A stretch of DNA of 64,000 nucleotides from Chiloscyllium plagiosum (taxonomy: Eukaryota), in the NCBI RefSeq assembly GCF_004010195.1, contig NC_057718.1, forward strand, positions 69,649,213-69,713,212. The letters run 5' to 3'. The notes below the pieces were generated by a model, which searched no databases, was not told the DNA's origin, and saw only the letters and a program-made list of their open reading frames with translations. Each line of letters opens with the position of its first letter. Positions within the stretch are counted from its first letter, which is position 1. Of this stretch, positions 1 through 64,000 are shown piece after piece. A program made the position numbers and the translations under genes.

Positions 1-43
1 TGCTGCCTGACCTGCTGCGCTTTTCCAGCAACACATTTTCAGC
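1..43. mobile_element. End of a Penelope-like terminal repeat (family A), cut by the window edge
   Basis: tgctgcctgacctgctgcgcttttccagcaacacattttcagct matches the arm of the copy at 53085-53308. Confidence 0.7.
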
Positions 44-1010
44 TACTATTTTTCATTATTTATATAAATGATTGGATGTGAGCATAAGAGGTGCAGTTAG
101 TAAGTTTGCAGATGACACCAAAGTTGGAGGTGTACTGGACTGCGAAGAAGGTTACCTCAGAACACAGAGGGATCTTGATCAGATGGGCCAATGGGCTGAG
201 TGTCAGCTAGTGTTTAATTCAGATAAATGCTAGGTGCTACGTTTTGGAAAAGCAAATCAGAACAGGATTTATAAACTTAATGGTAAGGTCCTCGGGAGTG
301 TTGCTGAGCATAGAGACCTTGAATGCAGGTTCATAGTTCCTTGAAAATAGAGTCGCAAGTAGATAGTATAGTGAAGAAGGCATTTGTTATGCTTTCCTTT
401 ATTGGTCACAGCATTGAGTACAGGGGTTGGGAGGTCACGTTGTGGCTGTACAGGACATTGGTCAGGCCACTGTTGGAATATTGCATGCAATTCTGGTCTC
501 CTTCCTATTGGAAAGATGTTGTGAAACTTGAAAGGGTTCAGAAAAGATTTACAAGGATATTGTCAGGGTTGGAGGATTTGAGCTATAGGGAGAGGCTGAA
601 CAGGCTGGAGCTATTTTCCCTGGAGTGTGGGAAGCTGAGGGGTGACCTTATAGAGGTTTATAAAATTATGAGGGGCATGGAAAGGACAAATAGACCAAGT
701 CCTTTCTCTAGGGTGGGGATTCCAGAACTAGAAGGCATAGGTTTAGGTTGAGAGGGGAAAGCTATAAAAGGGACCTAAGGGGCAACATTTTCACATATCA
801 GGTGCCACATGTATGGAATGAGGTGCCAGAGGAAGTGGTGGAGGTTGGTACAACTGCAGCACTTAAAAGGCATCTGGATGGGTATATGAATAGGAAGGGT
901 TTGGAGGGATAGTGCTGGCAAATGGGACTCGATTCGATTAGGATATCTGGTCAACATGACAATTTGGACCGAAGGATCTGTTTCAGTGGTATACATCTCT
1001 ATGATTCTAC
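44..1010 (+). mobile_element. CR1-clade LINE (HER1-like), 3' part of ORF2 and 3' UTR
   Basis: KFADDTK RT motif; YRTLVRPLLEYCMQFWSP and LRGDLIEVYK C-terminal motifs; 3' tail ...catctctatga. Confidence 0.9.
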
Positions 1011-1935
1011 TCTTTGCTTCTACTGCCTATATTCAGATAGAATAGCTATAGCTTTCTCGCACTTGCTAATGAATTTGGTAGTTGTCTTTCTGATGTTTTC
1101 TCTCTTTTACAAATGCTGTTCATGTTCAGGGGATTTTATCACAATCTTGATACTATACAGCCCTATTTACAGAGGTAGTGCAATCTTCCTGATTTTTTTT
1201 AAAAATTGCCCTTGTTTTAGTTGTTGTTTGCAGTTTGAGGCTTCTTATCTTCCCCAAAAACCAAGGCCTCTTTCTGCATGTAGCGAATTAATCTTTTGGA
1301 GTCCCAGAATAAATACAACATTTGCACAGCTTTGTTCATTTTTGAGACCTATTCCTGTGGATTTCAAGCTCATGTTGTATTTTGTGTTACTGGTAATGAA
1401 CACAGATTTAGGAGTATGGATTTAGTTTACTTGAAAAACTTAATAGGTTTACTCAATTGTACAGTCTGCAAACAGCTCTTCTCAATAGCTAGATGTATGC
1501 AACTTGATTTCAGCAGGCTTGTGCTTGAACTGTCCATACAACCAGTCATATGATTAAACCTTGGTCCTTGGTTTATTCATATATCCCATTCTTAAAACAA
1601 CACAGCTGTTAAAACATAAAATACGCTAACTGACAGAAGTACATGTATTATCTAACGCTGCCCAATTGATGGAATGCACAACAAATAGTTCGTCACAGGA
1701 TTGAAATTCCTTTGTGGTCAGCAAACCTTTTAGATTTTCATTAACTTTATTCTCTCCCTTCAACTTATTTTAATGTCATTTCAAATTATCATGTGGTAAT
1801 TCTTACAGTAATATTTGGAGCCACATCCAAAGCATCAATAAACCTTGCCTTGGATATTTTTGTGACAACCATTCACCATTATTACTGGCCAATTTTGTCT
1901 TCCACTGATACAATTGGATTTATTATATGCACTTA

Positions 1936-3312
1936 CATAAGTCATAGAGATGTACAGCATGGAAACAGGCCCTTTGGTCCAACCTGTCTATGCCGACCAG
2001 ATATCCCAACCCAACCTAGTCCCACCTGCTAGCACCCGGCCCATATCCATCCAAACCCTTCCTATTCATATACCCATCCAAATGTCTCTTAAACATTGCA
2101 ATTGTACCAGCCTCCACCACATCCTCTAGCAGCTCATTCCATACATATACCACCCTCTGTGTGAAAAAGTTGCCCCTTAGGTCTTTTTTATATCTTTCCC
2201 CTCTCACCTTAAACCTATGCCCTCTAGTTCTGGACTCCCCGACCCGAGGGAAAAGACTTTGTCTATTTATCCTATCCATGCCACTCATGATTTTATAAAC
2301 CTCTATAAAGTCACCCCACAGCCTCCAATGTTCCAGGGAAAACAGCCCCAGCCTATTCAGCCTCTCCCTGTAGCTCAAATCCTCCAACCCTGGCAACATC
2401 CTTATAACTCTTTTCTGAACCCTTTCAAGTTTCACAACATCTTTCCAATAGGAAGGACACCTAACCAATGTCCTGTACAGCCATAACATGACCTCCCAAC
2501 ACTGTATTCAATACTTTGACCAATAAAGGAAAGTCTACCAAACACCTTCTTCACTATCCTATCTACCTGTGACTCCACTTTCAAGGAGCTGTGTGCACTC
2601 CAAGGTCTCTTTATTTAGCGACACTCCCTAGGACCTTACCATTAAGTGTATAAGTCCTGCTAAGATTTGCTTTCCCAAAATGCAACACCTCACATTTATC
2701 TTAATTAAACTCCATCTGCCACTTCTCAGCCCATTGGACCATCTGGTCAAGATCCTGTTGTAATCTGAGGTAACCCTCTTCGCTGTCTACTACACCTCCA
2801 ATTTTGGTGTCATCTGCAAACTTACTAACTGTACTTCTTATGCTCACATCCAAATCATTTATGTAAATGACAAAAAGTAGAGGACCCAGCACCGATCCTT
2901 GTGGCACTCTACCGGTCACAGGCCTCCAGTCTGAAAAACAACCTGCCACCACCACCCTCCGTCTTCTACCTTTGAGCCAGTTCTGTATCCAAATGGCGAG
3001 TTCTCCCTGTATTCCGAGATATCTAACCTTGCTAACCAGTCTACCATGGGGAACCTTGTTGAATGCCTTATTGAAGTCCATACAGATCACATCTATCACT
3101 CTGCCCTCATCAATCCTCCTTGTTACTTCTTCAAAAAACTCAATCAAGTTTGTGACACAAAATTTCCCACGCACAAAGCCATGTTGACTATCCCTAATCA
3201 GTCCTTGCCTTTCCAAATACATGTACATCCTGTCCCTCAGGATTCCCTCCAATAACTTGCCCACCACCGACATCAGGCTCACTGGTCTATAGTTCCCTGG
3301 CTTGTCTTTACC
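1936..3312 (-). mobile_element. CR1-clade LINE, 5'-truncated (RT and 3' end)
   Basis: ORFs 2701-3282 (SQHGF, DFNKAFNKVPH, GRVPQGSVLGP, FADDTK) and 2016-2489. Confidence 0.9.
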
Positions 3313-3734
3313 ACAACTTTTCTATTTTTAATCTTTTCAGTATATTAATACTACTATCTAGTATTTGAAGAATTTTATACCCCCTCAAACACTGAATTTG
3401 GAGTATCCTCTATCCTTTGAAGTACTGCATAGACTTTTGGTCCCCTTCCTTGAGAAAGCATGTAATTGCACTGCAATCAGTTCAGAGAAAGCTCACTAGA
3501 TTAATTCCAGGGATGATACAAAGATAGGTGCAGGGATAGGTAGTGTCGAGAAAATAGGGAGGCTGAAGGAGGACTTGGACAGGCTAGAAGAGTGGGTAAA
3601 GAAATGGCAGATGAATACAACATGGGCAAGTGTGAGCTTATGTGCTCTGGTAGGCGTAGACTGTAACCTTAAGAGAATCCTGAACTAGGACTCTCAAATC
3701 CCTTTGTGCTTCAGATTTATGAAGCCTCTTTTTT

Positions 3735-4690
3735 TATTCATTTGTGGGACTTTGGCATTGCTGACTGGCCAGCATTGATAGCCCATCCCTATTTGCCCCT
3801 GAGAAGGTGGTGGTGAGATGCCTTCTTGAATTGTTGCAGTTCATTTCCTGTGGGTTGGCTCAAAATGCCAGTAGGGAGGGAATTCCAGGAAGTTGACTCC
3901 ACAACTATGAAGGAATGGCAGTATATTTCCAAGTCAGGGTGGTGAGTGGCTTGGAGGGGAACTTGCAGGTAGTGGTGTTCTCCTTCTAGATGGAAGCGGC
4001 CATGGGCTTGGAAGGTGCTGTCTGAGGATCTTTGGTGAATTTCTGCAGTGCATCTTGTCGATAGTACACACTGCTGCTACTGAGTGCTGGTGGTGGAGGG
4101 ATTGAATGTTTGTAGACGTGATGCCAATCAAGTGGGTTACTTTGTACTAGATGGTGTCAAGCTTCTTAGTTTCTGTTGGGACTTCACCCACCCAGGCAAG
4201 TGAGTAGTATTCCATCACACTCCTGACTTGTGCCTTGTAGATGGTAGATCACCACATAAACACTTTGAGGTGTTTATGTGGTGAGTTCAGCTGAGTTTCT
4301 GGCCAATGGTAACCCCAGGGATGTTGACAGTGGGGGATTTAGTGATACTGTTGAATGTCAAGGAGCAATGGTTAAAGTGTCTCTTATTGATGATGGTCAC
4401 TGTCTGGCATTTGTGTGGCGTGAATGTTATTTGCCATTTGTTGGCCCAAGCCTGGATATTGTCCAGAGCTTGTTGCATGTGAACATGGACTGCTTCAGTA
4501 TCTGTTGCAATCATCGGTGAACATCCCCACTTCTGACCTTATGGCAGACGCAAGGTCATTGTTGAAACAGCTGAAGATTGTTGGGCCTAGGATGCTACCA
4601 CGAGGGACTCCTGCAGAGATGTCCTGGAGCTGAGATGACGGACCCTCCACAACCACAACCATCTTCATTTGTGCCAGATATGACTCTAAC
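3735..4690 (-). mobile_element. Second non-LTR retrotransposon family (CR1/L2 group), 3' fragment
   Basis: Minus ORF QQALDNIQAWANKWQITFTPHKCQ (RT thumb region). Its terminal sequence ggccagcatt(t/g)a..gcccatccct recurs at ~5570-5630, ~34280 and ~53850. Confidence 0.7.
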
Positions 4691-4699
4691 CCCTTCAGA

Positions 4700-6680
4700 A
4701 AATAGCACTTGTGTCAGTACCATCCTTTGCATGGAGCCAGAGGAAACAGGTGAGTATTTCTCATCCTTATTCAGAGGAGAAAGCTATTGGGTTTAGGTTG
4801 AGATAGTGAGGTTCTAGAACATGTCAGGATTAATAAGGTGAAGGAATTAAAAGCTTTAGATGCAAAAATGTGCATATATCCCCAGGCTTGATGAAATGTA
4901 TCCCAAACAATTATCGGAGGCAAGGGAGGAGATTACTGAGAACTTGGCAGACATATTTAATACTTCACTGGCCACAGGTGAAGTGCCAGGTAACTGGAAG
5001 ATCACTAATGTGGTTTCCCTCTTTTCTCCAAGAAGGGCAGTGGGATAGACCAGGTGATTACAGACCTGTTAGGTTGGCATAAGTAGTAGGGAAATCATTG
5101 GAAAAATTTTGAGGGACACGATTCACCAAATGCAGGAATTAATCAGGGGTAGTCAGTATGGAGATGCTGTCTAATTTAATGGAGTGTTTTGCAAAAAAAA
5201 AGTGACGATATATAGTGATGAGAGTAGTGTTGTTAGAACATAGAACATTATAGCACAGTAGAGGCCCTTCAGCCCTCAATGTTGCACCACATGTGAAATT
5301 AATCTGATGCCCACCTAACCTACACCATTCCATTATTATCCATATGTATGCCCAAAGCTCATTTAAATGCCCTAAACATCGGTGTGTCTACTACTATTGC
5401 AGGCAGGCCATTCCATGCGCCTACTACTCTCTGAGCAGAGAAGCTACCCCTGATAGCTGTCCTAAACCTATCACCCCTCAATTTAAAGCTATGCCCCCTT
5501 GGGTTAGTCTTCACCATTTGAGGAAAAGGTTAACATGGTTTACATTTTTTTGTAAACTCACTGGGAGGACGTGGCCATTGCTGGCTGGCCAGCATTTATT
5601 GCCCATCCCTACTTGCCCTTGAAAATGTTGTGAATGAGACCTCATTCCTGATGAAGGGATTACGCCTGAAACATTGATTCTCCTGCTCCTTGGATGCTGC
5701 CTGACCTGCTGCGCTTTTCAACAAAGAGTAATAGTCAAGTGTGGTTTCTGTAATTGGAAGTTGTGACCATAGGGATTGGTGATGGGACTCTTGCCATTTG
5801 TTACGTATGTTAACAACTTGGATGTGAATGTAGAAGATATAATTAGTAAGTTTGCAGACAACATGAAAATTGGTGGCATGGTTGACAGTGAGGAGGATGG
5901 TCTCAGCTATAGTCTGATATTAATCAGCTGGTGAATTGGGCAGAGCAATGGTGGATGGAATTTCATCCAGATAAGTGTGAGGTTATGCATTTTGGCCTTG
6001 TAAAGGAAGGGCATAACACTGCATGGCTAGTCCACGGGGGGGGCACTGAGGAACAAAAGGATGTTGGTGTACAAGTCCACATCATTACAGATACACAGGT
6101 TAGTGAAGGCAGCATTTGTTGAAGTGTAGAATGCAGCAGTAAGGAAGACTTATTCCAAATTTATTAAATGTTGATCAGATCATTGATGGAATATTATGTG
6201 CAGTTGTGGGTGCTACATGATCAGAATGATGTGATGGCACTGGACAGAGTGCAAAGGAGACTCACCAGGGATGTTGCCTGGGATGAAAAGTCTCAATTAT
6301 GATGAGGTGCTGGGTAGGCTGGGTTAGTTTTCCTTTTTTCCCTTGGATCAGAGGAGGCGGGGATCTGCTTTGAGGTATACAAAATTGAGTGGTATGGATA
6401 GGGTAGGTCATGAGCGTCTTTCCCATGGCAGGCATGCCTAAGATCAAAGGGTATAGATTGAAGGTGAGAAGTGACAGATTTAGAATGGATTGAAGGAAAA
6501 ATATTTTCACTCAGAGAATGGTAAACATGCTGCCTGAGAGGGTGATAGAAGCAGGTACTTGCAATATTTAGGAAGCATCTGGATGAGCTCTTATAATGCT
6601 AAGGCATTCAGGGGTTACAGGCCAAACGTAGGAAAATAGACTTAATCGAGTTTGATATTTGCACTAGGCCCGGAAACAAG
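4700..6680 (+). mobile_element. Degenerate CR1 LINE ORF2 with nested insertions (CR1 3' end on - at ~5235-5530; PLE end at ~5641-5720)
   Basis: PRLDEMYPKQL/SLATGEVPGNWK and WAEQWWMEFHPDKCEVMHFG fragments with many stops and frameshifts. Confidence 0.75.
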
Positions 6681-7435
6681 CCCTTTAGCCCAGTGTATTT
6701 AAGGTATATGACTACTTAATATATGCCTCCTTCATCATTGATCACTCCGAAGACAGTTTCTTCCTGTCTTAAGTCCCTCATAATTTTAAACATCTCACTC
6801 TCCTTTGTCCTATGGAAGATAACCCCAGTCTGTCCATTCTTTCGATATAACAGAAACTCTCAGCCTGAGCAACATCCTGATGAATCTCCTCTGTACCAGC
6901 CAGAAGCAAAGTCTCACAGGCCAGCACCTGGACTTAAGACTGATGGAAGCTGTAAGTTCCTGGGCAAGGGCAGCCCCTCACTTTATCAATATTCAATCTG
7001 AATTCAATATTAGAGTCTGTGAGGGAGAAGTGTCCTTTTCTCAGAATGTGGAGGAAGAGAAGGCCACCAACAGAAACCAAAAACACCAGATTTCAGATTA
7101 CTGCCACCCTCACTGGCAAAGCAAGACAAGAGGAGCTTGGATAGACTACTGTATAAGTTTCAACAACTCTCAGGATGAATGTGAACCCAAAACTTATGAA
7201 ATGTCTCCAGTCTTACACCATGAAAAAGCTGCATCATATGTGAGGCCTCAAGATGCATGCTATTCCTGAACAGAGGAGGGATGTACACCCAAGCCTCTTA
7301 TTGACATCTCAGAATGGCTCAGAGCTATAATACTGAGGACCTATAACTACTGAAACAAGCAGATTCTAATGCATGGGGTAGATAGCAGAGGATACAGAGG
7401 ACAGAAGCATCTTATCTAACATTTGTCCTCCCAAG

Positions 7436-8020
7436 GGTCACATTTTTTTTTTCAAGAGGGTAATAAACCAGGCTGGGCTCCGATCAGTCTGGTTTGGTAC
7501 AGAGATGAAAAAGATTTTGAGACCTTTTGTTTATATGTAAACAGATAAGGCGTCAGGCCAAAGTGGTCATGTTTTAGAAGTGACCTGCATAATGAAAGGG
7601 GAGTGGTCAGCTCTCGAGCTGAGCAGTTTAGTTCAGTCTTGAACTGGTAGGGAGTTCAACAGCGAGCTGTGTGGAAACTCTCTCTCTCTTTCTGCCCTTC
7701 AACTTCAACCTGTAAGCATGTGTTCCATTTATACTGGTTGTTAAAGGGAATTTGCTTATTGGGATTATTGTGCATATTCAGAACAACATATTTAAACCTA
7801 GTTTGGATAGACTGAGTTCTGTCATAGTTCTTTACTCTGTTCTTTGTGTTTCATTATGTAATTTTGTGAATAAATTTTTGTTTGTTTTAAAATCTAGTAG
7901 TCAGCCTAGTTAACTTACTCTGGGTAATTGTCACTGTACACTTACCAAAACAAATTACAAAGTTATGGTCTGGGCTGCCTGCTTAAGAACGTTTTGAGTG
8001 GTCTGGCCGAGTACATAACA
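7436..8020 (+). mobile_element. Solo LTR (probably Gypsy-type) with 4-bp TSD caag
   Basis: Ends ...ggtctggccgagtacataaca, has an internal aataaa, and is flanked by caag (7432-7435 and 8021-8024). The 3' end resembles those of 11331-13567 and 14377-14971. Confidence 0.6.
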
Positions 8021-10789
8021 CAAGAGAAGGAGGCATTCAATAACAGGACAAGGCCTACACAGTAGGGCAGATGCTGTTGTTCTGCTATGTCATTCTAATG
8101 AAGTAGGCAGAAAAAAAAGAGGGGAGAGATGGTGGAATTGATGGCGGTCCTGCCTGCTAAGTCAGACGTTCTTGATGAACCTACTGAACACAATAAATAG
8201 CATGGTCAGGAGTGAGTATACTGCACTTATCCCTGCCTGACAGTCTGTCGAACACTATGGCCTCAGCATTTCAGTGGTTCTTATCTATAGTGTCTAGCTA
8301 TCAACATCCTGTGAGTTTACATCCAACCCAGGGCACCCTGTCCTCTCCCACTATGGACCCAGAGGACCAAAGTGGTGAAGAAGCATTGCCATACATTCCA
8401 CCAGCTCAGTACGTCTGCATGCACATCTCGATATGATGACAGAGGATAATGATTAGGGCAGTAACGCACAGGAGTCGTAAGAGGGAGAAATGATCAGACC
8501 TCTCATTAGAAGGGAGAAAAAACTTTGTTCTCCTCAGCTGAGTATGATTGTATGATAAGGAGACACCAGCATGAACAGCAAAAAAAACATGTTATAGTTA
8601 TTTCGGACAGAAGGTGGAGGAGTTCAATTAGCTCGTGCGTCACAATGGCTCAGATTTGAGTGAACAAGCTTCTACATTGCAACAGTGGTCCATCTCATGA
8701 ATAACCATAAGTTGCAGCATGGAGAGGATGCAGGAATTGTAGACTGACATACACAGCATCCAAAAAGGTACCAAGTAGTTGACAGCAGTCAGTGGCACTG
8801 GTAATGCCGCTAGGAGACCAGTATCTTCCTCTAATCATTTGAAGTGTCCAGCAAGGGCAGAAGCAGTCACTGAGGAAGAGGAGAGTGAAATCCCTCACTT
8901 TTTTTTTCCAGACTTCTTCTTGCATTATATAAGTCTATCAGACATAAGAGCAGAAATTAGGCCATTCAGCCCATTGAATGGCAGAGCAGACTTGATCATG
9001 GCTGATAAGCTTCTCAATCCCATTCTTCTGCTTTCTCCCCACAACCCTTGCTCCCCTTCACAATCAGGAACCTATCTATCTCAATCTTAAATATACTCAA
9101 TGACCTGGACTTCAGAGCTTTCTGTGGCAGTGAATTCCATAGATTCACCACTCTCTGGCTACAGACGTTTCTCCTTATCTCCATTCAAAAGGTCTTCCCT
9201 TTACTCTAAGACTATGCCCTCGAGAGTCCCAGTCTCTCCCACCAATGGAAATATTTTCCCAACATCCACTCTGCCCAAGCCATTCAGTATTCTGTAAGTT
9301 TCTAATACGTCCCCCCTCATCATTCTAAATACTATCGAGTAGACACCCAGAGTCCTCAAACACGCTTCATGTGTTAAACTGTTCATTCCTAGGCCCATTC
9401 TCGTGAATCTCCTCTGTACACACTCCAGGGCCAGTACATCTTTCCTGAGATATGGAGCCCAAAACTGCATACAATACTCCAAATGTGGTCTGACCAGAAC
9501 CTTACAGAGCTTCAGAAGTACTTATATTCAAGTCTTCTTAAAATAAATACCATCATTACATTTGCCTTCCTAACTAGTGACTCAACCTGCAAGTTTACCT
9601 TAAGAGAATTCTGGACTGGAATTCCTAAGTCTCTTTGTACTTCAGAATTTTCTCCCCATTTTGAGAATATTCCATGCCCTTAATCTTCCTACTAAAGTGC
9701 ATGACCTTACACTTTCCCATCATACTCCATCTGCCACTTCTTTACCCACTCTAACCCATCCAAATCCTTCTGCAGCCTCCCTGCCTCCTCAATGCTACCT
9801 GTCCCTCTACCTATCTTTGTATTGTCTGCACACCTAGCCAGAACGTGCTCAGTTCCTTCATGTAGATAGTTAATGTGAAAACATGGAGCCTTGTGGAACA
9901 CCACTTGTCACCGGTTGCCATCTTGAGAAAGACCCTTTTATCCCCACTCTCTGCTTTCTGTCAGACAGTGAAGCTTCTATCCATGCTAGCACCTTGGCTC
10001 TAACATCATGGGCCCTTATCTTACTCAGTAGCATCCTGTGTGGCACCTTGTCAAAGGCCTTTTTGATAACATCTATTGGTTCTCCTTGGTCTAATCTGCT
10101 CATTACTTCCTCAAAGAATTCTAGCGGATTTTTCAGGTATGACCTACCATTGATGAAACCATACTGACAGTTCCTATTTTACCATACACGTCTAAGTATT
10201 CAGAAACCTCATCCTCCTTCACGATGGATTCCAGGATTTTACCCACAATCGAGATTAGGCTAATTAATCTGTAATTTTCCATCTTCTACTTTACTCCTTT
10301 TTTAAACAGGGATGTCATGTTAGTGATTTTCCAGTCCTCTGGGACCCTCCCCGATTCTAGGTGATTCCTGAAAGATTACCACTACAGCCTCCACTATCTC
10401 TTCCGCTATCTCCCTTAGAACTCTGGGGTGTAGCCCAGCTGGTCCAGGCAATTTATCTACCTTCAGACCATTCAGTTTTTCTCGCACCTTCGCCTTGGTG
10501 ATGGCCACCATTCTCAGCTCTGCCCCCTCACTCTCTTGAATTTTTGGGGTATTATTTGTGTCTTCCACTGTGAAGACTGACACGAAGTCATTATTCAGTT
10601 ACTCAGCCATTTCTTCGTTCACCACTACTATCTCTCCTGTGTCATTTTCCAGTGGCCCAATGTCCATTTTTGCCCTTTATATAGCTAAAGAAACACTTAG
10701 ACTTCCTTTATATTACTGGCTAGTTTACCTTCATATTTAATCTTCTCCCTCCTTATTTATTTCTGTTGGCCTTTGTAAGTTTCTCAATC

Positions 10790-11007
10790 GAGGAGAAAGT
10801 GAGGTCTGCAGATGCTGGAGATCAAAGTTGAAACTTTATTGCTGGAACAGCACAGCAGGTCAGGCAGCATCCAGGGAACAGGAGATTCGACGTTTCGGGC
10901 ACAGGCCCTTCTTCAGGAAGAAGAAGGGCCTGTGCCCGAAACGTCGAATCTCCTGTTCCCTGGATGCTGCCTGACCTGCTGTGCTGTTCCAGCAATAAAG
11001 TTTCAAC
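10790..11007. mobile_element. Penelope-like fold-back mini-element (family A) with a perfect 89-bp inverted repeat and 14-bp TSD
   Basis: Arms 10826-10914 and 10920-11008 are exact reverse complements (spacer aggaa). Flanked by taagtttctcaatc at 10776-10789 and 11008-11021. Confidence 0.85.
10880..10920 (-). ncRNA. Minimal type I hammerhead-ribozyme-like motif (PLE-associated)
   Basis: Minus strand reads ttc-CTGAAGA-a-gggc-ctgt-gccc-GAAA-cg-TC-gaa: CUGANGA and GAAA cores, 4-bp stem II, vestigial stem III (palindromic ACGT), short stem I. Activity not shown. Confidence 0.6.
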
Positions 11008-11509
11008 TAAGTTTCTCAATCCTCTGGTTTCCCACTGTTCTTTGCTACTTTACATGCTTTCTCTTTTGTTTTTATACTATCCCTGACTTCCATGGTTAGC
11101 CATGGTTGCCTCACCCTCCCTGTACCATGCTTCGTTTACCTCAGGATGAATCTCTGCTGTGTCTCTTGAATTAGTCCCAGAAACTCCTGCCATTACTTTT
11201 CCAGCATCTTTCCTGCTAGGCTCCTCTCCCAGTCAATTCTACCCAGCTCCTCCCTCATGCCTCTGTAGTTGCCTTTATTCATCTGAAATACAGTTACCTC
11301 TGATTCTATCTTCTCTCTCTCTCAAATAACTAACAACACTTTAAAGAAAACTCTTTATTGCTGCTGTAGCTTTAAAAGATTATTTTGTCCTTTTTTTTGA
11401 AGACAGGTTTAAGGTAGAGATGCTACCAGAACCACTGGAGTGAACAGCTTGACGTCTTGTATTTTTAAAAAAATATGCTGGAACAATGGAGGCAGCCTGG
11501 ACAGGTTTG

Positions 11510-12401
11510 ATGTGGGGTAGACAAGGTCAGAAGTCACATGACACCAGGTTTATTTGGAATCACAAGCTTTCAGAATGCTGTCCCTTCATCAAAATTTATA
11601 GGCAGAGAGATCAAAAGATCATATAAATGGTGGGAGTGGAGTTCCAACAGGCTGAATACTAAGTCTCTGCAGGTGAGCAAAAATGTCAGTGTAAGTAAAG
11701 TGCCAACAGCTGAATAGCAACTGAAGGGATGACCTATAATCCGAGTAATTGAGGCAGACAGATAATTACAAAATAATTAAAAATAAGATGGCACTGGAGA
11801 CAAACCAAATGGCTGGAACTGAGGGTCCAACCAAAGTAACACATAATCTCAAAACTGTACAAACTAACTAAGGTAGAGATATCATAACAAGTTATCAAGG
11901 TGATGGTGTCAAAACAGAACAGTAAGGAAGATTTTCCAGATACAGAACAGTATGGTGGGGTTATATCTAGTGAGACATGATCCCAAGATCACGGTTGAGG
12001 CCATCTTCTTGGGTGCGGGACCTGGCTATCAGTTCATACTCGGTGATTCTGTGTTGTTGTGTATCTCAAAGGTCGCCTTGGCGGATGTTTACCCAAAGAT
12101 CGGAGGTTGAATGTCCCTGACTGCTGAAGTGATGCCCGACTCCTGGAGAACAGGATACAATGTTATTCACTTGCTATTCAGCCATTGACACTTTAATCAC
12201 ACTTTTGATCACCTGCAGAGATTTATTATTCACCCTGTTGATACTTCACTCACACCATTTGTACAATATTTGATCTCTCTGCCTATAAAATCTGTGTCTG
12301 TATCTTTCTCTTTACTTCACTTGAAAAAGGCGCAGCAGTCTGAGAGCTTGTGATTTCAAATAAACCTGTTTGACTATAACCTAGTGTCATGTGATTTCTG
12401 A
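11510..12401 (-). mobile_element. Penelope-like element remnant (family B) with GIY-YIG endonuclease C-terminus and inverted termini
   Basis: Minus strand ~11968-12142 translates VGHHFSSQGHSTSDLWVNIRQGDL*DTQQHRITEYELIARSRTQEDGLNRDLGIMSH, typical of the PLE endonuclease C-terminus (HF...H...E..LI...GLN). Termini are inverted (ggtcagaagtcacatgacacca / tagtgtcatgtgatttctgacc). Degenerate TSD cctggacaggtttg / cctggataggtgtg. Confidence 0.8.
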
Positions 12402-12499
12402 CCTGGATAGGTGTGGCTAGCACTCTCAGACCAGGATTTCTAGTTTTTTTTCCCAGTTTTTAGGTTTAGCTTTAAGCAGTTCCTGTTGTGGACTTGAAG

Positions 12500-13192
12500 T
12501 AGAGTCATAGTTATAGAGTTATACAGCACGGAAACAGACCCTTCAGTCCAATTTGTCTATGCTGACCAGAAAACCCAACCCAATCTAGTCCCACCTGCCA
12601 GCACGTGGCCCATACCCTTCCAAACCCTTCCTATTCATATATCCATCCAAATGCCTTTTAAATGTTGCAATTTTACTAGCCTCCACCACTTCCTCTGGCA
12701 GCTCATTCCATACACCTCGGAATGAAAATGTTGCTTCATAGGTCTCTTTTATATCTTTCCTCTCTCACCCTAAAACTATGCCCTCTAGTTCTGGACTCCC
12801 CGACCCCAGGGAAAAGACTCTTTATCTTATCTATGCCCCTCATGACTTTATAAACCTCTATTAGGTCACCCCTCAGCCTCCGACGCTCCAGGGAAAACAG
12901 CCCCAGCCTGTTTGGCCTCTCCCTAAAGCTCAAATCCACCAACCCTGGCAACATCCTTGTAAATCTTTTCTGAACCCTTTCAAGTTTCATAACATCTTTC
13001 CAATAGGAAGGAGACCAGAATTGCATGCAATATTCTAATAGTAACCTGACCAATGCGCAACCAATGTTGGCCAGAACATGACCTCCCAACTCCTGGTACT
13101 CAATACTCTGACCAATAAAGGAAAGCATACCAAATGCCTTCTTCACTATCCTATCTACCTGCACTTCCACTCTCAAGGAGCTATGAACCTGC
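12500..13192 (-). mobile_element. CR1 (HER1-like) LINE 3' fragment
   Basis: ORF 12736-13176 with LLEYCMQFWSP and LRGDLIEVYK; 3' UTR tail. Confidence 0.9.
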
Positions 13193-13711
13193 AGTAGAAG
13201 CTATCTTTTCCCTCTCGCAGTTGCAGCCCAAAGTTGGGGTTTCTCTCTGTTTCTCTGAATTTTCCTTTTTGTCAAAGGGTGTGTTTGAGATGTTACTACT
13301 TTGGAACAGTTAATTAGTGATAGTTACTATATTTAATATTCAGTTAAGTTTACCAATAGAATTAAGTTATTCTAGATTCCTCTTTCTTTGGTTGCATTTT
13401 ATGTATAGCGCTTAAATAAATTTTGTTTTGGCTTAACATCAGTGCAGTTTGATCAGTTGCATTGCTTCTGGAACAAGACACTTTACATTTGCCTTAAAAA
13501 TAAGGAAAGGTTCGAGATAGGCTACTTTGTTAAAATATTTTGAGGGGCTCTGGTCTGGTTCATAATATTGCAAAGAGATGTAAGACGTTGTGAGATGGTG
13601 AATGATATAACAGAATCCTCAACAGCGAGGCAAAACCTCTGGGCACATGTCCTTCCTCATTGGTGGTAACTGATTAAGTGATCCAAGCTGTACGTTCCAT
13701 GCATCTGAAAA

Positions 13712-14000
13712 CTCATTGAATTTATTGTCACGTGTACTGAGGCACAGTGAAAAGCTTTGTCTTGTGAGCAATACAGGCAGATCACAGAGTTAAGTAGCAT
13801 AGATAAGTAAATAATAGGTAAAAAGCAGCAAAAACAAAAACACAGGTACAAACTAAGGTTAAGAGTTTGAGAGTCCATTCAAAATTCTAACAACAGTAGG
13901 TTAGAAACTGTTTCAAAACCGGCTGGTGCGTGAGTTCAGGATTCTGCACCTTTCCCCTGATGGTAGAGGTTGTAGAAAAACATTGCCAGGGTGGGATGCA
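13712..14000 (-). mobile_element. Probable Rex1/Babar-type LINE 3' end
   Basis: tttattgtcacgtgtac...aaactgtttcaaaaccggctggtgcgtgagttcagg...gatggtagagg resembles remembered Rex1-like 3' ends; recognised by eye only. Confidence 0.45.
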
Positions 14001-14009
14001 TTGGAAAAA

Positions 14010-15406
14010 GATTCTTACTATCTCGTCTATCCAAGTCTCTAGCAAAAACAATCAGAGTTTATCCAACTTCTTTTGGCTAACACACTAAAATCCAGACAAC
14101 ATCCTGATTAGAGTTTTTGCACCCTCTCCAAGCAACCACATCCTTTCAACAATGTAGTGGCCAGAACTACACACAATAGTTCAAATGTGGCCTAGCTGAA
14201 ATCTTGTACAGTTACAACATGACTTACCATCTTTTACACTAAATGCCCTGAATGATGAATACAAGCATGTTGTATGCCTTCTTTATCACTATATCCACTT
14301 TGAGATAACTATGGATTTGCATCCAAGATCCGCTGAATATCAATTTTAAGGATCCTGCCACTTACTGAACATTTTCTATTATGGACCCAGACAGACCTCA
14401 AAACATTTCAAGAAAGTAACCCGGACCGACCTTTTCTAATTGTCTTAAGCAGGTGAGGAGTGGACATTTCAGGAGTGATGCAGCTGGCCTAACCACTTAG
14501 ATTCAAACAAACAGAAATTATTTTCAAGGTTAACAAATGAAACACAAACAAAAGAACAAACATAGAATAACTTAACCTAACAGATTATCCCAACCAAACG
14601 ATGCTGTTCCAATTATTTGCAACAAACCCCTCAAACACCCCTTAGCAAAAAAAGAAAAATCAAGCACTAGGAGAGATGGCAGTGAGATTCAGCATGGACC
14701 ACCTTCTTCCATGTAGCTGTTCCTTTGACCAGCAGCCTCAAAACTGACTGACTGCTTTCTCTGAACAGCCAGATTCCTCAAACACACACCAAACTAAACC
14801 AGAGGAAAGGTCAGCTGGGAGAACTGGCCATTCCCCTTTCATTGTACAAGTTTTTTAAAACTTAAAAGCTTCCCCAAGTAGATCAATCAAGATATTTCAG
14901 AGCCTATGTCTTTACAACTTAAAAAATCTACAAGGACAACCTAACCTGGTTAAAGGAACAGTATCATCACATTTCATCTTGCATTTCACCTGCAAAATGC
15001 ATCACGCCACAATTGTCCAGTTTAAACTCCTTCTGTCATTTTTCCACCCAACTTTCCAACTTTGACAAACTTTCTCACTATCCACAACTCCACCAACTTT
15101 TGTGTTATCTACAAAATTTACTAATCAGACCATCTACAATTCCATCCAAATTATTTATATATTACAAACAACAGAGATCTCAGTACTGATCCTTGTTGAA
15201 CACCACTGGTCACAGACCTCCAGTCAGAAAAACACCCCTCCAACTACCCTCTGTCTTCTACGACCAAGCCAATTTTGCATCCCAACTTGACAACTCACCA
15301 TGGATTCCATGCGACTTAATGTTCTAGACCAGCCTACCATGACTGACCTTGCTTCTAAGTCAATATAGAGAACATCCACTGCCCTACTCACATCAATAAT
15401 CTTCAC
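14010..15406 (-). mobile_element. Old CR1 LINE RT fragment interrupted by a solo LTR
   Basis: Degenerate MQNWLGRRRQRVVG and AVDVLYID motifs on the minus strand. Confidence 0.7.
14377..14971 (-). mobile_element. Solo LTR with 4-bp TSD tttc
   Basis: Minus strand starts tgtgatgatac... and ends ...ggtctgtctgggtccataata. Flanked by tttc at 14373-14376 and 14972-14975; the CR1 sequence resumes on both sides. Confidence 0.65.
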
Positions 15407-15449
15407 CCTTGAATAAAGGGCATGAATAACCTGTGAGCTGCGGTGGTAA

Positions 15450-15690
15450 CCAGCTGTTTATGAAATGCCACCACGAATCTGAGCAGATCCTTGGAAGGTA
15501 TCAGAAGCACACAAGTTCAAGGCTACAAAGACTTTGGCAGTCATGGTAAGCAATAATGTGAGGTTAGATACCTTCAGCAACAAGGGCACAGACTTCCATG
15601 GGCATCTGTCAAAAGAGAGTTGCAACTCGTGCATCACCTGGTCTCGCTCTTCTTGTGGTAGCTTTATCTTTGACAGTTACTTTTGTTGTA
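15450..15690 (-). mobile_element. PIF/Harbinger transposase remnant (HARBI1-like N-terminal region)
   Basis: Minus translation TAKVFVALNLCASDTFQGSAQIRGGIS*TA resembles the Harbinger motif KV..AL.F.ASG.FQ....D..GISQ. Confidence 0.5.
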
Positions 15691-16502
15691 CTGCAGGTCT
15701 GACACTCATGCCCCTCTCCTCTCCACTGTTCTCCAAGTGCTCAGGATTCTGCTCTTCTAGCAGATGTTGTTATCCTTCTTCACCACTGGGCTCAAAAATC
15801 AGACTCTCATACCTCTTTGCATGAACAATCTTCCTTCTAAACAATTGGCTGCCCTACTGTAATTAGCAATCCTATTCTTTGTTTTTCTGTTCCTGCATTT
15901 CTCAGGCAGTGCCCGAATGCTGACTACACCACCACCTCCAACATCGTGCTAAGAACATGTTTCTGGGGGCCAGATATCCTTCTGCAATGCTACCCCACTA
16001 AGGGATTTGGGAAAATTGCTGGTACAGCTATGAATGGCTTTCCACTCTGGAGACCTGCTTTCTGATTAGCAGAAAATGTGGATCCTTGGTGAAATGTCAA
16101 ACTCTGTCCCTAAAAGTGGCGAACAAGCTGCTTAATTACTCAAATGGCTGGTGTCAACTGGGAGATGTGTAGGATGGCATGATTGGGAACATCTTTAAGG
16201 TGTTATTCCTTAGTGCAATCTTGAAATTGTATTGATATGAGAATTCCCCAACTCAGTCACATATAGTGTAAACTATCATTGGTAAGCATAGACTAAAACA
16301 GCAAGCTTCAAATTCTGCAGAACAACAATTACATATGATTCAAATACAGAAAAACAAACACTGGATCAGTCAGGGTGGCTGGAATGAAATAGAACTTCAT
16401 GAAGTTTGCATCTAGAATTTAATCTTGAAGGAAGTAGTGTTCTATTTTCAGCTTGTTTTTCTGTTATTAACTGTAGAAAGATCAGGAGAACCTTCAACTT
16501 AC

Positions 16503-16589
16503 CAGCTGTATGATTGGATCTGTGTACATGATGGCTTTCTCCAGTTTGACTTTCCGCAGTCACCATCACAAAATAAACTTCCCCAGGCT
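16503..16589 (-). CDS. FNDC1: Next internal coding exon (87 bp, phase 1-1) of the FNDC1-like gene; completes the FN3 domain
   Basis: Minus strand reads ...atatgttccag|AGCCTGGGG...ACAGCTG|gtaagttg. Splices in frame to the 195-bp exon, giving ...QDV-EPGEVYFVMVTAESQTGESHHVHRSNHTA(G), similar to remembered FNDC1 EPGVVYFVLLTAEN..G.S..VYR. Confidence 0.85.
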
Positions 16590-16689
16590 CTGGAACATAT
16601 GGCTTACATCAGTAAGTTGCCAAAACTTCATGAAGCTTATAGTATCAGAAAGCAACATTATTTAAATTCTAATAAGACTTAAGATGTCT

Positions 16690-19600
16690 GAAAAATTCAA
16701 AGGTATATGGCTGGTGTACGTAGATAGCATGTGCTCACACCGCAGACTCAGACTCCACAGACAGGAAGGGAATGGGTGAACAGGCAGAGCAAGAGGGCCT
16801 AGCAGGCAGTGCAGGAATCGCCTGTGGCTCATCCCCTGAAAAACAGATAGACTGTTTTGGATACTGTTGAGGGGAATGGCCTCTGAACGGATAACAGCAG
16901 CATCCAAATTCATGGCACCACAGTTGGCTCTGCTGCAGAAAAAGGGAGACAAAGACATTGAAAAGTTATAGTTATAGGGGATTCAATTGTATGGGAAACA
17001 AATAGGTGTTTTGGGGCTGGAAATGAGAGTCCAGGATGATGTGTTGCCTCCATGGTGCTAGGGTCCTGGATACCTCGGAGCAGTTGAAGGAGGGCAAACA
17101 CTGAAACTAACGACGTAGGTTATTTTAAAAAGGGACGGTCCTAAAAGCAGAATATAGGGAACAAGGAAAAAGGTTGAAATGTTGGATTTCAAAGGTAGTT
17201 ATCCCAGAATTACTATAGTGCCACTAACTCATCAGAGTAGAATCAGCACGATATACAGGATGAACACGTGGCTGAAAAGATGGTGTGGGGGGGTTCAGAT
17301 TCACAGAGCATTGGGATCAGTACAAACTGGATGGATTACACCTGGGCAGGACTGGGACTGATGTCCTTAGGGTGAAAACTTGGTAGAGCGATTGGGGAAG
17401 TTTAAATTGGTGTGGCAGGGGGATGGGAATCAGAAGGTAGTAGATACAGAAATTGAGGGAGAGGTAGAAGCCAAGCCAAATATAACACTGCTGAAAGGAG
17501 CAGGGAACGTGGTCTGAAATGCATGTGTTCCAATGTGAGAAATATAATAGGCAAAGTAGGTGATCTTAGAGCTTTGGTTAGTACGTAGAACTATGACATT
17601 ATTGTGATTACTTGGTTGAAAAAGAGACAGGACTGGCAGCTGAATGTCCCAGGATTTAGAGGTTTCAGGTGTGATGGAAGAGGAGGTAAAAGGGTGTGAA
17701 AGTTGCATTACTGGGAAAGGAGTATCTCACTGCTGTACTGAGGGAGGACACAGAGGACTTGTGCAGTGAGACAATATGGGTAGAACTCAGGAATAGGAAA
17801 GGTGTATTACAGGCCACCCAACAGCCAGAGGGAGACAGAGGAGAGAATATGACAGATTCTGGAAAGATGTAAAACCAGAAGGGTTGTTGGGGTGAGTGAT
17901 TTTAACCCCGCCCACCACCCCGTATATTGACTGGGTTCACTACGTGCTATGGGTATGGATGGGGGAGAGTTTGCAAGGACCATTCAGAAGGGATTCCTCA
18001 AACAGTGTGGAAAGACCAACTAGGGAAGGGATTATATTCCCCTGCTTTTGGGAAAGGAGGCCAGCCAGGTGAGTGAAGTTTCAGTGGGGGAGCATTTCAG
18101 GAATACTGACCATATCGTGAGTTTTAAAATACTCATGGTAGGGATAACAACAGTCCTCAAGTGACGATGTTAAATAGGGGGAAGATGAACTACAACAATA
18201 TAAAGCAGGAACTGGAGATTTTGATTGGAGGTGGCTATTTGAGGTTAAGTCTACATTGGACATGTGTGAGTATTTCAAACAGTAGTGGATAAGAGTTCAG
18301 GAGTGGTACGCTCCTGCAGGAATGAAGATGGGCATGACAAGTTGTGAACCTTAGATGAAACCAGAGATATTATGACTTGGTCAGAAATAAAAAAGGAAGC
18401 ATATATAAGGTCCAAGAAGATGGGAACTGACAAAGCCTTTGAAGTACATAAGGAAAGTGGGAAATAACTTAAGGAATTTGAAGGGTGAAAAGGGGTCATG
18501 GAAAGTTGTTAGCAAACAGGATTAAGGAGAATCCCAAGCTTTTAAAAATATATATAAAAAAAACAAGAGGGTACCTAGGTAAAGGGTTGGCCCACTCAAG
18601 AACAAAGAAGATAATCTATGTGTGGAACCAGAAGAAGTGGGGAGTTTGGGGGGTTCTAAATGAATACTTTGTGTTGGTTTTCACCGAAGAGAAGGAATTG
18701 CTGGAGGATGATCTCAGGGAAGGGAGTGTTGAATTCCTAAGCAAAGTTGCGATTAAAAAGGAGTAGCACTCTGAATGCTAATATTTCCAAATAAATCTGT
18801 TGGGACTATAATCTAGTGCTGTGTGAGTTTTAACTTTATTAAAAAGGAAAAGATGCTGTCTGTCTTAAATAGTATTAAGGTAGACATGTCCCCTGGTCCT
18901 GATGGGATCTATCCCAGAACATTGAGGGAGGCTGGAGAACAAATTGCTGGAGTGTTGACAGATATCTTTGTGTCCACCTTGGCCAGAGGTGTGGACCCAG
19001 AAGACTGGAGAATTGCCAACATTGTCCCATTGTTTAAGAAGGGTAGCAGGGATAATTCTGAAAATTACAGGCCTGCAAGTCTCACATCGGTGGGAGGGAA
19101 ATTATTGGAAAAAAATTCTCAGGGACAAGATCATACACATTTAGAAGTACATGGACTTATTAGCAATAACCAGCATGGTTTTGTGTGGGGGAGATCATGC
19201 CTCACTAACGTTTTGAGTTTTTGAGGGGGTGGCGAAGATGATTGATGAGGGAAAAGCAGTTGATGTTGTCTACATGGACTTCAGTAAAGCCTTTGACAAG
19301 GTCCCTCATGGCAGACCGATTAAAAAAAGTGAAGTCACATGGTATTAGGGTGAGCTGGCAAGTTGAATACAGAACTGGTTTAGTCCGAAGAGACAGACGG
19401 TAGTGGTAGAAGAATGCTTTTCAGAATGGTGTGCCATGACTAGTGGTGGTCCAAAGGGATAGTGCTGGGACTCTGCTGTTCGTGCTCTACATAAATGATT
19501 TGAAGGAAAACATAGCTGGTCTAATTAGTAACTTTGTGTATGATACAAAAAATTGGTCGAGTTGCAGATAGTGAGGAGGATTGTCAGAGGATACAGCAGG

Positions 19601-20350
19601 CTATAGATCAATTGGAGGCATGGGCTGAAAATAGCAGATGGAGTTTAATCTAATCGGGACAAATGGGGTGCATTTTGGAAGCTGAAACTTTATTGCTGGA
19701 ACAGCACAGCAGGTCAGGCAGCATCTGGAAGGTCAAGTACAGGTGGAAATTATACAGTGAACAGCAGAACGCTTAGGAGTATTGATAAGCAGAAGGATCT
19801 ATGTACAGGTCCATAGATCACTGCAGCTGGCAACACAGGTAGGCAAGATATTAAAAAAGGCTTATGGCATGCTTGACTTCATTGGAAAAAGCCTTGAGTA
19901 CAAGGATAGATAAGTTATGCTGCAGCTTTATGGAACTTTAGTTAGGCCACTCTTGGAATATTGCATACAGGTCGGGTCGCCATAGTACCAGAAGGATTTG
20001 GCTGCTTTGGAGAGGATTCAGAAAAGGTTTAAACAGGGTGGTGCCTGGTAGAGGGGATTTTAGCACTGAAGAAAAGTTGGATAGACTTTTTTTTTCACTG
20101 GAAAGCAAGAGGTTGGGGCAACCTGATAGAAGTATATACATTTGCGAATGGCATGGATAGAGGGAAATGTATTAGGCTTTTTCCCAGGGTGGAGGGGGCA
20201 ATCATTAGGTTCAAGGTGCAGGGGTGGGATAAGTTTAAAGACATGTGCAAGGCAAGGTTTTCACATAAAGGGTGCTGACTGCCTGGAAGGTATTGCCAGA
20301 GAGAAGCAGATACAATAGTAGCATTCAAGAAGCATCTGGACGAACACATG
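16690..20350 (+). mobile_element. Near full-length decayed CR1 LINE (ORF1 SGNH/GDSL esterase, APE endonuclease, RT)
   Basis: VIVIGDSIV at ~16965, endonuclease-like region 17500-18100, ORF 18823-19224 SPGPDGIYPR...NYRP, DFSKAFDKVPH, C-terminal CR1 motifs. Contains small PLE inserts at ~18765-18837 and 19682-19725. Confidence 0.85.
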
Positions 20351-21534
20351 AATGGTGGAGCTGTTCCTTTTTTGAGATATTTTGGGCGTTGGAGTGATTT
20401 CTTTGAATTCCAGAAGCAGCAATTAATGCTTTATATGCTGTTGCATGGTTTTTCAACATTGGGGGGAAAAAAATCAAAACAAAGGCGCTTTTAAAAAGAG
20501 GAAGACAGACAAAAGGCAGTGCACACATGGTCAGTGAGGGAAAGAGAAGAAAGAAATCCACACTGATAACTGACAACAGTGAATCTGCAAAGTTACTCCT
20601 TTGCTGTTTGAGTTCATGCATCTCTGAACAGCGGAGTACGTCTGGGAAACAAACAGCGAAATTCACAGCTGACCTTGGAGGAGACATCACAGCATAGGAA
20701 CAGATAAGTGCATAGTTGTTACATGTAAACTTGCTGAAAGTCTACAGTAATGAGTAGAGTGGGTTCTTTCCTGACTATATATGTTTTATTGAGATCTGTT
20801 TCTTGACTACATTTTAAAATATAAACTATAAGTTAGCCTGGAGCACTGATTTTCTTAGAGCAATAAAACAGTGCTATTTTTGGGGTCTGTGGATTGTGAA
20901 GGGCCTAAGATGGCCTTGGTAGAGTGATGTGCTCTTCTTGTCAGATGTGGGAGTTTAGGGAGTGTTTCCATGTTACTGATGATTATGGAAGTGTCTTTGA
21001 TTGTGAATCCTTTCATATCAAATGGATCAGTTGCAGCGGCAGCGAGAGGCAATGAGAAATTTACAAGAGAGAGAGGGTGTGATTGATGGCAGGTATAGAA
21101 AGGGAGAAAAGCTACAGATACAGTCAGGTAGATGGGTTAACTCCAGGAAAGGTAAGAGGGGTAGGCAGGTAGTGCAGGAGCCTTCTCAAAGGGGAGTGGG
21201 ACTGGCAGGAGGTCATGGTACACATTGGAACTAACAACACAGGAAGGGAAAAGGATGAGATTCTGAAAGGAGAATATAGAAAGTTAGGCAGGAATTTAAA
21301 AAGGAGATCTTCGAGGGTAATAATATCTTGATTACTCCCAGTGTGCCAAGTTAATAAGGGTAGGAATAGGAGAATAGAGCAGATGAATGTGTGGCTGAGG
21401 AGCTGGTGCATGGGACAAGCGTTCACATTTTTGGTCACTGGAATCTCTTCTGGGGTAGAAGTAACTTGCAAAAGAAGGATGGATTACACCTGAATTGGAA
21501 GGGGACTAATATACTGGCAGGGAGGTTTGCCAGA

Positions 21535-21646
21535 GCTGCTCAGGAGGATTTTAAACTGCTAAGGTGGTGGTAGTGATGCTGCTCAGGAGGATTTTAAACT
21601 GCTAAGGTGGTGGTAGTGATGGTGGTTGGGGGGGGGGGGGGGGGGG
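21535..21646 (+). repeat. Perfect 43-bp tandem duplication followed by a G19 run
   Basis: gctgctcaggaggattttaaactgctaaggtggtggtagtgat x2 (21535-21577, 21578-21620); G run 21628-21646. Confidence 0.9.
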
Positions 21647-22597
21647 AAGAGCGGAGAAGTGGGTGTAGTGATCAAACTGTCATGGCAGGCAGCAACAAAG
21701 GTGAGAACAAGGTAGGACTGGTAAATTAAACTGCATTTATTTCAGTGAAAGAGGCCTAAAAGACAAGGCAGATGAATTCAGAGCATTGTTCAGAACATGG
21801 GACTGGGAATATTATAGCAATTACAGAAGCATGGCTCAGGACTATTGATGGAAGATATAGAATGTAGGGAAATAGATTGTGACATCTTGAAAAATGTCTA
21901 TATTACCGTGGAGGACATCTTAAAACACATAAAAGTGGATAAATCTCCAGGACCTGATCAGGTGTACCCTAGAACTCTGTGGGAAGCTAGGGCAGTGATT
22001 GCTGGGCCCCTTGCGGAGATATTTGTATCATCGATAGTCACAGTTAAGGTGCTGGAAGACTGGAGGTTGACTAACATGGTGCCACTTTTTAAGAAGGGTG
22101 GTAAGGGCAAGACTGGGAACTATAGACTAGTGAGCCTGACGTCGATGGTGGGCAAGATGTTGGAGGGAATCCTGAGGGACAGGATGTACATGTATTTGGA
22201 AAGGCAAGAACTGATTAGGGATAGTCAACATGGCTTTGTTCATGGAAATCATGTCTCACAAACTTGAGTGAGTTTTTTGAAGTAGTAACAAAGTGGAGTG
22301 ATGAGGGCAGAGTGGTGAAAGTGTACTACATGCACTTCAGTAAGGCGTTTGATAAGGTTCCCCATATGAAAGTTAGATCTTATGGAATACAGGGAGAACT
22401 AGCCATTTGGACAGAGAACTGGCTCGAAGATAGAAGACAGAGGGTAGTGGTGGTGAGTTACTTCTCAGAATGGAGACCTGTGACCAGTTGTGACACAAGT
22501 ATCGGTCCTGGGTCCACTGCGTTTCGTCATTTATATTCATGATTTGGATATAAACACAGGAATTATAATTAATAAGTTTGCAGATGACATGCAGATG

Positions 22598-22898
22598 GGA
22601 CGGCACGATGGCTCAGTGGTTAGCACTGCTACCTCACAGCACCAGGGTCCCAGGATCGATTCCAGCCTCGGGCGACTGTCTGTGTGGAGTTTGCACATTC
22701 TCCTCTGTCTGCGTGGGTTTCCTCCCACAGTCCAAAGATGTGCAGGTCAGATGAATTGGCCATGCTAAATTGCTCATTGTGTTAGGTACATTGGTTGGGG
22801 GAGGGGGAAACTGAGTCTGGGTGGGTTGTTCTTCGGAGGGTTGGTGTGGACTGGTTGGGCTGAAGGGCCTGTTTCCACACTGTAGGGAATCTAATCTA
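22598..22898 (+). mobile_element. HE1-like tRNA-derived SINE
   Basis: A box tggctcagtgg, B-box-like ggatcgattcc, conserved core tgtgtggagtttgcacattctc, tail aatctaatct. Confidence 0.85.
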
Positions 22899-23889
22899 GT
22901 CAAAAGTGGAAGTGTAGTGGACAGTGAAGAAGGTTACTTCAGAGTACAATAGGATCTTGAACAGATGGGTCAATGGGCTCAGGAGTGGCTGACAGAGTTT
23001 AATTTAGATAAACGTGAGGTGCTGCATTTTGGAAAAACAAATCAGAGCAGGACCTATACACTGAATGGTCAGGTCCTAGGGAGTGTTGTTGAACAAAGAG
23101 GCCTTGGAGTGCAGGTTCACAGTTCCTTGAAAGTGGATTACAGGTAGGTAGGATAGTGAACGCATTTAGTATGCATTCATTTATTGGTCAGAGCATTGAG
23201 TATAGGAGTTGGGAGGCCATGTTGTAGCTGTACAGGACATTGGTTTGGCCATGTTTGGAATATTGCGTACATTTCTGGTCTCCTTTATATCAGAAGGATA
23301 TTGTGAAACATGAAAGGGTTCAGAAAAGATTTATAAGGATGTTGCTAGGGTTGGAGCATTTGAGCCACAGGGAGAGGCTGTGGCTGTTTTCCCTGAAGCG
23401 TTGGAGGCTGAGGGGTGAACGTATAGAGGTTTATAAAATTATGAGGGGCATTGATAGGATAAATAGACAAAGTATTTTCCGTGGGAAAGGTTTAGGGTGA
23501 GAGGGGTAAAATTTAAAAGAGACCTAAAAGGCAACTTTTTCAAAGTGTGGTGCATGTTTGGAATGAGCTGCCAGAGGAAGTAGTGGAGGCTGGTACAATT
23601 ACAACATTTAAAAGGCATCTGGATAGGTATATGAATAAGAATGGGTTGGAGGGATATGGGCCAAGTGCTGGAAAATGGGACTAGATTAAGTTAGGATATC
23701 TGGTCAGCATGAACAATTTGGACCATGTTTCTATGCTGTGCATCTGTATGACTGTCAATGAAGACAGTTTTAGCATGGAAGGGTAAAATGTGGTGACATA
23801 GTTTTTGAGGGCTGAAGAGCTCGGTCCTGCGCTGTATTTTTTTTGTGGTATCTCTATTTCACATCGCAAATTGCCAGTGACCCACTTAC

Positions 23890-24084
23890 CTACATCCTGT
23901 AATAAAAAAGACCGTTTGTTTTCCTCTGCCTTGATGAATTTGAGGTTTTCCAGAGTTTTACCATAGCCAATAGTATAGTGAGCCACAGGTCTCTTGGACA
24001 CATTTTCCTGTTGCTCCCAGAGGACTTGCAGTCCTTTTTCATGAGGTAGAACCTTTACATTCTTCAGCTTCCAGTTGGAAATAA
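23890..24084 (-). CDS. FNDC1: Internal coding exon (195 bp, phase 1-1) of an FNDC1-like gene; N-terminal part of an FN3 domain
   Basis: Minus strand reads ...ttctttcattgcag|TTATTTCC...GGATGTAG|gtaagtgg (canonical AG/GT). Open frame ISNWKLKNVKVLPHEKGLQVLWEQQENVSKRPVAHYTIGYGKTLENLKFIKAEENKRSFLLQDV resembles, from memory, the first FN3 domain of vertebrate FNDC1 (GLKVTW...RPVEHYNIAYGKSL...SFLIEDVE). Orthologue versus paralogue is not resolved. Confidence 0.85.
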
Positions 24085-26454
24085 CTGCAATGAAAGAACA
24101 TTAATACTTTGTCAGTTTTTACAGAGTACAATGCATAACTTGACATGAATGATTCTGAATAATTGTCCAACTATTTGAGAATCCTAAAGCAAAATACTGC
24201 AGATGATTGAAATCAGATATTTTTAAAAATCAGAACATGAATACTCAGCAGGTCTAGCAGCATCTTTGGAAGGGGAAGGTTATGATTCACTTTGACTTTC
24301 CATCAGGAAGTTCTGTTCTTTACCACAAAATTGAAGAGGAGTCTTTATTAGGAGCTTCCATCTTACTGAGGATACTTTAGGCCAATGCACATTCAATAAC
24401 TGGATTCAAAAACCCTGCTCACATTTTGACAACTGTGACAAATTCTACCACAGCAGCTGTGACAATCCACTTTATCCTAAAATAACTCAACACTTTTAAA
24501 AATAAAGTCAACTTGCTTTACTCCCAACGTTGACAGATGCTTTTTCAAAAAATCCAGGATCCAGGTCCACATCCTTCTGATCAGATCCTGTCTGTGTATC
24601 AAATTTTAATTAATTCTATACATTAATTTAAATTATTTACAAACAGGGGAGAAAATATGATCGCCACCCTGAATGCTTGCAGTGTGCTAGTCATGCACAA
24701 AGTCTAGACCTGCCCTCATGTACTAATAGCATGGCAATGTGACATTAATGCAACATGCAACAGTAAAGAATTCAATTATTCTGATACTTACAAAATATCT
24801 TGATATACTTTGTAAACATGCATTTTGTTGGGCTCTTCTCAGTTTTGATGGTTTGAACTGATACAAGTTGCATGCACACATATGAACAGACATATTTAAG
24901 CATGGAACTGGAACATATGTTAAATGAGATGTGCTATGTTTTCTGTTCACAAAGAACAGAGATCTTTCAAGTATTACAATTTGTCAGAGTGTGGACTTTT
25001 GTACATCCAATGTCCAGTTGGCTACACGTGTAATAAATTATTTTAAAGTGCCTTCAAGATTCTGAAAAATTGCCAAGAGTTATACAAACACAAGATGTTT
25101 TCCTTTACTAATTCTAGCAGCTTAGCTATGTCATTTTTTATGGAGAGTTCGAAGTTAAGCTGTTGCATGGGGAGAAGGCTATTCCCACCTAAAGCATTTG
25201 GCAATGTTTGCAAGCTATCTGCTTACAAAACCTCATGAATATATCTTGATTTTTTTTCCCAGGAAAAAAAGGAATGCATTTCTTATCCAATGCATAAAGA
25301 TAGTCAGTCCATGATGGAGAATGGCTTGTATGCACCAATGATCCCGAATGATGCCCTTAGGAGTTCTTGCCTTCTGGTAGGGTGACCCAAGGCAGGCAGG
25401 TCTGGTGGGAAGGGATTAGGTGCCAGCCAAAGTGTGATCCAATAAGCTCTCACTGGGACAACAGGAAACTTACCAATTATTAAGGCAATACAAAGCTGCA
25501 ACAAGATCAGTCTACGTCACTGAAATCTTAATACAACCCATCAAGATTACATGCACAACAATAGCACCTCAAGTCCTCATGGTAAATAAAGGTACACCAT
25601 AGGCTTCTACTAGAGTCCATTTTCCAAGTCCTGCAGTGATGGAGAATATTTTATGTGGATTCTAGGATCTGAAAGGGTTAGAATAGAGGATGTTCAGTGT
25701 TGCCCAATATGTCATTATTCAGGCTTGGGGAGGAACTGCTCAGGAATCTGAAGGACAAAGAACAACCATCTGGGTTTTCTCAAGTCCCTCATATAATTGG
25801 TCTAGATTTTCCAGTTGCCTGAGAATGATTTCTGTAGCACAGATGAGAGTTGCGCATCAGGACTCTGTGGAATTCCCAATGCAGCAGACTCCACGGGAAT
25901 TCCACAGGAAATTGAAGATTTTAATCAGTAATTCCCTCGAGTCTGGACCCTCTTCAAAGTGTGCATTCAAATGAGAGAATTCCAACCATTCCACTGCTGT
26001 TAAGTAAAATGTTACTGAGGAAACATTTGCCTCTTAAAACCTAGTCTAACTACTGGGTAACTATTAAACTGACACCAAACCTACTACAACACCAAACCTA
26101 ATTACACCTCCCACAGACCCTTTATAAACCCAGATCCTAGCTTGACAGGATTTGGAGAGTTTGTTTAACATGCACGATTAGTAAGCTTTGAACATTCAGG
26201 AAGGAGAGATCACATCCGGAGTGACAGACAGCCCGAGTCAGCATATATTTTAGTGCTTTCAGAACAGTGTGGAAATAAAACTGGTAAATCTGTCATACCT
26301 TTTCCCATTTTACAAGTTTAAAATTCAGTAGTCTAGGTAGAAGGTTAATAAGGTAGCTGAGTCAGCTGACAGAGGAACAGTTATCGGACAACTACCTGAA
26401 GCCTAAACAGGGCCTCAATAGATGTTCACTACATTTGAAGTTTCAACTATTCGA

Positions 26455-28900
26455 AGTTAGTCATACAGCAGAGAAACAAGTCCACTATGTCTATGCCAAA
26501 TCAACAAACATCAAACAATACTTATCCCACTAAAGTGTACTTATAGCCTACAGTGCCCTAGAATTTTGAGTCAGAAGTCACATGATACCAGTCCAACATG
26601 TTTAGTTGAAATCTCAAGCTTTTGGAAGCTGTTCCATCTTCAGAGAAAGTGCGACTTCACTTGACAATGGAGCAACGCTCCGAAAGCTTGCGATTTCAAA
26701 TAAGCCTATTGGACTACAACCTGGTGTCGTGTGACTTCTGACTTTGTCCATCCCACTCCAACACTGGCATCTCTACATCCTGGCATTTTAAGTTTTTGTC
26801 CAAATGCTTTTTAAATGATGTGGGAGTACCTGACTCCACCACACTGTCAGGCAGCGAGTTCCATATTTCTATAATCTTCTGGGGGAAAAAAACTCTTCAT
26901 CTTAAAAATTTATGTCCTCTGCTCTTAGACACATCAGCCATAATGAAAAGGTTCTTACGATCTACCCGATCTATACCTTGCATAACTTTGTATACTTTAA
27001 TCAGATCCCCCCTCAGCATCCTCTGCTCCAGGAAAAACAACCCAGCCTACCCTTAGACTTTCATCAGGATTTTGCCTGAAATGTAACCTCCTCTGCACCC
27101 TCTCCATTGCAATCACATCCTTCCAGTAGTGTGGTGAAAAGAAATGCATATAGCATTCCAGCTGTGGCCTAATCAATGTTCTACAAAGTTGCAATAAGAC
27201 TTTTCTCCTATATTGTGTGCCACTCTGATGAAGGCACCATTTAGGACAGAGATGAGGAGAAACTTCTTCAGCCAGTGAGTGGTGGCTGTGTGGAATGCTC
27301 TGCCCCAGAGGGCAGTGGAGGCCCAGTCTCTGGATTCATTTAAGAAAGAGTTGGATAGAGCTCTCAAGGATTGTGGAATCAAGGATTATGGAGATAAGGC
27401 AGGAACAGGAGACTGATTGAGGATGATCAGCTATGATCATATTGAATGGTGGTGCAGGCTCGAAGGGCAGAATGGCCTACTCCTGCACCTATTGTCTATT
27501 GTCTTATGCCACCTCCACCAGTCTGTTTACCTAAGCTGATACCTTCAGGGATCTTTGGACTTGTACAGCAAGGTCCCTTTGTTCCTCAGTACTCCCGAGG
27601 GACTTATCATTGATTGTATATACCCTTATTAGCCCTCCCAAAATGCATCACCTCACACTTGTCAGGATCAAATTCCATCTGCCATTGCTCTGCTTGATTA
27701 GCCTGAGACCATCGTCCTCATGATCAACACCACCATCAATTTGGTGTCATTTGCAAGCTTACTAATTATAACTTACACATTTGCATCTAAGTTGTTAATG
27801 TACATAACAAACAGCAAAGGCTCCAACACCGATCTCTGTTATTATTATTAACAAGCGCACCATTATTAACAAGCTTCCAATCACAAAAACAACCCCTCCA
27901 TTATCACTCTTTGCCTTCTATTTGTAAGCCAATTTTGGATCCAGTTTGTCAATTAGTCTTGGATTCTGTGGGCTCTTATCTTTTGCACCAGCCTTCCACA
28001 TGGGATCGTGTCAAAGACCTTACTGAAGTCCATATAAACCAAATCATCAAATATATTTAGTTACATTTTCAAAAACAAATTTAAATTAGTCAGACAAGAT
28101 CTCCTTCCAACGATTCTGCGCTAATCCCAGATCAGTACCGATTAATCCTATTCTTCAGAATTTCTTTCAAATAATTTCTCTCCCATTGACATCAGACTAA
28201 CTGCAGTGTACTTACCTGGCATCTCCCTGCTGCCCTTCTTTAACAAAGGAACCACATTAGTTACCCTCCAGTTACCTGTGACCAGCAAAGTATTAAATAT
28301 TTTGTCAGGGAGCATCAGCAATCTTCTCTCCTGCTTTCCACAGCAGCCTGGGATACATCTCATTGGGCACTGGAGATTTATGCCTCTTTAAGCCCACTAA
28401 AACACCTAATACCTCCTTATTAACACACTGGCCCTAAATTCTCACTGAACTACTTTTAAAAGACTCCCACTTTCAAATGTAGATTTACCTGCATGTAACT
28501 GCTCCCAGTCTGTTTGCCAGTTTTTGTCTAATGATACTGTAATCAGTCTTTCCTAATTTAAACACAAATTCAGCACTATCCTTATCCCTTTGCATAATGA
28601 CTTTGAAACTTACAGAATTATGGTTACTATCCTCAAAATGTTCACCCACTAACTAGGATCGCATCATGTGTCAATGTTAGCAAAGTTGAAATTCCCTACT
28701 ATAACCGTATTTCACTCACACCTCTGATTTGCCTCCATATCTGCTCCTTTATCTCCTTCTGTCTGTTGGGAGACCTTCAGTACAATCCAAGCAAAGTAAT
28801 TGTCCATTTTTTTTTCCTAGCTTTACCCAGACAGCTTCATTTGAAGACATTCTCCCTCATTACTCCAGTGATGGTCTCCTTTATCAATAATATAATGTTC
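26455..28900 (-). mobile_element. Decayed CR1 LINE, with a CR1 3' end inserted on + at ~27238-27503
   Basis: Minus ORFs CRTLIRPQLEC and WRVTNVVPLLKKG; plus-strand insert aacttcttcagccag...cctactcctgcacctattgtctattgtc. Confidence 0.75.
26572..26778. mobile_element. Penelope-like fold-back mini-element (family B)
   Basis: Inverted termini agtcagaagtcaca / tgtgacttctgact; degenerate HHR-like ttgacaatggagcaacgctccgaaagct; degenerate TSD cctagaattttgagt / cctggcattttaagt. Confidence 0.65.
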
Positions 28901-30514
28901 CCACCTCTCTAAATTTGCTTTCTTTCTGCAGATGCTGCTCAACCTGAGTTTCTCCAACTATTGCTGTTAACCTTTGTTTTATTCTTTGCTGTTGTACTAT
29001 ATTCTCCTATTGATAAAGTTAAGAATGCTGTATGCTTTACTGAGCACTTTGGCACCCTATTCTGCCAATTTCCATAATTTGTGCATGTACACCCCCAGGA
29101 TCCTCTGCCTCTACATTCCTTTAAAATGATGACCCGTCTTTCATATTCTCTCTCCATATCCTTCTTACTGCAATGAGTAACGTCACACCTCTGTGCATTC
29201 AATTTCACTTGTTGGCTCATTCCACCAAGTTCTACACTAACCCCTTCACAGTTCACATCAAAGTTTCATCAAATTCTGAAATTGTGCCCTGTACACCAAA
29301 GTCTATCTTATTAATTTACAACAGGAAGATCAAAGCCCCAACAACTAATGGGAACTTCCACTACAAACCTTCTTCTGATTCAAACAAAATCCATATCAGT
29401 ATTTTGTGCTTCAGATAACTCAGTCAATTCTATATTTTATGTTTCACTGTCCCTCACCTTCCATAAGCTGTAACTCTGCTCAACAAGTTGTCATTCACCA
29501 CTTGGAAGGCCAAGTATACCATCATCAGCATTACCTTAGTCAAACATTTGCTGCCTCAGCAATAGGTTCCAGCAACTTAGTTAAAACAACTTGCCTTTAA
29601 TAAATCAATGCTGGTTGTCCTTGATTAATCTGCATTCGTTCAAGTGACTATGATTTTCTTCCCAATTATCATTTTTAGATGTTTCCCCACTAACAAGGTT
29701 AAACCAACGGACTTATCTTTGCAAATGTCTGATTTAAACAATGTACCATTTACAATTCTCCAGTCCTTTAGCATACCTTGAGTTTAAGGAAGATTGGAGA
29801 ATTATGGCCAATGCCTCCACAATTTCTACAATCTCTTCCCTCCATGTCCATGGGTGAAATACATTCGGTTCTGCTACTGTCTCAATACTAAGAGCAGAAA
29901 AGCTGCCCCATGCTGCCTCCTTAACAATTTAAAATTCTTCAGATGTCTGAATTACCTCTTTGTCCCAGTGACCCAAGCAGCATCATATTCCTTTGGAAAG
30001 ATGGATGCCAAGTATTCATTTCATATCTCAGCCATACTCACTGTCTCCAGGTGTAAATTCTCTTTTCATCCCAACTTAGCCCCACTTTCTCACCCTGTTA
30101 CTATTTATACGGCCACAGAAAACTTAAGAATTTCCTTTCACATTAGCCCATTTTCATACAATGTTCTGGATTCTCTTCTTTGCTTTTTCACTTTTCCAGT
30201 GAATAATCTATAATCAACTAGCTCCCAGTTGTATCCTCCCTTAACACCTTCTCTAGCTTAATCTTTTTTTTCTTCTTTCAGAGATTTTTGGATTTGTTTG
30301 GCATGTTTTTCTACTTCCTAGGAATAAACCTTATCTGTAGCCAAAATCTCTTCTGTCTAGGTCTCCCATTTTTCACGAGGAACTTTTCATTACATTCACT
30401 GACTTGACTGAAGTATATGACTCAATAAATTGGATTGTACTCCATGATTTGTGTGTCACAGAAACTAGGAGGGGCCATTCAACCCTTCAATGCTGCTCTG
30501 CCATTCCATATGAT

Positions 30515-33500
30515 CCTGAACTTAAAGAAAGATAACTTTTATGGTATGAGACATGCATTGGCTAGGATAAGCTGGCCAAGGATACTTAAAAGGTCGATGG
30601 TGAATAGGCAATGGCAGACATTTAAGGATCACGTGGATAAACTTCAATAATTGTACATCCCTATCTGGTGTCAGAGTAAAACAGGGAAGGTAGCTCAACG
30701 ATGGTGAACAAGGTAAAAAGGGATAGGGCTAAAGCCAAAGAGGAGACATAAAAATTGGCCAGAAAAAGCAGTAAACCGGCGTGCTGGGAGAAATTTAAAA
30801 TTCAGCAGCGGAGGACAAAGGGTTTAATTCAAAAGGGAAAAATGATTATGAAGGTAAGCTTGCAGAAAGTAAAAACTGACTGGAAACATTCCCATTGGTA
30901 TGTGATGAGAAAAAGACTGGTGAAGCCAAATGTTGGTCCCTTGCTGTTGGGATCAAGTGAATTCATAATGGACAGAAAGTTGGCAAACCAGTTGAACAAA
31001 TACTTTGGATCTATCTTCACTAAGAAAGGCACAAATAACCTACAGGAAATGCTAGGGCACAAAAGGTCAAGCATGATAGAGGAAATGAAGGACATCTTTA
31101 GATTAGATTAGATTAGATTAGATTAGATTACAGTGTGGAAACAGGCCCTTCGGCCCAACAAGTCCACACCGACCCGCCGAAGCGAAACCCACCCATACCC
31201 CTACATTTACCCCTTACCTAACACTATGGGCAATTTAGTATGGCCAATTCACCTGACCCTGCACATCTTTGGACTGTGGGAGGAAACCGGAGCACCCGGA
31301 GGAAACCCACGCAGACACGGGGAGAACGTGCAAACTCCACACAGTCAGTCGCCTGAGGCGGGAATTGAACCCGGGTCTCTGGCGCTGTGAGGCAGCAGTG
31401 CTAACCACTGTGCCACCGTGCCACCCACAAATTTATTAGTCAGGAAAAGGTATTGGGGAAATTGATGGGAATAAAATCTGTTAGGTCTCCACGGCCTGAT
31501 GCTCTGCACCCCAGAGTACTTAAGGAATAAGTACTCTGGCCCTAGAAATAACAGACACATTGGTGATCATTTTCCAGCATTATGTAGACTCTGGAAGAAT
31601 TCCAATGGACTGGAGGGTAGCTAATGTAACCCCACTTTTTTAAAAAAGGGAGAGAGAAAAAAATGGGGAATTATAGGCTAGTCAGCCTGACATCGATGGT
31701 GAGGAAAATGCTGGAGTCAATTAATAAGAGTGTAATAAATGATCATTTGGAAAGCAGTGACAGAATCAATCCTAGTCAGTATACATTCGCTAAAGAGAAA
31801 TCATGTTTGACAAATCTTTTGGAATTTGAGGATGTGACCAGTAGCATGGACAAAGGTAAAATCAGTAGATGTTGTGTATCTGGACTTTAAAAAGGCTTTT
31901 GACAAATTCCCACACAAGAGATTAGTGAAAAAAATTAAAGCTCATGGTATCGGAGGTAATGTATTGACATAGCTCAAGAGCTGGTTGGCAGACAAGAAGC
32001 AGAGAGTTGGAATAAATGGGTCATTTTCAGAGCGGCAGGCAGTGACAAGTGGGGTTCAGTGCTGAGAGCCCAGCTGTTCACAATATGTATTAACGATTTG
32101 GATGAAAGAATTGAATGCCATATCTCCAAATTTGCACACGACACTGAGCTGGGTGGCGGTATATACTGTGAGGACGATACTAAGAGGCTGCAGGGTCACT
32201 TGGACAAACTGGCTGAGTAAGTAAATACTTGGCAAATGCAGTACAATGTGGAAAAATGTGAGGTTATCCACTTGGACACAAAAACAGGAAGCCAGATTAT
32301 TATCTGAATGGTGGCAATTTAGGAAAAGGTGAGGTGCAACAAGACCTAGGTGTCATGGTGGAACAGTCGCTGAAGGTTGGCATGAGGCAATGAAGTAAGC
32401 TAATGGCATTCATAGTGAGAGGATTTGAGTGTCCAAGTAAGGATGTCTTACTGCAATTATACAGGACCTTGGTAAGACCACACCCTGAGTATTGTGTGCA
32501 GTTTTGTTCTCCTATTCTGAGGAAGGACATTCTGATTATTGAGGGAATCCAGTGAAGGATCACCAGACTGATTCCCAGGAAGTCAGGACTGATATATGAT
32601 GAAAGATTGGAATGACTTGGCTTGTACTCGCTGGAATTTACAAGAGTGAAGGGGGATCTCATAGAAATATAAAATCCTGATGGAAATGACTTGGATATAA
32701 GCTTAAGTGGTATAGTTGGTAAGTTTGCAGATGACACCAAAATTGGAGGCGTAGTGGAGAGCGAAGAAGGTTACATCGAATTACAATGGGATCTTGATCA
32801 GATGAGCCAACGGGCTGAGGAGTGGCAGATGGAGTTTAATTTAGGTAAATGCGAGGTGCTGCATTTTGAGAAAGCAAATCTTATACACTTAATGGGAAGG
32901 TCCTAGGGAGTATTGCTGAACAAAGAGACCTCGGAGTGCAAGTTCACAAGTCCTTGAAAATAGAGTCGCAAGTAGGTAGGATAGTGAAGGCGATGTTTGG
33001 TACCCTTTCCTTTATTGGTCGGAGTATGGAGTACAGGAGTTGCGATGTCATGTTGTGGCTGAACCGAACATTGGTTAGGCCATTGTTAGAATATTGTGTG
33101 CAATTCTGGTCTCTTTCCTATCGGAAGGATGTTGTGAAACTTGAAAGGGCTCAGAAAAGATTTACAAGGATGTTGCCAGGGTTGGAGGAAAAAGAAAGAC
33201 ATATCAGAAGTGAGCCTTATTTCTATTGTGGGTAAGATGTTGGAAAAGGTTGTAAGAGATAGGATTTATAATCATCTGGAAAGGAATAATTTAATTAGGG
33301 CTAGTCAACACGGTTTTGTGAAGAGTAGGTCGTGTCTAACTAACATTATGGAGTTCTTTGAGAAGGTGACAAAACAGATGGATGAAGATAAAGTGGTTGA
33401 TGTGGTGTACGTGGACTTCAGTAAAGCATTTGTTAAGGTTCCACACAGTAGGCTGTTGCACAAAACACCGAGTTTTGGGATTGAAGGTGATTCGATCAGA

Positions 33501-33690
33501 AATTGGTCAACTGAGAGAAGACAGAGGGTGACGGTTGATGAAAATAATCATCCTGGAGCTCAGTTACCAGTGGCGTGCTGCAAGGATCTGTTTTGGGGCC
33601 ACTGCTGTTGTCATTTTTATAAATGATCTGGATGTGGGCGTATAAGGATGTGTTAGTAAATTTGTGGATGACACTAAGGTAGACAGAGTT
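30515..33690 (+). mobile_element. Composite of three CR1 LINE pieces (junctions at ~32681 and ~33200)
   Basis: NYRLVSLTS, KAFDK and FADDTK motifs recur with the RT region restarting twice; SINE inserted at 31098-31426. Confidence 0.8.
31098..31426 (-). mobile_element. HE1-like SINE, young full-length copy with a (TCTAA)n tail
   Basis: Minus strand ggcacggtggcacagtggttagcac (A box) ... gggttcaattcc (B box); TTAGA repeats at 31098-31130. Confidence 0.9.
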
Positions 33691-34699
33691 AACTCCCCAA
33701 CCTACCTAGAGACATGTTGGGATATAGTAGCTCACCCTCAGGCCAGAGACAAAGAAACAGAGTTAACCAGTGAAGAAAGGAACACACTGAACAATTCATC
33801 AGACCAGCAAACTTAGGAGTATCTGGGAAATATTTGAAATTTCTAAAGAATAGGAATAGAGTTGCTAGAAGTGCAAAATTGAACTTTTAACCTTTGCTGT
33901 CTTCAAATAAAGTTGTTTCATTGACTGCAGACTCATGCTGAGTAGTCATTTCCTGATATAGGCTAAGGTACCTGAGGAAATTAATATTGCATACATTGGT
34001 TAAGGAGTCTGCAGGTTCTTAGAGACACCCTGTTCCAGACAATAATGGAAAAACATGGAAAATGCAATGGTGTTTTTAAGATGAAGCAGGTACAATGAAA
34101 CTAAGTTGTGATTAGCTAAGGGAGTCATTTGATTTGGTGATTGTCATTATTTATAGGAATTATATTGAAGCTAAAGGAAGGAAGAGTCACAGAATGGCCA
34201 GGTGAAGGTAAGGAAGGAGTCGAAATTGGAAGCCAAATTGATAACATTTCTTTTATGGGTAATGGTGGTATCTACCAAAGTCAGTATTTGTTGCCCATCC
34301 CTAAGAGATCTTGACATAGTGTTGAGTTGAGTTTTTGAACCATAGTGTAGTCACTACCAAATGCTGTTACAGCAGAAACTCCAGACATTAGACCAGGGAA
34401 CAAACAATCAGCAATATAGATCCAAGTCAGAATGGCACATAGCTTGGATGTGAACTCACAAGTAGAGATGTATGACAAAGTTAGTGGTACCATTCTAGGT
34501 GGTGGAAACTGCACTTTTGGAAAGTGCAATTGAAGCCTTGGTGCATAGATGCAATGCATCTTTCACATAGTGCACACACCTGCCATTACAGGTGGACAGA
34601 TTGAACGTTTCAGTTAATGGGTAGATTGAATGCTTAAGGTGGTGAATAGATTGCTGATCAAATGAACTGCTTTTTCTTATCATCTCCACCTCAACCACT

Positions 34700-35400
34700 A
34701 CAGTCCAACAAGGCTATACAGACATATCTACACTAATCTCACTTTCTCGCACTAGACCTATAACATTGCATGTTATGACATTTTGCGTGCTTATCCACAC
34801 ACTTTTTTAAAATGATCGAGAGGTCCCCTGCTTCTACTAACCTCCCAATCAGTGCAATCCAGATTACCACCACTCTCTGGGTAAAAATGCTTTTCTAAAT
34901 CCCACCCCAAACCCCCCCAAACTTGCTACCTACCACCTTAAAATTATTCCTCATGTTATTAACAGTTGCTTCCTAACTATATATCCATGTCCCCTTCAAT
35001 CTTCCACTCCTCAATCAGGACCCCCTCAGTCCCTCTACTCTTAACAAAATGACTCAATCTTATCCAAGCTCTTTTCATAACGAAAGAGTTCCAGTCCAGA
35101 CAAAGGCCTGGTGAATCTCCTCTGCAATCCCTCCAATGCAATCATACCACACCTACACTGTGGTGACTAGAACTGTACATAGTATTCCAGCTGCGGCCTA
35201 ATCAGTTTTTTCTCACAGCTCCAACATAACCTCCCGGCTCTTATAACCTATGTCACGACTGATGAAGGCAAGTGTCCCATATGCTTTCTTAACTATCCTA
35301 TTAACCAGTGCTATTGCCTTCAAGGATATATGGACAAGAACCTCAAGATTCCACTGTTCATCTGAGCTTCCTTGTGTACTTCCATTCATCAAGTATTCTC
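34700..35400 (-). mobile_element. Old CR1 3' fragment
   Basis: Reverse complement of LIRPQLEYYVQF*SP and CR1 3' UTR motifs. Confidence 0.65.
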
Positions 35401-36044
35401 AATTAATTCCCATCCATAATTGCCCAGATAAGGTTAATGTTGTGTGTTTGGAGTTACTTGTGGACTAAACCAGGTAAGGACAGCAGATTTCCTTCCTTCA
35501 TAGACATTAATGAACCAGGTAGGTTTCTACAAGTGGTCACCAATAGGCTATCTGTTTATTACAAATGTTACTGACTTCAAATGTAATCACCTGCCATGAT
35601 AAGATTTATTCTTACATCCCCAGAACATTAACCTGGGTTCTGCATTGGTTGTCCATTGACATTACCACCACATCCTCATATAAGGAAGGAGCACTTCGTC
35701 TCCAAACCACTCTATTTGGATATGGAGGTGCAGAGGGCTTATCAATCCATTATGCCATTTCCTGGTTTCCTACTGTAAAGCGCCATCAGACTGTTAGGTT
35801 TCATTAAAATGGCCATCCTAATTTTCTTTGCTTGAAGACCTCCAAACTGTACAAATGTCTCTTAAAACCAGTCACCTGAGGAAGATGCTGTGCGCACCAA
35901 GCTGTTATTAAACGCAGTGTTGTGGCCATTAAGCACCTAAACAAAGTATTACCTAATCTTATCTTTTTAAACTTCTTCCATTCCCAAATACTAGAAACCC
36001 ATCTGGGAGATTTAACAAAACTGTTGGCAAACTATGGATAATCT

Positions 36045-39000
36045 TAAGAACAAAGAAAATTTACAGCTCAGGAACAGGCCCTTTGGCCCTCCAAGCCTGT
36101 GCTGATCCAAATGCACTGTCTAAACCTATTGTCCAATTCCTAAGAGTTTGTATCCCTCTGCTCCCCAGCTACTCATGCATCTGTCCAGACACACCTTAAA
36201 TGAATCTACCTCTACCACCTCTGCTGGCAACATGTTCCAGGCACCTACCACCCTCTGTGTAAAGTACTTTCTGCATGTATTCCCCCTTATAGTTTTCTCC
36301 TCTCACCTTGAACGAGTGACCTTTCATTATTGAATCCCTCACCCTGGGAAAAAGGTTATGCCTATCCAACCTGTCTATACCTTTCATGATTGTGTAGACC
36401 TCAATCAGGTCCCCCTCAATCTCCTCTTTTCTAATGAAAACAATCCTAACCTACTAAACCTGTCTTCATAGCTAGCACCTTCCATACCAAGCAACATCCT
36501 CGTAAACCTTCTCTGCACCGTCTCCAAAGCGTCCACACCCTTTTGGTAATGTGGCAACCAGAACTATACACAGTATTCTAATGCGACCGAATCAAAGTCT
36601 TGTACAATTTTAAAATGATCTGCCAGCTCTTATACTCAATACCCCGTCTGATGAGGGAAAGCATACCATATGCCTTCTTGACCACTCTATCCACCTGTGC
36701 AGGGTACAATGGACCTGGACACCCAGACCTATCTGCTCAACAACTTTTCCCAAGGCTCATCCGTTTACAGTATAGTTCGTTCTAGAATTAGACCTTCCAA
36801 AATGAATCGCCTCACATTTGCCCGGATTGAACTCCATCTGCCACTTCTCCACCCAACTCTCCAGTCTATCTATATTCTCCTGTACTCTTTGACAATCCTT
36901 ATGCTTTCTGCTACTCCATCAATCTTAGTGTCATTTGCAAACTTACTGTTCAGACCACCAATGCCCTCTTCCAGATCATTTATGTATATCATAAGCAACA
37001 GTGGACCGAGCACTGATCCCTGTGGAACACCACTGGTCATTAGATTAGATTAGATTAGATTAGATTACTTACAGTGTGGAAACAGGCCCTTCGGCCCAAC
37101 AAGTCCACACCGACCCGCCGAAGCGCAACCCACCCATACCCCTACATTTACCCCTTTAACCTAACACTACGGGCAATTTAGCATGGCCAATTCACCTGAC
37201 CCACACATTTTTGGATTGTGGGAGGAAACCGGAGCACCCGGAGGAAACCCACGCAGACACGGGGAGAACGTGCAAACTCCACACAGTCAGTCGCCTGAGT
37301 CGGGAATTGAACCCGGGTCTCTGGCGCTGTGAGGCAGCAGTGCTAACCACTGTGCCACCGTGCCACCCACGATGGTCATCTTTGTCCATTTTGAGAAACT
37401 CCCTTCAACTACTACTCTCAGTCTCATGTTGCTCAACCAGTTCTTTATCCACCTAGCTAGAACACACTGCACACCATGTGACTTCACTTTCTCCATTAGT
37501 TTACCATGGGTAACCTTATCAAACACCTTACTAAAGTCCATGTAAACGATATCAACAGCCCTTCCTTCATCTATCAACTTGGTCACTTCCTCAAAGAACT
37601 CTATTAAGTTGGTAAGGCGCGATCTCCCCCGCACAAAATCATGTTGCCTATCACTGATAAGCCCATTCTCTTCCAAATATTAATAGATTCTATCCCTCAG
37701 TACCTTCTCCAGCAACTTTCCCACCACTAACATCAGACTCACTGGTCTGTAGTTACCCGGAATATCCCCACCATTGCATCGCCTCACATTTGCCCAGATT
37801 GAACTCCATCTGCCCCTTCTCCACCCAACTCTCCAGTCTATCTATATTCTCCTGTATTATTTGACAGTCCCTTATGCTTTCTGCGACTCCATCAATCTTA
37901 GTGTCATTTGCAAACTTACTGTTCAGACCACCAATCCCCTCTTCCAGATCATTTATGTACATCACATTCTTGTACAGAGGGATAGCATGAACAACCCTCC
38001 AGTCCTCCAAAACCTCACCTGTGTTTAAGGATGCTACAAAGCTATCTGTCAGGGCCCCAGCTATTTCCTCTCTCGCCTCCCTCAGCAACCATTCGGTGCT
38101 GGGGATTCGTCCACTTAATATCCTTTAGCCTACCCAACACATCCTCCCTCCTTATGTCAATGTGATCCAGAGCAAAGAAACTTCTATCTCTAATCTCAAC
38201 ATTCATCATGCCCCTCTCCTCAGTGAACACTGATGCAAAGTAATCATTGAGAATCTCACCCATTTTCTCAGGTTCGACACACAGCCTTCCTTTGTTATCC
38301 TTTAGTGGACCAATCCTTTCTCTCGTTACCCTCTTGCTTCTTATATATGAATAAAAGGACTTGGAATTCTCCTTAATTCTGCTCACTAAAGTTATTTCAT
38401 TACCCCTTTTATCCCACTTGATTCCTCATTTAAGTTTGGTCCTACTCTCCTGATATTCCTCCAAGGCCCGTTCTGTTCCTGGACCTCATATGTGCTTCCC
38501 TTTTCCTCTTGGCTAGTTGCACAATTCTCCTGTCATCTACGGTTCACAAATCTAGCCTTTCCTATCCCTGGTTTTCAAAGGGACATCCCTATCCTGCACG
38601 ATCTTCAACCTGTCTTTGAAAGCCTTCCACATATCAAATGTGGATTTCCCTTCAAATAGCTGCCCCCAATCCACATTTCCCAGCTCCTGCCGAACTATGA
38701 TATAGTTGGCCTTGGTCCAGTTTAGTACTCTTCCCTTAGGACCACTCTCATCCTTTTCTACAAGTATTCTAGAACTTACAGGATTGTGGTTACGATTCCC
38801 AAAGAAATCCCCCAATGCAACTTCTACCACCTAGCCTGGCTCATTACCCAACACTAGGTCCAATATGGCCCCTTCCTTAATTGGATTATTGACTTACTGC
38901 TCTAGAAAACTTTCCTGGATGCTCCTAACAAATTCTGCCCCAACCAGACCTCTGACGCTAAATGTATCCCAGTCAATGTTGTGAACATTAAAATCTCCCA

Positions 39001-39755
39001 TCACCACCATCTTAGTGCCTCTACATTGCTCCGTAATCTGTTTACCTATTTGTTCTTCTACCTCACATATGTTGGGACGCCTGTAGTACTGCCCCAACAA
39101 TGTAACTGCACCCTTAATGCCTCACTGCTCAAGCCCTCCATCGTGTCCTCCTTTAGCACAGCTGTGATATCATCCCTGCAATGCACTCCTCCCACCCCCA
39201 CCCCACCCCCTTTTACTTCCTTCCCTGTCCTGTCTGAAGTGCCTATATCCTGAAACATTTAGTTGCCATTCATGCCCTTCCTTCAACCAAGTCTCTGACT
39301 GCAATAACGTCATACTCCCAGGCACCAATCCAAGCCCTAAGTTCATCTGCCTTATCCACTATACTCCTTGCATTAAAGTATATGCACTTCAGACCACCAG
39401 TTCCTTTGTGTTCATCTGTTCTCTGCTTGCTCTTCCCCCGGTAATGCTAACGTCATGATCCTTACAGCCTCTAGTTTCCGCCTCACTGTCTACTAGTCTT
39501 CTCTTCTGGTTCCCAGCCCCCTGCCACATTAGTTTAAACCCTCCCCAACAGGAACAGCAAAAACTCCCCCAAGGACATTAGTTCCAGTCTGGTTCAGGTG
39601 TAGACCATCCAATTTGTAATAATCCCACCTTCCCCAGAATCGGTTCTAATGTCCCAAAAATCTGAACCCTTCCCTCCTGCACCATCTCTCAAGCCACGTG
39701 TTCATCCTTCCTATTCTTTCATTTTTACCTTGGCACTGGTAGCAATCCTGAGATT
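36045..39755 (-). mobile_element. Near full-length CR1 LINE (ORF1 end, endonuclease, RT, 3' UTR)
   Basis: Minus ORFs VMGDFN..NIDW, KENSKSFYSYIRSKR and DFSKVFDKVTH; SINE inserted at 37041-37366. Confidence 0.85.
37041..37366 (-). mobile_element. HE1-like SINE, young copy
   Basis: A and B boxes, TTAGA tail; possible TSD tggtcat (37034-37040 and 37373-37379). Confidence 0.9.
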
Positions 39756-40219
39756 AACTTAAATATTATGAGGGATCTATCTCTAAATATTGGTTAACTC
39801 AAGACACCTCCATACCTACTATAGTACAAGTTTAGAAATGACCAAACCCAACACCCACACCCCCTCCCCCCCCCACCCCACTGTACACACCTTGACTCTC
39901 TAGACCCATTTGGGGGCTAATTTAAACCATGCATTTCAAAACAAAAAGGACCCAATCTAATGATGTCACAATCCTGGGTTGGGGAATGAAGAGCCCAGCT
40001 CTGATGGGGTTAGATGTGTCATCTCTGAGTCCTGATAGTCTTTGTAATTATATGTGGCTAGCCAAGTTAACTTCTACCTATTGCTACTATGCAATAAATT
40101 ACAATTTGCTATCAAGGCAAGCATCTCTTCTTGTTAAGACTCATGAATGGTCTACCTTTTCCCACTGTTAACCAAACAGACCCTCAGACTGAATACCAAA
40201 AGGAGAATTAGCAAGAAAA

Positions 40220-40573
40220 TCATCCTCTGTGACTGTAACCACGTCCCATCCATACATACTTCAATTTCTCTGTAAAATCCTCTCATTCTTAAAATCCTCC
40301 CTGCCTCTGTCCCTTGTTCCAGTGTCCACAGCATTCCCTATCCCTGTACAACTTCCTCCAGCTACTATAGCCCACCATATCACTAAATTCCACCAATCAC
40401 TATAATATCAGAGAATGGGGTGAAAGCAGGAACAGCATACTGAGTTAGATGATCAGCCATGGTAGGGCAGGCTCGTGTGGCCAAATGGCTGATATTTGCC
40501 CCTCTTTCCTGTGTTTCTCTATAAACTCTATTGCCATAATTTCCTTTAGTCCCCACAACCCTCCCTATCTGTA
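40220..40573 (+). repeat. Degenerate pyrimidine-rich tandem array, left part
   Basis: Repeated variants of ccctatctctgtaac(c/t)tcctccagc...acaaccct; includes a short CR1-type tail at ~40405-40520. Confidence 0.5.
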
Positions 40574-41022
40574 TGAAGGTGTGAAATAAACGGATAAATG
40601 GACAAATGCTAACTATAGAGTGACTTTTAGATTTTGCAAACAACTGCAGAAAAGCTGTTTCTGTTACTGTGCAAAACTGGAGTCTGCAAGCAACTGCAGA
40701 AAGGCTGTTCCAGTTATTGTATAGGCTGTTCCTGTTATTGTGCAAAGTAATCGTGGTGTGCTACCTAACAAACAACACACCTAGCAACAATGGAAACATC
40801 TTGCGACGAACAATGGCCCAGAATGCTCGGCGGTCCTTCCAGAGGAAGGTGAATGTGACACAACATGCAATCAAGTGTATAAAAGACTACTGTAATCTGT
40901 ACCAAACAAGCAGCCTGGTGGAACCACGTTGAGGTGCCTCACTTCTCCCAAAAGCTTCTGGTAAATAAAGCTTAGTCTGATTCACTGCTAAATTCATATT
41001 TTGGTATTATTTTTACCGAACA
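40574..41022 (+). repeat. 5' LTR
   Basis: TG...CA; TATA-like tataaaag at ~40878; aataaa at ~40964; colinear with 44365-44748. Confidence 0.9.
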
Positions 41023-41025
41023 AAT

Positions 41026-41043
41026 TGGTGCTGCGAGCTGGGT
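41026..41043 (+). promoter_or_regulatory. Primer-binding site (degenerate; tRNA-His or tRNA-Phe-like, unresolved)
   Basis: TGGTGC... begins 3 nt after the 5' LTR end. Confidence 0.6.
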
Positions 41044-41839
41044 CCTGTCCACAGGTCCGGACAACATGGCCACAGCGTGAGCACCGGGAGAGGATACCGA
41101 ACAAAGTTAAATGAATTAGACTGCAGTAATTGGTGATCTGTTGAGAGTGAATGTGTGGTGTCTTAGTTGAGTGCAAATGGACAAGGAGATATTTGTTGCT
41201 CGCTCCTAGCCTGAAATGGTTGTTGAGAGGAGTAGCCCCACCATGCAAAGGTCAGGATCCTAAAATAGGAGTGGAGATTGGAAAAAGAACACCAGAGACA
41301 CGAGACTTGGACGCTGTTTGAGATTGTTGCAAGTCCACCTTAGACAAAACTAAGTAAGCGGGATACGGGGACTTGATCACTCCCCATTTCAGTCTCACCA
41401 GATTCTGCTTGGAATGATGCCGAGTTTGAAAACACAAATAAGACGTGGCCAGTGTTTAAACGCGGTTGAGAAATCGGAGGAATCATGAGTATAAACATAT
41501 AATTTATTATGGTGGAACAGGAAGATCAATGGGGACACCCAGGGTCTCTCAGTAATCAATACATGACAGATAGGCATTCACTTATAAAACGGATGAAGGG
41601 GGGCGGGGGGGTGGTGGTGGTGGTGAAGAAATGGGATCCGTCCCAGACGCTAAATAACAGTGAAATTGGGTCTTGAGTGAGAAGAAAGATGGGACCAAGC
41701 AATTTGGGGTCCTTTTGTTGCATCAATTGGCTGGCATTATAGGTCAGACATCAGAACCATCCCTTGTCTGCCACTTTCGCTGAGAATGGCCCCACTGCAA
41801 ACTGATACCCAAAGGCGAGCACACCAGGTAGAAGGCACA

Positions 41840-42900
41840 GGGGGCCATGCCACACGAAAGAAGTCTCTGGATATTGAACAACAAGGTCATGGCCCCCGCA
41901 TGCATCTGATATACTCTTATGCAATTACACCATGGCATCTCCCACGTGGGGTGTGATGCCATGATGACCAGTATTGGAAGGAATTGTAGTGGAAGGGTAT
42001 GGCAGATTTATAGCCTGATTTTGTCACCGCTGTGTGACCCGTGCCCAGCAAAACCCAGACAGGCCCGTTAAAATTAGAATGAGGCACCAGCCATGCCCAA
42101 AGGGCCTGGGGGGCATATATAGATAAATTTTACGGGACCACTCCCTCAATCCCGTGGGAATACTTATTTCCTTGTGATTGTTGACTAATTCACCAGGTGG
42201 GTGGAGGCCTACCCGACTCAGAACTGCTCAGCTAACACTTGCAAAGATTCTAGCTGAGCAAGTGATTCCCAGGTGGAAAGGGTGCTGTTCCAGATTGACT
42301 CTGACCAGGGGACACATTTCACTGGAAGAGCAGTAAAAACCAAATGTCAGCTGATGGGCATTTAAACCAAGATTCCACATACCCTCCCATCCACAAAGTT
42401 CTAGCATGGAGCATATGAACAGGACACTTTAAATCTCCCTTGCTAAGGCCATACAGGACTCTGGCAAGCACTGGATGGATGTCCTGCCTGCAATATTCAT
42501 GCGACTCAAGTCGACCACAAGCCAGTCGACTGGTTTGACCCCTTACGAGTTAATGGTGGGCAGGACAATGCAACCGTCTAATTCCATCATCATGGAGGGA
42601 TCTGATGTTGGCCGTCTCTGCGATAGAATGCATTGCTTCTTGCTCGAGCTACGCGCCGAGCTGAAGGAGATGCGCAAAACATTCAGGGACAAACAGGATG
42701 AACAGAGGCAATCAGAGGATTGTCCCCAGGTCCCATCGGCAGATGGTAAAGTTATGATCAAGACTCGATCCGGTAAAACTGGGTTTGTCCCTAAGTGGAA
42801 TGTCCCTACGAGGTTATCATTAGCGATGACACGTGCACTTGTATTGACATGCTCAGGAAGGGGGTCTGGAAACTCTGGTCCCAACCTAAGGAATATTTGG
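41840..42900 (+). pseudogene. Retroviral integrase pseudogene (gamma/epsilon-like)
   Basis: Frameshifted translation: LHHGISHVG...CHRCVT (HHCC), INFTGPLP..YFLVIVD*FTRWVEAYPT, IDSDQGTHFTG, HPQSS..E.MNRTL, TGLTPYELMVGR. Confidence 0.85.
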
Positions 42901-43095
42901 GCACAGACTGAGGATCCTCACCCTCTGCTTTCTTTTCAGATTGATCTCTCTTGGAGCCTGCTGACATCCTTTGCGTATGCGCAGGTTGTTGTACGTGGAC
43001 CAGGAGCACGGGAAGTTACATGCGGGCAGTATAGCCTTTGGAACATTGTTAACACAGAATGATGAGATAACAGTTTTCTCTACTTGAGTTTAAAC

Positions 43096-44267
43096 ATGTT
43101 TACGATGCCGTATGTGGTCGCGGTGTTCTGTATTGTCATGGTTGCAGGGGTGTCAGGATTAGAGGATAACTTGTTTTACAAGACCCACATACATGGTAAT
43201 CGGACCATGTGCTACCCTCTTGCCCAATCAGTTGAGGCATCGTTCACAGCCACCCTTGCGTGGAACTCCTTTGACCTATACACAGCGGACAGTTTAGACG
43301 CAGGCTGTGTGGACTGAACCAGTAAATACTGTCAAGGTGTATAAGGGAGATGTGTAGAGCTAACAAACTGAAATAGAATACAGTCCCCCAACTGTACAGG
43401 AACTCGGGGAAAGAACAGCACAACATGTTCAAACCCACTAAGTTACCTGCTTTGTTTCTTAGGACAGGGATGGGGGTGCGCATATACTCAAGTCCCGAAG
43501 AACCCCTATTGTGTGCATACACAATGCTCTTGCCAGCATTGCCAAGTGAACAATGGCCTTTTTACATGCACCTGTAAAGAGCAAAGATGCCTAAACATAA
43601 CTGCGTGTTGACAGTTTGTTTGTGGACAATGCAACGGCACAAGTTAGTTCAGCCATTTGGACGTATCCATTTGATACCTGCCAGCTGGTAAGGTCAGGTG
43701 GGACCTCCAGCCAGAAAGATAGTGACCTGAGCCATTAGCAAAGAATTCTGTGCAGACTGGAAGGACCCTGTAACACTGGGATCCTCACGTGGCTATGGGT
43801 TCCTCGGAGCCCTGTCCCTGGGGAAGAGCGGCGGGAGTAATTAGTGCCAAGAATAGGAACTATGTTGTCTGTGGCCTGACCATCCAGGGAAATAGGACAG
43901 TAAAAGGGTTGGATGCCATAAATGAAGAGCTTGCTAAGTCAAGACTCTATGCGCAGCAAACCCACTGTGCCATCGATTACCAGTTAGCCCAGCAGGGTGG
44001 AGTGTGCACTGCTGTAAGGGACAAGTGTATAACACATTACAGATTATTCCTGTAACGTCACCCAAACCTTTAAAGATATAAGATGACTTCAGGCAAGGCT
44101 TCAGGAAAGGGTTTGGTTGGCTCAAACTGGTACTAGGTGGTTTTTGGAGCTTGTACCTTTTATACACTTTGATGTACTTATTATGATTGTTATCACCTGC
44201 TGCATTGTATTGGCTGTTTTTAATTCCATAATAACTGCGCTATTATGCCAGATGCTTCTATGTTGAA
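43096..44267 (+). pseudogene. Retroviral env pseudogene (short SU; TM with heptad repeat, ISD-like segment, CX6C and membrane anchor)
   Basis: Signal-like MFTMPYVVAVFCIVMVAGVSG; ORF 43789-44055 KNRNYVVCGLTIQGNRTVKGLDAINEELAKSRLYAQQTHCAIDYQLAQQGGVCTAVRDKC; hydrophobic stretch at ~44150-44225; splice acceptor ctttcttttcag ending at 42939. Confidence 0.8.
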
Positions 44268-44364
44268 TCACTTGGGAGCCACCCCTTAGTGGTCCTACTG
44301 ATGACCACTGGACGTAACTGGTCTCACCGACATGTTCACATACATCTTGGACCACGGGGAGATC

Positions 44365-44748
44365 TGAAGGTGTGCAATTAAAGGGTTAAATGGAGAAATG
44401 CTGTGCTAACTGTAGAGTGACTTTTAGATTTTGCAAACGACTGCAGAAAGGCTGTTTCTGTTATTGTGCAAAGTAATCGTGGTGTGCTACCTCACAAAAC
44501 AATTTACCCAGCAACAACAGAAACATCTTGCAACGGCCAATGGTCCGCAATGCTCTGTGGTCCTTCCAGAGGAAGGTGACTGTGTCACAATATGCAATCA
44601 AGGATATAAAAGACTACTGTAATCTGCATTAAACGAGAAGCCTGGTTGAACCATGTTTAGGCAACTCATTTCTCCCCAGAGCTTGTTAAATAAAGCTTAG
44701 TCTGATTCCCTGCTAAATTCATATTTTGGTATTTTTAAAATTACAACA
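44365..44748 (+). repeat. 3' LTR
   Basis: Follows the PPT; colinear with the 5' LTR; contains tataaaag and aataaa. Confidence 0.9.
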
Positions 44749-45990
44749 TGTGTAACCTACTCAAGCTCTGACAGTGCTCCCTGTCACAGTAACCTCTGCG
44801 TTCAAATCAGAGGGCACTCCATATACGCCAAACCTACTCCAATACCTCTAACCCTCCTGACCTTTGTAACTTCCTTCAGTATCTAAAGCTCCTCCAATTG
44901 CTACGTCTGTCCCTGTCTTTGTAACATCATCCTGCACCTCGAGTCCTCCTGATTGCTGAAACCTCTTCAGGCACTCTCTCTATTTCTATTACTTTCTCCT
45001 CCTCTTAGAAACCTGCGTATCTGCATGATCCCCTACAAACCCCCCCAACTCTAACCTCTACTAGCCTCGATAACCCTCCCTACATCTGTAATCTCTTCTA
45101 ATCCCTTCAGCACCTTCTATAACTGCAAACTCCCATATCCATCCTCATTTGCGAAATGTATCCTAGTTTTTACAATGTCAGAATTTGAAGCCCACTCTCG
45201 CTCTAATCTCCAAACTTCTTCAGCCGCCACAACCATCCATATCTCTTTTAGCTCCTTCAATCCCTTTAAGCTTTCCATTCTTGCATAAATTAACACCTTA
45301 AACACTTTTCAGTGTATCTTACTACAGTCCCTAAAACCTTTCCTCTCTGTAAACTGCTCCAACCCCCATCCACTATCACCATAAATTCCTGCAGCCCCTA
45401 AACCCCTTTTTGTGTAATTTCTTCCAGTCCTGACAAAACACCCTATAATCTTCCCTAGTTGGGTAATACCCTCAAGTTCCTGCAGAATTCCTGATTGGCA
45501 GCATCTGGTGCAAACCATGTGACTCTCCAGTACCTATGAGACTCACTTTCAACGTCAGCTCATCTAGTCTCTACATCCGTCTACTTATCTCCATATCTTT
45601 CTCCAGCTCTTACAACCTTGTCTACGTAAACTTCGCCCTTCCCTACAATCCTGTCTGCCTTAGGAACCTCTTCCAGCCATACAATGCTCCCTATCTGTGC
45701 AACTGTGTCCTGAAAACCTGCCAGACTCCACAACCTTCCTATCTGTGTAACTTCCTGAAGTTACGAGCCTTCTTATATCTGTAAACTTCTTCAGTCACTA
45801 GAACCCTCCATATCTCTTTCACTACATACAATACTCTTTTCCCAAAAACACCCCTGTCTTTTTCCGTCGCTGGCTGACTCTGTACCTCTCTCTTGCTCCC
45901 TACACCCATCCCTATTGCGGGAATCTAATCCAACCCCCTCTATCTCTAACTTCCTCAAATCTCTATAGTCCTTTCACCCACTAACATTTG
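44749..45990 (+). repeat. Degenerate pyrimidine-rich tandem array (units of roughly 35-40 bp), right part
   Basis: Many variants of ...ctccctatctgtgtaac(c/t)tc(c/t)tccagcc..acaaccc..., strongly C/T-skewed on +. Confidence 0.65.
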
Positions 45991-46016
45991 CAACCACTTG
46001 CAACTATCCTTATACA

Positions 46017-46335
46017 CAGTGGTTCAGTGGGTGGCACTGCTGCTTCACAGCACCAGAGACTTGCGTTCAATTCCACTCTCGGGCAACTCTGTGGAGTTTG
46101 CATGTTTTCCCCATGTCTGCATGTGTTTCCATCAAATGCTCCAATTTCCTCCCACAGTCCAAAGATGTTAGGTGGACTAAATTACCCATAGTTGTCAGGG
46201 ATGTGTAGGTTAGGTGCATTAGCCATGGGCAATGCAGGATTACAGGAAAGGGCTAGAGGAATGGGTCCGGTTGGGATGTTCTTTGGAGGGTTGGCATGAA
46301 CATGTTGGGCCAAATTGCCTGTTTCCACACTGTAG
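46017..46335 (+). mobile_element. Older HE1-like SINE
   Basis: Degenerate A/B boxes, core gtggagtttgcatgtt, end gcctgtttccacactgt. Confidence 0.75.
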
Positions 46336-48081
46336 AGATTCCATTAAAAGAAAGGTTGGTGGCAGTAGTTGCCACCAGCTGCCAGTTAGTTCAGCAGACA
46401 TACATTAGTCACTGCTCATCTCAAAATGGCCAGTTTCAAATGCGCATAAGAAAAGATGGTTTTATTCCAGGAATATGTATTCACAATCTCCTCAGTCACA
46501 TGATATTAGACCCGAAATGACTAACCGCAGCTCTAAAGCACAGCTGAGTAAAGATTAAAACTGCATGGTGCTGTAATCCTTGAGAATACAGTTCCAAATC
46601 ACAAGTCAGTGAAGAACTGAAGCTGCATTAAAAAAGCAGGCCAGGAAGCTACCATGGTGAGCTGATTGGCTTTTGATGACAGAAGAGACATTTCCCAGTG
46701 ATGTAGGCCAATCTAACACACACTGATCCAGCAGGAAATAATCTGCCAATTCAGGTCCCAAACAAAAGCCAAGAAGTTGGATGTCATTACGGGGCTTCCC
46801 ACGGTGTTCAGCAAATCACTTGAATGATTTGCCTCCATTAAGTAATTGGTTTGCGGAGATCTGTAAACATAATCGCATTGGAGGTATGTACATGTTGTCA
46901 AATGCAAATCCAGAAAGGGAGGCGTGGGTTGAGGAGGATTAATGACAGATCAGTAGTCTAAAACATAAAATCATACACTTCCAACATTTTCTATTCCAAG
47001 TTCCAATTTCTAGTAAGCACTAGCTTTTCTTCCTGTCACAGCCATTTGATTTGTTGGTATATCTTTCCACTTTGAAGGAGCTTTAACTATCAAAACTTAG
47101 CTTAAATTTATTTTTCCTTTCTTTCATATGGATTATTTGTTGCAGCTTGAGCATTCCCGAAAGGCAACATAAATCACAGAGTTTAACTTGCTATTGAACT
47201 GCTGAAATTGTAATTTCCTGATTGTTATCTGCATATATTGACATTTCTACTTCTAATACTAACAGACTATTGAGAGTAAAACAACAAATTCATCTCAAAA
47301 TTAGCGACAACTGTTCGTATGCAAGTCAGCAACTATTGGACACAATGTCGAATTTTCTCGACCAAATTCTGGAAAAGTCAGTTGGTTTCAAAAGTCAGAA
47401 AAGTCTTGGTTGTATGAGGTAATGGTTCTTAAAGGGTTTATGTTCATGTTCCACTGACTCCATCTACTCAACTGATGTCACATTGTGCAAGAGTGGAGAC
47501 AATGAGTTCGATTCTAGGAGGGAGCAGATGCCTCTGTACCAGCTCTTAATACCTGACCGAGAACAGTTGAACTTATTGCTATTATGCAGTAAATGTTATC
47601 AAGAACAGTCCCTCTTCCATAGATACTCTATTAGTGGCAAATCCTCTACCTCTAATCACCAGATAGGCCCAAGGCAAAAACAAAGAGAAATGGCAGTAGC
47701 AAACTATCCCCAACAACTCTTACCTAGTCCCATATACTGATCAAAGTAGAAAATTCAACAAAATGTCAGAGTGGTCACCTCAGAAAGTACTGCACTCATT
47801 ATCCAGAAACCATCGCTCAGATCCTTGGATCAGGGTTAGAAACTCAACATAGACTAAATGCACACAGCATAACAAATAAATCCGCAAAGAAGTTACAGGA
47901 ATGAGTCAATAAAATACATAACAACACAGAGGAACTATAAAAAGTAAAATAAGGAATTTAAAGAAACACAATAAAATATTTGAGAATTACATAAATAGTA
48001 AAATGGCAAGTTGCAACAAAAATACATTGAAGTGTGAATTAAATAATTATTTCTCTTCAATGTTTACCAGGGAGATTGATC

Positions 48082-48612
48082 AGAGTAGAAAAGTGTGCTG
48101 GAAAAGCACAGACGGTCAGGCAGCATCTGAGGAGCAGGAGAGTAGATGTTTCGAACACGGGCTCTTCATCAGGAATGAGGGTTGGGGGTGGGGGGGACAC
48201 CAGATTCCTCATTTTCCCATCCCACCACCCTAAATTGCCATATCACTGATCTAACCCTCCAACTCAGCACAGCCCTCTTGATCTGTCCTATCTATCTTCC
48301 TTCCCACCTATCTGCTCCACCAATCTCTCTGACCAATCACCATCATCCCCACCTTCACCTACCTATCGCATTCACAGCTACCTTCCCCCCCCCACCCCCT
48401 CCCTCCCCCGACCCACTTCCCTTCCCCTCTCCACACACGGACCCCTCCCCATTTATCACTCAGCCGCTCCGGGGCACCCTCCCTCATTCCGGATGAAGAG
48501 CTCATGCCCGAAATGTTGATTCTCCTGCTCCTGGATGCTGCCTGATCTGCTGTGCTTTTCCAGCACCATACTTTTCAACTCGGATCTCCAGCATCTACAG
48601 TCCTCACTTTGT
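48082..48612. mobile_element. Penelope-like fold-back element (family A) with a C-rich internal segment and 15-bp TSD
   Basis: Inverted arms; HHR-like cores on both strands (gctcttcatcagg and ccggatgaagagctcatgcccgaaatg); TSD ccagggagat(t/a)gatc at 48067-48081 and 48613-48627. Confidence 0.8.
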
Positions 48613-48667
48613 CCAGGGAGATAGATCACCTGAACATGACAACTGAAAATAAGGTAAGAAGTATGCG

Positions 48668-48962
48668 TGGCATGGTGGCACAGCGGTTGGCACTGCTGCC
48701 TCACAGCGCCACAGACCCGGGTTCAATTCCTGTCTCAGGCAACTGTCTGTGTGGAGTTTGCACATTCTCCCTGTGTCTGCGTGGGTTTCCTCCGGGTGCT
48801 CCGGTTTCCTCCCACAGTCCAGGTGAATTGGCCGTGCTAAATCGCCTGTAGTGTAAGGGGTAAATGTAGGGGAATGGGTCTGGATGGGTTGCTCTTTGGA
48901 GGGTCAGTGTGGATGTGTTGGGCCGAAGAACCTGTTTCCACACTGTAAGTAATCTAATCTTA
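48668..48962 (+). mobile_element. HE1-like SINE with a small internal deletion
   Basis: A box tggcacagcgg, B box ggttcaattcc, tail aatctaatct. Confidence 0.85.
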
Positions 48963-49194
48963 AAAAAAAGTTATATAACTGCATTTAAACAAGTGAATTA
49001 CAGAAAATTATAAAACACTTGGTCCAGACAATTTGTGCCAGAGTATTTCGAAAGAACTTACAGAAGACTAAGGTAACAACACCATTGCAAATATTTAAGA
49101 ATACATTAGAAAAGATGCAGTGTTAGTGGACTGATGATTGATTAACTCTAGGCTCATATTTGAGAACAGTTCAATTATAGATCCAGAATTCCTG

Positions 49195-49467
49195 TAGTAT
49201 GGAAACAGCCAACCCCTTGAAGAGTAACCCACCAGACCCATTCCCCTACTCTAGTATCCTATAATTTCCCTGACCAATACACCTAACCTCCACATTCCTG
49301 AACATTATGGCAATTTCACCTCACCTTCAGGTCTTTGGATTATGGAATGAAACCCACGTTTGCAGAATGCGCAAACTCCACACAGACAGTCACCCGAGGC
49401 TGGAATCGTACCCAGGTCCCTGGTACTGTGAGGCAGCAGTGCTAATCACTGAACAACTGTGCTGCCC
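49195..49467 (-). mobile_element. Older HE1-like SINE
   Basis: gcaaactccacacagacagtcacccgagg...tgtgaggcagcagtgctaa is the reverse complement of the SINE head and core. Confidence 0.75.
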
Positions 49468-49559
49468 AGGGTTTAACTGCAATGATAGCAAAAATAATAG
49501 AATTCTTATGAGATAAATCTTTTAAATAAAAAAATGGAGAAACCAAAGATAGAATTAGA

Positions 49560-49880
49560 GTGGCACGGTGGCTCAGTGGTTAGCACTGCTGCCTCCCAGC
49601 ACCAGATGCCTGGGTTCGATTCCAGTCTCAGGCAACTATCTACGTGGAGTCTGCACATTCTCCCCATATCTGCGTAGGCTTCCTCCGGGTGCTCCGATAT
49701 CATCCCACAATCCAAGGATGTGCAGGTTAGGTGAATTGGCCATGTTAAATTGCTCATAGTGTCCAGGGGTAAATGTGGAGTAATAGGGGAAGGGGTCTGG
49801 GTGGGATACTATTCAGAGGGTCGGTGTGGACTTGTTGTGCCGAAGGGCCCGTTTCCACACTGTCGGGATTCTAATTCTAA
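49560..49880 (+). mobile_element. HE1-like SINE
   Basis: tggcacggtggctcagtggttagcac, ggttcgattcc, tail ttctaattctaa. Confidence 0.85.
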
Positions 49881-50124
49881 AAAAAAACAAATGAATAATG
49901 AAAGCAAACTGTTGATGCTGGTGTTCCGAAATAAAACCAGAAAATGCTGGAAAAACTCAGATCTGGCAACACCCACGGAGAGAGAAACACAATTCTTTGT
50001 TCGAGTCCAACATGTCTTATTCAATTGTTCCAAAGTTGAGTCATATCAGACTCGAAACGTTAAGTCAGTTTTTCTGTCCATAAATGCTACCAAAACTGCT
50101 GAGATTCTCTAACACTGTCTATAG

Positions 50125-51337
50125 TAGATAACAAGGAGTCACAGCAGCCTCCATGCTGACCAAAATATCCATCCACTCTAACGCCATTTCCCAGCATCTG
50201 ACCCTTATCCTTCTAAACTATTCCTATCCATGTATTTGTCCCAATGCCTTTTAAATGTTGTTAATGTACCTGCCCCAATCAATTCCGTTGACAGCAGAAG
50301 CATATACGTACCACCCTTTGTGTAAAATCATTCTCCCTCAGGTTCCCGTTTATTCATTTCCCTCTATTCTTAAACTGATGCCCTCTAGTTCTTGAATCCC
50401 CAACCCTGAGAAAAAGACTGAGTGCTTTCACCCTATCCATACCTCTCATGATCTTATGCAAATCTATAAGATCCTCCCTCAGTTTCCTACACTTGAAAGA
50501 AAAAAGGATCTTGATCAGGTGGGCCAATGGGCTGAGGAGTGGCAGATGGAATTTAATTTAGATAAATGTGAGGTGCTCCATTTCGGGAAAGCAACTCTTA
50601 TACATTTAATTGTAAGGTTCTAGGGAGTGTTGCTAAACATAGAGACCATAGAATGCAGGTTCACAGCTCCTTGAATGTGGAGTCACAAGTAAATAAGATA
50701 ATGAAGGTGGCATTTGGTATGCTTTCCTTTATTGGTCAGAGTATTGAGTACAGAATTGAAGGTCATGTTGCAGCTGTACAGGACATTGCTTAGACCACTG
50801 TTGGAATGTGCAATTCTCACCTTCCTATTGGAAAGATGTTGTGAAACTTGAAAGGGTTCAGAAAATATTTACAAGGATTTTGCCAGAGTTGGAGGATTTG
50901 AGTTATAGGAAGAGGTTGAATAAGCTAGGGCTGTTTTCCCTGGAGCACCGGAGGCTGAGAGGTGACCTTATGGAAGTTTATAAAATCATGAGAGGCAGGG
51001 ATAGGCAAAGTCTTTTCCCTGGGATTGGGGAGTCCAGAACTAGACAGCATAGGTTTAGGGTGAGAGGGGGAAGGTATAAGTGAAACCTAAAGGGCAACTC
51101 TTTCACGCAGAAGTTGGTATGTGTATGGAATGAGCTGCCAGAGGAAGTGGTGGACGCTAGTACAATTGCGACATTTAAAAGGCATCTGGATGGGTATATG
51201 AATAGGAAGGGTTTGGAGGAATATTGGCCAGGTGCTGGCAGCTGGGACAAGATTAGGTTGGGATTTCTGATCGCCATGGACAAGTTGGACCGAAGGTTCT
51301 GTTTCCGTGCTGTACATCTCTATGATTTTATGACTCT
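50125..51337. mobile_element. Two CR1 3' fragments joined in opposite orientation (- 50125-50500, + 50505-51337)
   Basis: Reverse CR1 3' end abutting a forward WAEEWQMEFNLDKCEVLHF...3' UTR. Confidence 0.8.
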
Positions 51338-51574
51338 TTGAACCCCCCAATCAATCCCTGAAATCTGGCTCACCTTCCCCCCTTACCCACTCATATGCCA
51401 GTGTATTCCCTCACATACCCATCACCCATTAGCCATCTTTGTCTGAACACAAGGTAGAAAGGATCTGTACCTCAATTGAACCATTTGGTGTACAAACAAC
51501 TGCTGGAAAGATTACAGACTTATAAGTTCTACAGTTAGGATACATGCAGAATCCAAAATTCTGAAAGAACAGGA

Positions 51575-52447
51575 GTAAAATGGGGATGCGTGATTGCTCC
51601 AACTTTGTTCACCATATTTACTGCGACAATCATCCTCATCAAGGCTGACCTACCCCCAGGAATTAAAATAGTCTACAGAAAACAGATGGCAGACTTTTCA
51701 ATCTTGCCCATCTTAAGTCCATAAACCAGGCATCTATGAGTTCCCTGATTGAGTTCCAATATGCAGATGACAGCAGTGTTGCAGCTCTCTCAGAAAACCA
51801 CCTACAGCAGTTTTTGACTGCCTTCAACCATGCATACATGAACCTTGGGCTTACCATCAATTCCAAGACAACTCAGATCATTTATCAACTGTCCAGCTGA
51901 GACAAATCGGATAGAACCATCAATTCAATTTGCTGAAACAACCCTGGAAAACGTGGACCATTTTCTGTGTCTTGGAAGTCACCTCTCCTCCAATGTCGAC
52001 CTTAATGATGAGATCCAACATCATAGAAAAGCGCTAGAACAGCTTTTCGACATCTCCAAACAAGAGTCTTTTATGATCGTGACATCCGGACAGACACCAA
52101 AATGTTAGTGTACAAAGCAGTGGTAATCCTAATGCTCCTGTATGCATCAGAAACTTAGACAACATACTAATGACATCTGAAGGCACTTGAACAGTTCCCT
52201 CAATGATGCCTTAAAACATCTTGAATATCAGCTGGGAATATAGAAAAACCAGAATGCTGAAAGAAGCAAAAACAACAAGCATTGAAGCCTAAGCCATCAA
52301 GAACCAACTAAGATGGAGCAGTCATGTTGTTTGGATGAAAGACTGATGTCTGCCGAAACAAATCTTCTATTCCAGCTTAAAGAAGCAAACGTAAAAGAGA
52401 CGGACAACAGAAGAGATTCAAAGACGTTTTAAAAGCCAACATGAACA
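51575..52447 (+). mobile_element. RTE-clade (BovB-like) LINE RT fragment
   Basis: Translation (R)TDGRLFNLAHLKS...IEFQYADDSSVAALSENHLQQFLTAFNHAYMNLGLTINSK and LENVDHFLCLGSHLS; DGRLFNL plus YADD is characteristic of RTE/BovB. Confidence 0.75.
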
Positions 52448-52449
52448 TC

Positions 52450-52655
52450 CTCCGCTGCCTGCTGTATCCTATGCAAATGCTTCCACTGATTTTACTAAGC
52501 AAACAGTTAGAAAACTGAACAGCTGGTTCAGTTTCTTTATCTGGCATCGCAAGCGAGCCCTTATTAAACTAACTAAACTGCAGCTGCCCCACAGACTGGG
52601 AGGAGTGGACCTCCCAGATATCAAAAACTATTAATTAAGCTCATTGCTATCTTAA
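52450..52655 (+). mobile_element. L1/Tx1-type LINE ORF2 fragment
   Basis: LNSWFSFFIWHRKRALIKLTKLQLPHRLGGVDLPDIKNY matches the L1 FIW..K..RI...L..P...GG..LP...Y motif. Confidence 0.65.
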
Positions 52656-52659
52656 ATAA

Positions 52660-53655
52660 ACAAATTATACACATAATGGTAAGGTCCCAGGGAGTGTTGA
52701 TGAACAAAGAGACCTTGGAGTGCAGGTTCATAGCTCCTTGAAAGTGGAGTCGGGGGTAGATAGGATAGTGTAGAAGGCATTTGGTATGCTTTCCTTTATT
52801 GGTCACAACATTGTGTGCAGGAGTTGGGAGGTCATGTTGTGGCTGTACAGGACATTGGTTAGGCCACTGTTGGAATATTGCATGCAATTCTCATTTCCTT
52901 CCTATCAGAAAGATGTGAAAGTTGAAAGGGTTCAGAGAAGATTTACAAGGATGTTGTCAGGGTTGGAGGATTTGAGTTATAGGGAGAGGTTGAATAGGCT
53001 AACACTGATTTCCCTGGAGCATCGGAGGCTGAAGGGTGACCTTATAGAAGGTCATAAAATCATGAGGGGCAAGGATAGGATAAGGGCTGAAAATGTGTTG
53101 CTGGAAAAGCGCAGGTCAGGCAGCATCCAAGGAGCAGGAGAATCGATGTTTCGGGCATGAGCCCTTCTTCTTTCCTCATTCCTGAAGAAGGACTCATGCC
53201 CGAAACGTCGATTCTCCTGCTCCTTGGATGCTGCCTGACCTGCTGCGCTTTTCCAGCAACACGTTTTCAGCTCTGATCTCCAGCATCTGCAGTCCTCACT
53301 TTCTCCTAAAGGATAGGATAAGTAGACAAAGTCTTTTCCCTGGGATGGTGGAGCCCAGAACTAGAGGGCATAGGTTTAGGGTGAGAGGGGAAAGATATAA
53401 AAGAGACCTTAAGGGGCAACTTTTTCATGCAGAGGGTGGTACATGTATAGAATGAGCTGCCAGAGGAAGTGGTGGAGGCTAGTACAATTGCAACGTTTAA
53501 AAGGCATCTGGATGTGTATATGATAGGAAGGATTTGGAGGGATATGGGCCAGGTGCTGGCAGGTAGGACTAGATTGGGTTGGGATATCTGGTCGGCATGG
53601 ACAGGTTGGACCGAAGGATCTGTTTCCATGCTGTACATCCCATGACCCTATGACT
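52660..53655 (+). mobile_element. CR1 (HER1-like) LINE 3' fragment interrupted by a PLE insertion
   Basis: ORF 52786-53160 YRTLVRPLLEYCMQF; CR1 resumes after the insertion; 3' tail at ~53650. Confidence 0.9.
53085..53308. mobile_element. Penelope-like fold-back mini-element (family A) with a 14-bp TSD
   Basis: Near-perfect inverted arms; HHR-like attc-CTGAAGA-aggactcatgccc-GAAA-cg-TC-gatt on +; TSD aaggataggataag at 53071-53084 and 53309-53322. Confidence 0.85.
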
Positions 53656-54319
53656 GCTAAATCCTGGAGAAGATTTAACATCCACATTGTGCAGGATATA
53701 ACAGAAAATTTTCAGGTTCAGTTTTGTTCCAATCTTGCTCTTGTGATGAGGAAGATCTTTGCAAAAAAATCAGATCCATAATCCAAGAGGTGTGCACCCA
53801 GATCATTGGATTTGAATTCATATTGATTTGTTCAAGGAATGGGGAATTGCTGGCTGGTCCAGCCTTTCTTACTAATCCTTAATTGCCTCTGGAGATGTGG
53901 TGGGGTGGTATCTTATTGAACCACTGCAGCCTTTGCGGTCTAGGAACCTCCACAGGGCTGTTAAGGTGGAAGCTCTAGCAGTCACAAAGCAAAGGTTCCA
54001 CGTCAGCATGGTGTATTGTCATTCCTTCAATGTTGCTGCATCTTACGACCAAGATTGATTCAATGAGAACTGTAAGGAAATATGTAAGCTTCTTCATTGG
54101 AAACATTGAATCTTCATCACATATCAAAATTAGTCTATGTCAGAATGGAATTGATAACAATAGTTGCAATTTAAATCTGAAGCTCCGGGAATGATATGTC
54201 ATCAAGAATAAGTAGAGAAGACCAAAGGAAGTTGTTAGCCAGTTAACTAAAAATCACAGGATTTCGTTGAAATGGTCTTCATCTGAATCATGCTGGGACC
54301 AGAAGCCTAGTGAATTGCA

Positions 54320-55045
54320 TAACTAGGGCTGTAGACAGGGCTTTAAACTAAAGGGGGAGTGGGGGGTGGAAAATGGTTCAGTTACAGGGGAAATTAGAAA
54401 ATACAAATAAAAGGAGGAGGTAAGAGTACAGATTAGCAATATGGTAGATGGTGACCAGACAATAAAGGTGAGGGGCAGAACAGGTGAATATCTTTATGCA
54501 TCAAGGAATTATAAAAAAGTAGGGAAATGTACCAGTGGAATAAATTTAAAAGCTTTATATCTAAATGCACAAAGCATTCACAATAAAGTGGATAAACTCT
54601 TCATGCAGATAGATGTAAATGGGGACGATGTAATTGGGATTATGGAGACATGGCTGCAGGGTGACCAAGAATGGGAACTGAATAACCCAGGATATTCAGT
54701 ATTTAGGAAGGATGGGCAAAAAGGAAAAGGTGGTGGTGTGACATTGCTACTTAAAGAGCAAATTAACACAATAGTGACAAATGATATTAGTCTGTGTGGG
54801 TTGAATTGAGAAATACTAAGCCTCAAAAAATATTAGTGGATGTCATATATAGATACCCAAACTGCAGTAGTGATGTTAGGAACGGCATTGAACAGGAAAT
54901 TAGAGACAAATGTGATAAGCGAATATTGGTGATCATGGGTAATTTTAATCTGCACATAGACTGGGCAAATCAAATTAGCCACCATGCCATAATAGAGGAA
55001 TTCCTGGAATTTATACAGGATTGTTTTCTTGACCAATATGTGGTG
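54320..55045 (+). mobile_element. CR1 LINE APE endonuclease fragment
   Basis: LYLNAQSIHNK, IGIMETWL, KGGGV and IMGNFNLHIDW motifs. Confidence 0.85.
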
Positions 55046-55144
55046 ACCAAAACCGTACACAATACTTCAATTGCAGCCTCACCAAAGACTTACACAACTG
55101 CAACATAACTTCCCAACTTCAACAGTCAATGAAGGCCAACAGGT

Positions 55145-55500
55145 TGCTTATGGGAAGCCCAAGAGGAACCCATGGGGACCTGGGATAGTTTGACCTATTC
55201 CCCCCTGAAAGATTAGGTATGAACACCCTGGGAGAGGAGGTGGGGAGGTATCTGCAGAGGCTAACCAAAACTCTCTAAAGTTTGCATTTGCAGGTGCACA
55301 AAGCTTATAGAGTGCAATGATCCACCTAAAGGGGACCATCACACTGCCGAGCCTGGAGATTTTGTCCTGATAAAAAAACTGGGAACGAAAGAACTGGAAC
55401 CAAGGTGGAAAGGACCATTTCAGGTGCTGCTGACCAACCCCATGGCTGAGAAAGTGCAAGGTCAATCCTGGTGGATTCAACTGCCAAAGAGTCAGCGAGT
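55145..55500 (+). pseudogene. Gammaretrovirus-like integrase C-terminal fragment
   Basis: Frameshifted EPGDFVLIK..WERK.LEPRWKGPFQVLLTNPMAEKVQGQSWWI (GPY/F-type C-terminal module). Confidence 0.75.
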
Positions 55501-55504
55501 AAAT

Positions 55505-56760
55505 AGATGACAATTAGAGACAAAGATGTATTCCATACTTGTGACTTGGTGGGGGGGTTAATGTGACTTTGGGGGAAGAGACGGTTTTCAGACTAATACC
55601 TCTATGCATCATATCTTTTTGCATTTGGCCTACCAGAAGGCCCATGTGACAGGGAGAGACACCCGCTGCTGGGTATGTGCCTACATGCCACTCCACTCCA
55701 CTCAAGGAGGGTATTCCTTTGTGGCTTGTATCTTTTCGCTATCAAAAGGTAGCCAAATGGTTACTGTGCTGGAGCCTTTCTTGTGATCCTGCTAACACCG
55801 ATGATGCACGGGAATGGCAGTCAGCAGGGTATAACATGATCTTATTCAGGGATTAGTACCAACCTAATTACAACAGGTCACATAGACCTCCCTTCCTTGT
55901 CATTCGCAACAACACCAATGACACCATTTGTTTCAGGTGGGAAGGGAAATCCTCTCAAGTAAGTGCTCCTTTGGTGTCCCCTGGGTCGAGCCTATTCAGA
56001 ATTTAACAGAATATGGCTACTTTGTATTTGACTGGTCTGCCGTCCAACTAAGCCTTCAGGCTCCCTCTGGAATAACCCTGTTCCCAGATTGTGGGGTGGT
56101 GCAGTTTCCAACTTAACATCTTACAATGGCACATATTTTATTTGCAGGCTAAAAGCCTATCCGTGGATTCAAACCAATAGGAGGGGCTCATGTTACATGG
56201 GTATGTAGTACGAACATATTTGGGTTTTGGATAATTTACCTTCACCCCCAAGACCCAGAAGGTCCCTCACCGGGTTCCTCACCTGGGTTGGAATGTTTTC
56301 CCCTCCCACAGGAATTTATTTACATGCCCAAGAACTTAGTAAGCTCAGGACAGTATGGGAAAGGGTCGCCAATGATACTGCCAATGCCTTAACTGCAATT
56401 AACACTGAACCACTCGCAGTTAGGACTGTGGCCCTCCAGAATCGTTTGATCTTGGATTTCCTACTGGCCAAGGAGGGTGGAACTTGTGCTATCACAGGGG
56501 AGGAGTGCTGTAACTACATCCCTAACGAATCCACTAATATCACCGATCTTTCTAAGCGCATCACATAGGAAACCCAAACCCTCCGCACTATTGACTATGG
56601 GCTTAGCAGTGGCACGGGATGATGGCCATTGGGAGCCTCCTTGGACAAATGGGAACCAACTGTTACAATCCGAGATTACCATACCAATTGTATTCACCTG
56701 CATTCTTGTGCTCCGGTGCTCATGGCCACTGTTCTCCGATTGTTGTCGTTATAGGCTCTG
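55505..56760 (+). pseudogene. Gamma-type env pseudogene (second ERV; no LTR identified)
   Basis: SU CWVC motif at ~55667, furin site RPRR at 56251-56262, N-terminal fusion peptide SLTGFLTWVGMF, ISD LQNRLILDFLLAKEGGTC, CX6CC (CAITGEECC), downstream hydrophobic anchor. Confidence 0.85.
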
Positions 56761-57539
56761 AGGGGACCTGATTGATCATCGAATGTTTGAGAACCACAAA
56801 GTAAAAAACTTGCTTATCATGCTGTATTGGGAATTCAAGGCTTAAAAATCCCCTATTAAAGTGACTCACTTACAGATTCGATCGCGTGCCTGTCCTCTGA
56901 CTGGCTGAGATTGAAAATTGAGATTGAGATTGAAAATCACAGCCGGGGTCTGGCTATCTCCAAACTGACAAAATGGTTTGGAGCCATACATGTGGATTTT
57001 ACTTTCAGCTGCAGGCAAAGGAGCTTGTTTTCCCTGGATAAGACTGCTAGCCTTGGTTATAGATCTTATTAACTGCTATGCCTATACTTGTTCCTATTAA
57101 CATACTTCCTTACCTATTAACAAGGGTATGTGAAGACCAATAACAGGAACAAAACAAAAATCCCTTTACCCATTAACATACGATTGTGAATTATACAATA
57201 ACCAGCTCTGTAAACAATTTGATATTTGTCACAGGAAGTTAGCAATTACTGAGCATTGTAAGATTGCAAAATACCTGTCTTAAACAGCATAATAGCAATC
57301 AGTCATGTTACTTTAGGACTTCTGTATTAGTCACACCCAAAAAAGATATAAAACATACTGCTTGCATGCAAAGTTCAGAGATTCATTGTGAGGTACCACG
57401 TAGGCATGACTACTTTCAGTGTCACCAAGAATCTCGCACTGGCTGACCAAAAATAAAGTATCTAGCTTTGACCTGAATCTTGTGTCGGCCTGATTTAAGA
57501 ATGAAATCTTGCACACGGGGACCTCATCCATGACTAACA

Positions 57540-59190
57540 AATGATGTAAAAATATCAGCCAGGGTCCCCACAATTTCTTCTCTAGCTTCTTTCAGTGTTC
57601 TTGGATATACCTGGTCAGGATCAGGAGATTTATCCACCTTCATACGTCCAACATCTCCTCTACTGTGATATGGACCATCTCTAAGATATCACCACTAACT
57701 GTCCCAAGTTCTCATGTCTTCATGTTTTGCTCCAGGGTAAACAGAGAGGATAAATATTCATTGAGGACCTCACCAATTTCCTGCAGTTCCACACATATAT
57801 GTCCACTTTGTCCTTGAGGGGTCCTATTCTCTCTCCAGCTATTCTTTTTCCTTTAATACACTTACAGAATCTCTTTGGATCCTCCCTAATTTTCTTAGCC
57901 AAGGCTCTCTCGTGTCCCCTTTTCACCTTCTTGATTTCCAGTAAACTCTTGAAAGTCCTGGACACCTCCAGGGATTCCCTTGATCCCAGTTGCCTGTACA
58001 TGAACCATGCCGCCTTTTTTCTGGTCAGAGCCTCAATATCTCTGGTCATCCAGAGTTCCATGTTCCTGCCAACCTTGCCCTTCATCCTCACAGGAACAAA
58101 GAGATCTTGAACTCTAGCTTTATCAGTTTTAGAGGGCTCCAACTTGCCAAAGGTCCCTCTGCCTGCAAACACACTACTCTAACCAACTCCTGCGATCTCC
58201 TGTCTAATTCCATCAACGTTCACCTTGCCTCAGTTTGGAACTTGAACCTGTGGGCCAGTTTTGTCCCTCTCCATAACTATTTCAAAATTAATAAAACAAT
58301 GATCACTGGCCCCAAAGTGCTGCCCACTGTCATCTTGTTCACCTGTCCTGCTCTATTTCCCAAGAGTAAGTCGGGTTTTACCCTTTCCCGAGGAGGACCC
58401 TCTATGCGCTTGAGGAAACATTCCTGAAACACTTAACAAATTCTACCCCATCTAAGCCTTTAACACCCTGGCAGTCCCAGTTTATATTAGAAAAATTAAA
58501 ATCTCCTACTATGATAATCTTATTGCTCCTGCAAGTCTCCCTACATATTTGTTCCTCTAATTGTTGACGACTATTGGGGGCCTATAGTATTACCCCAATA
58601 ACATCATCCCCTTATTTCTTAGCTTTACCCACAAAGCCTCACTGGATGATCCTCCAGTTATTTCATCTGATTACTGCTGTGATACTCACCTTAATTCAAA
58701 ATGCAACTCCGCCTTCCCTCCTTCCACAACCTCTGTCCCACCCAAAGCACCTAAACCCTGGAACATTAAGCTTCCACTCCTGTCCTTCCCTTAACCATGT
58801 TTCTGTAATGGCTAAAATATCCCAGTTCCACGTACCTGTCACTCCCTGTCGTGTTCGAGCCAGACCTGTCTCTTCAACTTACAATTTCTGATTACTATAT
58901 CTCCTTCCAGCCTTGCACCTGCTGTTGAAGATCATACTGCCCTGCCAATCTAGTTTAAACCCTTTGTAGCACTAGCAATCCTGGCCACCAAGATATTTGT
59001 CTCCCTCCAATTCTGATGCAACCCATCCCTCTCGAATAGGTCACTTCTGCCCCAGAAAACATTGCAATAGTCTAGAAATCAGAATCCCTGCCCCCTGCAG
59101 CAATTCTTTAACCACGCATTCATCTGCCAAATTTTCCTGTTCTTACCTTCACCAGCATATGCCACTGGAAGTGTTCTGGAGATTACCACT
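57540..59190 (-). mobile_element. CR1 LINE (ORF1 end, endonuclease, tether)
   Basis: Minus ORF 57720-58172 KIREDPKRFCKCIKGKR..ERIGPLKD; GDFN..INWD region. Confidence 0.8.
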
Positions 59191-59529
59191 AAGTACGAGT
59201 ACTTAGCCTGGATTTCAAAATCAAAGATCCCGCTTGACCAATGTGTGTGTTACTGTTTCAAAGACTTCAGAATAGTTAAGAATACTGTAATAATGCAACT
59301 CATCTAACTTTCAAAATGGCTTTTAATAAGTCATTAAAACAAAATTGTTACAGAATAGATGGACGCCTGTCATTTACCCTCCAGCTCTCTACATGAGCAA
59401 TTTGTTTAGCACCACTTGTTTTCTAACACAATCCTGCACATTTTAATTTTTTATATAATTCAATTCCCTCTTTCTTTATGAGGAAGTGAAAAGATGATTA
59501 ATGATGACAGGATGGTAAACATTTAGCAA

Positions 59530-60500
59530 GGCATACAATATCGGACGGGGTATTGAGTACAAGAGTTGGCAGGTCATATTACAGTTGTATAGGACTATGG
59601 TTCGACCACATTTGGAATATTGCACACAGTTCTGGTCACCACATTACTAAAACGATGTGGATGCTTTGGAGAGGGTGCAGAGATGGTTCACCAGTATGTT
59701 GCCTGGAATGGAGGGCGCTAACTATGAAGAAGGTCGAATAGGTTAGGATTATTTTGATTAGAAAGACTGAGGTTGAGGGGGGACTTGACTTAGGTCTACA
59801 AAATCATGAGAGGTATAGACAGGGCAAGAAGCTTTTTCCCAGTGTGTGGAACTCAATTACTAGGGTTCACAAGTTCAAAGTAAGAGGGGAAAGGTTTAGG
59901 CGAGATATACATGGAAAGTTCTTTATGAAGAGGGTGATGGGGCCTGGAACACATTGCCAGTGGAGGTGGTAGAGGTGGGAACGATAGCATCATTTAAGAT
60001 GTATCCAAACAGATACATGAATGGGCAGGGAGCAAAGGGATATAGATCTTTAGAAAATAGTCGGCAAGTTTAGATAGAGGATCGGGATTGGCGCAGGCTT
60101 GGAGGGCCGAATGGCCTGTTCTTGTGCTGTACTTTTCTTTGTTCTTTGTAAGGCCTTTGACAAAGTCCTTCATGACAGGCTCTCGTACAAAGTGAGCTGG
60201 TATGATGAATACAGAACTGGCTTAGTCATAGAAGACAAAGTAGCGGTTGAAGGGTATTTTAGATTGGACATCTGTGTCCAGTGGTTTCCACAAGGTTCAG
60301 TGCTGAACCCTTGTTGTTTGTGAAATATAAGATTTGGAGGAGAATATAGGTGGCCTGCTTAGTATTGTGCTAATGACACAGATGAGGGGAGCCACGGATT
60401 GCAATTGCCAGAGGATACAGCAGGAGATAGATAGGTTTGGGCAGAGAAATGACAGATGGAGTTTAATTGGATAAATGTGAAGTGATGCATTTTAGACAGA
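59530..60500 (+). mobile_element. CR1 3' fragment followed by an older RT fragment
   Basis: YRTMVRPHLEYCTQFWSP; KAFDKVLH and FPQGSVL. Confidence 0.75.
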
Positions 60501-61223
60501 GAATACAGAGATATAGACTGCATGGAGGCAAAAGGTTTTTAGTTTGGAAAAGCATTATTTGTCAGCACAGTTTTAGTAGGCTGCTGAACCTGTTTCTGTG
60601 CTGTCCTGTTCTATGTTTTCTCAATGTTTCATTTGAACCTGCGTCCATCACAGTTTTTTCAACTTCCCACCTGCTTTTGACAATTATCTTAAGTCAGCGT
60701 CATCTCGTCCTCAACCCTTCAAACCAGTTTTCATATATCTCTAACCAACTCCCTCATGATTTTGGATATTTTGATCAAATCTTCTCTCATCCCTGGAACA
60801 ACTTTTGCAAATCTTTTCTGCACACTATCTAATGCTTTCACATCTTTATCAAAGTTTGGAATCCCAAATTCGACCCAACATTCCAACTGAGGCCAAACAA
60901 GTACTTTATTCAAAATTATTATAACCTCCCTGTTCCAGTATACTATGTCCCTAAAAAAAATGAAGCCTATGATGTTGTGTGCTTCATTAACCACTCTTTA
61001 TAACTGTTCCTTTCATTCCATGAACTGTTGCTTTGCTCACAGATCTGTTCTGTGGAATTTCATCCAGTGCCTTTTGGAAGTCAACATACACCTCATCAAC
61101 AGAAATGCCCTCAAAAATCTCCAGTTAATAAACATGATTTTCCTTTAATAAATCCATGCTGCCTTGCCTGAGTGAACTCACATTTGCTCAAGTGACTATT
61201 CATTGTATCATAAATTATTTTTT

Positions 61224-61537
61224 TTAGATTAGATTACTTTACAGTGTGGAAACAGGCCCTTCGGCCCAACAAGTCCACACCGACCCGCCGAAGCGCAAAC
61301 CACCCATACCCCTACATTTACCCCTTACCTAACACTACGGACAATTTAGCATGGCCAATTCACCTGACCTGCACATCTTTGGAACTGTGGGAGGAAACCG
61401 GAGCACCCGGAGGAAACCCACGCAGACACGGGGAGAATGTGCAAACTCCACACAGTCAGTCGCCTGAGGCGGGAACTGAACCCGGGTCTCTGGCGCTGTG
61501 AGGCAGCAGTGCTAACCACTGTGCCACCGTGCCGCCC
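61224..61537 (-). mobile_element. HE1-like SINE, young copy
   Basis: Near-identical to 31098-31426. Confidence 0.9.
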
Positions 61538-61689
61538 ACAATTGTTTATAGAAACTTTCTCAAAGTTAAAAGGACGAGCTTATCGCCATTGAACTTGTCT
61601 TTACCTTCTTCAAAATAGTTGGGTGTACTATTTGCAGTTTTCCTTTCCTTTGTCACACCATGTCATGCTTTGAGTTTGTGTCTTTCATC

Positions 61690-62520
61690 ATTGTCTGTGG
61701 AAGCATAATGTCGGCAACCTTCCGAGTACCTCCAGATTGTAATGTGAGAATATCTTTGGTGACATCAAGCCTTTTTTTGAATGATTTCTGATGCCCTGCA
61801 TCACAACTGGTGTGGTGTAACAACCATGGTGACTTTTAAGCTCTGGTTAAGTTTATTTTTTTGTTAAGTTTTACTACGAGTTCCAAAATTTTCATGAACC
61901 TTTATAACTGTAATTAGTTTCTTGGAGCTAAAACTTCTTTTCTAACTTGGTACTTCAGTGTATTAACCTTTAATTCTGATAGGACTAAGAAACTTGATTG
62001 TTGGTTGTGAAGACTCTCACAATGTTAAGTGTCAACCTGCCTCTGTAGTCCACTCAACAATGCTCTCAAGTTTATTGCCATGCTCAGCTTGAATGGATCC
62101 CTATAGCAACACATCACCCATGCAGCAAATAATTCTACGCAAGTTCGCTAAAGAATTAAACATTGTTCCTGAAAGCTTTTCTGGTGCTGATGATATTCGA
62201 AAAGAGAACCTACTAAAAATCAAAAATTCTAAACGCGGTTATAAATCCCACAATAAATCTAGACTCCTCTTCTGATGATATTTTCCTGAACCTGCTGTTA
62301 GCATCAAATTCAGAGATCATGAGTTCTACCCTAATTTCATGAAGCTGTCACATTGATATCATCGGATGGACTTCTCTTTCCACAGATTTGTTGAATTCTG
62401 CACAATCATTGTTTACTCTTAGACATTTGGTTGACATCAGAACTAAACCCACATGAATGTCAACTCATTGTTTTTTTTTAAAACCGCTGGAATGACATCT
62501 TGTCTTACCACTAAGTTGTT
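61690..62520 (-). mobile_element. Highly decayed Gypsy/Ty3 pol (RT) remnant
   Basis: Minus translation fragments FNKSVEREVHPM, FDANSRF, ISSAPESFQ, IICCMGDVLL*GSIQAEH and EAG*.LN, colinear with Gypsy RT motifs. Confidence 0.65.
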
Positions 62521-62862
62521 TTCTTTCTTCACCTCTAGAAGTAAGTGGTGTGGAACCGGTGTGCATGCAGCATATTGATTTCACTTCTGTGCGATCGTGT
62601 TCAAATAATGACCAAAATCATTGAGTGGTGAAAATAGCCTCTTTTATCCAGAAACTACAAGAGCACAAGTTTGAGGAAGCAATTGAATCCCCAAATACAG
62701 TTCTTACAAGAGCCCCTGTATACACAGTTCTTACGTACAGTAAAATTCCATTAGTATGATGTTATATTGCTTCATCTACAGTAGGTAAACCTACTAGTAG
62801 TTGAGGGGCTTCTGTCCTGAGAGACAGAAGATGGGTTAAAACGTGCTAACTGCTGGCTGCTA

Positions 62863-63169
62863 TTTAGATTACTTACAGTGTGGAAACAGGCCCTTCGGCC
62901 CAACAAGTCCACACCGACCCGCCGAAGCGAAACCCACCCATACCCCTACATTTACCCCTACCTAACACTACGGGCAATTTAGCCTGGCCAATTCACCTGA
63001 CCTGCACATCTTTGGACTGTGGGAGGAAACCGGAGCACCCAGAGGAAACCCACGCAGACACGGGGAGAACGTGCAAACTCCACACAGTCAGTCGCCTGAG
63101 GCGGGAATTGAACCCGGGTCTCAGGCGCTGTGAGGCAGCAGTGCTAACCACTGTGCCACCGTGCCGCCC
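62863..63169 (-). mobile_element. HE1-like SINE, young copy, abutting a CR1 3' end
   Basis: A and B boxes, core and tail. Confidence 0.9.
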
Positions 63170-63171
63170 AT

Positions 63172-64000
63172 TTAGAGTCATAGAGATGTACAGCATGGAA
63201 ACAGGCCCTTCGGTCCAACCTGTCTATGCCAACCAGATATCTCAACCCAACCTAGTCCCACCTGCCAGCACCCGGCCCATATCCATCCAAACCCTTCCTG
63301 TTCATATACCCATCCAAATGCCTCTTAAATGTTGCAATTGTACCAGCCTCCACCACTTCCTCTGGTAGCTCATTCCATAAACGTTGCCCCTTAGGTCTCT
63401 TTTATATCTTTCTCTTCTCACCCTAAACCTATGCCCTCTAGTTCTGGACTCCCCCACCCCAGGGAAAAGACTTTGCCTATTTATCCAATCCATGCCCCTC
63501 ATAATTTTGTAAAACTCTATAAGGTCACCCCTCAGCCTCAGATGCTCCAGGAAAAACAGCCCCAGCCTGTTCAGCCTCTCCCTATAGCTCAGATCCTCCA
63601 ACCCTGGCAACATCCTTGTAAAACTTTTCTGAACCCTTTCAAGTTTCACAACATCTTTCCAATAGGAAGGAGACCAGAATTGCACACAATATTCCAACAG
63701 TGGTCTAACTAATGTCCTGTACAGCTGCAACATGACCTCCCAACTCCTGGTACTCAATACTCTGACCAATAAAGGAAAGCATACCAAACGCCTTCTTCAC
63801 TATCCTATCTAACTGTGACTCTACTTTCAAGGAGCTATCAACCTGCACGCCAAGGTCTCTTTGTTCAGCAACACTCCCAAGGACCTTACCATTAAGTGTA
63901 TAAATCCTGCTAAGATTTGCTTTCCCAAAATGCAGCACCTCGCATTTATCTGAATTAAACTCCATCTGCCACTTCTCAGCCCATTGGCCCATCTGGTCAA
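63172..64000 (-). mobile_element. CR1 (HER1-like) LINE 3' portion, running off the window
   Basis: ORFs 63302-63787 and 63705-63992. Confidence 0.9.

Follow-up and report, generated by a model that had tools for sequence, protein, structure and literature searches.

A decayed env of a shark provirus points to a shark-and-skate Env family, probably sister to filovirus GP2, with a likely disulfide-clamped internal fusion loop

Introduction

The filovirus GP is thought to be derived from a retroviral env, and the published case is based on a short HR/ISD ectodomain. An env remnant in the genome of Chiloscyllium plagiosum (contig NC_057718.1, positions 69,649,213 to 69,713,212; this stretch of 64,000 nucleotides is referred to as the window) raises the question of what kind of fusion protein it once encoded. 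An earlier note, made from the letters alone, described the remnant (43710-44050) as coding for a fusion peptide enclosed by two Cys residues, a layout that was compared with those of ASLV Env and Ebola GP2 and set apart from that of ordinary gamma-type Env. Here we ask whether the Cys pair belongs to an Env family or only to this decayed copy, which known glycoproteins the family resembles, and how much of it has already been described.

Results

State of the Provirus and Its env

The env is part of an LTR-flanked element of 4175 bp, the internal region of which is only about 3.3 kb long. The features recognized in the window are listed with their coordinates and strand.

40574..41022, +, 5′ LTR (TG...CA), aligned to the 3′ LTR
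41026..41043, +, PBS-like sequence starting TGG, just past the 5′ LTR (position seen directly)
41044..41990, +, deleted, degenerate leader/gag-pol remnant
41991..42900, +, broken integrase, core and C-terminal part (PF00665 rve; C-terminal extent from translation)
43096..43714, +, env signal-peptide region and Cys-rich SU (75% identity to residues 1-183 of whale shark P0011)
43315, 43342, 43369 and 43609, +, stops in SU; the frame also shifts near 43640, and some 58 codons are missing near 43695-43714
43710..43748, +, putative SU/TM cleavage region, with the stop at 43728 within it (aligned to the relatives' basic stretch)
43749..43751, +, first loop Cys, TGT codon (in 22/23 records spanning both sites)
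43794..43820, +, Gly-rich hydrophobic peptide YGFLGALSL, the likely fusion peptide (hydropathy peak of the loop)
43821..43826, +, frame break within the loop (translation; also in the X1 contig with 0 gaps)
43870..43899, +, second loop Cys, CGL and N-R-T sequon (43891-43899), aligned to the filovirus GP2 Cys and N-x-T
43900..44037, +, heptad repeat 1 (HR1), ISD-like segment and CX6C (Cys 44005 and 44026, then Ile) (PF22307; PDB matches)
44038..44260, +, HR2, membrane-proximal region and membrane-spanning helix (tblastn of P0004 and P0005)
44365..44748, +, 3′ LTR (TG...CA), with a purine-rich tract before it
55300-56700, +, second, unrelated ERV remnant: integrase C-terminus with a GPF-type motif, and gamma-type env

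The two LTRs differed at 45 of 374 aligned bases (K2P 0.13), and the flanking sequences, TCTGTA and TGTGTA, formed a target-site duplication matching at five of six positions. The 5′ LTR included an internal duplication of about 70 bp (window 40676-40721) that was not found in the 3′ LTR. No gag or RT domain was detected (0 Pfam families in 3/3 plus frames of 41100-42001), and the integrase was recognized by a PF00665 rve match in 41991-42410 (E = 1.7e-9), with foamy-virus integrases as its best PDB matches. Contigs of two other organisms, B and C, ran from the 3′ LTR into the same host flank at about 95% identity (X13, 43760-45131; X18, 44162-45300), and the 5′ junction was crossed by X9. The same-site contigs in two other organisms indicated that the insertion is older than the split of the three species. 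A contig from run X5 joined the flanks across 40564-44767 with 15 other letters and represents either an empty site or a paralogous repeat copy.

Three-frame translation of the env read RKIVT*AISKEFCADWKDPVTLGSSRGYGFLGALSL in one frame, with the stop at 43728 and a Cys codon at 43749 (in outline, RKIVT*AISKEFC...YGFLGALSL), and RAAGVISAKNRNYVVCGLTIQGNRT...GGVCTAVRDKCITH in the next frame, with a Cys codon at 43870. When an X was placed at both breaks, the Cys were residues 20 and 60, i.e., 40 residues apart, and N-R-T began 7 residues past the second one. The earlier note had given both Cys positions, a single frame break near 43821, and a hydrophobic peptide between the Cys followed by CGL and N-R-T, all of which the translation reproduced. 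The frame break near 43821-43826 is real, because a public contig from run X1 spanning 43148-44487 was identical and ungapped (0 differences, 0 gaps). An assembly artefact was ruled out as its source by this contig, which may come from the window's own sample. The hydrophobicity of the loop peptide is only moderate, with Kyte-Doolittle 11-residue peaks of 1.3 in the window copy and 1.5 in the relatives; its G and L columns were at least 90% conserved. The TM carries CX6C with Ile in the next position, in place of CX6CC. Outside 43710-44050 the env is broken many more times: stops and frame changes number five or more each, and about 58 codons have been lost immediately upstream of the cleavage region. 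The segment at 44038..44260 is split into three frame pieces with a stop at 44084. In one RNA run a single read was placed, outside env. This copy cannot encode a working protein; it is a dead fossil shared between species, of value only as a pointer to its Env family.

Members and Conservation of the Env Family

Protein searches identified relatives, those from one search having 64-74% identity to the window's piece. A total of 28 family records were scored, the named hosts being Pristiophorus (sawshark), Rhincodon (whale shark), Heterodontus (horn shark) and Leucoraja (little skate). Both Cys positions are spanned by 23 of them, and the sequon and the third Cys were scored in 24. Word-indexed searches returned 6/151, 16/3988 and 1/8000 candidates, all of them in-family. 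The records are not independent, with 18 distinct TM sequences among 22 tree rows, and the window copy fell among the shark-type records in an in-family tree that had no outgroup. A Pol-bearing relative was found neither in the metagenome scan (153 stretches) nor in the viral scan (0/18); the one match of the former (1/153 stretches) was short and unrelated-looking, with 36% identity over 61 residues.

At the Cys-codon frequency of the window, a Cys is expected by chance in about 28% of 9-codon stretches, and one copy taken alone is weak evidence. Conservation ruled out a chance pair, as 21 of the 23 records kept both Cys (P0014 is without the second and P0016 without the first). The spacing was 40 residues, or 44 in skate, and the Cys-flanked peptide of these 21 records is internal, a few residues past the putative cleavage site, as in avian gamma-type Env. 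An N-x-T sequon was present in 23/24 records and, also as in avian gamma-type Env, it is located at the start of HR1. The Gly-rich peptide, the HR1, ISD-like and CX6C segments and the membrane helix were conserved across the family. The third Cys of CX6CC was found in 0/24 records, skate included, and I, V or M occupies its position. Because the Cys pair and the sequon are kept across sawshark, whale shark, horn shark and little skate, this layout is a family trait.

Three full-length 561-aa copies of Leucoraja erinacea (P0029-P0031), 99% identical, are located at different loci, one on a 57-Mb chromosome and the others on scaffolds of 120 kb and 23 kb. Their near identity suggests a recent spread in skate. 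An extra basic stretch, RNKRGKR, is present in these copies directly past the signal peptide. Record P0025 (XP_048473945.1, Rhincodon typus) is an NCBI model named "erythropoietin receptor isoform X1". Its first 402 residues are the ectodomain of this Env family (92% to P0009), and a membrane and cytoplasmic portion resembling a receptor follows; the model could reflect an error of gene prediction or a true chimera made by splicing. The Heterodontus francisci records P0015 and P0026-P0028 are annotated as "syncytin-1-like" or "ERV group FC1 Env-like", names that are misleading for the clade.

Nearest Known Proteins

When the window's piece was used alone, filovirus GP2 came first among the PDB matches (best E 4.5e-5), and the family profiles reached 65-78 bits against the best filovirus-type chain. 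The top 39 PDB rows were filovirus-type GP chains, by name or by alignment. Among comparable post-fusion cores the scores were 53.1 bits for Ebola (2ebo), 52.3 for 4g2k (which we take to be Marburg), 41.6 for 4n21 (presumably CAS virus), 27.3 for syncytin-1, 23.4 for syncytin-2, 18.9 for ASLV, 14.2 for MoMLV and 13.4 for HTLV-1. Nearness of the TM core to filovirus GP2 refers here to profile and best-match scores and not to a phylogeny. ASLV was ruled out as the closest kin by its 18.9 bits versus the 52-53 of filovirus GP2. The Pfam family PF22307 (Ebola-like HR1-HR2) was matched with E = 0.009, below the curated cut-off. In a feature search of the ESM Atlas, TLV_coat clusters that had a minority share of Avian_gp85 scored 0.96, ahead of filovirus GP at 0.90.

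Similarity to filovirus GP sets in only some 7 residues ahead of the second Cys; it did not extend over the loop, the first Cys or the SU, full-length chains included. The loop resembles the filovirus loop by its layout and not by its sequence. In the alignments with the GP2 of Ebola, Sudan and Marburg/Ravn viruses, Cys-G/R-L, the N-x-T sequon, HR1, the A[IV]D[FY] segment, GG-x-C-X6-C and the N-I-T of HR2 correspond, and the peptide is internal and Cys-bounded in both groups. The spacing of 40-44 residues is near the 45 of Ebola GP2, whose loop Cys we take to be C511 and C556. Unlike filovirus GP2, the shark and skate proteins have no third Cys, and hence no equivalent of the GP1-GP2 bond at that place, and the shark members have no furin site. 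AlphaFold models of a full-length relative and of a TM-centred relative had mean pLDDT values of 35.9 and 41.7 and did not support the disulfide; Foldseek searches with these low-pLDDT models gave 0 matches at E 0.001. We infer the loop disulfide from the conservation of the Cys and from the alignment of the second one to GP2. The ASLV/Ebola-type layout proposed in the earlier note was found in part: the conserved Cys pair, internal peptide, sequon, heptad repeat and ISD-like region are there, while the third Cys is missing and RXXR is confined to skate. By score, the core is far closer to filovirus GP2 than to ASLV.

The second ERV remnant of the window, 12 kb away, served as a contrast. Its env (55900-56700) matched TLV_coat (E = 1.5e-8) and has an RPRR furin site, an N-terminal peptide without Cys, and CX6CC. 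The two env sequences share 36% identity over 47 residues, and BLAST of 56601-59500 against the window found no LTR copy for the second ERV. The first env does not have the features of the second, which ruled out ordinary gamma-type Env as its identity, in agreement with what had been claimed before.

Cleavage Site and Link between SU and TM

A furin-type RXXR site, an ASLV-like hallmark, was absent from the shark records. It was found in 3/22 records, all from skate, as RVRR at positions -11 to -8 from the first Cys, and the basic stretch of the window copy lies at the same distance. In this register the remaining 19 records read [RK]-[IK]-V-[TA], with R first in 16 of them; K instead of R occupies the S1P P4 position in the window copy and in two whale shark records. 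The SKI-1/S1P motif is given as R-X-aliphatic-Z (PMC8310232), and the R-x-V-[TA] of 16/19 non-skate records fits this short motif. A predicted S1P site in the reptarenavirus GPC provides a precedent (PMC6261641). Another convertase motif consists of a wider-spaced basic pair, (K/R)-Xn-(K/R), and furin cleavage of Ebola GP has been reported as dispensable (PMC8310232). Judged by these motifs, cleavage of the shark proteins by SKI-1/S1P, or by a basic convertase of a non-canonical kind, would be more likely than cleavage at a canonical furin site. Cleavage via the wider-spaced basic pair, or none at all, is possible.

In gamma-type Envs SU is tethered through the third Cys (PMC9967133), and the absence of this Cys suggests a non-covalent association of SU and TM. 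The number of SU Cys was odd in 5/8 full-length records, a count with which another Cys tether is possible. In skate and P0012 the numbers were even (14, 16) and both TM Cys are still present. A CG-x-C motif was found in the SU of 6/8 full-length records, the exceptions being skate and P0012.

Discussion

The reading that we favor, with a probability of about 0.7, is that the remnant is what decay has left of the env of a deleted shark provirus and a member of a shark-and-skate Env family, probably the published sister group of filovirus GP2, with a likely disulfide-clamped internal fusion loop. By analogy with GP2/ASLV-type class I fusogens, as portrayed in PMC3758190, PMC9967133 and 10.1101/2023.10.07.561363, the precursor would be cut 7-8 residues upstream of the first Cys, and a bond between the two TM Cys would keep the peptide in a hairpin loop. 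Once triggered, the protein would form a trimeric coiled coil from HR1, pushing the loop into the target membrane, and would then fold HR2 back into a six-helix bundle, as in GP2 and ASLV TM. SU and TM would likely be joined non-covalently or via another Cys, not through CX6CC.

Much of this family is probably on record. Nino Barreat and Katzourakis (2024) found cartilaginous-fish ectodomains to be sister to the GP of ebola-, cueva-, marburg- and dianloviruses (PMC11521997, Figure 6, posterior 0.83). Their table includes 14 chondrichthyan loci with filovirus GP as best matches, four in Rhincodon and two in Leucoraja, the latter two with equal E-values, one chromosomal and one on a scaffold (PMC11521997). 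The host group, with whale shark and little skate in both sets, the position of the env in an LTR-flanked element and filovirus GP as the best viral match are shared with the family described here. The compatibility of our Leucoraja copies, and of a Rhincodon record on a 20.86-Mb contig, with rows of that table is circumstantial. The lineage was probably already described in 2024 and so is probably not new; together with a report on anurans (10.1101/2024.07.05.601823), this weakens the earlier note's suggestion of a poorly described env lineage. The accessible text of PMC11521997 covers the HR/ISD ectodomain and does not mention the Cys-bounded loop, the CX6C or the cleavage site, and no description of these three in the shark/skate family was found in the literature searched, outside which most subscription journals lie. 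The absent SU-TM tether Cys and the non-furin cut site may be what is new relative to the published lineage.

Cys-flanked fusion peptides were reported in anurans, with an epsilon-like Pol, and in caecilians and Mabuya (10.1101/2024.07.05.601823), as well as in bats (PMC13568524). In the work of Chen et al. a CXnC subtype is included and "Alpha_FP" is scored lineage by lineage (10.1101/2021.11.23.469661), a scoring that may already cover the anatomy of the family. The chondrichthyan syncytin-like Envs of Proudley et al. share with it the host group and an ERV env with ISD and membrane helix (10.64898/2026.05.06.723177). Those candidates were filtered for RXXR and all have CX6CC, so the shark members of the family would drop out of that set.

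A bolder proposal is tentative and, on balance, doubtful: that the tetherless, clamped-loop shark/skate Env is the closest retroviral kin of Ebola/Marburg GP2, that in sharks SKI-1/S1P took over from furin at an unchanged position, and that such a non-covalent, S1P-processed retroviral fusogen is undescribed. If it is true, the filovirus capture included the loop and came from a sister lineage still with CX6CC.

The family could instead be a cartilaginous-fish branch of avian gamma-type (alpharetroviral) Env that lost the third Cys later, with the Envs of toads, caecilians, Mabuya and bats as parallels, which we regard as improbable. Its layout equals the definition of that type, in which the peptide lies about 9 residues inside and is Cys-flanked and a glycan is found at the start of HR1 (PMC3758190). 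The internal Cys-flanked peptide and the HR1 glycan are shared with ASLV, anuran AnERV3/6, caecilian, Mabuya and bat alpha-like Envs, and Avian_gp85 occurs in 15-27% of the members of the Atlas feature neighbours. However, sequence scores are much lower, with 11.6-18.9 bits for ASLV TM versus 42-53 for the Ebola core, and P0005, P0009 and P0012 had no Avian_gp85 Pfam match. The CX6CC of avian gamma-type Env is replaced by CX6C, being missing in 24/24 records. Avian gamma-type Env is defined as having no CXXC in SU; a CxxC is present in most shark SUs (6/8 full-length records), though not in skate and P0012. Reptarenavirus GP2 formed the second-best score group (41.6 bits for 4n21, presumably of CAS virus). 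It has the Cys-flanked peptide and HR1 glycan (PMC3758190) and a predicted S1P cleavage (PMC6261641), but it differs by its CX6CC and by its location, with tarsier ERVs, on another branch of the 2024 tree (PMC11521997).

We give equally little credence to the idea that the Cys pair is real and clamps no loop, one or both residues bonding SU Cys as a tether next to a near-terminal fusion peptide. An odd SU Cys count, as in 5/8 full-length records, could leave a free partner for such a bond, and the loop has no sequence similarity to filovirus loops. Against it, skate and P0012 keep both TM Cys with even SU counts, the second Cys coincides in the alignments with the Cys that closes the GP2 loop, and the two Cys are spaced at near the 45 residues of Ebola. 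Least probable is a placement outside the 2024 filovirus-sister clade, either as a separate env lineage not yet described or within Env-C.2 of Chen et al., the clade that contains percomORF: Chen et al. place cartilaginous-fish Envs with percomORF in C.2 and report three novel fusion peptides besides the CXnC subtype (10.1101/2021.11.23.469661), and Percom-env is described as having no definite TM Cys motif (PMC12813294), whereas the host genera and the filovirus best matches agree with the 2024 table (PMC11521997) and both placements may concern the same sequences.

It was stated as a rule that ISD and CX6CC always occur together in gamma-type Envs (PMC9967133); the sharks and skate, which lack the third Cys, depart from this rule, although a CXnC subtype was already listed by Chen et al. 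Full-length ORFs of the family are annotated in little skate (XP_055521933.1, 561 aa) and whale shark (XP_048454915.1, 463 aa), and they permit a direct structural test of how far the capture of GP extended: to the loop, and perhaps to the GP1 core.
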